A DNA stretch of 64,000 nt from an uncultured Chloroflexia bacterium (GTDB taxonomy: Bacteria > Chloroflexota > Limnocylindria > QHBO01), in the NCBI GenBank assembly GCA_963790255.1, contig CAWBOA010000014.1:21047-85046 (forward strand), given 5' to 3'. The position numbers and the translations under genes are program-made. The first letter of the stretch is position 1, and the number at the start of each line of letters is the position of its first letter. Below the pieces are notes generated by a model. The model was not told the DNA's origin, did no database searches, and saw only the letters and a list, made by a program, of their open reading frames with translations. Of this stretch, positions 1 to 64,000 are shown in pieces.

Positions 1-1
1 C

Positions 2-604
2 GTGCGAGCGGGCCCCCTGGCCGACGCCGGTGTCACCCCGTATCGGGCGGTGCGACGCATCGAACCGTGGCTGGCGGCGGGTGCCCGGGTCCTTCTCATC
101 GGCTGCGGGGCGCTCGGCGGGTTCGCCCTCCAGTACCTGCGCCTCGTGCCCGGGGTTGGTGCGGATCTGCGCATCGTGGTGCGCGAGCTCGACGCCCGGC
201 GCCTCGAGCGGGCCAAGGCGCTCGGTGCGGACGATGGCCTGCTGGATGGACCTCCGGCGATGGCGCTCGAGTCGCTCGGCGGTCCGGCCGACGTCGTCAT
301 CGACCTCGTCGGGTCTGACGAATCTCTCGCGCATGCAGCCGAGGTGGTCGCCCCCGGCGGCGCGATCGCGCTCGTCGGCGAGGCGGGCGGGGCACTGCCG
401 TTCGGCTTCGCGCGGCCTGCCGTCGAGGCGTGGCTGACGACGGTGGCGTGGGGCTCGCGCGGTGACCTGGCTGCCGTGGTCGAGCTGGCGCGGTGGGGCC
501 GGCTCACATGGGAGGTGGAGCCTGTCCCGCTCCAGGATGCGGCGGCCGCCCATGCCCGCCTTCGCGGGAGGGACGTCGAAGGACGGCTCGTCCTCGTCCC
601 GTAG
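2..604 (+). CDS. Zinc-dependent alcohol dehydrogenase (MDR family), 5'-truncated by window edge
   Basis: PLADAGVTPYRAV, Rossmann GCGALG, DVVIDLVG, C-terminal GRLVLVP. Confidence 0.85.
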   Translation: MRAGPLADAGVTPYRAVRRIEPWLAAGARVLLIGCGALGGFALQYLRLVPGVGADLRIVVRELDARRLERAKALGADDGLLDGPPAMALESLGGPADVVIDLVGSDESLAHAAEVVAPGGAIALVGEAGGALPFGFARPAVEAWLTTVAWGSRGDLAAVVELARWGRLTWEVEPVPLQDAAAAHARLRGRDVEGRLVLVP

Positions 605-610
605 CCGCCG

Positions 611-1360
611 CTACTCGCCGAAGAGACGGCCCAGGATGCCCTTCGACTCGCGTCGGCGGACGAAGACCGGTGCGGCGGTAGCGTCGTAGATCTCGCGCAG
701 CGCCGGCGCCCGCAGGTCGGTGACCGCGAGCATCCGCCGCGATCCAAGGTGCTCGGTCGCGACAGCGTGGAGCCGGTTGCGCACCGCGTCGAAGTCGCCG
801 AGCACCGCGTCCGAGCCGAGCTGGATGCCCGCGGTCCACGCCGTGCCGGCACGGAGCAGCCAGGCACGCTCGACCTGCGGAAGCTCCTCGAGGGCGGCGA
901 GCAGCTCGCGTCCGAACGGGTCAGGCACCTGCTCGGGGACCTCCAGGGGCGGCATCCCGCCGAGCGGACGCCGGGCGCGGAGCGCATCTGGCCGATTCGG
1001 GTCGATGCCCGCGACGAGGAAGGGCAGCACGCCGACCGCGATCTCGATCTGGGTGGGCGCTCCCGGGTCGATCACGATCCGTTCCTGCACCGCGTCGGCG
1101 CGCTCGAAGAGGTCGTGCGCTCGGACGCGGACGTGGTCGCTCCCCGGTGGCCCAAAGTCGCGCAGGACGTCAGGGGTGGTGAAGGCGGCGATGAATCGCT
1201 CGCCGGCCTCGTCGGTCCCGTGCCGGTAGGCGTCGGCCGACAGTCGGTCCGCGTCCGGCATCTCGCCGGAGGACGACCGGATCGGCACGAGCAGGTCGAG
1301 TTCGAGGAGCGCGTCGAGCCGCGGAGCTGACTCGCCCTCGCCCGGAGGCTGATCGGTCAA
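611..1360 (-). CDS. SseB-family protein (SseB N and C domains)
   Basis: LLVP...FIAAFTT...IVIDPG N-domain pattern; LEELPQVERAWL C-domain; start overlaps gltX stop. Confidence 0.6.
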   Translation of the reverse strand: MTDQPPGEGESAPRLDALLELDLLVPIRSSSGEMPDADRLSADAYRHGTDEAGERFIAAFTTPDVLRDFGPPGSDHVRVRAHDLFERADAVQERIVIDPGAPTQIEIAVGVLPFLVAGIDPNRPDALRARRPLGGMPPLEVPEQVPDPFGRELLAALEELPQVERAWLLRAGTAWTAGIQLGSDAVLGDFDAVRNRLHAVATEHLGSRRMLAVTDLRAPALREIYDATAAPVFVRRRESKGILGRLFGE

Positions 1361-2838
1361 ACGGCGACCTCCGTGAGCTTGCCGAGCGCGGAGTCGATCC
1401 GCGCCACCGATCGCTCGAGGCCGAGCAGCTCGAGCGAGGCGAAGAGCGGCGGCGAGACGGTCCTCCCAGTGATGGCCACGCGGAGTGGAGCGAAGAAGTC
1501 GCCGGCCTTCATGCCGGCGTCGTCGGCGGCCGCGCGGCAGCGCTGCTCCAGCAGCTCGGCGGCGAAATCGGGCTCGGCGATCTCTGACAACGTGCGGCGT
1601 GCCGCGGAGAGCGCGGCTCGAGCTTCATCGGGACCTCCCTTGCGCGGATGCAGCTGATCGGGCGCGTACCAGGACGAGACCACCTCGTCAGGCTCCCACA
1701 GGAAGCCGATCAGATCGGCCACATCGCTGAGCCTGACCATGCGCTCCCTGACAATGGGGATGATCGCCAGGAGGTCGGCATCGGCAACGGCCTCAGGCAC
1801 CCACGGCCGCAGCCGCAGCGCGAGCTGGTCGTCGGCCAGCGCGCGGATGTACACGCCGTTGAGGTGGTCGAGCCGGTCCTTGTCGAAGATCGCCCCGCCC
1901 TTGTGGACCCGATCGATCTCGAAGCGCGCGGCGAGCTCGTCGAGGGTGAAGATCTCCTCCTCCGTCCCCGGCGACCAGCCCAGGAAGGCGAGGAAGTTGA
2001 CGAGCGCCTCGGGCAGATACCCCTGCTCCCGGTAGGCGGTGATCGCCACCTGGCTCTTGCGCTTGCTCATCTTCGATCGGTCGGGGTTGAGGATGAGCGG
2101 GATGTGGCCGAAGCGCGGCTCCTGATAACCGAGCGCCCGGATGAGGGCGATGTGCTTCGGCGTGTTCGAGAGGTGGTCCTCGCCCCGGATGACGTGGGTG
2201 ATCTCCATCGCCTCGTCGTCGATGACGACCACGAAGTGGTAGAGCGGGATCCCGTCGTTGCGAACGATGACGAAGTCGCCGAGCAGCGCGTTGTCGAACT
2301 CGACCTCGCCGCGCACCAGGTCGTCGAACCGAACCGTCTCCGGAGTGACCTTGAAGCGAATCGCCGATGCGCCACGCTCGGCCTCGAACGCGGCGCGCTC
2401 CGCATCGGTCAGGTTCAGGCAGCGCCCGTTGTAGCGTGGCGGCTCGCGCTTCCCCTCCTGCTCCCTCCGAACGGCCTCCAGCTCCTCTGGCGTGCACCAG
2501 CAGCGGTACGCGTCCCCCGAGGCGAGCAGCCGATCCGCCTCCAGCGCGTAGAGGTCCATGCGATCGCGCTGCCGGTACGGCCCAAACGACCCGAGGTCCT
2601 CTCCGCCGGCGACTTGTGGCCCCTCGTCCCAGCGGATGCCGAGCCAGTGCAGGTTGTCGATGATGTCGCTCTCGTACTCGAGGGTCGAGCGGGCGGTATC
2701 GGTGTCCTCGATGCGTAGCACGTACGTCCCGCCGGCGTGACGCGCGGCGAGGTAGTTGTAGAGGCTCGTGCGCGCGGTCCCGATGTGGAGCGGGCCCGTC
2801 GGGCTGGGGGCCATGCGCACGCGCATCGGTCGATCCAT
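1357..2838 (-). CDS. gltX: Glutamate--tRNA ligase
   Basis: RMAPSPTGPLHIG (HIGH-like), LRIEDTD, HVIRGEDH, KMSKR. Confidence 0.98.
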   Translation of the reverse strand: MDRPMRVRMAPSPTGPLHIGTARTSLYNYLAARHAGGTYVLRIEDTDTARSTLEYESDIIDNLHWLGIRWDEGPQVAGGEDLGSFGPYRQRDRMDLYALEADRLLASGDAYRCWCTPEELEAVRREQEGKREPPRYNGRCLNLTDAERAAFEAERGASAIRFKVTPETVRFDDLVRGEVEFDNALLGDFVIVRNDGIPLYHFVVVIDDEAMEITHVIRGEDHLSNTPKHIALIRALGYQEPRFGHIPLILNPDRSKMSKRKSQVAITAYREQGYLPEALVNFLAFLGWSPGTEEEIFTLDELAARFEIDRVHKGGAIFDKDRLDHLNGVYIRALADDQLALRLRPWVPEAVADADLLAIIPIVRERMVRLSDVADLIGFLWEPDEVVSSWYAPDQLHPRKGGPDEARAALSAARRTLSEIAEPDFAAELLEQRCRAAADDAGMKAGDFFAPLRVAITGRTVSPPLFASLELLGLERSVARIDSALGKLTEVAV

Positions 2839-2940
2839 GGCCCGATGCTAGCAGCCCTTGCCCATCGAATCGGCAGCCGTGGCGGGTAGGCGACGGCCGA
2901 GGCGGAGCATATGATCGGGCTCCCTACGGAGGAGGCGACC

Positions 2941-3291
2941 ATGGCGAACTCGGATGAGGTGGACTACGGACCGCACGAGGAGGACACCTTCAACGTCTGG
3001 ATCGAGATGGGAGCGATTCGCAACAACGAGCAGCGCTTCCTCGATCACAGCCCGTCGCGAACGTACATCCTCAAGGCAAAGAGCAGCACGCCCGAGGCTG
3101 AGCAGCTCATCCACGAGCCGCTCGACGCCTTGCTCGCGGCGGAGATCCCGGGCGTCACGCAGGACTCGCGCATCACCAGCACGGTCGTGCATCACGAGCG
3201 TGGGCTCCGCTTTCGCATCATCCGCGCGAAGGCAACCGTCGAGCAGTCGAGCGGCGACGTCCACATCGAGTACGACAAGGAGACCTGGTGA
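2941..3291 (+). CDS. Hypothetical protein (~116 aa)
   Basis: GGAGG upstream of ATG 2941; GC3-rich codons; no family recognised. Confidence 0.7.
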   Translation: MANSDEVDYGPHEEDTFNVWIEMGAIRNNEQRFLDHSPSRTYILKAKSSTPEAEQLIHEPLDALLAAEIPGVTQDSRITSTVVHHERGLRFRIIRAKATVEQSSGDVHIEYDKETW

Positions 3292-3318
3292 CGGCCCGGG
3301 CGCCGAGATGGCGAGGGC

Positions 3319-6300
3319 ATGACCGCCGTCTGCTCGACCTGCGGGGCTGAAAACCCGCCCGCGGCGCGATTCTGCGGCGCCTGCGGCGCGCGGCTCGCGA
3401 TGGCCTGCCCGCACTGCCAGGCGCCCGTCACCGGAACGACTCGCTTCTGCAACGCCTGCGGAGGCACGTTGCCGGCCGCCGATCCGAGCGGAATGTCGAC
3501 CGGCGAAGCCGATCCCGCGCACGGCCAGGTCGCGGAGCGACGCCGGGTATCCGTCCTCTTCGTCGACCTCGAGAATTTCACGAGCCTGGCCGAGTCGCTT
3601 GACCCGGAGGAGGTTCGCAGCGTCCAGGCTCGCTACTTCGAGGCGGCGCGATCGATCGTCGCCAGTCACGGCGGCACGATCGAGAAATTCATCGGCGACG
3701 CCGTCATGGCCGTGTGGGGCGCACCGATCGCCCACGAGGACGACGCCGAGCGCGCGGTGCGGGCCGCGGGAGCGATCGTGGACGCCGTGGGACGCCTCGG
3801 GGGCGCCGCATCGGGCGGGGCCCTCGCCGCGCGTGCCGCCGTCACCACCGGCGAGGCGGCCGTCACGCTGGGAGCGAGCGGGCAGGGCATGGTCGCCGGC
3901 GAGCTCGTCTCGGTCGCTGCTCGCCTCCAGTCGCGCGCGCCGGCGGGCGGAACCCTCGTCGACGGCGCGACGCGCAAGCTGGCCCGCTCCGCCGCCACGT
4001 ACACCGCCACCCGACCGCTCACGCTGAAGGGGCGGCGCGCGAAGCTGACGGCCTATCGGGCCAACCCCATCGTGGGCCCACAAACCGGGGCGGAGCGCGG
4101 CGCCCACAGCGGAGCCTTCATCGGTCGAGAGCGGGACCTGCGCGAGCTGATCGAGCTGTACCGAGGGGTAGTGCGCGACGGGCTTGGGCGCCTCGTGTCC
4201 GTCACTGGCATCGCCGGGATCGGCAAGAGCCGCCTGGCGTGGGAGTTCGGTGAGTGGGTCGAGGCCCTGCCCGAGGTCGTCGCGTGGCACGTCGGTCGCG
4301 CTCCGGCGTATGGCGAAGGGATCACCTTCGCACCCGTCGCGGAGATGGTTCGGCGACGGATCAGGGCCGCCGACGATGCCGGCCCGACGATCGCCCGCCG
4401 CCAGCTCGCCGGCGCGCTCGATGAGCTCGTTCGGGATGACGCCGAGCGGCGCTGGATGGAGCCGCGCGTCGCGGTCCTGCTCGGCTCGGATGATGAGCAC
4501 CCGTTCGACCGGGACGAGCTGTTCGCTGCGTGGCGCCGCTTCTTCGAGCGCGTCGCCGACCGGTCGCCGGTCGTTCTCGTCTTCGAGGACCTCCAGTGGG
4601 CCGACCCCGCGCTCCTCGACTTCGTCGAGCACCTCGCCGCGTGGACGCGGGACCATCCCATCCTCGTGCTGGCGCTCGCCCGCCCGGAGCTGCTCGACCT
4701 CCGTCCGACGTGGGCCGCGGGGCTCGGCCGATTGACGACGCTGCACCTCGAGCGGCTCTCCGATGCCTCGATGCGCAAGCTCCTCCTGGATCGGCTCCCG
4801 GCGCTGGCTGAGACGACGGTCAGCGCGATCCTCGAGCGGGCCGGTGGCGTCCCGCTGTACGCGGTCGAGGTCGCCCGCATCCTGAGCGAGGACGGCGTCG
4901 GTGGCCGTCCTCCGGTTGGCGGAGACCGTCGTGCGAGGTCCAGGGCCGCGCCATGGCGCGCGAGCGCGGGAATCGACGTCCCTGACTCGCTCCATGGGCT
5001 GATCTCCGCGCGGATCGATGCCCTGCCGCTGGCCGAGCGACGGCTGCTCCTCTCGGCGGCCGTCCTGGGACGGCGCTTCCGTCCGGGAGCGCTCGCGGCC
5101 GTGGCGGGCGGTGAGATGGCCTCCGTCCGCGAGCTGGCCGACGAGCTCGTGCGCCGCGAGCTGCTCACCATCGACGAGGAGCTGGTGTCTCCCGGGCACG
5201 GCCAGCTCGTCTTCGTCCAGGACCTCGTTCGCGAGGTGGCGTATCGCACGCTCGCCCGCAGCGAACGGCGCGCGCTGCACCTCGCCGCGGCGCGCTTTCT
5301 CGAGGGGCGCGAGGAGGATGACGTGGCGGAGTCACTCGCCACGCACCTCCTGGAGGCACATCGCATCGCGCCCGAGCATCCTGACGCCATGCGGATCGCG
5401 CGTCGGGCCGTAGCGGCACTGCGACGCGCCGGGCATGACGCACTTCGCCTTCACGTCCCCGATCGGGCACTCGGCCATTTCGCCGAGGCGCTCAGGCTGG
5501 TCGACTCGACGGCTCAACGGGCGCTGGTGCTCGACGAGGCCGCCACGGCAGCCCGCGCTGCTGCCCGCCTCGACGTCGCCGAGGGGCACGTTCGCGAGCT
5601 CGTCGCGCTCCACGAAGCAAGCAACAGCGGAGTAGAAGCGGCGCGTGCACGGGCGCAGCTGGCCAGCGTGCTGCTCATGGAGCAGCGGAACGAGTCGGCG
5701 CTCGTCGAGCTCGAGTCGGCCGTCACCGCGCTCGGCGACCTCGGCGCGGACGCGGCCGGCGTCGAGGTGGCGGCTCAGCTGGCGCGCGCCACGCTGCTCG
5801 TCGGCGACGCGCGCTCCGGGCTGGAGTGGGCGGAGCGAGCGATCAAGGCCGCCGATCGGCTCGGGCTGGACGCCGTGCTGACGGACGTGCTGGTCACGCG
5901 GGGGACGGCGCGGTTCCGGCTCGGCGACGAGGAAGCCGGGATGGCCGACCTGCGACGGGCGATCAGCGAGGCCGAGACCGCCGGCTACCTGACGACGGAG
6001 CTGCGCGCCCGGAACAACCTCGCCTGGCTGGTCGTCGCGGACGACCCGCGCCTCACGCTCGAAACGGCCCGCGAGGGATTCGAGCTCGCCACCTCCATGG
6101 GCGTCGGCGAGATCGCGGGCCAGCTCGCCGAGGTCGCCTGCAGCGTTGCCCTCGACACCGGCGACTGGAGGTGGGCCATGTCGACCATCGGCCACATCGT
6201 GGACGGCCCGATCCCGAACGCCAATCGCATCAACCTGCTGGCCATCGCCGCTACCATCGGCGCCCTCCAGGGCGACCCGGAGCCGGTGCTGGCGTTCGAA

Positions 6301-6936
6301 GCGATCCACCCGCTGCCCTCCGACACGGACAGCCAGGTCGTTGCGGGAGCGACGCACGCCCGCGCCTGGGTGGCATTCGCCGCCGGCGACTTCGACGACG
6401 CCCAGCGCCTGGCCGCGTCAGCGGCGAGCGCGAGCTTTGGTGCCGAGCAGGCGCAGCAGCTCATCCTCGAGGCCCGGGCGGACCTCTGGCGCGGCGACCG
6501 CGACGGAGCCGCATCGGCGCTGACGCGCCTCTCCGGCCTCAACGTGGCTGGCCGCGCGTCGGAGGCGTCCCGGCGGACGCTCGCCGCCGGGCTCGCGGCG
6601 GTCGATGGCGACGAGACCGCCGTGGCGGCCTTCCGTGCGGCTGCCGAGGAATGGCGAGGCCTCGAGCTGCCGATCCACCTTGCGCTGTGCCTGCTGGATG
6701 GGACCCGACTCCTCCCGGCGGATTCTTCGTCGCCGGCCGATGCGATCGCCGTCCTGAACCAGCTCGGGGCAACCGGCCTCTTGCACCTCGTCGACCCTGC
6801 TGGCAACGTCGTCAGCCGGACAGCAGGTCCTCCACGACCGGCGCGATCGCGTCGACCCAGAGCCGATACTGCGCGCCCGACGGGTGAAGGCCGTCGTCGG
6901 CAACGAGCGACGGATCCCCACGCACCCCCTGGCTGA
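3319..6936 (+). CDS. Class III adenylate/guanylate cyclase with double zinc ribbon, STAND/AAA ATPase and TPR-like repeats
   Basis: Four CxxC pairs at N-terminus; LFVDLENFT and EKFIGDAVMA cyclase motifs; Walker A GIAGIGKS; Walker B VFEDLQWAD; helical C-terminus. Confidence 0.93.
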   Translation: MTAVCSTCGAENPPAARFCGACGARLAMACPHCQAPVTGTTRFCNACGGTLPAADPSGMSTGEADPAHGQVAERRRVSVLFVDLENFTSLAESLDPEEVRSVQARYFEAARSIVASHGGTIEKFIGDAVMAVWGAPIAHEDDAERAVRAAGAIVDAVGRLGGAASGGALAARAAVTTGEAAVTLGASGQGMVAGELVSVAARLQSRAPAGGTLVDGATRKLARSAATYTATRPLTLKGRRAKLTAYRANPIVGPQTGAERGAHSGAFIGRERDLRELIELYRGVVRDGLGRLVSVTGIAGIGKSRLAWEFGEWVEALPEVVAWHVGRAPAYGEGITFAPVAEMVRRRIRAADDAGPTIARRQLAGALDELVRDDAERRWMEPRVAVLLGSDDEHPFDRDELFAAWRRFFERVADRSPVVLVFEDLQWADPALLDFVEHLAAWTRDHPILVLALARPELLDLRPTWAAGLGRLTTLHLERLSDASMRKLLLDRLPALAETTVSAILERAGGVPLYAVEVARILSEDGVGGRPPVGGDRRARSRAAPWRASAGIDVPDSLHGLISARIDALPLAERRLLLSAAVLGRRFRPGALAAVAGGEMASVRELADELVRRELLTIDEELVSPGHGQLVFVQDLVREVAYRTLARSERRALHLAAARFLEGREEDDVAESLATHLLEAHRIAPEHPDAMRIARRAVAALRRAGHDALRLHVPDRALGHFAEALRLVDSTAQRALVLDEAATAARAAARLDVAEGHVRELVALHEASNSGVEAARARAQLASVLLMEQRNESALVELESAVTALGDLGADAAGVEVAAQLARATLLVGDARSGLEWAERAIKAADRLGLDAVLTDVLVTRGTARFRLGDEEAGMADLRRAISEAETAGYLTTELRARNNLAWLVVADDPRLTLETAREGFELATSMGVGEIAGQLAEVACSVALDTGDWRWAMSTIGHIVDGPIPNANRINLLAIAATIGALQGDPEPVLAFEAIHPLPSDTDSQVVAGATHARAWVAFAAGDFDDAQRLAASAASASFGAEQAQQLILEARADLWRGDRDGAASALTRLSGLNVAGRASEASRRTLAAGLAAVDGDETAVAAFRAAAEEWRGLELPIHLALCLLDGTRLLPADSSSPADAIAVLNQLGATGLLHLVDPAGNVVSRTAGPPRPARSRRPRADTARPTGEGRRRQRATDPHAPPG

Positions 6937-7508
6937 TCTCGAAGATCTCGGGGACGAATCGGATGCCACGCTGCTCGCACGCCTCGCGCAGGATGAGGTT
7001 GACGCGAACGATGCCGTCGCTCTGCTGGATGGGGTCGCCATAGTCGGATCCACGCGGCGTGGCGGTGTAGTCCGGGGTCGCGACGCACACGATCCGTTCC
7101 GGTGGGAGGCGCGTCAGGAGCTCGCTCGAGGATGATCGTGACGTTGCCCGCGTACTCGGAGTCGGGCACGCCCCGGACGACGTCGTTGACGCCGATCAGC
7201 ACGCTCACGAGCTCCGGTGCAAGCGAGTCCAGCTTGGGAAGCTCCTCGTCGATGAGGTCGGCCGTGGTGTAGCCGTTGACAGCGGGGTTGCCGACGAGGT
7301 CGAGGCGCGAGATGCGGGCGACCAGCTGGTTCGGCCAGCGCTCGGCCTCGGCGACCGAGGTGCCGATCGTGTACGAGTCCCCCAACGCCACGTAGCGCAC
7401 GGGTTCATCCTCCTGCGCGAGCGAGCTCGACGGGCCGCCAATCCGGCCGCAGGCGACCGTGAGGACGGCCAACGCGACCGAGCCGAGAGCCATCACGCGC
7501 CTACGCAT
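6812..7508 (-). CDS. SGNH/GDSL hydrolase lipoprotein, frameshifted near 7124
   Basis: Lipobox TVAC, ALGDSYT and IGVND in one frame; DGLHPS in a second frame. Confidence 0.85.
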
Positions 7509-7609
7509 CGCGCTCGCTACGCTACACGCATGCCACGTGCCGGACGGGTCGCGATCGCCGTCGCGTTGGCGCTCGCCGCGGCTGGATCCGCGGCGCGAGT
7601 CGCTGCCGC

Positions 7610-8701
7610 TCAGCGCAGGCGGAGGGTGACCCTCACGTCGCCCGATCGGTCGCCGCGGGGGTCGACGATGGGGGGTGCCGCGTAGTCGACCAGCTGGCCG
7701 GCCAACGGATCGGTCACCAGCCCGAGCTGCCGCAGGATCGCGATGCTGGCGGCGTCACCCGCGCGCCGGCCGAGGTTGCCGTCTTCGATCTTGGCCGCGA
7801 TCCCCATCGGGCGATCGCCGAATGGTGCCGTGGCGTCGAGCGCGCCGGGTGGAAGGGCCATCGCCAGCACGCCCTCGGCGCCACCCTTACTGACGATTCG
7901 CTTCGGATAGGCCCGCATGAGCGCCGTGTCGATGCGGCGGCGTTCGCCGGCGACGAGCTCGGGGTGCTCCATCATCGCGTCGCGGATACGGGTCAGCGCT
8001 GATCGCAGCGGCGGATCGGCCACCGACGAGGGATCGGCAAGCCGAGCGAAGGCCATCGCCAGGCCGCGCAACGGCATGCCGAAGCAGACGACGCCGCATC
8101 CGTCGACGCCGGTCGCGACCTCCTCGATCGGCACGTCCGAGAGTGCCGACACGGTCTCGAGGGCGAGCCGCTGGACCGGATGGTCGGGGTGCCAGTACGT
8201 CTCGATCGGCCACCCGGAGGCCTTCGCGAACAGCACCATCCCGGCATGCTTGCCCGAGCAGTTGCCGCGCAGCGCGGTCGGCTTCTCGCCGTCGCGCACC
8301 AGGCGCTGTGCCGTCTCGGCGTCGTAGGGCGGATGGACCTGGTTCTGGAGGACGGAGCTCGTCAGGCCCGCGCGGCGCAGGATCTCCTGGACCAGCCGGA
8401 CGTGGCGGTCCTCGCCGCTGTGGCTCGCCGCCATGATGGCGAGCGCGTCGGCGCCGAGCCCGTATTCGTCGAATCGTCCGGAAGCCACGAACGGCGCGAG
8501 CTGGAACGGCTTGGCGCTCGAGCGTGTGAACGCGAACTGCTCGGGAGCGCCGGCCGACGCGATGAGCGAGCCGTCAGAGGCAACGACGGCGACTGAGCCG
8601 CGGTGGCCCGACTCGACGTGGCCACCGCGGGTGACTTCGACAAGGACGGGTGGCGCCGAGGCGCCGCGCCGTGCGGGACGCGCCCGTTCGGCGTCGGCCA
8701 C
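7610..8701 (-). CDS. L-asparaginase II (Rhizobium AnsA-type)
   Basis: RSSAKPFQ, ASHSGE, NCSGKHAG, DGCG, SKGGAEG, KIEDG motifs. Confidence 0.92.
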   Translation of the reverse strand: MADAERARPARRGASAPPVLVEVTRGGHVESGHRGSVAVVASDGSLIASAGAPEQFAFTRSSAKPFQLAPFVASGRFDEYGLGADALAIMAASHSGEDRHVRLVQEILRRAGLTSSVLQNQVHPPYDAETAQRLVRDGEKPTALRGNCSGKHAGMVLFAKASGWPIETYWHPDHPVQRLALETVSALSDVPIEEVATGVDGCGVVCFGMPLRGLAMAFARLADPSSVADPPLRSALTRIRDAMMEHPELVAGERRRIDTALMRAYPKRIVSKGGAEGVLAMALPPGALDATAPFGDRPMGIAAKIEDGNLGRRAGDAASIAILRQLGLVTDPLAGQLVDYAAPPIVDPRGDRSGDVRVTLRLR

Positions 8702-8728
8702 CGCGATGCGCCGGCTCCGGTCCGGGCG

Positions 8729-9373
8729 CTAGCCGCCCTGGCCGGCGGGCTGGCCCTCGCGTTCGGCGCCGGCGGCCGCGCTCTCGCGCTCGCCCTTGCT
8801 GAAGATGCCGCCCGATCCGCCGCTCGCTCCACCGCTGGATCCGCCACTGGCGGCGCCGCCCTGGCGCTGCGCCGGCTGTCCGGGCTGCGGGGCGGGCGCG
8901 GTCGGACGCGCACCGGGCTCGCGGGTCATCGTGACGCCGCCCTCCCAGTGGGCACCCTCCTTCACGACCAGCACCTGGGTCTTGATGCTGCCCTTGACGC
9001 GCCCGGTCGAGCCGATTTCGAAGCGGCCGCCGCAGTCGACGTCGCCCTCGTAATCACCGTTGACGATGACGTTATGGGCCTTGATCGCGCTGCGGACGCG
9101 CGCCTGTGGGCTGATGATGAGCGTCCCCTGGCATTCGATCTCGCCCTGCGCCTCGCCCTCGATCCGCAGGTCCCGGTCGCTGACGTACTTGCCGTTGAAG
9201 CGGGCATGCGGATCGATGACCGACTCGTTGCCGCGGTCGGTGCCGCGTGGGAACTCGCTTGATGACTGTGCCACGTCGACCTCACTCGTCAGGCTATCCG
9301 GATACAGGTTCCCGACCACGTCCTCGCGCGAGAGGCTGTCCGGCTTGGATTCACGCTTCGATCCGAAGACCAT
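8729..9373 (-). CDS. Bactofilin (polymer-forming cytoskeletal protein)
   Basis: SVIDPHARFNG...LRIEGEAQGEI...VIVNG...GRVKGSI...LVVKEGAHWEG beta-helix repeats; strong RBS; low-complexity tail. Confidence 0.9.
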   Translation of the reverse strand: MVFGSKRESKPDSLSREDVVGNLYPDSLTSEVDVAQSSSEFPRGTDRGNESVIDPHARFNGKYVSDRDLRIEGEAQGEIECQGTLIISPQARVRSAIKAHNVIVNGDYEGDVDCGGRFEIGSTGRVKGSIKTQVLVVKEGAHWEGGVTMTREPGARPTAPAPQPGQPAQRQGGAASGGSSGGASGGSGGIFSKGERESAAAGAEREGQPAGQGG

Positions 9374-9521
9374 GCTCTCCTAACCTCCTGTGATACGTCC
9401 GGCGACGGGCCGGCAGCGGGCGGGCACGGTCCGTGGCGCGAATGCTCGTGCTGCGGACCGCATAGCCTACCAGCATGCCGTCACGGGAGGTAGTTCCCGT
9501 CCTTGGCGAGCGCGGATCGGG

Positions 9522-10289
9522 TCAATCGGCTCGATCTCGCGCCTGAGCGATCACCTCGCCCACGTGCGCGGATAGCGCCTCCACCGCCTCTGCCCGCAAC
9601 GGGCCGGCGCCGTCTCCCCGCCGCATCGCCAGGGCCGTCGTCACAACCGCGGGATCAGCGCCCTCACCGATGGCCCACTCAGCCGCCTCCGCCTTCGATG
9701 ACCACCGTCCGGTCGCGACCCAGCGCCATGCCCGACAGTCGTTGAGCACCCGATTCGGCGCGGCGGCGTCGTGCTCGACGTGCCACGCCTGCGCGCCGAC
9801 GAGGGCCGCCAGCACGTCACGGCGGGAGACGTGCCCGAACAGGTCGGCTCCCGGCGGACCGGCCAGGGCCACCGCCGCATGCGCCGTGGACGCGAGGTCG
9901 AGGACGAACCAGAAGGAGGGCTCGTCGGCCCGATCGAAGGTCACGTGATCCTCGATGGCACGGCCGGTGTTGAGGTTCAGCTCGAATTCGGGGCTCGGCC
10001 CGGGGTCCGCGGCAACCTCCCGCCGGTAGACCACCAGCTCGAGCCGCGGAGCGGGGCAGGCCAGCTGATCGTGCCGGAACGCGTCCGCGACCAGGCGCCT
10101 CGTCTCGGCGTCCAGGGCGCGATCGACGACGATCGTGACGTCAAGGTCGCTGCGACCGGGCAGATAGTCGCCGCGCGCGCCGGAGTTGACGACGTAGATC
10201 CCGACGATCCGCTCCCCGAGCAGCTCCACCGCGCGGCGGCGCAGACGTGCCAGGTAGGCGCCGGCCGCGTGATCATCGAGCGCCTGCAC
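9522..10289 (-). CDS. Nucleotidyltransferase with aminoglycoside adenylyltransferase-like C-terminal domain (DUF4111-like)
   Basis: SGARGDY...SDLDV Pol-beta motif; VLNDCRAW...[10 protein letters not shown]-terminal pattern. Confidence 0.75.
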
Positions 10290-10329
10290 GCCTCCATTGT
10301 GGTCCGCGGCGCGTCTATCATTCGGCCCG

Positions 10330-11055
10330 ATGTCCAGCCCCCTCCCCCCATCGCTGCACGTCAGCCCTCACCCGCTGGTGGCGCACAAGCTCGCGATCCT
10401 TCGCGACAAGACGACGGAGCCGAAGAAGTTCCGCGAGCTCGTCCGGGAGCTGACCTGGCTCCTGGGCTACGAGGCGATGGCCGACCTCGCGACGGGCGCG
10501 CGGGAGGTCGAGACGCCGCTGGAGCGGACGTCCGGCGCCGAGGTCGAGCCGCGGGTCGGGCTCGTGCCGGTGCTCCGTGCCGGGCTGGGAATGGTCGAGG
10601 CGATGCTCGAGCTCATCCCGACCGCCGAGGTGTGGCATATCGGCCTCTACCGAGACGAGCGCACCCTGAAGCCGGTGGAGTACTACAACAAGCTGCCCGA
10701 CGCGGCCACCGTCCAGGTATGCCTCATCCTCGATCCGATGCTCGCCACCGGAGGATCATCGGCCGCGACGGTCGACATCCTGAAGGCGTGGGGCGCGGCT
10801 CGCATCAAGCAGGTCTCCCTGATCGCCGCACCCGAGGGCGTCGCGACCCTGTCGACTGCGCATCACGACGTCGACATCCACGTCGCGGCCATGGATTCGC
10901 ATCTCAATGAGCGCGGCTACATCGTTCCCGGCCTGGGCGACGCCGGCGATCGGCAGTTCGGCACCTTCGCCGGCCCAGCATCGGAGCCCGGCCATGGCCC
11001 CGACGACGAGACGGCCGAGGTCGTCCGGCGCCTTCAGCGCGACCTCGAACGCTGA
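10330..11055 (+). CDS. upp: Uracil phosphoribosyltransferase
   Basis: [39 protein letters not shown]. Confidence 0.97.
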
Positions 11056-11183
11056 ACGGTTCGGGGCAACGAAATGTCCCGAAGGAACCGCCGCCGGACC
11101 ATTGATGCAATCGCTGGTGCCTTTGACTGCCCCTTCGGGACGACCGAAGCATATCGGCACCCGGTGCGCCGGCGCAATCCCGG

Positions 11184-11244
11184 TTCTCCACGACCTTGCG
11201 ACGGGCTCGACGGCTTATCCACATGTTATCCACACGGTGGACAT
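11184..11244. promoter_or_regulatory. DnaA-box cluster
   Basis: Perfect TTATCCACA at 11215-11223 and 11226-11234; degenerate boxes at 11184-11192 (+) and 11236-11244 (-). Confidence 0.65.
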
Positions 11245-11295
11245 TGATCCAGCCTTGACGAACGGGGCGGGCGATGCCGCTGATAGGCTGCCGCG

Positions 11296-11799
11296 GTGAG
11301 CCGATCCGTCCCTGCATGCCCCCGCTGCGCAAGCGCGGACGAGCAGCCGCTCGTGTGCGACCGATGCGGTTGGCGCTGGTACTCGAACCCCAAGCCGGCG
11401 GCGGCCGTCCTCCTCGAGCGCAACGCCGGCGGCGGCGGTGAGCCATCGGTGCTCCTGCTGCGCCGGGCGGTAGAGCCCGGCCTCGGCGACTGGGACCTGC
11501 CCGCCGGCTACCTCGATCCGGGGGAGTCGTTCGAGATGGCGGCTCGTCGTGAGACGCGCGAGGAGGCCGGGATCGACGTCGAGCTCATCGGCCTGGCGGG
11601 GGTCTATCACTCGCCGGCGGCGAACGCGGTCACCGCGGTGTTCCGCGGGCGGGCCGTGGACCCCGACGCGCCGGTGGCGATTGACTTCGAGTCGAGCGAC
11701 CACGCCTGGGTCCGACGCTCGGAGGTGCCGGAGTGGCGCTCGCGGATGGCGTTTGCCTCGATGGCCTCGGCGCTCGCCGACTGGGCAGCGAGCGGCTGA
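11296..11799 (+). CDS. NUDIX hydrolase with N-terminal zinc ribbon
   Basis: CPRC...CDRC; Nudix box GYLDPGESFEMAARRETREEAG. Confidence 0.92.
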   Translation: MSRSVPACPRCASADEQPLVCDRCGWRWYSNPKPAAAVLLERNAGGGGEPSVLLLRRAVEPGLGDWDLPAGYLDPGESFEMAARRETREEAGIDVELIGLAGVYHSPAANAVTAVFRGRAVDPDAPVAIDFESSDHAWVRRSEVPEWRSRMAFASMASALADWAASG

Positions 11800-11853
11800 G
11801 GGCGCGCCCCGGCGCGCTACACTCGATCGCGACCCAGCTTCGACAGGAGACCG

Positions 11854-12849
11854 ATGCCCGACTCCCCCGTCCGCGTCGCCGTGACCGGAGCCGCCGGCCA
11901 GATCGGCTACGCCCTCCTCTTCCGCATCGCCTCCGGTGGGGCCTTCGGACCCGACACCCGGGTGGCGCTCCAGCTCCTGGAGCTCGAGGCCGCGCTCCCC
12001 GCCCTGGATGGCGTGCGCATGGAGCTCGACGACAGCGCGTTTCCGCTGCTCGACGAGGTCGTCTGCACCTCCGACGCCGACACCGCGTTCCGCGGGGCGA
12101 ACTGGGCGCTCCTCGTCGGCGCCGTACCCCGCCGCGATGGGATGGAACGCAAGGACCTGCTGAGCATCAACGGCGGCATCTTCACCGGCCAGGGCACCGC
12201 GATCGCTCGTAACGCCGCCGATGACTGCCGCGTGCTCGTCGTCGGGAACCCGTGCAACACGAACGCCCTCATCGGCTCGACCGCGGCGGCCCGCCACGGG
12301 ATGGCGGCCGACCGCTGGTTCGCCATGACCATGCTCGATGAGAACCGGGCACGCTCGCAGCTCGCGGCGAAGGCCGGCGTGCCCGTCGCCGAGGTCAGCG
12401 ACCTTGCGATCTGGGGCAACCACTCGTCGACCCAGTTCCCCGACGCCTGGCACGCGTCGATCGGTGGAAGGCCCGCGCCGGAGGTCATCGACGACGAGGC
12501 ATGGCTGCAGGGCGAGTTCATCACCAGCGTCCAGCAGCGCGGCGCCGCGATCATCAAGGCGCGTGGCCAGTCGAGCGCGGCGAGCGCCGCGAACGCGGCA
12601 ATCGACACCGTCCGCAACGTTGCGCGCCCCACGGGTGGCACATTCTCGTCGGCCATCGCGGCGCCGGCGACGGGCGGTTATGACGTGCCCGAGCGCCTCG
12701 TCTTCGGCTACCCGCTGCGCGCGACCGCGCCGGGCAGCGTCGAGATCGTGCAGGGCATCGAGCACGGGGCGTTCGCACGCTCGCGGATCGAGGCCACCAC
12801 CAACGAGCTGCTCGAGGAGCGGGCAGCGGTCGAGGAGCTCCTGGCGTGA
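11854..12849 (+). CDS. mdh: Malate dehydrogenase
   Basis: [35 protein letters not shown]. Confidence 0.97.
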
Positions 12850-14153
12850 CCGCCGACTCTCCCGCTCGGACCGATGCCGCCACGCTGCGCATCGGCGACC
12901 GCGAGCTCGACCTGCCGTTGGTGCGTGGCTCCGAGGGCGACGACGCGCTCGACATCAGCCGCCTGCGTGCCGAGACGGGACTGATCACGCTCGACCCCGG
13001 GTTCGGCAACACCGGCGCCTGCACCTCGGCCATCACCTTCCTCGACGGCGAGGAGGGGATCCTGCGCTACCGCGGCTATCCGATCGAACAGCTGGCCGAG
13101 GGGTCGACCTTCCTCGAGGTCGCCTACCTGCTCATCTGGGGCGAGCTGCCGACGCGGGAGGAGCTCGATCGGTTCGTCTCGGAGGTGACCCATCACACCC
13201 TCATCCGCGAGGAGATGCGGCACTTCTTCGACTCCTTTCCGACCGATGCGCACCCGATGGCCGTGCTCGCGTCGGGCGTGGTGGGGATGAGCACGTTCTA
13301 CCCCGACAGCCAGAACATCTTCAGCCCGGACGCGGTCGAGATCACGATCAACCGCCTCATCGCCAAGCTGCCGACACTGGCGGCGTGGTCGTTCAAGAAG
13401 GCGATCGGGCAGCCATACGTCTACCCGCGCAATGATCTGGGCTACTCGGCCAACCTGCTGCACATGATGTTCGCGGTGCCGAGCGAGGCATACGAGGTCG
13501 ATCCCGCCGTCGCCGAGGCGCTCGATCTGCTCCTCATCCTCCACGCCGACCATGAGCAGAACGCCTCCGCCTCGACCGTCCGCCTCGTCGGCAGCACGCA
13601 CGTCAACCTGTACGCGAGCATCAGCGCCGGCATCAGCGCCCTGTGGGGCCCGCTGCATGGCGGCGCCAACGAGGCCGTGATCAACACCCTCGAGCGCATC
13701 GTGGCCGATGGCGGAAACGTCCAGAAGTGGGTTGACCGCGCCAAGGACCCCGACGATGCGTTCCGCCTGGCCGGATTCGGCCACCGGGTCTACAAGAACT
13801 TCGACCCGCGCGCGACGATCATCAAGGGCGCCGCCGATCGGGTCCTCAGCGCCACCGGTGCCGACGATGCCCTCTTCGAGGTGGCGCAGCGGCTGGAGGA
13901 GGTCGCGCTCCGCGACGAGTACTTCATCAGCCGCAAGCTGTACCCCAACGTCGACTTCTACTCCGGCCTGATCTACCGCGCGATCGGCTTCCCGAAGAGC
14001 ATGTTCACGAACTGCTTCGCGATCGGCCGGCTGCCGGGCTGGATCGCCCAGTGGCGCGAGATGATGTCGTCCAAGGAGACGAAGATCGGGCGCCCGCGAC
14101 AGGTCTACGTCGGACCCGAGCCGAGGGAATACGTGCCCATCGAGCAGCGCTGA
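12846..14153 (+). CDS. gltA: Citrate synthase
   Basis: [40 protein letters not shown]. Confidence 0.98.
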
Positions 14154-14299
14154 TGCCCGATCGACGGCTCGTCGCGCTGGTCAGCACGCCCGCCGCCGTG
14201 CCATTCTTCGCGGCCATGGGCTTCCTTCCCGAATCACACGGCAATGCGGCCATGTACCTGCGACCGCAGGCTGCGGTCATGCACGGACACGCCTCCTGA
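14153..14299 (+). CDS. 48-aa protein resembling the C-terminal end of a GNAT acetyltransferase
   Basis: TGATG overlaps at both ends; LVSTPAAVPFFAAMGF resembles GNAT motif B. Confidence 0.5.
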   Translation: MPDRRLVALVSTPAAVPFFAAMGFLPESHGNAAMYLRPQAAVMHGHAS

Positions 14300-15063
14300 T
14301 GCGGCTCACGATCCTCGGACGCTCGCCGGCATCGCCGAATCCCGGCGAGGCGTGCGCCGGCTACCTCGTCGAGGGCGGCGGCGGGCGGGTGCTGGTCGAC
14401 ATCGGCCCCGGCGTGGTGTCCCAGCTCGTCCGGCGCCATCACCCCGACGAGCTGGCGGCCGTGGTGGTGAGCCACATGCACGCCGACCACATGCTCGACC
14501 TCGTCACCCTCCGCTACGTCTATCCATGGCGCGAGCGGCCGAAGGACCAGCGGCTGCGGGTCGTGATGCCACCGGGCTCGGCCGACCAGATGCACGACCT
14601 GGCGAAGGGTGTGGGCTCGGCGAAGCACTTCGAGGCTTGCTTCCGCATCTCTGAGCACGACGGCTCCACGCCGCTGACCTTCGACGGCCTCTCCCTGACC
14701 CCGGTCCAGACCCAGCACTACATCCCGTGCTGGGGCTTCCGGATCGAGGCCGATGGCCGCCGCCTCGCCTACACCGCCGACACCGCGCCCTGCGGCGGCC
14801 TCACCGACCTCGCCGATGGCCCCGACGTCATGCTGGCGGAGGCGACGCTGCGCTCGCTGGACGAGGACGCCGCGCCACCGGAGCCACGCGGGCACCTGAC
14901 CCCCGAGGAGGCCGGCGCCGCGGCGCGTACCGGCGGGGCAAAGCGCCTGATCCTGACCCACCTTCCCGTCGACGGTGACGGTGCGTGGGCGCGGACGACG
15001 GCGTCCGAGGCCTTCGGCAGCGAGGTCGAGGTCGCGGAGCCCGGTCGCACGTACGAGGTCTGA
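14299..15063 (+). CDS. MBL-fold metallo-hydrolase (RNase Z/BN-like, short form)
   Basis: SHMHADH, YTADT, LAEAT, GHLT, LILTH. Confidence 0.9.
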   Translation: MRLTILGRSPASPNPGEACAGYLVEGGGGRVLVDIGPGVVSQLVRRHHPDELAAVVVSHMHADHMLDLVTLRYVYPWRERPKDQRLRVVMPPGSADQMHDLAKGVGSAKHFEACFRISEHDGSTPLTFDGLSLTPVQTQHYIPCWGFRIEADGRRLAYTADTAPCGGLTDLADGPDVMLAEATLRSLDEDAAPPEPRGHLTPEEAGAAARTGGAKRLILTHLPVDGDGAWARTTASEAFGSEVEVAEPGRTYEV

Positions 15064-15072
15064 GCCCAGGGC

Positions 15073-15594
15073 TCAGTCCGCCTCGGGCACCCGCGCGCGG
15101 GCGATCCAGCGATCGGCGGCCCAGGTCGCGACCGCCCAGATCTGGCTGAGCGCCATGGCCATGAGCGCCATGACCCCCACCGCCGGCAGCGCGGCCGGGC
15201 CGATCACGACCCCGGCCATGACGAGCGTGGCGGCGAAGATGAGGAAGGCGACGGCGCCGAGCATGACCAGGGCGATCTTCGCGGCGGTGGCCATGAACCA
15301 GGCGAGCGGGTGCCCCTGGGCACGCCCGGTGAGCCACAGGACGCAGGGCCCCGAGGCGCCGGCGAGGGACGTGTAGATCCCGAATCCACCGAAGAGGGCG
15401 TCGGCGCCGAGCCGCTGCCCGGTGACGAACCACAGGAAGAGCCACGCCGCCAGGAGCGTCGAGAGGGCGCCGATCCCGATCAGCCACACCAGGAGCAGCG
15501 TCGCGGTCGCGCCAGAAAGGCGTTCGACGAGCTCACCGTCCTCGGTCTCGACCAGCTCGGTCGGGCCGTCCTCGCGCGGGGCGTCCTCCGTCAC
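15073..15594 (-). CDS. Hypothetical membrane protein (~4 TM)
   Basis: GTG overlapping upstream stop; four hydrophobic segments. Confidence 0.7.
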   Translation of the reverse strand: MTEDAPREDGPTELVETEDGELVERLSGATATLLLVWLIGIGALSTLLAAWLFLWFVTGQRLGADALFGGFGIYTSLAGASGPCVLWLTGRAQGHPLAWFMATAAKIALVMLGAVAFLIFAATLVMAGVVIGPAALPAVGVMALMAMALSQIWAVATWAADRWIARARVPEAD

Positions 15595-16745
15595 TGTGAG
15601 GCGGCGCCGAAGGCGGCCTCGAGATCGTCGCGGAGATCGTCGACCGCCTCGATCCCGACCGACAGCCGGACGAGGGTCGGCGAGACGGCGAGGGGCGACT
15701 CGGCCACTGAGGCGTGGGTCATCGGCGCCGGCAGCTCGATGAGGGACTCCACGGCGCCGAGGGACTCGGCGAGGATGAAGAGGCGCGTTGCCGCTACGAA
15801 GCGGCGGGCGGACTCCTCGTCGCCGCGCAGCTCGAAGCTGAGCATCGCGCCCGGCAGGCGCATCTGGCGCTCGACGAGCTCGGCGGCTGGATGGTCGGGG
15901 AGGCCGGGATAGTTCACGCGCTCGACCTCCGGCCGCTCGCACAGCCAGAGGGCCAGCACCAGCGCGTTGGCCGATGCGCGCTCCATCCGCAACGCCAGCG
16001 TGCGCAGCCCGCGCAGCACGAGGAAGCAATCGAACGGGCTCGGCACGGCCCCGGCCGCGTTCTGGTGGAAGCGGAGGCGCTCCGCGAGTGCGTCGGAGCG
16101 CGTCGCGACGAGGCCGCTGATGACGTCGGAGTGGCCGCTGAGGTACTTCGTGGCGGAATGAAGGACGAGATCCGCGCCGAGGTCGAGCGGTCGCTGCAGG
16201 AACGGCGTGGCGAAGGTGTTGTCGACCACGGTGAGGGCGCCGGCCGTGGCCGCCAGGCGCGCCACGGCGCTGATGTCGATCACCTTCATCAGCGGATTCG
16301 ACGGCGTCTCGATCCAGACCAGCTTCGGTGGCCTCTCGGACGCGAATGCCGCCGCGACGGCGTCGAGGTCGCGCAGGTCGATGGCATCGGTCTCGATGCC
16401 ATAGCGGCGCCAGACCTTGTCGGCCAGCCGCCACGTGCCGCCGTAGACGTCGTCGCTCATCAGGACGCGATCGCCGGCATCCAGCAGATAGCCGATCCCC
16501 TGCGTGGCGGCCAGGCCCGAGGCAAACGCCAGCCCGTGCGTCGCGTTCTCGAGCGTGGCGATCGCTCCCTCGAGCGCGGCGCGGGTCGGATTGCCGCTTC
16601 GGCCGTACTCGTAGCCGGCGCGCAGGCCGCCTACGCCATCCTGCTTGAAGGTGGAGCTCATCTGGATGGCGGGCACGACGGCCCCGGTGTGCGGGTCAGG
16701 GTCGGCTCCGGCGTGGACGGCGAGGGTCTCGAATCGGTCGGTCAT
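15591..16745 (-). CDS. Cystathionine gamma-synthase/gamma-lyase (PLP)
   Basis: YGRSGNPT, FASGLAA, ETPSNP, DNTF, HSATKY, SLGAVESL. Confidence 0.95.
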   Translation of the reverse strand: MTDRFETLAVHAGADPDPHTGAVVPAIQMSSTFKQDGVGGLRAGYEYGRSGNPTRAALEGAIATLENATHGLAFASGLAATQGIGYLLDAGDRVLMSDDVYGGTWRLADKVWRRYGIETDAIDLRDLDAVAAAFASERPPKLVWIETPSNPLMKVIDISAVARLAATAGALTVVDNTFATPFLQRPLDLGADLVLHSATKYLSGHSDVISGLVATRSDALAERLRFHQNAAGAVPSPFDCFLVLRGLRTLALRMERASANALVLALWLCERPEVERVNYPGLPDHPAAELVERQMRLPGAMLSFELRGDEESARRFVAATRLFILAESLGAVESLIELPAPMTHASVAESPLAVSPTLVRLSVGIEAVDDLRDDLEAAFGAASQ

Positions 16746-16779
16746 GTGCCGGCCATTCTGCCAGCGTTCGGCGTCGACC

Positions 16780-17208
16780 TCACCCGGCGGTGGCTTCGGG
16801 GCTCGCCGGCTTCGCGGCCTCGGGCTCGGTGGGGGCACCCCACGCGCGTCCCGCGTCTCGCGCCAGCCAGATCGCGATGAGCAGCACCAGGAATCCGTTG
16901 ACCGGGTGGAGCGCGGCGATCGCCGGCACGGAGCCCCGCTGGGCCACGAGGAGCGACTGGAGGATGAACTGGCCGAACATCACGGCGGCGGCGATCGCCT
17001 GCATCCGGCCGAAGCCGCCGACGAGGGACGTCACGATGAGGACGACGGGCAGCACGGTGAGGATGTAGCCGAAGTTCACATGGTTGTCGAAGCTCGCGCT
17101 GCGATCGAAGACGCCCATGCCGGCCAGGAAGACCTGCCCCAGCAGGCCCACGACCAGGAGCCAGGCGACGACCAGGTGAATCGGACGCGCGATGCGTTGA
17201 GCCATCAA
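16780..17208 (-). CDS. Small 4-TM membrane protein (DUF6220-like)
   Basis: QVFLAG...H...LQ...ALHPVNG pattern; GGAGG RBS. Confidence 0.7.
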   Translation of the reverse strand: MMAQRIARPIHLVVAWLLVVGLLGQVFLAGMGVFDRSASFDNHVNFGYILTVLPVVLIVTSLVGGFGRMQAIAAAVMFGQFILQSLLVAQRGSVPAIAALHPVNGFLVLLIAIWLARDAGRAWGAPTEPEAAKPASPEATAG

Positions 17209-17344
17209 GACGATCCTCCATTGCGATGCCGACGAAGCCGCGCCGGCACGATACCGCCGGGGGCACCCCGCCGCCTAGCGGGGACGTGCGTCCGCATATA
17301 GTGGGAGCCTCCGTCCGCCCTCAAGAGCATCCGCCCTGACCTCC

Positions 17345-18424
17345 ATGCGTCTCGCGATTGTCCTTCCCGGGTTGTCGAACAGTGGTGGTATTGAGCGCGT
17401 CGCCACGCTGCACGCCAACTACTTCACGAGCGCCGGGAACGATGTCGAGATCGTCACCTTTGACGATGCGGGTCCCCCCTTCTTCGCGCTCCACGATGAT
17501 GTCGCGGTCACGAACATCCGGACGGGACGCTGGCCCGGCCCCCTCAGCCGCATCGGGCAGGCGCTCGCCCTGCGCGCGCACCTGAAGAGATCGCGGCCGT
17601 CCGTCGTGATCTCGATCTTTCGCAACATCCTCGTCATCCTCGCCACTCGAGGCATGGCCACCCCCGTGATCATCACGGAACACATGGACCCGGGCCGCGC
17701 GTGGCTGGGACCTGGCCGTCGACACCTGAAGAAGCTGCTGTACGGTCGTGCGGACAGGTTGGTGAGCGTGAGCCGCGGGGTCGATCGACAGTTCAGCTGG
17801 CTTGACCCGACGCTGCGGATGGTGATCCACAACCCGGTGATTGCTCCCGTTCAGATGACCGCACCGAGAGTCCTCCCAGTGGGGAGGCGCCACCTCCTCG
17901 CGGCCGGACGCTTCGTCGAGGCGAAGGGATTCGACCTCCTGCTCGAGGCCTTCGGCCAGATCGCAACGCGGAATCCAACCTGGGATCTCTGCATCGTGGG
18001 CGGCGCACCGCCCCCCGAGTACCTCCGCCTCGTGGACGAGCACTCCCTCGACGGACGGGTCCGCTTTCCCGGGGTGACGCGCGACATCTCCCAGTACTTC
18101 CGCGAGGCCGACCTGTACGTGCTCTCGTCGCGCCACGAGGCATTTCCCATGGTGCTCATCGAGGCGATGGCGCACGGCCTGCCCGCCGTCGCGTTCGCCT
18201 GCCCCTCAGGACCGGACGAGGTGGTCGACCACGGGCGCAACGGCCTGCTGGTCCCCCCCGAGGATGTCCCTGCGTTGGCCAACGCACTCGACCAAGCCAT
18301 GCGGGACGATGCCTGGCGCGAGTCCGCGCGCGAGCAGGCCCTCCAGGTCGCCGATCAATTCGACCTGCGGACCATCATGCCTCGATGGGAGGCGCTGCTC
18401 AAAGAGGTGACCTCGGCGAGGTAG
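17345..18424 (+). CDS. Glycosyltransferase family 4
   Basis: GGIERV, AGRFVEAKGFD, SRHEAFPMVLIEAM (Ex7E). Confidence 0.93.
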   Translation: MRLAIVLPGLSNSGGIERVATLHANYFTSAGNDVEIVTFDDAGPPFFALHDDVAVTNIRTGRWPGPLSRIGQALALRAHLKRSRPSVVISIFRNILVILATRGMATPVIITEHMDPGRAWLGPGRRHLKKLLYGRADRLVSVSRGVDRQFSWLDPTLRMVIHNPVIAPVQMTAPRVLPVGRRHLLAAGRFVEAKGFDLLLEAFGQIATRNPTWDLCIVGGAPPPEYLRLVDEHSLDGRVRFPGVTRDISQYFREADLYVLSSRHEAFPMVLIEAMAHGLPAVAFACPSGPDEVVDHGRNGLLVPPEDVPALANALDQAMRDDAWRESAREQALQVADQFDLRTIMPRWEALLKEVTSAR

Positions 18425-18474
18425 TCGCTCTCGGAGCGAGAGCGAAAACGGGCCGCCCGTGCGGGCGGCCCGTT
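18425..18474. terminator. Tandem hairpins between convergent genes (intrinsic terminator)
   Basis: TCGCTCTCG-gag-CGAGAGCGA and AACGGGCCGCCC-gtgc-GGGCGGCCCGTT; short T-tract on minus strand. Confidence 0.75.
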
Positions 18475-18496
18475 CGGTGCGCGGTGCGCGCGAGGA

Positions 18497-19939
18497 CTAC
18501 GGCGCGAGCGCCCCGGCGACGGCCAAGTCGGCCTGCAGCAGGCCCTCGCCGGCCGCGTTCGCCGGCCAGGTCACCGTCACGAATCCCGGCGACGCGGCGC
18601 CGTCAACGACCCGGAACGGATCCCACACCTGTGCCGCGCCGGCACCGATGTCGACCGCGGTCGAGGTCATGATCGTCTCGATCTGAGCCTGCGTCAGGGT
18701 CGCATCCGCCTCCAGCATGAGCGCGGCGACGGCCGAGACATGAGGCGCGGCCATGGATGTGCCGCCCACGTAGTAGAAGTTGCCGGCGTTGCGTCCGAAG
18801 ACGTCCCCCCAGCCCTTGCTCCACCACGGCAGATGGTTGTAGCCGGGCGTGCCGGCGAACGGACCACGCACCCAGTCTCCCGGGGCGAGGACGTCGAGGT
18901 CCTGGTCGGCGTCGAGCGACCAGGAGCTGAACTCGGCGACGAAGGTCTCGTCCGCGACGGCCGGGCCCTCGACCACGTTGCCTGAATTCGGCTGGAGCGA
19001 CGTCAGGTCCCCGGCGACCGCCGCGGTGCCGCGGACGTTCTTCAGCCACCAGACGCGGTAGCGAACGCCGTTGTCCGGCGTGGTGCCGTCGGCGTCGAGC
19101 CACTCGCCAGTCCAGCCCGACGCACCAGCACTGATGACCTGTGCGTAGGCGCCCGGCCAGCCCATGCCGGCATCGCCATCGTTGCCGGCCGACGCGACGA
19201 CGACGACCCCGGCGGCGATGGCCGCATCGATGGCGTCCTCGATGACCTGCGCCGGAACGCTGTCACCAAGGCTCATGTTGATCACGACTCGTGAGCCCTC
19301 CAGCGGACCCTCCGCCAGGCTGGTGACGTAGTCAATGCCGGCGGCGACCATCTCGTCGGTGCCGAACACCTGCTGTCCGCCAACCCCGGGCTCCTCACAG
19401 CCCTTGGCCGGCGGCTGGGTGTAGTCAGCCAGGACCTTGACCGGGATGATCGTCGCGTTGGGAGCGATCCCGCGGACCTGAATCGGGGGCAGCGGGTAGC
19501 CCTCCAGCGCGTCCTGCTTCGCGGAGTACGAGTAGCCGATGATCGTGGACGTGACGTGCGTGCCGTGGGTCGAGCCGCGCGCGCTGAGGAAGTTCGTCTG
19601 GCGCAGGGGACCGCGAGCGGTCTCGATGAATTCGCACGGGTCCTCCGAGCTCTGCGCGAAGGTCAGGCTCTGGTAGAAGCCGGTACCAAGGCCAGTGGCG
19701 ACCCGCGACCGCGGGAAGTAGTCGGTCCAGTTCGGCACGAGGCCGGTGTCGAGGACGGCGACATAGACGCCGGCGCCCGTCTGGGCGAGCCCCTCGATGT
19801 TGATCTGGTCCGAGTCGTAGGTGTGGTAGCCGTCGGCGGTCGTGGTCGCGCCGGCGAATGGATTGCCCGCCGCGGTCGGTGCCGTGACAGCGATCGTGGC
19901 GATCAGGGCGCCGAGCAGCGCCGTACGCAGTCGTCGCAA
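18497..19939 (-). CDS. Secreted S8 (subtilisin-family) serine peptidase
   Basis: Signal peptide; VLDTG, HGTHV, SAGN, GTSMAAPHV. Confidence 0.93.
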   Translation of the reverse strand: MRRLRTALLGALIATIAVTAPTAAGNPFAGATTTADGYHTYDSDQINIEGLAQTGAGVYVAVLDTGLVPNWTDYFPRSRVATGLGTGFYQSLTFAQSSEDPCEFIETARGPLRQTNFLSARGSTHGTHVTSTIIGYSYSAKQDALEGYPLPPIQVRGIAPNATIIPVKVLADYTQPPAKGCEEPGVGGQQVFGTDEMVAAGIDYVTSLAEGPLEGSRVVINMSLGDSVPAQVIEDAIDAAIAAGVVVVASAGNDGDAGMGWPGAYAQVISAGASGWTGEWLDADGTTPDNGVRYRVWWLKNVRGTAAVAGDLTSLQPNSGNVVEGPAVADETFVAEFSSWSLDADQDLDVLAPGDWVRGPFAGTPGYNHLPWWSKGWGDVFGRNAGNFYYVGGTSMAAPHVSAVAALMLEADATLTQAQIETIMTSTAVDIGAGAAQVWDPFRVVDGAASPGFVTVTWPANAAGEGLLQADLAVAGALAP

Positions 19940-20053
19940 GGGGATCCCCTCCAGTGCACGAGATCACCGCTGCCTGTCTGCTGCGGTCTCTCTCGGTAAG
20001 GGCCGAATTCTAGAGGACTCGCCTGACGTCTGCCCGCGGCCGGTCGGGGCCGG

Positions 20054-21598
<1,545 letters not shown>

Positions 21599-21657
21599 GG
21601 CGATCCTCGTTTCCTGCGCGTTCTGGCCGCCCACGATACTCCGAGCGCCCAGTGACG

Positions 21658-22287
21658 TCAGCCGTTGCGCCAGCGCCTCGCGAGGCCAATCCCGACGGCG
21701 GCGACCGCATACAGCCCCGCGGCGCCGATCAGGATCGCTATCGGCCAGCTGTGCGGGCCGATCCCGTTGCCGAGCTCGGGGACGTTCGTCAGGACGATGA
21801 AGATCACGAGGACCGCCGCGAGCTGCGCGAAGATCCGAGGCGCAGCGGCGACGGCCTCCGGTGCAACCGCGACTCCGAACCGTGCGACGGCAAGGGCCAC
21901 CAGCGTGAACGAGAGTCCCGCGGTCCAGCCGATGAAGTCCGAGTCGTAGTAGCCGACCGACGCCTCGGCCCACTCGTGAAGGGCGAGCTCCTCGGCCACC
22001 GCCAGCGCGATGCCAGCGGACGGCAGAACGATATCCCCCGCGCGGACATCCAGCCAGCGACCGAGCGCGAGGTGCCCGGCGATGAGGACGCCGAGCATGC
22101 CGAGGACGCCGAAGAGGATCAGGAAGAGGGCGAGATCGAACCGCAGCCCCTCGTCCGCGTTTGGAAGCGGCGCCCACGAGAGGAGGGTGGTGGCGATGGC
22201 GAATGCGGTCAGGAACGCGATCGCGAGCGCCACCACGCTCAGGCCCGCCCAGGCCCACGGGCGGGACCGTTCGTCGAGCGAAATCAT
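21658..22287 (-). CDS. Hypothetical membrane protein (~6 TM)
   Basis: Multiple hydrophobic helices; start uncertain. Confidence 0.7.
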   Translation of the reverse strand: MISLDERSRPWAWAGLSVVALAIAFLTAFAIATTLLSWAPLPNADEGLRFDLALFLILFGVLGMLGVLIAGHLALGRWLDVRAGDIVLPSAGIALAVAEELALHEWAEASVGYYDSDFIGWTAGLSFTLVALAVARFGVAVAPEAVAAAPRIFAQLAAVLVIFIVLTNVPELGNGIGPHSWPIAILIGAAGLYAVAAVGIGLARRWRNG

Positions 22288-22342
22288 CGGCACCCTGACG
22301 TCAGACTGCGTCGGAGTGTGACGCCGGGAGTATCGTGGACGG

Positions 22343-22525
22343 ATGGAGACCGCCGACCGCACGTGCGCCATCTGTGATGCTCCCATCGACGTGGGCGAGG
22401 CGTGGATGCGCTCCGATCAGGACGGTGCCGAGCGTGTCGCGCACTCCGGATGCGTCTACTCCGAGGAGATGGAGCCGGAGGCGCGCGCCTGGTGGGTCCC
22501 GTCGGAGTACGGGCCGAATGAGTAG
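22343..22525 (+). CDS. Small putative Zn-binding protein (CxxC...HxxC)
   Basis: CAIC...HSGC; TATCGT -10 element 6 nt before ATG. Confidence 0.65.
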   Translation: METADRTCAICDAPIDVGEAWMRSDQDGAERVAHSGCVYSEEMEPEARAWWVPSEYGPNE

Positions 22526-22528
22526 CGC

Positions 22529-23566
22529 TCAGCCGGTCTTCGGCTGGGGGATCTCACCGCCGCGTAGGACGACGTCTGCCGTGGTGGCCCGCCAGTCGTA
22601 GTCCGCGACCGACTCCTCCGCGCCCAGCAGGCCATTCGAGCGAAGCCACCCGTCGTTGTAGAGCTTGCCGACGTAGTTCCGCCCAGAGTCGGGCAGGAGG
22701 ACGACGAGCATCGCATCGGGATCGTCCAGCTCGCGGGCAACCTGCAGCGCGGCCCAGATCGCCGTCCCGGATGACTGGCCCATGAGGATCCCCTCCGCGG
22801 CCGTCGCCGCACGTGCGGTGAGCATCGAGTCGCGGTCTTCGACCCGGACGACGATGTCGCACATGTGGGTGTCGTACGTCCCCGGCCAGAAGTCCTCGCC
22901 GATCCCCTCGGTCAGATACGGCCGCGGGCTGTCGCCGGAGTACACCGATCCGGCCGGATCGGCGCCGACGATGAGGACCGCCGGGTTGCGTTCCTTGAGG
23001 TAGCGGCCCGCGCCCGAGACGGTGCCGCCGGTGCCGAGTGACACGACCAGGTGAGTGATGCGCCCATCGGTCGCGTCCCAGATCTCCGGGCCGGTGGTGT
23101 CGTAGTGGGCCTCCGGGTTGGCCGCGTTCGAGTACTGGTCCGGCTTCCAGGCGCCGGGCGTCTCGCGCGCCAGGCGGTCCGAGACGCGGTAGTAGGAGCG
23201 CTCGTCGTCGGGATCGACGTCGGTCGGGCAGACCACCACCTCTGCGCCGTACGCCCGGAGGAGGGCACGCTTCTCCTCGGACTGCTTATCGGCCATGACG
23301 AAGATGCACCGATACCCCTTCACCGCGGCCGCCTGCGCCAGCCCGACGCCGGTGTTGCCGGAAGTCGGCTCCACGATCACGCCACCGGGCTTCAGGAGGC
23401 CGGCTCGCTCGGCCGCCTCGATCATCGGCATGGCGATGCGGTCCTTGACCGACCCACCCGGATTCATGTGCTCGAGCTTGGCCACGATCCGCGGGCGCAC
23501 GCCGGCGGCGATGCGGTCGAGGGCGACAAGGGGGGTCCCGCCGACCGCCGCGGTCACGTCGGGCAA
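22529..23566 (-). CDS. cbs: Cystathionine beta-synthase (catalytic domain only)
   Basis: NPGGSVKDR, EPTSGNTG, KQSEEK, GTGGT, EGIG; no CBS regulatory domains. Confidence 0.85.
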   Translation of the reverse strand: MPDVTAAVGGTPLVALDRIAAGVRPRIVAKLEHMNPGGSVKDRIAMPMIEAAERAGLLKPGGVIVEPTSGNTGVGLAQAAAVKGYRCIFVMADKQSEEKRALLRAYGAEVVVCPTDVDPDDERSYYRVSDRLARETPGAWKPDQYSNAANPEAHYDTTGPEIWDATDGRITHLVVSLGTGGTVSGAGRYLKERNPAVLIVGADPAGSVYSGDSPRPYLTEGIGEDFWPGTYDTHMCDIVVRVEDRDSMLTARAATAAEGILMGQSSGTAIWAALQVARELDDPDAMLVVLLPDSGRNYVGKLYNDGWLRSNGLLGAEESVADYDWRATTADVVLRGGEIPQPKTG

Positions 23567-23579
23567 AATGCCCGGCCGG

Positions 23580-24484
23580 TCAGCCAGCGGAGGGCTCGGC
23601 CTGCGCCGGGGCGGGTGGAGCTTCGGTCGCGCCCTCTCCGACAGGACGGATCATCGGCGAGCCCCAGCCCCGCCGATGCCGGATGAAAAGCCAGGCTCCC
23701 GCCAGGACGAAGCCGATGATGCCGACCCACATCGCGGTCGGGACGCCCAGGATGGTCCAGTTGTTGACCCGGTACGTCTCGAGCAGCGTTCGGACGCCGC
23801 CGTACCACATGACATACATGAGCACCGCGTCGCCCGCGAAGAGGCGCGGGCCGAACCGGCGGATGACGTACAGGATGACCAGCATGCCGATCAGGTTGAG
23901 CACCATCTCGTAGGCGAAGAGCGGGACGAACTGGGTGGTGTCGACCGGGTAGGTCACCGCGTCCCACGGGGTGCCGGCGCGATGGTCGGCGTCGATCGGG
24001 ATGCCGAACGGCAGGCAGGGTGGGTAGCCATCGGTCCCGCACACCGAGGTCGGCGGGCCGTACAGCTCCTGGTTGACGAAGTTCCCGAGCCGCCCGATCA
24101 CCTGCCCAAGCAGCAGCGCCGGGGCGAAGATGTCCATCCAGCGCGCCGTATTGAGGCCCTGCATCCGGGTGTAGACGAGGATGCCGAGTGCGCCGCCCGC
24201 CACGCCGCCGGGGATCCCGAGCCCGCCGTTCCAGATCTGCGGGATCAGGATCGGATCGGAGGCGTAGAAGTCCCACATGTGCACGACGTGATAGAGACGG
24301 GCCCCCACGATGGCGAGGACCAGGACGAGCAGGAGCATCGACCATCCGTCGTCGGGATCCTCGCCCAGCCAGCGCGCGACCCGCGTGCCCAAGCGTGCCG
24401 GCGATGAGCACCGCGGCGGCGATGATGATCCCGTACCAGTGCAGCTGGATCGGGACCGATCTGGACGGCAACGGGATCGATCAC
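23580..24484 (-). CDS. lgt: Prolipoprotein diacylglyceryl transferase, frameshifted near 24450 and 24390
   Basis: HWYG, GARLYHV, IWNGGL, IGRLGNFVNQELYG, P.FAYE across three frames. Confidence 0.92.
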
Positions 24485-24515
24485 CCGCCGATTCTACCGT
24501 CGGAGGGCCGTCGGC

Positions 24516-24737
24516 TCAGCCGATGCCCGGACCCCCGCTGCTGGACAGGTCGATGACGACGTAGCGGCCGCTGAGCGGAAAAGTCTGATCTGGACCTACG
24601 ACCGCGGAACCCTCCTGGCATGCCTGGCACAGGAAGCCATCGATGCCCGACTCGGTGTCCTTGCCGCGCTTCCGAGCGCTGAACAGCGCCGTTCCAGGTC
24701 GGGTGTCGCGTCCACATGACAGGCAGCGGTCGTCCAT
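24516..24737 (-). CDS. Small putative zinc-finger protein (73 aa)
   Basis: CLSC...CQAC; follows MFS stop with AGGA upstream. Confidence 0.6.
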   Translation of the reverse strand: MDDRCLSCGRDTRPGTALFSARKRGKDTESGIDGFLCQACQEGSAVVGPDQTFPLSGRYVVIDLSSSGGPGIG

Positions 24738-24748
24738 GGGCCAACATC

Positions 24749-26013
24749 CTACGCGTCGGATTCCCCCTCGGCCCGCTCGGCGTGCGGGAACCGGTCGAGC
24801 GACCAGAGCGACGGGAAGATCCGCGTCCAGGTTGCGGCCACGACCAGCGTCGCCGCCCCGCCGATCACCACGGCCCGCACGACGCCGAGCCAGGCGGCGG
24901 TCACGCCGGACTCGAACTCGCCGAGCTCGTTCGACGCGCCGATGAAGACCGAGTTGACGGCGCTCACCCGTCCGCGGATCGCGTCCGGCGTCTCGAGCTG
25001 CACGAGGAGATGGCGGATGTACATGCTCACCATGTCGCCGGCGCCCATCACGACCAGCGCCGCGATGCTGAGCGGCAGGCTGGTGGAGAACGCGAAGACG
25101 ATGGTCGCGGCACCGAACGCGGCGACCCCGCCGAACATCCATCGGCCGACTCGGCGCCGGATGGGCCGCACGGCCAGTCCGACCGCGAGCAATGCGGCGC
25201 CCACGGCCGGAGCCGCGCGCATGACGCCGAGCCCGACCGGGCCGACGTCGAGGATCTCGCCGGCGTAGATCGGCAGGAGGGCCTCCGCGCCACCGAAGAG
25301 GACGGCGAAGAGGTCGAGCGAGATCGACCCGAGCACGACCGTCCGCGAGCGCACGAAGCGGACGCCCGACAGCAGCGCCTCCCACGACAGTGGCTCCCGC
25401 TCGGCCCCTTCCTCGCGCCCGCCGCCGCGCAGGCCGGCCAGGAGGACGACGCCGACGACGAGCAGGGCGAGCGCGAGCCCATAGGCAACCTCGACGCCGA
25501 GCAGGACGAGCGCGCCGCCCAGCGCCGGGCCGGCGATGGTGGCCATCTGCCCGAGCGAGGAATTGACGGCCACCGCCCGCGGAAAGAGCTCGATCGGCGC
25601 GAGGTTCGGGAGGATCGCCTGGCCGGTCGGCTGGTTGAAGGCCCGGGCGATGCCGAAGGCGACCATCACGCCCAGGATCGGCGCGATGTCCGTGATCCCG
25701 GCCAGCGCGAGCGCCGAGCAGCGCCGCCGAGCGACGCGCCAGGCAGCATGTAGGTGATGAGCTGGACGCGCCGCCGGTCGAAGCTGTCCGCGATGTGGCC
25801 GGCTGGCAGGATCAGGATGATGAACGGCAGGAACTGGGAGAGGGCGACCAGCCCGAGGTCGAATGGGTTGCCCGTGGCGACGAAGACCTGCCACCCCACC
25901 GCGACCGTCTGGACCTGCGTCGCCACGGCGGCGATGAACCGCGCCGAGACGTATCGGCGCAGGTCGGGATGGCGGAAGACCGCCGCGCGGTCACCGCTCG
26001 GGCCGGCTGACAT
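24749..26013 (-). CDS. MFS transporter (DHA3/MFS_3-like), frameshifted near 25730
   Basis: GHIADSFDRRR motif A; PDAIRGRV; many TMs in two frames. Confidence 0.88.
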
Positions 26014-26114
26014 GAAGGCTGCGAGCGTACCCCGCACCGCATTCACGCCGCAGTCGCGCGAGCGCATGGTTCGCCCATTGACCGGCCCGCTACGCTGCCG
26101 GCGACCCCGCACCG

Positions 26115-27541
26115 ATGCGAGCGACGAGAGGTGATGACGTGATCGAGGGCGCGATGCACTCCGCGGCGGACGACCGCGACGAGTACGGCCGGCCGAAGTC
26201 GCCGCTCTCGACCGGACGGCTGCTCGCGGTCACGGCCTACTGGCTGGCCATCACGACGCTCATGGGAGCACTGACCTTCTCGGTCATCCCGCGGCTGGTC
26301 GAGTCCCCCGGAGTGCTCGGCAGCGCGCAGCACCCACTGGCGGGGCTGGCCATCGGGGCGATCACCACGATCGGGGTCGTGATCGCGATCCTCGTGCAGC
26401 CGACGATGGGCGCCATCAGCGACCACACCCGCCATCGGCTCGGCCGCCGCAAGCCGTACATCATCGCGGGCACCGCGATGGACCTCGTGTTCCTGACGTT
26501 CCTGGCGTGGGCGTTCTGGAACGAGCTCTACGTGCCGTTCCTGATCGGTGTGGCGATGCTCCAGTTCAGCAGCAACTTCGCCCAGGGCCCCTACCAGGGC
26601 TATGTCCCCGACCTCGTCCCGTCCCGCCAGGTTGGCACGGCCTCCGGACTGCTGGGGGCGGCGAACCTCGCCGGCAACCTCATCGGTCCGGGGCTCGCGA
26701 TCCTCTTCATCGCCATCCTTCCCGGCATCGTCGGCTTCCCGGAGATCACGCTGGCGCTCTTCGCGGTGATCGGGCTCATCGAGGTCGTGACGATGCTCAT
26801 CACCGTCATCTGGGTCCCCGACCGCCCGGCGCCGCCGAATGAACTGACCCTCATCCAGCGGGCGAAGTCGGCGTGGGGGACGGACATCCTGGCCGAGAAG
26901 GACTTCGTCTGGGTCATGATCAGCCGGCTGCTCGTCCTCACCGGCCTCGTGACGCTGCAGGCCTTCGCGGTCTTCTACCTGGAGAACGCGCACGGCATGG
27001 CGCCTGACGACGCCCAGGGATCGGCCTTCCCGGTGCTCATCACGATGCTCATCGCGGCGCTGCTGGCGGCGATTCCCGGGGCGCGCATCTCCAACCGGAT
27101 CGGGCGCAAGCCGGTGCTCTACGTGGCCATCGCCCTCGGGGCGCTGGGCGGGCTCACGCTGGCCGTCGCGCCTGCGTACTGGGTCGTCATCGTCGCGGCC
27201 GTCCCGATCGGGATCTGCTCGGGCGTCTTCCTCGGCGTGGATTGGGCGCTCATGACCGACATCATCCCGAAGGCGGAGTCCGGGCCGATACATGGGCATC
27301 AGCAATATCGCCGTCGCCGGCGCGGGCCCGATCGGCTCGGCCGTCGGCGGGCTGATCACCTTCGCGTTCGCCCTGTTCATCGCGGACCGCGATGGCCGCG
27401 GCCGATATCGGCTACCGCGCGCTCTTCGTGGTCATGGCGCTGGAGCTGATCCTTGGCGGCCTTGCCCTGCGTCGGGTTCGCGAGCCGATCCGTGCGCCGT
27501 CCGGCGGACCGGCCGAGGACGCGAGCCCGGCGCCGGCATGA
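26115..27541 (+). CDS. MFS transporter (SLC45/GPH-like), frameshifted near 27285 and 27400
   Basis: GAISDHTRHRLGRRKPY, SNRIGRK, WALMTD; C-terminal TMs continue in other frames. Confidence 0.88.
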
Positions 27542-28312
27542 GCGGCGCCGCCGATCCGGCCGTCGAGCGCATCGCGGCGAACGGGCCCGCGCGAGCTGAG
27601 CGTCGAGGTCACGCCACGCTATCGGTTCATCATGGGGCTTCCTCGCGTCGTGGTGCGGCCGCTCTTCGACGTCCGCGTCAGCGGCCTCGAGCACTGGCCC
27701 GGCGCCGCCGTTCCAGATCGTGGCCAACCATCACAACGGCTTCGACCCGCTCCTCGTCATCGCCACCGTCCCGGTCGAGCCGCGCATCACGTGGTTCGGT
27801 CCACGCGAGGCGGACTTCAGCCGCGGATTCAAGAACAGGGTCATGGCGTTCTTCGGCGGGATGATTCCCTACAACCCCGAGAAGACGACCCTCACCAGCG
27901 CCGTGCGCGCCGTCGGCGCGTCTTCGAGGCCGATGGCGTGCTCGGGCATCTTCGCCGAGGGCCGCATCGGCTTTCGCGAGACGGAGCTCCTGCCATTCGA
28001 GGAGGGTGCGGCGGCGTTCGCGGCGATCGTCCGCCGTGCCGGTCGTGCCGTGCGCCGATCGTCGGCAGCACCGACCTGTGGTTTCGCAAGCGGATCGAGG
28101 TCCGCTTCGGACCTCCGATCCCGACCACCGACGTGCGAGGCCGGGAGGGGCGTGCCGACCTCGAGGCACGCATCAGGGCGGGCGTCGAGGCGCTCCTGCC
28201 AGATGCCGAGCCGCGACTGCCGCGGCGGCGCCCCATGGCGCTGCTGACCAATCTCCTCAACGGCTCCGAGGACGTGGCTCGCCGGACGGCGGGTGAGGCC
28301 CCGGGCCGCTAG
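27538..28312 (+). CDS. Lysophospholipid acyltransferase (PlsC-like), multiple frameshifts
   Basis: NHHNGFD (HX4D), FAEG, VRFGPPI in different frames. Confidence 0.8.
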
Positions 28313-28324
28313 GATCGGGCGGTC

Positions 28325-28597
28325 ATGCTCCCGGTCGTCTGGACCCTGTTCGTGGTGCTCGCCGTCGGCGGATTCTTGATGATCGCCGCGTATTGGCTCG
28401 ACGTGCAGGATCGCCCGGACCTGAGCGTCCGGGCGCGGATCGGATGGTCGGCGGGCGTCCTGCTCTTCCCGATCGCGATTCCGGTCTACGCCTTCACCGG
28501 AGGACCAGGTTGGCCGATGGCGCTTCGCGTTGGCAGCCTCGTTCCCGCCGTCGCAGTGGCGCTGTTCCTGGGCTTCGTGCTCGGGGCCTTCACCTAG
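28325..28597 (+). CDS. Small membrane protein (3 TM)
   Basis: Hydrophobic 90 aa with WLDV...R..W...LLFP pattern. Confidence 0.7.
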   Translation: MLPVVWTLFVVLAVGGFLMIAAYWLDVQDRPDLSVRARIGWSAGVLLFPIAIPVYAFTGGPGWPMALRVGSLVPAVAVALFLGFVLGAFT

Positions 28598-29138
28598 GCC
28601 GCAACGAACCGCGACCGCGGAACGCGACGATCGAGACACTAGCGACGGCCGCGGCGACCAGGAGTGCCGCGACGATCGGTGTCGGGATACCGGCGGATCC
28701 GTCATCGGCGGCTGCCTCGATCTCGACGCCCAGGAGGTCGTCGAGCACGAGCCGATCGGGGCCCGGCAGCGCACTCAGGGGAGCGCTGCCACTGCAGGGC
28801 TGCGTCTCAAGCCCGGCTTCGCCAAGCGTGGCCGCGACGAACCAGCGCTCCCCGACGCCGAAGAAGACGCCGCACGACGTGTTGTTCATGCCGTCGACCA
28901 TGACGACCTCATCCGCGGGCTGCATGGTCGACCGCTCGACACGGATGGCGTGCAGGACTGTCACAGCTGCGGGGTCGGGCACCTGATCGACCACCGTGCC
29001 CACGAACGCGACGTCGGCACCGCGGACCGCTCCAGCGACATCGGTGAGCTCGCACATGCATGCCATCGCAGAGGCCACGTGCACGATCGACAGCGCGGCC
29101 GCCAGGACGCCGGCGACCAGCAACCTGCGAGCGATCAT
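28590..29138 (-). CDS. Secreted, membrane-anchored TIMP/NTR-like protein
   Basis: Signal ending AMA then CMC; ADVAFVG; SCG; further Cys; C-terminal TM. Confidence 0.6.
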   Translation of the reverse strand: MIARRLLVAGVLAAALSIVHVASAMACMCELTDVAGAVRGADVAFVGTVVDQVPDPAAVTVLHAIRVERSTMQPADEVVMVDGMNNTSCGVFFGVGERWFVAATLGEAGLETQPCSGSAPLSALPGPDRLVLDDLLGVEIEAAADDGSAGIPTPIVAALLVAAAVASVSIVAFRGRGSLRPR

Positions 29139-29207
29139 CGCGCTGGCTGGCGCCGGAAGGCGATGGAGAGAGCGCCAGGCCGAGCGCCGCGAGAAGCCGC
29201 GCGGCTC

Positions 29208-29819
29208 TCACGCATCCTGCTCGCGGCGGAATGCCCACGCAGCCACGAGGCCGATCAAGGCGACGCCACCGACCACCGGTGCGATCTGCCCGACCATCGC
29301 GAGCGCGCCGTCACCGCCACCGCCCGCGCCGCCGCTGACCTCGACCATCGATGCCACCACGGCGTCGACCTCGGCGTCGAGCCCGTCGACGACTCGATTG
29401 GGCTGGCACCCGTTCGTGCGCAGCGTTCCCTCCTCAACGTTGGCGACGATCAGCCAGCGCTGGTTCACGCCGAAGGAGACGCCGCAGTTCGCGCCGTCGT
29501 CCTGCCACGCGGCGACGGAGACGGTGGCTGGCGTTTCGGCATCGCGCGCAACCTCGACCTGCCAGGTCCAGACCACTTCGCCGATCACCCCCGGCCTCCC
29601 CACCACAGCCCCCTTGCCCTCTTCAGCGGGGATCGCCCCATCGCCACCGGCCCCCGCGAGCGTCCCGACGAAGGCGACGTCGGCGGACCGAACGGCCTCG
29701 GATACCGGCGTCATGGCGCAGTCGCACGCCGCGACGCGTGAGATCGGGACGACGAGCAGACCCAGGGCGAGGCCGACTCCGACGAGTGCTCGGACGAGAT
29801 GGCGAAAGCGCGCGGTCAT
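29208..29819 (-). CDS. Secreted, membrane-anchored TIMP/NTR-like protein (paralog)
   Basis: Signal ending VAA then CDC; ADVAFVG; NCG; further Cys; C-terminal TM. Confidence 0.6.
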   Translation of the reverse strand: MTARFRHLVRALVGVGLALGLLVVPISRVAACDCAMTPVSEAVRSADVAFVGTLAGAGGDGAIPAEEGKGAVVGRPGVIGEVVWTWQVEVARDAETPATVSVAAWQDDGANCGVSFGVNQRWLIVANVEEGTLRTNGCQPNRVVDGLDAEVDAVVASMVEVSGGAGGGGDGALAMVGQIAPVVGGVALIGLVAAWAFRREQDA

Positions 29820-29899
29820 ATCAGCCCCTTGAGCATGCCGTCCTGACGCGGGAGGGGGTCCGGAGGTTGCATCGGTGATATTCGCCTAACATCGGGGCC

Positions 29900-31327
29900 A
29901 TGACGAGCCAGATTGATCGTGCGCAGACCACTGATGCGGCCCTCGCCCATCTCCGCGAGCACGACGCCGAGCATCTCGCACAGCTGGACGAGTTCCTCGC
30001 CATCGAGAGCGTCAGCGCCGACCACGATCGCGCCGGCGAGGTGAGACGCGCGGCGGCCTGGATCGTGGACCACATGCGGATGATCGGCATCGAACGCGCC
30101 ACCGTGCACGAGACGGCGCACCATCCGATCGTCACCGGCGAGTGGATGCATGCCGGGGACGAGGCGCCGACGGTGCTCGTCTACTGCCATTACGACGTCC
30201 AGCCGGCCGACCCGCTCGACGAATGGATCCGGCCGCCGTTCCAGCCTCGCCACGAGGAGGGTCGCGTCTACGCGCGCGGCGCCGGGGACGACAAGGGCCA
30301 GCTCTTTATGCACCTCAAGGCGGTCGAGGCCTGGTTGGCGGCCGCCGGGCACCTTCCGCTCAACCTGCGCTTCTTCTTCGAGGGGGACGAGGAGGTTGGC
30401 TCGGAGCCGATCGAGGCCTTCATCGACGAGCACTCCGACCTCCTCAAGGCCGACGTCTGCGTCGTGTCGGACGGCGACACCTTCGACGACGATGGCACGC
30501 CCGCGATCGGCTACGGCCTGCGCGGGATCGCCTATTGGGAGGTGCGGGTCGACGGACCGTCGCACGACGTCCACTCCGGCCAGTACGGCGGCGGCGTCGA
30601 CAACCCGGCCAACGTCCTGACCCGCATGCTCGCCTCCCTGACCGATGCCGACGGCCGCTTCACCGTCCCCGGCTTCTACGACCGCGTGCGCGACCTGACC
30701 GACGATGAGCACGCCGCATACGCCGAGCTCCCCTTCGATGAGGCTCGCTGGAGGGACGAGACCGGCGTCACGGCATCAATGGAGGGCGAACGGGGCCATA
30801 CCCTGCTCGAGCGCCTCTCCGCCCGACCGACCTTCGACATCAATGGCATCTGGGGCGGGTACACCGGCGAGGGATCCAAGACCATCATCCCGGCATGGGC
30901 GGCGGCCAAGATCTCGACCCGGCTCGTCCCTGACCAGGACCACCGGGAGATCGAGCAGTCGGTCAAGGCGCACCTCGAATCGATCGCGCCGGAGACGGTA
31001 CGGGTGAGCGTCAAGATCATCCATGGCGGGGCGCCCGCGATCACCCCACTCGACCATCCCGGTATCGGTCCCGCATCTCGCGCCCTCGAGCTCGGATTCG
31101 GCAAGGCGCCACTGTTCCAGCGCTCCGGTGGCTCGGTGCCGGTCGTCGCGGCGCTGGACGCGAAGCTGGGGCTGAAGACGCTCATGGTCGGCTTCGCGAA
31201 CCCGACCGGAAACTTCCACGCGCCGAACGAGTGGATGAGCCTCAGGAACCTGCGCGACGGGATGGCCTCGCTCGTCCACTTCTGGGCCGAGCTTGGCGCA
31301 ATGCGAGCGACCGACCTTCGCCGCTGA
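29900..31327 (+). CDS. M20 family dipeptidase
   Basis: HYDVQP, ARGAGDDKG, EGDEEVGS, HSG, HAPNE. Confidence 0.95.
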   Translation: MTSQIDRAQTTDAALAHLREHDAEHLAQLDEFLAIESVSADHDRAGEVRRAAAWIVDHMRMIGIERATVHETAHHPIVTGEWMHAGDEAPTVLVYCHYDVQPADPLDEWIRPPFQPRHEEGRVYARGAGDDKGQLFMHLKAVEAWLAAAGHLPLNLRFFFEGDEEVGSEPIEAFIDEHSDLLKADVCVVSDGDTFDDDGTPAIGYGLRGIAYWEVRVDGPSHDVHSGQYGGGVDNPANVLTRMLASLTDADGRFTVPGFYDRVRDLTDDEHAAYAELPFDEARWRDETGVTASMEGERGHTLLERLSARPTFDINGIWGGYTGEGSKTIIPAWAAAKISTRLVPDQDHREIEQSVKAHLESIAPETVRVSVKIIHGGAPAITPLDHPGIGPASRALELGFGKAPLFQRSGGSVPVVAALDAKLGLKTLMVGFANPTGNFHAPNEWMSLRNLRDGMASLVHFWAELGAMRATDLRR

Positions 31328-31347
31328 TCCCGCCCTTGGACCTGCCC

Positions 31348-32001
31348 GTGCCCAGCGCCACACCTCACCACGATCCCGACGATCCCTGGCTGGCGCTGGG
31401 AGCCGCGTCCCGGCTCGTCGGTGTCGGCCCGGACACCCTGAGGCGATGGGCCGACACGGGCAAGGTCCAGAGCTACCAGACCCCGGGCGGTCATCGGCGC
31501 TTCCTGCGCTCCAGCCTGGAGGCGATGATCAACGCCCCCCGCCGACAGCGCTACGGGATGGAGCGGCTGCCCGGCTCGACGCAGACGATGGCGAGCGAGC
31601 TGCATCGGCGCATGCAGCGCACGGGCTACGCCGGCCAGCCGTGGCAGGCGCGGCTCTCAGTGGAGCAGCGCGACGAGTTCCGGCGCTGGGGCCAGCGCAC
31701 CTTCCAGCTGGTGATCGAGTACGTGGCCGCCTCGAAGCGTGCCGAGCGACAGCTGCTGCTCGACGAGGCCGAGAAGATGGGCGCCCTGTACGGCTCGGAG
31801 GCGTCGCGGGCCGGCCTTTCGCTGGCCGAGACCGTCGAGGCCTTCCTCTTCTTCAGATCGCCGGTGCTCGACGCGATCGTCGGCCACCTCCGTCGTCGGG
31901 CGGCCGACGTGTCGGCGGTGACCGGCGCCTACCACGAGGCCAACGCGGCAATCGACCAGGTGCTCACCGCCCTGGTGAGCTCCTACCGGGCCGGCGAGTG
32001 A
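31348..32001 (+). CDS. Excisionase/MerR-like HTH protein with C-terminal helical (RsbRD_N-like) domain
   Basis: AASRLVGVGPDTLRRWAD...TPGGHRRF; helical C-terminal half. Confidence 0.75.
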   Translation: MPSATPHHDPDDPWLALGAASRLVGVGPDTLRRWADTGKVQSYQTPGGHRRFLRSSLEAMINAPRRQRYGMERLPGSTQTMASELHRRMQRTGYAGQPWQARLSVEQRDEFRRWGQRTFQLVIEYVAASKRAERQLLLDEAEKMGALYGSEASRAGLSLAETVEAFLFFRSPVLDAIVGHLRRRAADVSAVTGAYHEANAAIDQVLTALVSSYRAGE

Positions 32002-32005
32002 GGAG

Positions 32006-33142
32006 CTACTCGACGAGGTAGAGGCTGGTGGGAGTTGTGTTGAGCCGCTCGCCGCCAGACTCGGTGCAGATGACGATGTCCTCGATTCGCGCGCCCCACG
32101 TGTCGCGGATGTAGATCCCCGGCTCGACGCTGAACGCGTTGCCGGCGACCAGGGGCTCCGGGTTCGAAGCCACGATGTACGGCTCCTCGTGCGTCTCGAG
32201 CCCGATCCCGTGGCCGGTTCGATGGACGAACGCTTCCCCGTAGCCGGCCTCGGCGATCGTCTCCCTGGCGACGGCGTCGATGTCGGCGGCCGGGACGCCG
32301 GGACGGACCGCCTCACACGCCGCGGCTTGCGCCCCCTGGAGGACGGCGAAGAGGGCGGCGAAGTCCGGCGGCGGCTCGCCGACGAAGGCGGTCCGCGACG
32401 TGTCGCTGGCATAGCCGGCTCGTGTTCCGCCGATGTCGAGCACGATCGCATCCCCGGCACCGATCGTGCGGTCGCCCGCCTCGTGATGCGGACTGGCCGC
32501 GTTCGGCCCCGAGGCAACGATCGCGAAGCCGGCGTCGTCATGCCCCGCTTCAAGGAGCAGCTCGCGGATGTGGCGGCTCACCTCGGCCTCGCTGCGACCG
32601 GACAGGCGCTCGCCGGTGATGATGAGCATCGCCTCGTCCGCGGCGCGCGCGGCAGAGCGCAGGCGATCGATCTCGTCCGGAGCCTTCACCCGACGCATCT
32701 GGGCCATGGTGGGGCCGGCCGTGATCAGCTCCGCGGGGTCGAGTGCCGCGCGCAGCCGAAGGGCGAAACGGGCCCACATCTGGTCCTGCAGTGCGACCCG
32801 CATGACGGACCCGAGGACGCCCTGCACCAGCCGGATCGGATCGTCGGTCTCGTCCCAGGCAACGATCTCGAGCGCATCCGCCATCGCGCCGAGCGCATGC
32901 CGCGCAAGCGGCTCCTCGAGCCGAGGCAGCACGAGCACGGGCTCTCCATCGGCCGGCACGATCAGGCACGTCAGGCGCTCCATCGCCGGAGCCATGTACC
33001 CGAGCAGGTAGGCGTAGTCGGGCGACGGGGTGATCAGCAGGGCGTCGATCCCGCGCTCGCCGGCTCCCTGCGCGGCGGCGGCCAGCCGAGCACGGTGGAC
33101 CTCGCTGCCGAACGCGGCGGGGGCATGCGGAATGACGGACAT
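32006..33142 (-). CDS. Xaa-Pro peptidase (M24)
   Basis: PHH, DIGG...SDTSRT, HRTGHGIGLETHE, SVEPG, RIED. Confidence 0.95.
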   Translation of the reverse strand: MSVIPHAPAAFGSEVHRARLAAAAQGAGERGIDALLITPSPDYAYLLGYMAPAMERLTCLIVPADGEPVLVLPRLEEPLARHALGAMADALEIVAWDETDDPIRLVQGVLGSVMRVALQDQMWARFALRLRAALDPAELITAGPTMAQMRRVKAPDEIDRLRSAARAADEAMLIITGERLSGRSEAEVSRHIRELLLEAGHDDAGFAIVASGPNAASPHHEAGDRTIGAGDAIVLDIGGTRAGYASDTSRTAFVGEPPPDFAALFAVLQGAQAAACEAVRPGVPAADIDAVARETIAEAGYGEAFVHRTGHGIGLETHEEPYIVASNPEPLVAGNAFSVEPGIYIRDTWGARIEDIVICTESGGERLNTTPTSLYLVE

Positions 33143-33216
33143 TTGCGTCGAGCCTACACCGATCGGGCCATTGACCGTCGAGGCCGTGGTGCGACGATTG
33201 AAGGTGACGTCGTCGT

Positions 33217-35792
33217 ATGACGTTGTCATACACTGGCCATCACGTTGCCAGGGAGGCTGCCACGCAGGGGACGCCGTCTCGAGCTCCGGCTTTGGCATTC
33301 GGCGCGCGCGCGGCGCGTCGGGTCAGCGTTGCTGTGCTCAGCGGCGCTATCGTCCTCGCGTCGGCACCGACGACGGTCCGGTCTGCCGACCCGCCGGCCA
33401 CCCTCGCGGCGCGAGAGCTCGCTTCCAGCCTGGGCGGCACCGAGGCGGACTTCCAGCTCATCCATGAAGCGCCGACCGTGGCCGGCGGCGGATGGGCCGG
33501 GAAGCTGGTCGACCTGCGTTCAGGAGAGGTCCACGCCGTCCATCTCGATGCTGATGGCACCGTCACGGACGAAGCTGCTGCCCTCAACGACCAGGATGGT
33601 GGCGCCATCGCGCTGCGGGGCAAGGCGGATCGGGCCCTCGCGCATGCCATGGCCAACGCCCAGGCATCGGCGCGCCTGCCCGTCGCGATCTGGCTTGATA
33701 CCGACACCGAGCCTGCCGAGGCCTCGGTTCGCGCCGCCCATCCAGAGGTCGAGTGGTTGGCGGGCCGGCCACTCGCCGCCAGCCTCGACCAGGCGCGCAC
33801 CCTTCGTGGCGAGCTGTGGGAGGCCAGACGGATCGCGTATGCCGCGGCGGCTGAGGGGCTTCGCGCCCAGGTCGAGGCGGCCGGCGGGACGATCGCATAT
33901 GTCAGCACCTCCGCGCCGATCGTCTTCGCCGACGTGCCCGCGGCTGGCATGGATGCGCTCGCGGCCCGTCCACGAGGTCCTCAGCATCGGACTCGAGGCA
34001 GCGTGGGAGACCGAGATGTCGAGCGCCGGCCCAACGGTCCGTGCTAACTGGACCAGCGGGTCAGGCGACCAGGGCTCGGGCGTCCGTGTCGGCATCGTGG
34101 AGTACCACAACGTCCGGAACTCCGGCGACCTCGCCGGACAGGTCGTCGAGTCGTTCAGCACGACCGGCCGGCTGGCCTATGGCGTCGGCTCCGGTGATCA
34201 CCCGACGTGGGTCGGCGGAGCGGTTGCCAGCCGGTCAGGCACCTACCCCGGCGTTGCGCCGGGCGCCGACCTCGTCTCGGCCTCAACCGGCGGATACCAC
34301 CCCAGCCTGAGCACGGATCGCGCGATCATCGAGGCGGCCGACTGGGCGGTCTCGCCCGGCGGTGGCGACGCCGACGTGATCAACGCGAGCATCGGGCAGG
34401 ACACGGCCACCGGCGCCGAGGAGGCGCGGCGCTACTTCGATGCCATCGGCTGGGAGGACGGGCGCCTGGTGGTGTCGGCGTCGGGCAACTTCACGACCTT
34501 CGGCAACTGGGACGTCGTCTCACCCGCGACCGGCTACAACGTCGTCGCGGTCGGTGGCGTCAACGATCGGGGCACGGGGGGCTGGGGAGACGATCGGGTG
34601 TGGTACGTGCCCGGGTCGAACGGCGCGAGCTACCGCGACCGCACTGACGCGCCATGGAACGCGCACGGCGACTTCAACAAGCCGAACCTCTCGGCGCCGT
34701 CGGTCAGCGTCCGCACCGCCAACGGGATGATCGGCGACGGCACGAGCGTGGCCGGCCCGATCGTGGCCGGCATCGGCGCCCAGCTCATTGCGCGCGCGCC
34801 GACGCTCGCGACGTGGCCAGAGGGCACCCGCGCCCTCCTCCTGGCCGGAGCGCGGCGTCACACGCTCATGCCGGATGGATCGGTCAACATCGACCACGAG
34901 GGCGTCGGCACGGCGGACGCGACGTGGTCGAACCGGATCCTGACGGGCAGCGCCTTCGGCGGCTATCGGATCGGCGCCATGCAGGCCGGCGAGGTGCCGG
35001 TCCGGGAGATCCCCGTCATTCGCGGCCAGCGCGTTCGTGTGGCGCTCGCGTGGAGCAGCCACACGTCGGGCAGCAGCAACACGGGCAAGAGCGACACCCT
35101 CGCGTCGGATCTCGATCTGCGCGTGATCGGCCCGGACGGCGCCGTTCGCTGGGGGGCGACGTTCGACAACGCGTACGAGACGGTCGACATCACCGCCGGG
35201 CGGACCGGCACGATGCGGATCGAGGTCCGTGCCTCACGGTTCGGCGGCTCCGATGAGCCGTACGGCCTGGCATGGACCATTGGCGGGCCCTTTGCGGACG
35301 CCGATGACTCCCCCTTCCGCTCCGACATCCTGTGGGCCTGGGACGAGGGCAGTCACGGCGGGCTGCACCTCATCGAGCTACTGCCCGTCGGCGGTCGTGA
35401 CCCGAGAGCAGATGGCGAGCTTCATCGTCAGGGCCCTGAACCTTCCAGGCACTTCGCGCGACTACTTCACCGACGATGGCAGCAGCCCTCACGAGGGCGA
35501 CATCAACGCCCTGGCCCACGCGGGGATCACCGGTGGCTGCCGCGCCTCGGCGTACTGTCCACGGGCCGTCGTCACCCGAGAGCAGATGGCGAGCTTCCTC
35601 GTGCGCGCGCTGGACCTGCCGATGACATCGCACGACGCCTTCACCGATGACGAGGGTAGCGAGCACGAGGGCGCCATCAACGCCCTTGCGCGGGCGGGGA
35701 TCACCGGCGGCTGCGACACGACGCGGTTCTGCCCGCGCGCCTCGGTGACACGTGGCCAGATGGCGGCGTTCCTGCATCGTGCCTTCGACTGA
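33217..35792 (+). CDS. S8 peptidase with prodomain and three SLH-like repeats, frameshifted near 33970 and 35350
   Basis: VGIVE, DHPTWV, SASGN, KPNLSAP, GTSVAGP, DLDLRV; 3x FxD...GC...CP...TR.QMA.F; start uncertain. Confidence 0.85.
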
Positions 35793-36477
35793 TCGCCGCT
35801 TGCGCGCCGCGGTCGCGTCCATCGCGGTCGGCGTCCTTGCCGGATGCGTCGCTGATCCCAGCCCAACCTCGCCCCCGGGCACCGATGAACCGAGTGCCGC
35901 CCCGTCCGAATCGCACGCCAGCCCACGCGCCACTCCATCGGCGAGCGCGACGCCCGGCTTCGCCATCGAGCCCGGCAGGCCATACGACGCGCCCGCCATC
36001 CTCGAAGCGATGCGAACCTCGCGCCGGCCCGGCGGGGTGCCCGACGAGCTCGAGACGGAGGCCATCGCTGCAGCCGTGAGCCAGGTCATCTACACGCTCG
36101 ACGGAACGCCGTGGCCATCGATGGCCATCGGCGGGTCGTGCGGGCCGTCGACGTGCACGCTGGAGCTGGCTGGGACGCCGCAGGCAGCCCTTGGCGAGGA
36201 CCTGTACGTCCTCAGCGTCGCGCCGGCATCGAGCGGGGTCGAGGTGCTCGAGACGAACCTGCGCGGCATGACCCCCGAGATCGCCGAGCATCTCGATGCG
36301 AGGGCTCGGGCCGCGTGGGAGGGGAATCTCGAGGGACTCGTCCTCGCATCAGCGCGCTGGCAGCCACCACCGGACTCGTCGCGCTTCCTGCTCAGCTATC
36401 GGTCGGGTGGCGAGGAAGGATCGCCGGGGGTCGAGCTGATCCTCGACCTGGACACTGGGCGGGCCGAGGAGGGCTGA
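35779..36477 (+). CDS. Hypothetical lipoprotein
   Basis: Lipobox LAGC followed by Pro/Ser/Thr linker. Confidence 0.7.
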   Translation: MPSTDRRLRAAVASIAVGVLAGCVADPSPTSPPGTDEPSAAPSESHASPRATPSASATPGFAIEPGRPYDAPAILEAMRTSRRPGGVPDELETEAIAAAVSQVIYTLDGTPWPSMAIGGSCGPSTCTLELAGTPQAALGEDLYVLSVAPASSGVEVLETNLRGMTPEIAEHLDARARAAWEGNLEGLVLASARWQPPPDSSRFLLSYRSGGEEGSPGVELILDLDTGRAEEG

Positions 36478-36900
36478 CCTCAGCCCACGAGCAGCGGCAC
36501 CTCGACGCTCGTGCCGCCGACGATGCTCCACGCGCGAAACGTGACCGCGGGCTCCGCAAGCGATGCCACCACGTGGGCAACGGGGTAGCGCGCCTCGCGC
36601 ACGTCAGTCGGCGACGGGACGGCCGCCGAGCCGACATGACTGTGGAAGATGGCCACCAGCTCCCCTCCGGCGCGCTCGACCTCGTGCACGATCCTGACGA
36701 GGTCCTCGCCGTGGACGTCGTAGCGATACGGGCTGGCCAACGCGTTCCGAGCGGGATGGAACCAGGTGGCACGGCCCTCGCCCGGCGGCCCGGAGAGCAG
36801 GCCGCAGGCTTCGTTCGGCGCCTCGGCGAGGGCATGGGCGCGGATGGCATCGGCCACCGCGGGCGACAGATGAAGCTCCACCACCGCCGCGGCAGGCGGC

Positions 36901-37994
<1,094 letters not shown>

Positions 37995-37998
<4 letters not shown>

Positions 37999-38429
37999 GG
38001 GGCGGACCCGCCGGCATTGGCGCCGGCCAGCAGGTCGGCCTCGTCGGGCCATCGTGCGGCTGAGCCGATGACGGCCCCCTGGAGCACCTTGTAGACCAGC
38101 AATGCGCACTTCAGCCGGGCCGGACCGATCGGCACACCGAGATTCCCGACGACGTCGCGGGGGTCGATGGCCCGGAGCTCGTCCAGGGTCAGCCCGCGCA
38201 GCTCGTCGGTGAGCAGCGATGCCGAGGCCTGGCTGATCGCGCAGCCGCGCCCGTCGAACGCGACGTCGGCGACGCGACCCTTTGCCTCGTCGAGCAGGAG
38301 CGTGAGCGACATCTCATCGCCGCAGGTTGGGTTCGCATCCGCGAAGTGCAGGTCGTGCGGATCGAGAACGCCGCGATTGTGGGGCTCGCGGTAGTGCTCG
38401 AGGATGAAGTCGCGATAGAGGTTGTCCAT
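37995..38429 (-). CDS. sufU: Fe-S assembly SufU/IscU-family protein
   Basis: NPTCGD, GCAISQAS, RLKCA. Confidence 0.93.
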
Positions 38430-38436
38430 CGGTCCC

Positions 38437-39693
38437 TCAGGCGGTGCCGAACAGGCGCTGCGCGGCGCGGATGCCATCCGCCAGGCGGTCGATCTCCGCC
38501 TCGTCGTTGTAGACGCTGAAGCTCGCGCGCGTCGTGGCGGGCAGGTCGTAGCGGAGCATGACCGGCTGTGCGCAGTGGTGGCCGGCCCGGACGGCGATGC
38601 CGTCGCGGTCGAGGACGGTGGCCACGTCGTGCGGGTGGATCCCGTCGACGACGAAGCTCACCACGCCGGCGTGCTCGTCGGGGGAGGCGGGTCCGAGCAG
38701 CCTGACGCCAGTCACTTCGCCAAGCGTCGCCCAGGCATGCTGGACGAGTCGACGCTCGTGCGCCCGCACCTCATCCATGCCGATCGCCTCGAGATACGCG
38801 ACCGCCGCACCCAATCCGATCGCCTCGGCGATGGCCGGCGTGCCGGCCTCGAACTTCCACGGCACCTCGTTCCACTCGGCACCCTCGAGCGTCACCCGCG
38901 TGATCATGCTGCCCCCGGTCAGGAAGGGGGGCATCGCGTCGAGGAGATCCCGCCGGCCCCACAGCGCACCGATGCCGGACGGGCCGAGCATCTTGTGGCC
39001 GGAGAGCGCGGCGAAGTCCACGTCGAGCTCAGCGAGGTCGATCGGCACGTGCGGCACGCTCTGGGCGACGTCGAGGACGACGATCGCACCGGCCGCATGG
39101 GCGAGGGCCGTGATCTCGGCGACCGGGTTGATCGTGCCGAGGGCGTTGCTGACATGGGTCACCGCGAGCAGCCGCGGCCCGCGAGCCAGCCGCTCGCGCA
39201 GGTCGTCGAGGTCGAGCCGGCCGTCATCGGTGAGGTGGACGTACTCGATCCTGGCGCCCGTCGCCTTCGCCAGCTCCTGCCAGGGCACGAGGTTGGCGTG
39301 ATGCTCCATCTCGGTCGAGACGATGAGGTCTCCGGCGCGCAGGTTCGCCCTCCCCCAGCTGTAGGCGACGAGGTTCAGCGCCTCGGTCGCGTTGCGGACG
39401 AAGACGACCTCGCGCTCGGACGGCGCACCGATGAAGCGCGCCAGCGCGGCCCGGGCGCCCTCGAATCGCGCGTCGGCGTCGAGGCTGAGCTCGTAGATGC
39501 CTCGGTGGACGTTGGCGTAATGGTGGGCGTACGCATCGGCCAGCGCGTCGATCACGGCGCGGGGCTTCTGCGACGTCGAAGCCGAGTCGAGGTAGGCGAG
39601 GGGACGGCCGGAGCTCGTTGGCCGATCGAAGACCGGGAAGTCGGAGCGCAGCGCGGCGGCGTCGAGGGTGGCCGGAACCTGCTCGACGGCCAC
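38437..39693 (-). CDS. sufS: Cysteine desulfurase
   Basis: YLDSAST, EHHAN, SGHKM, RAGHHCA. Confidence 0.96.
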   Translation of the reverse strand: MAVEQVPATLDAAALRSDFPVFDRPTSSGRPLAYLDSASTSQKPRAVIDALADAYAHHYANVHRGIYELSLDADARFEGARAALARFIGAPSEREVVFVRNATEALNLVAYSWGRANLRAGDLIVSTEMEHHANLVPWQELAKATGARIEYVHLTDDGRLDLDDLRERLARGPRLLAVTHVSNALGTINPVAEITALAHAAGAIVVLDVAQSVPHVPIDLAELDVDFAALSGHKMLGPSGIGALWGRRDLLDAMPPFLTGGSMITRVTLEGAEWNEVPWKFEAGTPAIAEAIGLGAAVAYLEAIGMDEVRAHERRLVQHAWATLGEVTGVRLLGPASPDEHAGVVSFVVDGIHPHDVATVLDRDGIAVRAGHHCAQPVMLRYDLPATTRASFSVYNDEAEIDRLADGIRAAQRLFGTA

Positions 39694-39703
39694 TGCGCGC
39701 GAC

Positions 39704-40560
<857 letters not shown>

Positions 40561-40564
<4 letters not shown>

Positions 40565-41052
40565 GCGTTCCTTGCTTCCTGCGTGGGAGCCGATGCCTGC
40601 GCCGCGCGTCGGCGGCGGACGGCCGGCGGATAGGGCGGGCCGCCGGCGGTCTCGACCACCTCGGCCAGGTTGGTCGTGCCGAGCGACAGCGAGAGGGATT
40701 CGTAGACGCGCTGGAAGACCTCGTGCACGCTGCATGGCTGCGGGCGGTCGCAGTGCTCCAGGTCGCCAACGCCCGCGCAGGGCATCTCCAGCAGCGGGCC
40801 CTCGAGCGCGCGAACGGCGTCGGTCATCGAGATCTCATCCGCGGGCCGAGCGAGCCGGTAGCCGCCCGCCTGCCCGCGCGTGGCCGTCACGAGCTCAGCG
40901 CGACGAAGGTCCCCGACGAGCTGCTCGAGGTACGCGTGCGGGAGCTTCTCGCGGCGGGCGATCTCCGCCAGGGAGAGCGGCACGCCCTCGTCGCTGCGGG
41001 CAAGGGTGATGAGGACCCGGATCCCGTACTCGGTGCGGGTGCTGATCTTCAT
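40561..41052 (-). CDS. Rrf2-family (IscR-like) transcription regulator
   Basis: YLEQL...RGQAGGY; C-x8-C-x5-C-x2-H ligand set. Confidence 0.92.
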
Positions 41053-41393
41053 CGTGCTCCCTCCAGGCGCACGCGGACCTCGTCGCCGTCGACGATCGTC
41101 TCGTACGCGCTCACCGGGCGCACCGGCGGCAACGCCAACACGCGGCCGCTGAAAAGGTCGAATCGGCCGCCATGGCGCGGGCACTCGACCGCGGAGTCGT
41201 CGAGCTCGCCCTCGCCGAGCGTGCCACCGTCGTGGGTGCAGACATTGTCGATCGCGCCCCACTCACCGTCCTCGGTCAGGCCGACGCACAGCGACCGACC
41301 GTCGAGCTCGATCACCCGAACGGTGCCAGGCTCGACGTCGGAGGTTCGCGCCACCGTCACGAAGCCGGTGGTCGCCCGCTCGACCGCAGTCAC
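41049..41393 (-). CDS. Rieske-type ferredoxin
   Basis: CTH...CPRH. Confidence 0.93.
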   Translation of the reverse strand: MTAVERATTGFVTVARTSDVEPGTVRVIELDGRSLCVGLTEDGEWGAIDNVCTHDGGTLGEGELDDSAVECPRHGGRFDLFSGRVLALPPVRPVSAYETIVDGDEVRVRLEGAR

Positions 41394-42634
41394 GCTCCAC
41401 CCTCCTGCGTGCCGATGCGGCGCGCCAGCGCGGAGAGGATGCGGTCGCGGATCGTCTCGTCGTGGATCTGGCTCACCACCTGCTCGAAGAAGCCGCGCAC
41501 GATCATCTTCTCCGCGGCATCGGCGTCGAGGCCTCGGGTCTGCGCGTAGAAGAGCTGGATGGGATCGATGGCTCCGGCGGTGGCCCCGTGGCCGCAGCGC
41601 AGGATGTCGTTCGTCTCGATCTCGAGCACCGGGATCGGCTCCGCGCCCGCCTCGGGGCTGAGGAGCAGGTTGCGACACTCCTGGTACGAGCTCGTCTGCT
41701 TCGCCTCGGAACGGACCCGGGTGACGCCGTAGAACGCGGCCCGGGCCCGGTCGTAGAGGGCGGAGAGGTAGAGCAGGTCGCTGGTCGTGTAGCTGGCACG
41801 GAGGTCCTGCTCCGAGTTGATATCGATGTGCTGATCGTCTCCGGCCGCGAGCAGACCGAGGATCCGCGACGTGCCGCCCTTGCCGGCCATCTGAACGTCG
41901 ATCCCGACCTTCGTCACACGCGAGCCGACCTCTGCGTTCAGCGTCGTGACCTCGGCATCCTGTCCGACGATCACCCGCTGCGAGCCGATGTTCCAGGCGC
42001 CATCGCCGAGCTGCTGGAGGTTCGCGTAGCGGACCCTCGCACCCTGCTCGGCGCGGATCTCGACCACGCCACCGAACCAGGTCGCGAAGCCGTCCGGCGA
42101 CGAGGTCTCCTCGAGCAGCGTGACGCTGCTTCCCTCCTCGGCGATGAGCAGGGTCAGCGGAAGGTAGGTGCTCGCGCCGTCCGGCATCCGGGAGCGCACG
42201 ACGAGCGTCCCGTCGACGGCCACGCCGCGGGGGACATAGCAGAAGACGCCGCCGGTCCAGGCGGCCTGCGCGAGGGCCCAGAAGTGCGCGTGCGAGGCCT
42301 GGCCATCGGACTGGCCAAGGTGCCGCCGAACGAGCTCGGGGTGCTCCCGCACGGCCGTCCGCAGGTCGGTGAGGATCACGCCCGCGTCGACGAGCTGCGG
42401 TGGAAGGGTGACCGCGGTGGGCGGTGCGTCGAGCAGAAGGCCGGCGTCGCGCGGCAGGCCGGTGAGGTCGGTGCGGCGCCACTCCTCCTCCAGCCCGGTG
42501 GGCGGGGCGATCGCTTCGGCACGCGTCCACCACGCAGCGCGGTGGTCGCGCAGCCAGTCAGGCTCGTCGAGATGCTTGCCGATGCGCCCGATCGCGTCAG
42601 CGTCGAGCGTGACGGCCGTGGTGACCGCGGTCAC
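41390..42634 (-). CDS. sufD: Fe-S assembly protein SufD
   Basis: EEWRRT, RNLLLS, PVLEI, CGHGAT. Confidence 0.93.
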
Positions 42635-44043
42635 CCGACGGCGCCCTCCATCTGGAGCTGGATCAGGCGGTTCATCTCGACCGCGTACTCCATCGGCAGC
42701 TCCTTCACGATCGGCTCGATGAAGCCGTTGACGATCATGGCCGATGCCTCCGCCTCCGACAGGCCGCGGCTCATCAGGTAGAAGAGCTGCTCGGAGCCGA
42801 CCTTGGAGACCGTCGCCTCATGGCCGATGGTGACGTCCTCCTCGTCGATCTCCATGTACGGGTACGTGTCGGAGCGCGCCTCCTCGTCGAGGATGAGGGC
42901 GTCGCAGCGGACGGTCGACTTCGACTTCTCGCAGCCCGGGTAGACCTTGATCAGGCCGCGGTACGAGGTCCGCCCGGTCCCCTTGCTGATCGACTTCGAG
43001 GTGATGAGCGAGGTCGTGTGGGGCGCGGCATGGATGATCTTGCCGCCGGCATCCTGGTGCTGGCCGTCGCCGGCGAAGGCGATGCTGAGCACCTCGCCGT
43101 GCGCCCGCTCGCCGACCAGGTAGATCGACGGGTACTTCATCGTCACCTTGGAACCGAGGTTGCCGTCGACCCACTCCATCACCGCGTCCTCGTGGGCCAC
43201 GGCGCGCTTGGTGACGAGGTTGTAGACGTTGTGGCTCCAGTTCTGGATCGTGGTGTAGCGCACCCGGGCGCCCTTCTTCACGATGATCTCGACCACGGCG
43301 CTATGGAGGCTGGCGGTCGAGTACGTCGGCGCCGTGCAGCCCTCGACGTAGTGCAGCGACGAGCCCTCGTCCGCGATGATCAGCGTGCGCTCGAACTGGC
43401 CCATGTTCTCGGTGTTGATCCGGAAGTAGGCCTGGAGCGGCAGCTCGACGTGGACGCCGGGCGGCACGTAGATGAACGACCCACCCGACCACACCGCGGT
43501 GTTCAGCGCGGCGAGCTTGTTGTCGTTGGCCGGGATCACGGTGCCGAAATGCTCGCGGAAGATCTCGGGGTGCTCCTTGAGCGCCTGATCGGTGCCCAGG
43601 AAGATCACGCCCTGCTTCTCGAGGTCCTCACGGATGTTGTGGTAGACGACCTCGGAGTCGTACTGGCCGCCGACGCCGGCGAGGTACTTCTTCTCCGCCT
43701 CGGGAATGCCCAGCTTGTCGTACGTGCGACGGATGTAGTCCGGCACGTCGTCCCACGACTGCACCGCCTTGTCCGTGCCCGTGACGTAGTAGTAGATGTC
43801 CTGGAAGTCGATCCCGTCGAGGTCGGCGCCCCACTTCGGCATCGGCCGAGACTCGAAGTGCCGAAACGCCTTGAGGCGCAGCTTCGTCATCCACTCCGGC
43901 TCGCCCTTGATCCGGCTGATCTCGGCCACCACCTCCGCGCTGATCCCCTTGGGGAAGGTCGTGCGGGGCTGCTCGGCGTCGTGCCAGCCGTACTTGTAGG
44001 AGTCGGGAACCTGGGTCAGCGCCGGGTTGGGGAGGGCCATCAT
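42631..44043 (-). CDS. sufB: Fe-S assembly protein SufB
   Basis: [35 protein letters not shown]. Confidence 0.98.
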
Positions 44044-44069
44044 TCCTCGCTTGCGGGTGACGGGATGGG

Positions 44070-44094
44070 AATCCTGACCGATTTGGTCGGTGTT
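44070..44094. promoter_or_regulatory. IscR/Rrf2 type-1-like operator upstream of sufB
   Basis: AATCCTGACCGATTTGGTCGGTGTT; 25-bp GACC-N7-GGTC dyad; just downstream of a TTGACC-17-GATCAT promoter candidate on the minus strand. Confidence 0.7.
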
Positions 44095-44128
44095 CCTGCG
44101 GGAATGATCCTCCAGCCGCGTCGATCGG

Positions 44129-45307
44129 TCAAACGCCCGCGAGTCGCGACAGCTCCGCTACCGAGGCTCCCGCACCGACGAGCGCCCGCGCGTCCTCCAC
44201 CGGGATGGCGTCATTCACGATCGCGATCTGGATGACGATGCCCGCGACGATGTAGCCGACGACGAAGCGGTCGCCATGCATGTCACCGATGACGACGGTC
44301 TCGTCCCAGGCCGCGGCGAGGCCGACCACGTCCAGGTGATGCCCCGCCACCTCGCTGAAGAGCCAGGACGGCCGCACCGGGGCGGGCGACTCGCCGAGCA
44401 TCGCCACGGCCGCGCGCTCGCCGGACTCGCGGGCCGCATGCCAGTGCTCGACCCGTCGCTGGCCCGCGACGCGAGCGACGTCCCCCGCCGCCCAGATGGA
44501 AGCGTCGGAGGTGCGCTGCGCGCCGTCGACCACGACGCCGTCGTCGACCTCCAGCCCTGCCGCCCGCGCGAGGTCCGTGCGCGGCACGACGCCGATGCCG
44601 GCGATCGAGAACGCGTGGGGCAGTCGCTCGTCGCCGATCCAGGCGCCATCCGACTCGAGCCGGCTGATGGCAGCGTCGGTGCGGACCTCGATTCCCGCGG
44701 CGGAGAGCCGATCGCGCGCCCAGTCGGCGACCTCAGTGCCGAGCGAGCCCCCCCAGAGCTGGGCGGCCATCTCGACCACCGTCGGTCGAAGGCCGAGCGC
44801 GGCCAGGCCGGAGGCGACCTCGACGCCGATGAAGCCACCACCGATCACGGTCACCGGGGCGGCGTGCGCGGCCTCCGTGGCGGCGGCACGGAGGCGCCGC
44901 GCGTCCGGGAGGGTGCGCAGGAGGAGGGCATCGCCGCCCCCGGGAATGGGGAGGCGGCGCGGCTCAGCCCCGGTGGCGATCAGGCAGCGCCCGTAGCCAA
45001 CGCTCGACCCATCCGCCAGCGTCGCTTCGCGCGCTTCGGGGTCGATCCCGGTCACGGTGGCATCGGTCCGCAGGACGACGGCGCGACGGTCGTACCAGCC
45101 CTCGGGCTCGGCGAGGACGAGCTCGTCAGGCAGGTCGTCGCGGAGCAGCTCCTTGCTCAGCGGCGGGCGGTTGTACGGAGCGGACGGCTCGGATCCGACG
45201 ATCAGGATCGACCCGTCGAATCCCTGCCGGCGCAGCGTGCGCGCACAGCGCACCGAGGCGACTCCTCCGCCGACCAGCAGACAATCGACGCGCTCCGGAC
45301 CGCTCAC
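44129..45307 (-). CDS. FAD/NAD(P)-dependent ferredoxin reductase-like oxidoreductase
   Basis: [30 protein letters not shown]. Confidence 0.92.
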
Positions 45308-45343
45308 GCGGGCATCGTACCGGCGTCGCTAGACTCGCTCCCG

Positions 45344-46198
45344 ATGCCACTCCCAGACAGCCTCCACATGCGGGCCGCCGCGCCGCCCGACCTGGCGGCG
45401 ATCGCCGCGCTGCGTGACTCCGTCGGCTGGGGCGCGCAGGACTGGGCTCTTCGCGCTGCCATCGAGCAGCCGGACGCCCGCTGCCTGGTCGTCGAGGAAG
45501 CTGACGGGCGCATCGTCGGCGTCGGCTCCGGGATCTCGTACGGCGCCCTGGGGATCGTCGGCAACATGATCGTCGCGGAGGGCCACCGTCGCCGCGGCAT
45601 CGGTGCCGCCATCCTCGACGCCGTGGTCGACTTCCTGCGCGAGCGCGGCTGCTCTCGCCTCGAGCTTTCCGCGACGCCGAGCGGCCGGCCGCTCTACGCC
45701 GGCCGCGGATTCACCGCCATCGAGCCGGGCGTGATGGTCAGCCTCCCGCGCGGCGCCGTCGAAGGCCATCCGTCGGTGCGCGTCGACGCGGAACGCGACG
45801 CTCGCGAGGTCGCAGCCTTCGATGCCCCGCGATTCGGCGGTGACCGGCGGCGGCTGCTCGAGCCGATGGCCGCAGATCCAGCGCGCCCCATGCTCGTCGC
45901 CCGTGAGGGCAGCGCGATCGTCGGCTACGCCTGGCTGCGCGGCGACGCCGCGCGGCTCGGACCGTTCATCGCGGATCGCCCTGACGTGGCGGCCGCGATC
46001 GCCGCCGATGCCTTTCGACGAACCCCCGAGGCTGCGGAGCTCACGATGAACCTGCCCGCTTCGAACGCCCCGGCCACGGCCTGGCTGCGCGCTATCGGGA
46101 TCGCGGTCGAGCCGTGGGACGGCCGGATGGCGCTCGGGCCGCCCATCCCGCGTCGTGACGACACGATCTACGGCAACGTCGTCGGGGCGCTCGGATGA
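45344..46198 (+). CDS. Tandem GNAT acetyltransferase (YitH-like)
   Basis: HRRRGIG, ATPSGRPLY...GF, FGGDR, LGPFIA. Confidence 0.85.
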   Translation: MPLPDSLHMRAAAPPDLAAIAALRDSVGWGAQDWALRAAIEQPDARCLVVEEADGRIVGVGSGISYGALGIVGNMIVAEGHRRRGIGAAILDAVVDFLRERGCSRLELSATPSGRPLYAGRGFTAIEPGVMVSLPRGAVEGHPSVRVDAERDAREVAAFDAPRFGGDRRRLLEPMAADPARPMLVAREGSAIVGYAWLRGDAARLGPFIADRPDVAAAIAADAFRRTPEAAELTMNLPASNAPATAWLRAIGIAVEPWDGRMALGPPIPRRDDTIYGNVVGALG

Positions 46199-47118
46199 CG
46201 GTCACCTCGGGGCTCGTGCTCAGGGCGCGCTCGGGGTTCTACACCGTCGCCACCGACGAGGGCGACCTCGTTGAGGCACGCATGCGCGGACGAGTGAAGC
46301 GGGAGCGCCAGGCGTCCGACCTGGCCGTGATCGGGGATCGGGTCACGATCGCGCGGCAGCCCGACGGCACGGGCGCGATCGAGGCCGTCGAGCCCCGCCA
46401 CCGTCGCTTCAGCCGGCGCCAGCCTGGGCCGCGCGGCTCATGGCGCGAGGATGTCATCGTTGCCAACCCCGACCTCGTGGTCGCGGTCTTCGCCTGCGAT
46501 CGGCCGCCACCGAACCCACGCCTTATCGATCGCTTCCTCGTCGTGGCTGAGTACAGCGAGGTGCCGGTCCTGCTCGTGGCGAACAAGGTCGACCTCGTGG
46601 GCGCCGAGGCGGCCCGCGACGTCTTCGGGCCCTACGAACGGATCGGGTATGACGTCGTCTACGCGAGTGCCAAGGCAGGCATCGGACTCGAGGAGCTGCG
46701 CGACCGCCTGCGGGAGCGGCTGTCGATCGTGACCGGCCCATCTGGCGTCGGAAAGTCGACGCTCCTCAACGCCATCCAGCCGGGCCTTCAACTGGCGACA
46801 GGCGAGGTCTCGGATGCGCTGAGCAAGGGACGCCACACGACCACGCTGGCCGAGCTGCACCCGTTGGATACCGTCGGCGGCGGGTACGTGGCCGACACGC
46901 CCGGCATCCGCGAGCTTGGGCTCTGGGAGATCCCATCCACCGAGCTGGCGTGGTGCTTCCCCGAGTTCCGCGACCATCTCGGGTCGTGCGCCTTCAACGA
47001 TTGCTCGCACCTCCACGAACCGCGCTGCGGGCTTCGCGCGGCCGTCGAGGCCGGCCTGGTCAGCGAGGCGCGATACGACTCGTACCGGCGCATGACGACC
47101 GGCGACCAGGGCGGATAG
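46195..47118 (+). CDS. rsgA: Ribosome small subunit-dependent GTPase A
   Basis: NKVD, GPSGVGKS, GRHTTT, DTPG, C-x4-C-x-H-x5-C. Confidence 0.96.
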   Translation: MTVTSGLVLRARSGFYTVATDEGDLVEARMRGRVKRERQASDLAVIGDRVTIARQPDGTGAIEAVEPRHRRFSRRQPGPRGSWREDVIVANPDLVVAVFACDRPPPNPRLIDRFLVVAEYSEVPVLLVANKVDLVGAEAARDVFGPYERIGYDVVYASAKAGIGLEELRDRLRERLSIVTGPSGVGKSTLLNAIQPGLQLATGEVSDALSKGRHTTTLAELHPLDTVGGGYVADTPGIRELGLWEIPSTELAWCFPEFRDHLGSCAFNDCSHLHEPRCGLRAAVEAGLVSEARYDSYRRMTTGDQGG

Positions 47119-47142
47119 GCGCCACGTACAATCGCCGGCACC

Positions 47143-47829
47143 ATGGAGATCGCTCCGGCCGTCCACCAGGTCCGGATGCTCGGCGCCGATGCCTTCCTCA
47201 TCGCCGAGGAGCGGCTCACCCTCATCGATGCCGGCATGGTCGGCACGCGCCTCACGCTCGAGCGCTACCTGCGCCGCATCGGCCGGAGCATGGACGAGCT
47301 GGACCGGATCATCCTCACGCACGGCCATCCGGACCACATCGGCGGCCTGCGCGAGCTCGTGGGCGATCGGAGCGACGTCACCGTGCTCATCCATCCGGAT
47401 GACCTCGCCGGCCTCCGGCTTCCGCTGCGCGAGGCCCTCGCGCGAACGGAGGATCCGGCCGTACGCCGCGGACGGCTGATCCAGTACCTGACTCGGGCGC
47501 CCGCCGACGCGACGCCGATCCTGGATGGGCAGCTCATCCCGGTCCTCGGCGGCCTCCGCGTGGTGCATACCCCCGGCCACACCCCGGGCAGCGTGTGCCT
47601 CTACGCCGAGCGCATGCGCCTCCTCTTCACCGGAGACGTGCTTCAGGTGCTCCGCGGTCGGCTGACGTATGCAAGCGCGTTCTTCAGCCACGACCACGCC
47701 GGCGCGCGCTCGTCGGTCGAGCGGCTGGCGGAGCTGGACGTGGACACGATCGCCCTCTCCCACTATCCCCCGTGGACGGTCGACGCGAACGGCGCGCTCC
47801 GCTCCCTCGCCACGGCCGCGGCCTCGTGA
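47143..47829 (+). CDS. MBL-fold metallo-hydrolase
   Basis: THGHPDH, TPGHTPG, FTGD. Confidence 0.9.
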   Translation: MEIAPAVHQVRMLGADAFLIAEERLTLIDAGMVGTRLTLERYLRRIGRSMDELDRIILTHGHPDHIGGLRELVGDRSDVTVLIHPDDLAGLRLPLREALARTEDPAVRRGRLIQYLTRAPADATPILDGQLIPVLGGLRVVHTPGHTPGSVCLYAERMRLLFTGDVLQVLRGRLTYASAFFSHDHAGARSSVERLAELDVDTIALSHYPPWTVDANGALRSLATAAAS

Positions 47830-50351
47830 CCACCGGCGACGCCGCCGCACCGAGCGTTGACACCGTTCCGGCCCTCCTGACGGAGGCGGCACGGCGGCAC
47901 GATCGCCGCCCGGCGCTCCTCATCAAGCCGGCCTTCCGCACCCGTCGCTGGCGATACCGGGATCTCGCCGCCCTCGCGCCCCGCGTCGCACGCGTCATCG
48001 CCGATGCCGGGATCGAGCCCGGTGATCGGGTCATCATCTGGGCGGTCAACCGGCCGGAGTGGGGGATCGCCTTCCTCGGTGCGATCCATGCCGGGGCGGT
48101 CCTCGTCCCGCTCGACTTCCGCACGCTGACCGACTTCGCGAGCCGCGTCGCGGAGCGCACCGAGGCCAAGCTCGTCATCGCATCGGCCCAGACCGCGGCC
48201 GCGGCATCGGCCCTTGGCCTGCCGATGGTGCTCATCGAGCAGCTCCCCGACCGGGCGCGCGCAAGCGAGCCCCTCCCGACGCCGCCGATCGCGCCGGACG
48301 ACCTGCTCGAGATCGTATTCACCTCCGGCACCACCGGCGACCCGAAGGGCGCGATGCTCACCCATCGCAACCTGGTCAGCAACGCGCGGAGCCTGGTGCA
48401 GGTGTTCCACTTCCAGCGCAACGAGCGACTGCTGTCGGTCCTGCCGCTGAGCCACCTCTTCGAGCAGACCGTCGGCTTCCTGACGCCGCTCCTGGCCGGC
48501 GCAAGCGTGGTGTATCCCATCAGCCGCCAGCCGTCGGTGCTGGTACGGACCTTCCGCGAGTTCCGCGCGACGATGCTGCTGATCGTTCCGCAGGGCCTGA
48601 AGCTGCTGGACAACGCCATCGAGCGTCATGTCGACGCCACCGGCCGGCGCGCGACCTTCGAGAAGCTGCACCGCTGGGCGCGCCGCCTGCCCCGGCCCCT
48701 GCGGCGCATCCTCTTCCGCCCTGTTCTCGGCCAGTTCGGGGGTCGGCTCAGCACGATCGCGGTGGGCGGCGCGGCCATGGACGTCGAGCTCGCCAACCGC
48801 TGGACCGAGATGGGCCTCGAGGTGCTCCAGGGCTACGGGGCAACCGAGATGGCGCCCGTCCTCACCTTCACGCGGCCCGAACGCAACCGATTCGGGACGG
48901 TGGGCGAGGCGATCCCAGGGGTCGAGGTCCGGGTTGCCGATGACGGCGAGGTCATCGCGCGGGGCCCGAACCGCTTCGCCGGCTACTGGCGCGATCCGGA
49001 GTCCACGGCCGCCGCGATCGATGCCGAGGGCTGGTACCACACCGGCGACCTCGGGGAGCTCTCGGCCGACGGCCAGCTGACGCTGCGCGGTCGGAAGAAG
49101 GACATGCTCGTCCTCGCCGACGGCACGAACGTGTACCCGGAGGACATCGAGGCTGCCCTCGTCCGCGACGGTCGCGTCCGCGATGCGGCGGTCGTCGGGG
49201 TCGGCGACCCGGGCGACCTGCGCGTGCATGCGGTGCTGCTGATGGACAACCCGGCCGAGGCGCCCTCCGTCGTGCGCGACGCAAACGCCGCGCTGGCCGG
49301 CAGTCAGCAGATCCGCGGCCACTCGGTGTGGCCCGAGGACGACTTCCCGCGCACGCACACCCTGAAGGTCAAGAAGCGACTCGTCCTCGCGGCGCTCGAT
49401 GGTGCGGCACCCGCCGCGGCAGAAGCGGCGAAGCCCACGCCGTCGGCAGCGGCCGCGGCGAGCGGCGGGATCGATGGCCTGCGGGCGGTCGTGGCGGCGA
49501 CGGCCAGCCTGCCGCTCGATCAGGTGACTCCGGAGGCTCGCCTCTCCTCCGACCTCGGCCTTGACTCACTGGCGCGCGTCGAGCTGCTCGGCGTGATCGA
49601 GGAGGAGCTCGGTGCCTTCGTCGACGACGCGATCCTCGACCCCGAGGCCACCATCGCAGAGCTCCACGCATTGGTCGAGGCGGCGCGCGACGCGAAGCGC
49701 GACACCGGCATCTACGGCTGGCCGCTCAACCCCTTGGTGCGCGCGGTCGGGCTCGGCCTCCAGGAGCTGTTGATGGTGCCGATCGTCGGGCTCGCCTATC
49801 GCGTCCGGGTGCGCGGTGAGAACCACCTCAAGGGCCTCGAGGGACCGGTCATCTTCGTGCCCAACCATCACCTCCACTCCGACAACATGATCATCCTCAC
49901 CCACCTGCCGTTCGTGTGGCGCTGGCGCCTCTCGGTCGCCGCCGCGGCGGATGACATCTTCGGCAACCCCGTCCGCGCGCTCGGCGCATCGGTCCTCGGC
50001 AACGCCTTCCCGCTGGCCCGGGAGGGGGCGATCCGTCGCTCGCTCGAGCTGCTCGGCGCTCGCCTGGACCGCAACTTCAGCGTCCTCATCTATCCCGAGG
50101 GCGAGCTGACCGTGGGTGGTCCGCTGAAGCCGTTCAAGGCCGGCGCTGGCCTCATCGCGGTGGAGGGAGCCACTCCCGTCGTGCCGATGAAGGTGAAGAT
50201 CCACCGCCTGTCGTGGATCGATCAACGCGGCAAGGGGACCTCCCCGCGCGGCGACGTGGAGGTCGTCTTCGGGGAGCCGATCTACTTCGCCGCCGGAACC
50301 GAGGCCGGCGCCGCAACCGCTCGGCTCCAGGCCGCCGTCTCCGCCCTGTAG
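47826..50351 (+). CDS. Acyl-AMP ligase / acyl carrier domain / PlsC-type acyltransferase fusion
   Basis: FTSGTTGDPKG, GYGATE, TGD; LGLDSL (Ppant Ser); NHHLHSD, YPEG. Confidence 0.9.
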   Translation: MTTGDAAAPSVDTVPALLTEAARRHDRRPALLIKPAFRTRRWRYRDLAALAPRVARVIADAGIEPGDRVIIWAVNRPEWGIAFLGAIHAGAVLVPLDFRTLTDFASRVAERTEAKLVIASAQTAAAASALGLPMVLIEQLPDRARASEPLPTPPIAPDDLLEIVFTSGTTGDPKGAMLTHRNLVSNARSLVQVFHFQRNERLLSVLPLSHLFEQTVGFLTPLLAGASVVYPISRQPSVLVRTFREFRATMLLIVPQGLKLLDNAIERHVDATGRRATFEKLHRWARRLPRPLRRILFRPVLGQFGGRLSTIAVGGAAMDVELANRWTEMGLEVLQGYGATEMAPVLTFTRPERNRFGTVGEAIPGVEVRVADDGEVIARGPNRFAGYWRDPESTAAAIDAEGWYHTGDLGELSADGQLTLRGRKKDMLVLADGTNVYPEDIEAALVRDGRVRDAAVVGVGDPGDLRVHAVLLMDNPAEAPSVVRDANAALAGSQQIRGHSVWPEDDFPRTHTLKVKKRLVLAALDGAAPAAAEAAKPTPSAAAAASGGIDGLRAVVAATASLPLDQVTPEARLSSDLGLDSLARVELLGVIEEELGAFVDDAILDPEATIAELHALVEAARDAKRDTGIYGWPLNPLVRAVGLGLQELLMVPIVGLAYRVRVRGENHLKGLEGPVIFVPNHHLHSDNMIILTHLPFVWRWRLSVAAAADDIFGNPVRALGASVLGNAFPLAREGAIRRSLELLGARLDRNFSVLIYPEGELTVGGPLKPFKAGAGLIAVEGATPVVPMKVKIHRLSWIDQRGKGTSPRGDVEVVFGEPIYFAAGTEAGAATARLQAAVSAL

Positions 50352-50359
50352 GGCGAGCC

Positions 50360-51761
50360 TCAGCGGGCCGCGAGGAGGGCAAGCGCGACGGCGAACGTCG
50401 CCTCGGCGAAGAGGGCCACGCGCGCGACGTCCACGTTGTCGATGTCATCGCAGGCGAGGTGGTAGCAGGCGTCCGGCGGCTCACCACCGGAGCCACCCGC
50501 ACCCGGCTGCGCGGCGCCTCCCGTCTCGCTCGCCCCGGCGAACAGCCCGCCGGTCGGGATCCCCGCCTCGACGAACCCGAAGTGGTCCGATGAGCCGCCG
50601 AGATCGGTTGGCTGGAACGGCTCACCGCGCTGGCCGAACCAGGCGCCATACGCATCGGTGATGGCGGCGGAGCCCTCGGCCGCCCCGGCCTCGTCGTACA
50701 CGAGGGTGGCGCCGTTGAGCGAGCCGGCCATGTCGAGGTTGAGATAGGCGACTGGCTCGTCGTCGAGGTGATCCACGTAGGCGCGCGAGCCGATCGTTCC
50801 CAGCTCCTCGCCTCCCCACAGGCCGATCCGGACCGCGCCGCCGTCGGGAACGCCAGTCTCGGCAAGGCCGCGGGCGATCTCGAGCAAGGCGGCCACGCCG
50901 CTGCCGTTGTCGTTGATTCCGGGCCCCTCGAAGACCGAATCGAGGTGGCCGCCGAGCATCACGACCGACGGCCCATCGCCGAGCTGCGCGATGACGTTGC
51001 GGAGCGTGGCCGGCTCCCGTTCGGTCTCGACGACCAGGTGTGCCGCGGCGTCGCCCTCAGCTTCGATCGCCGCGATCGCCTCGTCCGTGACGCTCACCAC
51101 CGGGATCTCGATGCCGCCGGGGTCGATCAGGGTGGGCCGGAAGATCTCGCCGGGCCCGCGGTCGGGGTATCCGACGACCAGTGCGGCCGCGCCGGCACCA
51201 GCGGCGTTGATGGCCTGCTGCCGCCGGAAGCAGCCACCCTGGACGGTGAATGCGATCGCGCCCTCCGGCACGTCGGCGAAGTCCTCGGCGGCGCAGCCAC
51301 TGCCCTGAAGCTGGACGATGGGCGCGGTGATGTCACCGCTGGCCGAGTAGATCAGCGCGTGCAGCTCATCGGGCGCCTCGAATCGCGCGTCGCCGACCTC
51401 GAGCACCGCGCCGGGAAGCTCGCGGAAGCCGGTGAAGGACACCTCGGGCGTGCTCACGTCGAAGCCGAGCCCCTCGAGGACCCCGAACCGCGTAGTCCAC
51501 CGATGCCTCGTAGCCCGCGCTCCCGGCGAAGCGGACGCCATCGTGCTCGTCGGCGATCCCCTGCAGCGCGGCGAGGTGCTCGCGCAGCCGATCCTCGTCG
51601 GCGGAGAGCTGCGGGCCGTCGGACGGGAGCGGGATGACCGCGTCGCTCTCGCGCGGCAGGTCGCTGCCGTCCGGTGGGACCGTCGAGGGCGCCTGGGACC
51701 CGCACGCGGCCAGCAGGACGGCCAGCGCGACGGCGGAGATGCGCCGGTCCAGAGTCCTCAC
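50360..51761 (-). CDS. M28 aminopeptidase lipoprotein with PA domain, frameshifted near 51490
   Basis: Lipobox LAAC; GHLDSV, NDNGSG, GEELG, NLDM, SDH, YH. Confidence 0.9.
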
Positions 51762-51891
51762 GACAACTCATACCCCCGCCGGCGCGAGATGGTTCGCCGC
51801 GGGTCCCGCGGTAACACCCGCGGCGGCGCGGCCGTCGAGTGCCCATGCGAGCGCCGACATTACGAGCGCCCGCGCCATGAGGTCCCACCCG

Positions 51892-52584
51892 ATGCGTCGA
51901 CTCCTCCCCCTTCTCGCCGTCGTCGCTCTCGTCGGCGCGGTGCCGGCGACAGCGGTCGCAGCCGTCCCGGACTACCAGCGCGTCATCGTGTCGCGCCATG
52001 CCGATGCCGCCCTCGTCGCGATCGACGGCTGCGTCGTGACCGAGGTCTTCGTCTCGGCCATGGACGCGAAGTTCGGCGGACGACCCGGTCCGAACATCCG
52101 ACAGGGACTCACCGGCGTCGGCGTCCGCCAGAGCGATGCGTGCGCCGGCGCGGCTTCGATGGGCAGCATCGGCATCTTCGCCGCGGGTGGGGGCGGCGGT
52201 GCGCTCCTCTTCGACGGCCTGGGCCAGACGTTCGACCCGCTCGGCAGCAACGTGCACTTCGACCGCGCCTGGCTGAGCGTCGACGTGCCGATGGTCGACG
52301 AGGTCTCCGGCGACGAGGTCATCGTCACCCTCGACCTGGCGTGGAGCCTGGTCGGGGAGCTCGAGCGCGACACCGGCCACCTCCACGTCCGCGTCCCCGG
52401 CGAGGGGAACGTGAACAGCCACCAGAACACGCTCATGGGCGACGCGACGGTGAGCGGGACGGTCGTCATCGGCTCCGAGGTGCTCACCTTCGATTCCGTC
52501 GAGGGCGCCCACGTCCAGCAGGTGAAGTACGGCTGCCAGGTGGTCGCTCACCCATCAGCCGGTGAGCCCGACTTGAGCTGCTAG
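51892..52584 (+). CDS. Hypothetical secreted beta-rich protein
   Basis: Signal peptide MRRLLPLLAVVALVGAVPATAVA; four Cys. Confidence 0.7.
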   Translation: MRRLLPLLAVVALVGAVPATAVAAVPDYQRVIVSRHADAALVAIDGCVVTEVFVSAMDAKFGGRPGPNIRQGLTGVGVRQSDACAGAASMGSIGIFAAGGGGGALLFDGLGQTFDPLGSNVHFDRAWLSVDVPMVDEVSGDEVIVTLDLAWSLVGELERDTGHLHVRVPGEGNVNSHQNTLMGDATVSGTVVIGSEVLTFDSVEGAHVQQVKYGCQVVAHPSAGEPDLSC

Positions 52585-52611
52585 GCGACACGACGGTCCA
52601 CGCTGCGAGGC

Positions 52612-54237
52612 TCAGCTCCGCGAGAGCGCGCCTCGGTACAGGTCGAGCAGGCGCGTGCTGAGGCCGGGCCCGGCCGACACGAGGTCGCGGAACTCGTCCG
52701 CATCCAGCGCCATGAGCGTCCCGTCGGTCGCCGCCGTCACGGTGGCCGTACGGGGCGACTGGCGCAGGAGGCCAATCTCCCCGAAGACGTCTCCCGGGCC
52801 GAGGTCCCGAAGGTGGGTGGCGTCCGAACCCTGGGTCACCCGCGTCGTGCCCTCCGCGATGAGGTAGAAGCGGTCGGCCGCATCGCCCTCGGCAACGATC
52901 ACCTCGCCGCTGGCCATCGGCACCGGCGTGAGCTGCCGGGCGGCGGTCTCGAGACGGGCGATGGGCAGTCCCGCGAAGATCGGGTGATCGAGCAGCCGAG
53001 CCCGCGCCGCATCGAGCGGCTCGGGAGCGTCGCCGCCCCTTGACAGCAGCAGGGCGACGAGCACGCCGGCGACGGAAACGATCGCGCAGCCAATGAGGAC
53101 CTGCGGGACGCCGATCGAATCGGCCAGCAGCGGAATCACGAGCGATCCGAGGCTGTAGAGGATGGCCGAGCTGGTCTGGAGGACACCCATCGCTCGTCCG
53201 CGCAGAGCATCCGGAACGATCCGCTGGATGAGGGTGGTGTTCACGACGTCGAGGAGCAGGAGCCCGGCGACGGCGACGCCCATCGCCAGCATCGCCACCA
53301 GGATGTCGCCGGCGATCGCCAGCCAGACGAGCCCGATCCCGCCGACCAGCCCGCCGATCAGGAGTGGGACGCTCAGCCTCCTCGCGAGGAGCGCACCGCC
53401 GGCGATGCCCGCGATCACGCCTCCGACCCCGGTTGCGGCGTTGAGGTACCCGGTCCCGGCCTCGCCCGCATGGAGCACGTCGAGCGCGATGACGACGGTG
53501 AGCACGCCAATCCCGCCTCCCACGAGGCTCGTGGCCGAGTCGAGGACGAACGGTCCGGCCAGCGGGCCGGCCAGCTGACGCCAGCCCGGCTCCGCTGCCG
53601 GCACCTCGTCCGTAGCCTTGGGCTCCGGCGGCGCCTCGGCGGCAGTGGCCGTCACGGGAAGGCGCCAGAGCACCACGGCAATGATCCCGAACGACACCGC
53701 GTTGAGGAGGAAGGCCACCGCCAGGTTCCCGGTCGCGAGCAGGATCCCGGCGAGCGCGGGACCGATGATGAACGCGACGTTATCGAGGGTCGCCCAGGCG
53801 CTGTTCGCCGGGCCGAGGTCGCGCTCGTCGACCAGCATCGGCAACAGCGACGCGATGGCCGGCCCGAAGAAGGTCGAGAAGCAGGCCGCCAGGATCGAGA
53901 GCGCCACGATCACGATCGTCGGAGCCTCGACTACCACCGCCGCGGCCAGGGCGAGCATGATCACGCCGCGCGCGATATCGGTGACGAGCAGCACCTTCCG
54001 TCGGTCGTATCGGTCCGCGACGATCCCCGCGGGAACCGACAGCAGGACGTAGGGGAGGATGCGAGCAGCGCCGACGATCCCCAGCAGGACCGTCGAGTTG
54101 CTGTCGGCGTACACGACCACCAGCACGGCAACCAGGTAGAGCCAGTCGCCGATGCCGGAGACGAACTCGCCGATCAGGAGCCGCGCCAGCGCGGTGTTTC
54201 GTCGGAAGAGGTCGACGTACGTCGTGAACAGGCTCAC
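52612..54237 (-). CDS. MFS transporter fused to a C-terminal cyclic nucleotide-binding domain
   Basis: GIVADRYDRRK, PDALRGR, ~12 TM; FYLI..G...GDVFGEIGLL...PRTATV. Confidence 0.93.
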   Translation of the reverse strand: MSLFTTYVDLFRRNTALARLLIGEFVSGIGDWLYLVAVLVVVYADSNSTVLLGIVGAARILPYVLLSVPAGIVADRYDRRKVLLVTDIARGVIMLALAAAVVVEAPTIVIVALSILAACFSTFFGPAIASLLPMLVDERDLGPANSAWATLDNVAFIIGPALAGILLATGNLAVAFLLNAVSFGIIAVVLWRLPVTATAAEAPPEPKATDEVPAAEPGWRQLAGPLAGPFVLDSATSLVGGGIGVLTVVIALDVLHAGEAGTGYLNAATGVGGVIAGIAGGALLARRLSVPLLIGGLVGGIGLVWLAIAGDILVAMLAMGVAVAGLLLLDVVNTTLIQRIVPDALRGRAMGVLQTSSAILYSLGSLVIPLLADSIGVPQVLIGCAIVSVAGVLVALLLSRGGDAPEPLDAARARLLDHPIFAGLPIARLETAARQLTPVPMASGEVIVAEGDAADRFYLIAEGTTRVTQGSDATHLRDLGPGDVFGEIGLLRQSPRTATVTAATDGTLMALDADEFRDLVSAGPGLSTRLLDLYRGALSRS

Positions 54238-55082
54238 GTTGCCGTGCTCACCCGGTGCCGCCAGGGGTGGCGCCGGCCGGGATTGTCGGAGATGCTTGCC
54301 AGGACCGCCTTGACCTCGAACGGGGTGAGGCCCGGGTGCTTCGACAGGATGAGCGCGGCGAGCCCCGCGATATGCGGGGCGGCGAAGCTGTTACCGGTGG
54401 CGACGGTCGATCCCCCGTCCTTCCACGCGATCGGGACATCCACCCCCCAGGCGCCGAACTCGACCGGCGGCGCTGGGTTGTAGTAGATCCGCCACGGGTC
54501 CGGCTCAGGGTGCGCGGCGACCGAGAAGACGGACGAAAAGAGGGACGGGTAGCTCGGCGCCGGCACGTTGTTGGCGGCGCTCACCAGCGCGGTGGACTGG
54601 AAGTACGCGCGATCGGCCAGGTCGTGGAAGATCGGGTAGAGCGACTCGCTCTTGGACGAGAGGCTCAGGTTGCAGACCTGCAGGCCCTGCTCGATGGCCC
54701 ACTCCAGGCCGGCGGCGAAGGCGGTGCCCTTTCCGCGCAGGTCGGCACCGAGGACGCGGATTGAGACCAGCTCGACCTCCGGCGCCATCGACAGGATGAT
54801 CCCGCCGCACGCGGTCCCGTGGCCGAACATGTCGACTCCCTCGTCGGGCACGACGACCGGCCCGTCATCGCGCATCTCGACCGTGACGTTTTCGACCACG
54901 CGCCCGTTGAGACGCGGGTGGTCGTTCTCGAGGCCGGAGTCGATGATCCCGACTCGAACCCCGGCGCCCGTCGCGCCGCCCCAGGCCCACTCGCGCGTCA
55001 GGCCTCGCAGGCGGAGGCTGCGACGGAGCTCACGGCGTGGGTTGGCGAACGGCTCGGACCACGCCGGCAGCTCCGGCGTCAT
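54234..55082 (-). CDS. Minimal cytoplasmic S8 serine peptidase
   Basis: IIDSG (D), HGTAC (H), SAANN (oxyanion N), GNSFAAP (S); no signal peptide. Confidence 0.92.
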   Translation of the reverse strand: MTPELPAWSEPFANPRRELRRSLRLRGLTREWAWGGATGAGVRVGIIDSGLENDHPRLNGRVVENVTVEMRDDGPVVVPDEGVDMFGHGTACGGIILSMAPEVELVSIRVLGADLRGKGTAFAAGLEWAIEQGLQVCNLSLSSKSESLYPIFHDLADRAYFQSTALVSAANNVPAPSYPSLFSSVFSVAAHPEPDPWRIYYNPAPPVEFGAWGVDVPIAWKDGGSTVATGNSFAAPHIAGLAALILSKHPGLTPFEVKAVLASISDNPGRRHPWRHRVSTAT

Positions 55083-55858
55083 CGACGCAATGAGGAGCGC
55101 TGCGATCGTCCCGCGTGATCGGCCACGACCTCGAGCATGTCAACGACGAGCGCGAGCTCGCGATCGCTGAGACCCCGAAGGCGAGCGACCTGGTCGACCA
55201 GGCGCCAGAAGGGGGATTCGTCATCGGCATCGAGGCCGACGGTCGCCGCCGAGACGGCCGCGTCGATCTCTTCCTCGCTCGCCCCGGCGGCGAGCTCCCG
55301 CAGGACCGCGCCGATCAGACGCCCGGTGTCGCGCTGGACCTTTGCCGCGGCGATGGCGACGGTGGCCTGTCCGGCGAAGACGCCGAGCAGCTCCATGTCG
55401 CGGAGGGAGAAGGTCGCCGATGAGTGCTTGTCGAGGACCTGGAGGACGCCGACCACGTTGTCCTCGTCGAGGAGCGGCGCGGCCGCGATCGAGCGGGGAA
55501 CGTAGCCCGTCTGCTCAGCCGCGTCACGGTTGAAGCGTGGGTCGTTGCCGACGTCCGACAGCGCGAGCGCCTGGCCGGTCGAGTAGACGAAGCCGACGAT
55601 TCCCTGCGTCGGCGGCACGGAGAGACCGATGGCCCCGGCGCCCTTCTCGCCGGCGGCAACGCGGAACTCGAGCCGATCGGGATCCTGCTCGAACAGCGCG
55701 ATCGACGCCGCTTCGGCGTCGAACAGGCGCACGGTGGCGTCGACGATGCTCTGGAGGAGCCTCGTCTCGATGTCACCCTGGAGCCGTCTCCCGACGGCGG
55801 AACGCCGCGACGCCGCAACGAGTGCGGCGATCGCGGCATCCACTGGAGGGTCTGCCAC
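55079..55858 (-). CDS. Stand-alone GAF domain protein
   Basis: GIVGFV...DVGNDPRF...SIAAAPL...GVLQVLDK...FSLRDMELL (NKFDE-like). Confidence 0.9.
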   Translation of the reverse strand: MADPPVDAAIAALVAASRRSAVGRRLQGDIETRLLQSIVDATVRLFDAEAASIALFEQDPDRLEFRVAAGEKGAGAIGLSVPPTQGIVGFVYSTGQALALSDVGNDPRFNRDAAEQTGYVPRSIAAAPLLDEDNVVGVLQVLDKHSSATFSLRDMELLGVFAGQATVAIAAAKVQRDTGRLIGAVLRELAAGASEEEIDAAVSAATVGLDADDESPFWRLVDQVARLRGLSDRELALVVDMLEVVADHAGRSQRSSLRR

Positions 55859-55870
55859 CCTTGTGTGGCT

Positions 55871-56359
55871 TTACCGGCGTTCCAGACCGCCCAGATGGCC
55901 CTCGGTGTCGTCGTCATCGGCGATACCGCGAAGCTTGTTGGTGTGGCCCTCGGTGTCGTCGTCATCGGCGATACCGCGAAGCTTGTTGGTGTGGCCCTCG
56001 GTGTCGTCGTCATCGGCGATACCGCGAAGCTTGTTGATGTGGCCCTCGGTGTCGTCGTCATCGGCGATACCGCGAAGCTTGTTGATGTGGCCCTCGGTGT
56101 CGTCGTCATCGGCGATACCGCGAAGCTTGTTGATGTGGCCCTCGGTGTCGTCGTCATCGGCGATACCGCGAAGCTTGTTGATGTGGCCCTCGGTGTCGTC
56201 GTCAGACGCCCGCTGACCGATGGCGTGGCCCTCCACGTCCTGATCTCGATCGTCGCCCATTATGTGACCCTCCACTGAATCGTCATCATGTGCCTCCCCG
56301 CCGAGCGAACCCGGACGGGAGAAGCCCTCCATCGGCGGACGCCGCCGGTAGTCATCCAT
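55871..56359 (-). CDS. Acidic repeat protein, putative multi-core peptide precursor
   Basis: AGGAGG 8 nt before ATG; nine EGH motifs; stop 12 bp before the GAF gene. Confidence 0.8.
   Translation of the reverse strand: MDDYRRRPPMEGFSRPGSLGGEAHDDDSVEGHIMGDDRDQDVEGHAIGQRASDDDTEGHINKLRGIADDDDTEGHINKLRGIADDDDTEGHINKLRGIADDDDTEGHINKLRGIADDDDTEGHTNKLRGIADDDDTEGHTNKLRGIADDDDTEGHLGGLERR
55896..56204. repeat. 48-bp tandem repeat, ~6.4 copies
   Basis: Unit TGGCCCTCGGTGTCGTCGTCATCGGCGATACCGCGAAGCTTGTTG[G/A]TG starting at 55896, 55944, 55992, 56040, 56088, 56136, partial at 56184. Confidence 0.98.
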
Positions 56360-56429
56360 GCGTTTCGCCTCCTAGGCAGCGTACTCGCACTAAACGAATT
56401 CATCGTAGGAACCGGGCCCCGTCATCCTG

Positions 56430-56468
56430 AATCGTCGGGGCGACAGGTTCCATGTCTTCTAGGCGACA
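56430..56468 (-). promoter_or_regulatory. Tandem Crp-family-like sites upstream of the repeat gene
   Basis: Minus strand TGTCG-N6-AGACA-N7-TGTCG-N6-CGATT; TACGAT -10 at 56407-56402. Confidence 0.6.
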
Positions 56469-56470
56469 GC

Positions 56471-57166
56471 TCATCGGCTGCCATGTCGCTCGAGCTCGGC
56501 GAGGTCGTGGATGACGAGGGTCTCGCGCTCGATGCTGATGAGCCCATCGTCGACGAGCCCGCTGAGGAGCTTGTTCACGCTCTGGCGCGTTCCGCCGATC
56601 ATGGCGGCCAGGTCGGACTGCGTATAGGGCCAATCGAGCTCGACTCTTCCGGACGCCTGCGGGCTCGCGTTGCGGGCCACGCGAACGAGCCGCATCGAGA
56701 GCCGCCCCGCGAGATCGAGGAAGTGCAGCTCCTCGACGTGTCCGGTGAGCCGTCGCAGCTCCTCGGCCAGTGCGTGCAGGAGGGCGTGGACGAGGTGTGC
56801 GTCATCGGTCAGGAGCTGGAGGAACTGCTCGCGCGGCAGCGCCAGCGTCTCGGTGGGTTCAAGCGCGGTCGCCGTCGTCGAGCGCGGTGAGCTGTCGAGG
56901 AGGGCGAGCTCGCCAAAGAAGTCGCCGGGCTTCAGGCTGGCGATGATGGCCTCGTCTCCCTCGGTGGACGGAAGCACGATCTTCACTCCGCCGGCGGCGA
57001 CGACCTGGAGCGAGTCACCGATGTCGCCCTGGTGGAAGATCACCTCGTTCCGTCGGAAGCGGCGCCTCCGCATCTGCCCGGCGATCAGCCGCAACCCATC
57101 GTCCGCCACGTGGGCGAAGAGCGCACAGCGGCGCAGGCTTTCGATCGCCAGGGACTCGTCGAGCAC
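56471..57166 (-). CDS. Crp/Fnr-family transcription regulator
   Basis: GDFFGELALLDSSPRS cNMP cassette; TQSDLAAMIGGTRQSVNK HTH; GAGGG RBS before GTG 57166. Confidence 0.95.
   Translation of the reverse strand: MLDESLAIESLRRCALFAHVADDGLRLIAGQMRRRRFRRNEVIFHQGDIGDSLQVVAAGGVKIVLPSTEGDEAIIASLKPGDFFGELALLDSSPRSTTATALEPTETLALPREQFLQLLTDDAHLVHALLHALAEELRRLTGHVEELHFLDLAGRLSMRLVRVARNASPQASGRVELDWPYTQSDLAAMIGGTRQSVNKLLSGLVDDGLISIERETLVIHDLAELERHGSR

Positions 57167-64000: not shown

Follow-up and report, generated by a model that had tools for sequence, protein, structure and literature searches.

We report a small gene from an uncultured Chloroflexota bacterium whose product is probably a pro-peptide cut at each copy of a repeated acidic motif, ending in Glu-Gly-His, by the S8 subtilase encoded beside it, and comparison of related loci suggests that a GAF-domain protein, a Crp/Fnr-type regulator and the cyclic-nucleotide-binding (cNMP) domain of an MFS transporter in the same module place this processing under cyclic-nucleotide control. 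The gene (55871..56359, minus strand, 162 aa) lies in a 64,000-nucleotide stretch of one contig, referred to here as the window, and was assigned from the translation of its ORF, its homologues, codon-level conservation and the pN/pS of its leader.

A Shine-Dalgarno sequence read directly from the DNA (AGGAGG, 56368..56373, minus strand) stands 8 nt 5' of the ATG. The protein opens with a conserved 32-aa leader, continues through two non-repeat cassettes and one AIGQRAS cassette, and then carries six near-identical 16-aa cassettes of the form [I/T]NKLRGIA-DDDDTEGH followed by a 7-aa tail, LGGLERR. In order, it reads leader MDDYRRRPPMEGFSRPGSLGGEAH, DDDSVEGH, IMGDDRDQDVEGH, AIGQRASDDDTEGH, INKLRGIADDDDTEGH four times, TNKLRGIADDDDTEGH twice and the tail. 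The repeated cassettes are coded by a 48-bp tandem array (55896..56204, minus strand), in which Tandem Repeats Finder counted 6.4 copies with 99% matches. The original prediction for this DNA had listed nine EGH motifs and one EAH together with the segments that follow them, and the translated ORF bears this out; the EAH, however, cannot be counted as a motif copy, because it sits at a leader position where homologues read GGEA[W/F/Y/H]. From composition, D[TV]EGH would be expected 2.0 times in the stop-free frames (60 aa or longer) of the whole 2.26-Mb genome; it occurs 15 times, eight of them in this ORF, and chance does not account for its abundance.

As the G+C-rich array leaves several frames open on both strands, one might suppose that it is an untranslated DNA tandem repeat which is open in this frame by accident, but the coding evidence already contradicts such a reading, and we give it practically no credence. 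Apart from the Shine-Dalgarno site and the ATG, the leader, which is not part of the repeat, is conserved: over codons 2–22 of 30 distinct sequences pN was 0.093, pS 0.47 and pN/pS 0.20, with pN lowered somewhat by the choice of these sequences via a protein pattern. The motif had been thought to be selected at the protein level, and its synonymous spelling agrees, since 58 different 15-mers encode D[TVA]EGH; across 90 ORFs from 77 loci its Gly is written GGC (148), GGT (77), GGG (13) or GGA (11), its Glu GAG (199) or GAA (50), and its His CAC (219) or CAT (30). Homologues occur in two phyla, where the DNA is unrelated, and an in-frame indel separates relatives: two soil RNA libraries yielded contigs spanning the leader of near relatives, and the contigs are set apart by an insertion of 3 nt that keeps the frame. 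Because DNA may occur in such libraries, these contigs are only a weak hint, and the small shares of the region in soil sequencing runs (0.05–0.09) are silent on both habitat and expression level. Judged by this comparative evidence, the ORF is a real, translated gene under selection at the protein level.

The precursor belongs to a large, unannotated family whose hosts are Chloroflexota and Actinomycetota. A word-indexed search found 198 homologous proteins at E ≤ 0.01, and wherever a name was given it was 'hypothetical protein'; a 39-member profile compared with 1.84 billion cluster representatives matched 386 clusters (50% identity) at E ≤ 0.001, of which 36 passed E ≤ 1e-10 and two E ≤ 1e-30. 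Of those 198 proteins, all 120 among the matches listed carry two to eight E[GA]H motifs, and at least one acid-[TVAIS]EGH motif is present in 140 of the 147 proteins added by the profile search. Comparison with Pfam-A, NCBIfam and PADLOC gave no family at E ≤ 0.01 or 0.001, and a language-model atlas placed the precursor in clusters without a Pfam family, populated only by unnamed Chloroflexota and Actinomycetota and by the label 'hypothetical protein'. A literature search, judged by title, returned general reviews and unrelated papers and no paper on this precursor or its motif.

All members share one architecture, in which D-D-D-D-[T/V]-E-G-H alternates with hypervariable basic segments of 5–9 aa and a tail of 4–7 aa closes the protein, while the number of motif copies varies freely from 2 to 13. 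In a logo built from 908 distinct contexts, Thr (0.54) or Val (0.42) is preceded by four positions with Asp frequencies of 0.47, 0.60, 0.69 and 0.84 and followed by Glu-Gly-His, beyond which the information falls at once to no more than 1.2 bits. What homologues keep is the motif and not the hypervariable spacers, and so sharp a stop of conservation after the His is what the non-primed half of a subtilase recognition site should show. For the type-A cassettes (116 proteins, 320 segments, 238 of them distinct), the variable segment measures 5–9 aa in 288 of 320 and the acidic run 3–5 residues in 310 of 320; Lys or Arg is present in all of the segments, with one to three small residues after the last of these, and of the 238 distinct segments 217 have a net charge between +1 and +3. 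Cys makes up 0.1% of segment residues, and Ser and Thr are not enriched. The constancy of the segments within a protein, set against their hypervariability between strains, recalls pheromone-type peptides.

In no protein examined does the motif form the C-terminus. Beyond the last motif, 188 of 220 proteins have a tail of 4–6 aa, and in 114 of 220 the tail ends in Lys or Arg; in some subfamilies it repeats the first residues of a cassette (RVLR, KQRK, SRSR, SYKAR, KVTAR). Mean prefix identity of the tail was 0.36 to cassettes of its own protein and 0.19 to those of other proteins, and reached at least 75% in 28 of 220; the likeness is thus partial, and the last core cannot in general be taken to end with the protein, at the stop codon. 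Other members combine a short leader with a conserved C-terminal domain, MMGNPLLNQQLARAREQDIQR..., and the Actinomycetota precursors have leaders of their own, some with His-rich cassettes such as GHHHKNF. The motif itself changes across whole genomes or proteins to D-V-S-G-H, D-T-Q-G-H or D-T-E-G-Q.

The precursor gene is the second of five on the minus strand, which run in the order Crp/Fnr-type regulator, precursor, GAF protein, S8 subtilase and MFS_3 transporter with a cNMP-binding domain, with 4-nt overlaps between the GAF and S8 genes and between the S8 and MFS genes. The regulator (56471..57469, minus strand), listed as an ORF of 332 aa, has cNMP_binding and HTH_Crp_2 domains by Pfam and NCBIfam, and its true start is probably internal, as the alignment with relatives covers only its final 230 aa or so. 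The GAF protein (55079..55858, minus strand, 259 aa; Pfam GAF 1e-19), whose stop overlaps the S8 start, consists of a GAF core at residues 33–170 and a helical C-terminal part. In both sequence and predicted fold the best matches of this protein include CyaB2, PDE2/5/10 and cAMP-bound Lcd1, so that the core resembles GAF domains that bind cAMP or cGMP, ligand binding being a prediction; the fold matches are limited to the core, and the C-terminal part was modelled with low confidence (pLDDT 54–73). The transporter (52612..54237, minus strand), a putative exporter whose start overlaps the S8 stop, joins an EntS-like MFS_3 domain, related to the siderophore exporters, to a C-terminal cyclic-nucleotide-binding domain. 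Class III cyclase domains gave 38 matches, 37 of them above cut-off, in this 63%-complete assembly, which indicates that cyclic-nucleotide signalling is heavily used in the genome.

The putative processing protease (54234..55082, minus strand, 282 aa) is a subtilase by its PF00082 match (9.2e-26), its Asp/His/Ser triad and its oxyanion Asn; the catalytic residues D48, H88 and S232 are invariant in 38 sequences, and N172 is the oxyanion residue. It aligns with the mature domain of subtilisin BPN' (E 5e-26). A prodomain was sought in Pfam and not found, and the N-terminus is not hydrophobic, so the enzyme is probably cytoplasmic. A predicted complex of the S8 protein, the GAF protein and precursor residues 1–80 gave ipSAE values of 0.01 and 0.00 in a run without controls, and bears neither way on binding.

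The module is conserved across two phyla. Among the best 80 of 136 relatives' loci found with the precursor profile, the GAF and S8 genes are both present in 67, Crp in 66, MFS in 55 and all four in 48. Thirteen of these best 80 loci have no S8 gene, and eight of the 13 stop at a contig end just past the precursor; in the same sample, L061, L062, L072, L084 and L086 have neither a GAF nor an S8 gene nearby despite the lack of a contig end, and two of the five come from the same MAG as L087, which has both. In all 114 loci compared the GAF and S8 genes share a strand, with GAF preceding S8 in 106, and the single possible GAF-S8 fusion among them, in L032, is apparently frameshifted. High-scoring GAF orthologues were found in 21 of 24 genomes of the same genus, a count that takes in one unpublished genome (G005), and a repeat ORF adjoins the GAF gene in 10 of the 11 relatives' loci returned. 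Actinomycetota keep the module, with S8 identities of 51–60%, and one of their loci, L047, has a TldD/PmbA pair between the precursor and Crp genes.

Searching instead with the subtilase gave orthologues at E ≤ 1e-84 in 45 of 401 sampled Chloroflexota genomes, a count that includes the unpublished G180, although the loci retrieved all come from the other genomes. Nearly all of the loci retrieved have an adjacent GAF gene, and the repeat precursor is present in all loci from the window's family and in most from its sister family; at more distant Chloroflexota GAF and S8 loci, a pattern search within 6 kb found no repeat precursor in about 18 of 27. PADLOC returned only generic subtilase and cNMP-domain matches for the locus, with no assignment to a defence system.

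Just past the stop codon of the regulator lies a 16-bp palindrome, TGTC-N8-GACA (56453..56468), which is conserved in relatives and is a candidate operator. It occurs in 37 of 37 distinct regions upstream of type-A precursors, 26 of which have the strict form TGTCG-N6-CGACA, with its centre 99–108 nt 5' of the ATG; the chance of its occurrence is 0.0008 per 140-mer. The palindrome resembles Crp-family sites, and would be bound by the adjacent Crp/Fnr-type regulator. A promoter and terminator scan of the locus gave no useful prediction.

The key comparison of enzyme with motif draws on natural variation at the last motif position. A scan for two D-T-E-G-Q motifs identified 26 loci of the same architecture, all in Chloroflexota or Actinomycetota MAGs, and proteins that carry EGQ throughout, with no His at all, include P0202 and P0264 and those of 20 or more loci; a related-locus search with P0202 as query returned none. 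Ten EGQ-type subtilases (at least 180 aligned residues, at least 45% identity) were compared with 76 EGH-type enzymes from EGH-profile or S8-search loci, all of which, except L106, have an EGH-type ORF; the mixed locus L156 was kept apart and the unrelated, 28%-identical S8 of L149 was dropped. The two sets separate completely at three positions: the EGH-type enzymes have Val at 173 (75 of 76), Ser at 180 (76 of 76) and Ala at 190 (75 of 76), where all 10 EGQ-type enzymes have Met, Ala and Ser, respectively. The sole EGH-type exception at 173, L055, has Gln there and the motif D-A-E-G-H. Five further EGQ-type Chloroflexota genomes have Met (two) or Tyr (three) at 173, together with N171S, a one-residue insertion and retained S180 and A190; L156, with both EGQ and EGH motifs, has Met173, and L113, with one EGQ, has His173. 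The pair S180A and A190S is restricted to the Actinomycetota clade and L159, and only residue 173 is altered in every EGQ lineage.

In the HMMER alignment with BPN' (a 266-residue chain without residues 75–83), N172 corresponds to Asn155 and V173 to residue 156, a classic S1-pocket determinant of P1 preference. The motif and the S1-aligned residue of the subtilase thus co-vary. In a quick maximum-likelihood tree, for which a careful search was not completed, the EGQ-type enzymes form two clades, one in Actinomycetota (SH-aLRT 99) and one, L159 with L113, within a Chloroflexota clade (96); a split supported at 100 on each side separates the two, which implies that the switch to EGQ and the loss of Val173 took place at least twice; the co-variation would then rest on two, perhaps three, independent events. 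Combined with the sharp edge after the His, it points to [T/V]-E-G-H in S4-S1 and a cut after His or Gln, a placement taken from the conservation edge and the BPN' alignment. We infer that the subtilase of the module cuts at the motif and that the His occupies P1. Among S8 residues that might track the Glu-to-Ser and Glu-to-Gln motif variants, only V66 differs in both, and the alignment puts it off the binding cleft.

The motif is also found in a second, unrelated protein. In genome G000 (contig C4, 137453–138226, outside the window) a single-pass membrane protein without a Pfam match has three DDTEGH sites in its N-terminal part, the last of them directly before AISIHFPS...FRKRLLVTG and then the membrane helix. 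The gene is unlinked to the module in G000, and at least nine genomes from several genera have a homologue of it within the precursor/GAF/S8 locus. That two unrelated proteins tied to one enzyme share so portable a motif is more readily explained by a recognition site than by a structural repeat. That D-x-E-G-H is a protease recognition site, as originally predicted, is therefore supported by the S8 and GAF linkage, the edge at the His, the co-variation of EGQ with residue 173 and this second protein.

We suggest that the precursor is a polyprotein-like pro-peptide in which a leader is followed by cassettes, each made of a basic variable segment of 5–9 aa, three to five Asp or Glu residues and [Thr/Val]-Glu-Gly-His. 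The co-transcribed, cytoplasmic subtilase would recognise the motif, with [T/V]-E-G-H filling S4-S1 and the acidic run lying on the P5-P8 side, and would cut after the His. The GAF protein would probably be a cyclic-nucleotide sensor that partners the protease, the MFS exporter with its own cNMP-binding domain would carry the fragments out, and the Crp-type regulator would set transcription via the conserved palindrome. Cleavage, the exact bond and the roles of the GAF, Crp and MFS proteins are what we infer from sequence comparison, and the released short cationic peptides, or acidic-tailed fragments, may be exported effectors such as signals. The window contains no evident enzyme that would cut the basic segments at their C-terminal side. 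A more elaborate version, which we put forward tentatively and think rather doubtful, is a cyclic-nucleotide-gated factory in which a second messenger acts on Crp, the GAF partner and the exporter and so governs synthesis, cutting and export of strain-specific cationic peptides of 5–9 residues. If true, soil Chloroflexota and Actinomycetota would share a new class of peptide signals, widespread and unmodified, and its subtilase would be one that makes peptides while co-evolving with its own 8-residue cut site.

Cyanobactins, fungal pheromones and animal neuropeptides are known examples of peptides that subtilases release from multi-copy precursors, and by analogy the processing logic proposed here matches that of PatE/PatA, alpha-factor/Kex2 and Phr-type peptides, without homology and with a different gene set. 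In the cyanobactin system, PatE is likewise a multi-cassette precursor with hypervariable short cores between conserved recognition flanks, and PatA is an S8 protease whose cut falls where the recognition sequence preceding each core ends, as is proposed here. In contrast, neither a heterocyclase nor a PatG macrocyclase nor a prenyltransferase came up in Pfam and NCBIfam scans of the neighbours in the present locus, the two recognition motifs are unrelated, a 4–7-aa tail takes the place of a follower after the last cassette, and the module carries GAF, Crp and an MFS protein with a cNMP domain. Yeast MF-alpha-1 also contains tandem short peptides with acidic spacers that are cut by a site-specific S8 kexin, Kex2, whose specificity is wholly non-primed; it uses the eukaryotic secretory pathway and a dibasic site, whereas the site here is acidic-plus-His, the protease is apparently cytoplasmic, export by the MFS protein is predicted, and there is no sequence homology. 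The Phr and AimP peptides of Bacillus and its phages are unmodified, 5–6 residues long, cut by subtilisin-family enzymes and variable between strains, but most of their precursors carry a single copy, leave the cell by the Sec route and are processed outside it, with a cognate RRNPP receptor adjacent, of which none was seen here.

The best NCBIfam matches of the subtilase are to other classes and fall below their cut-offs. It scored 108.9 bits against the type VII secretion mycosin model TIGR03921 (cut-off 278.75), and ESX genes are absent, the neighbours being GAF, MFS and Crp. QhpE, a small subtilase that trims the ribosomal peptide QhpC, is represented by NF049966, against which the enzyme scored 105.2 bits (cut-off 165), and QhpD/QhpC, radical-SAM and quinohemoprotein genes are absent from the stretch scanned. 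The match to the PatA/PatG model TIGR03895 was weaker still (E 0.0041, 15.9 bits, cut-off 421.05).

Several of the observations on which the pro-peptide reading is based could be accommodated in other ways. The precursor might be a pseudo-substrate, decoy or regulator of the subtilase, serving for titration, for timing or as a substitute for a missing prodomain, with another motif protein, for example the membrane protein that has three DDTEGH sites, as the true substrate. The lack of a prodomain, the second motif-bearing protein in the module of several genera and a copy number that varies freely between 2 and 13 are all in keeping with this, and co-variation of the motif with S1 is compatible with any direct contact between enzyme and motif. 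Yet an exporter is linked in 55 of the best 80 of 136 loci, the membrane protein is unlinked in G000, and the segments' constrained length, net charge and invariable Lys or Arg exceed what a decoy needs, so that we consider this unlikely. A further possibility, raised as the alternative in the original prediction, is an uncleaved, disordered Asp/Glu/His metal-binding or polyampholyte scaffold for which the neighbouring protease provides turnover only. Here one can point to the near-invariant His and acidic runs, to the His-rich cassettes of some Actinomycetota and to the kinship of the exporter with the siderophore-exporting EntS family. The comparative evidence disfavours it: whole proteins carry EGQ only and contain no His at all, Ser or Gln replaces Glu in some genera, the protease tracks the change from His to Gln, the module's regulators sense, by their domains, cyclic nucleotides rather than metals, and among the proteins examined the motif is never the protein end; we regard a scaffold as quite improbable. 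An ATCUN copper motif, which would arise from a cut before Glu that leaves an N-terminal X-X-His, was considered separately and is ruled out by the all-EGQ proteins.

It is also conceivable, at a rather low probability, that the protein is a true RiPP precursor whose cores are modified or macrocyclised by a transpeptidase-like subtilase (compare PatG) or by unlinked enzymes. The multi-cassette layout with hypervariable cores between conserved flanks is what one would see in such a precursor, and the weak PatA/PatG match and the TldD/PmbA pair of L047 lean the same way, but no conserved modifying enzyme was found in the module, the cores are almost free of Cys and not enriched in Ser or Thr, and the last cassette is without the follower that a PatG-type macrocyclase needs. 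A graspetide was likewise considered and is ruled out by the absence of an ATP-grasp gene from the neighbours scanned.

The precursor family, for which we found neither a curated entry nor a paper, spans two phyla, is abundant in soil metagenomes and has an unusual control layer made up entirely of predicted cyclic-nucleotide sensing; the system looks like a so far undescribed route to secreted peptides in soil bacteria. An 8-residue motif paired with a small, prodomain-less subtilase of apparently strict specificity could serve as a tool, and the natural switches between His with Val173 and Gln with Met or Tyr173 make the recognition hypothesis directly testable. The Limnocylindria are an uncultured and poorly understood soil lineage, and the module may provide a handle on peptide communication, or another function of exported peptides, in these bacteria.

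A second protein carrying the proposed subtilase cut site of the cassettes is encoded in the same genome outside the window, on the plus strand of contig C4 (137453-138226; positions 5004-5777 of L144, the corresponding fetched locus), and is a single-pass membrane protein for which Pfam gave no match. Its three DDTEGH sites all lie within the N-terminal part, and the third is followed directly by the segment AISIHFPS...FRKRLLVTG and then the membrane helix, with Thr/Gly-rich repeats (TTTGSAWTQDER, three copies) C-terminal to the helix. Homologues of this protein are encoded within the precursor/GAF/S8 locus itself in other fetched loci (L042, L078, L096/L071, L098/L109, L104, L105/L110, L107, L112 and L115). 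The membrane protein is a possible second substrate for the subtilase.

The relatives' loci also hold other forms of precursor. Another type, seen in L023, L029, L063, L069, L083, L085, L088 and L091, has DxEGH cassettes between a short leader and a C-terminal domain that is conserved (MMGNPLLNQQLARAREQDIQR...PHKK). These loci have a third small ORF, located 3' of the S8 gene, which contains three DDVEGH sites and has the C-terminal end YG.[LV]KSPSSRGE. In the Actinomycetota locus L047 the cassettes are His-rich ([AG]HHHKNFADAEDDDTEGH, 8-12 repeats), and two genes for TldD/PmbA-family metallopeptidases (8753-11531 of that locus) lie between the precursor and Crp genes of the module. In many assemblies the cassette frame is lost part-way along the array, switching to a '...TTPRAT...' frame, as noted in the homologous precursors P0108, P0125 and P0050 and in loci L023, L071/L096, L085, L147 and L163; such losses could be assembly errors within the repeats or genuine frameshift variants.

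Within the window, the minus strand encodes a PA-domain M28 aminopeptidase (50360-51541) 3' of the MFS gene and, adjoining it, a 365-aa ORF without a Pfam match (51454-52551). Of 80 loci, 11, all from close relatives, have the M28 gene at a distance of 4-5.5 kb from the precursor, so it is probably a mere neighbour of the module. A 918-aa ORF (47595-50351, plus strand) combines AMP-binding, phosphopantetheine-attachment and acyltransferase domains and resembles acyl-ACP synthetase/lysophospholipid acyltransferase fusions, and a tRNA-Gly (CCC) gene (57792-57867, plus strand) is immediately upstream of the module.

The Crp ORF is listed at 332 aa (56471-57469, minus strand), and its true start is probably internal, because its domains and the relatives' alignments are confined to approximately the last 230 residues. 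The cyclic-nucleotide signalling repertoire of the genome is unusually large: in an assembly of 2.26 Mb that is 63% complete, the class III nucleotidyl cyclase domain was matched 38 times, 37 of these above the cut-off, and one of the 38 matches is at 3538-4056 of the window.
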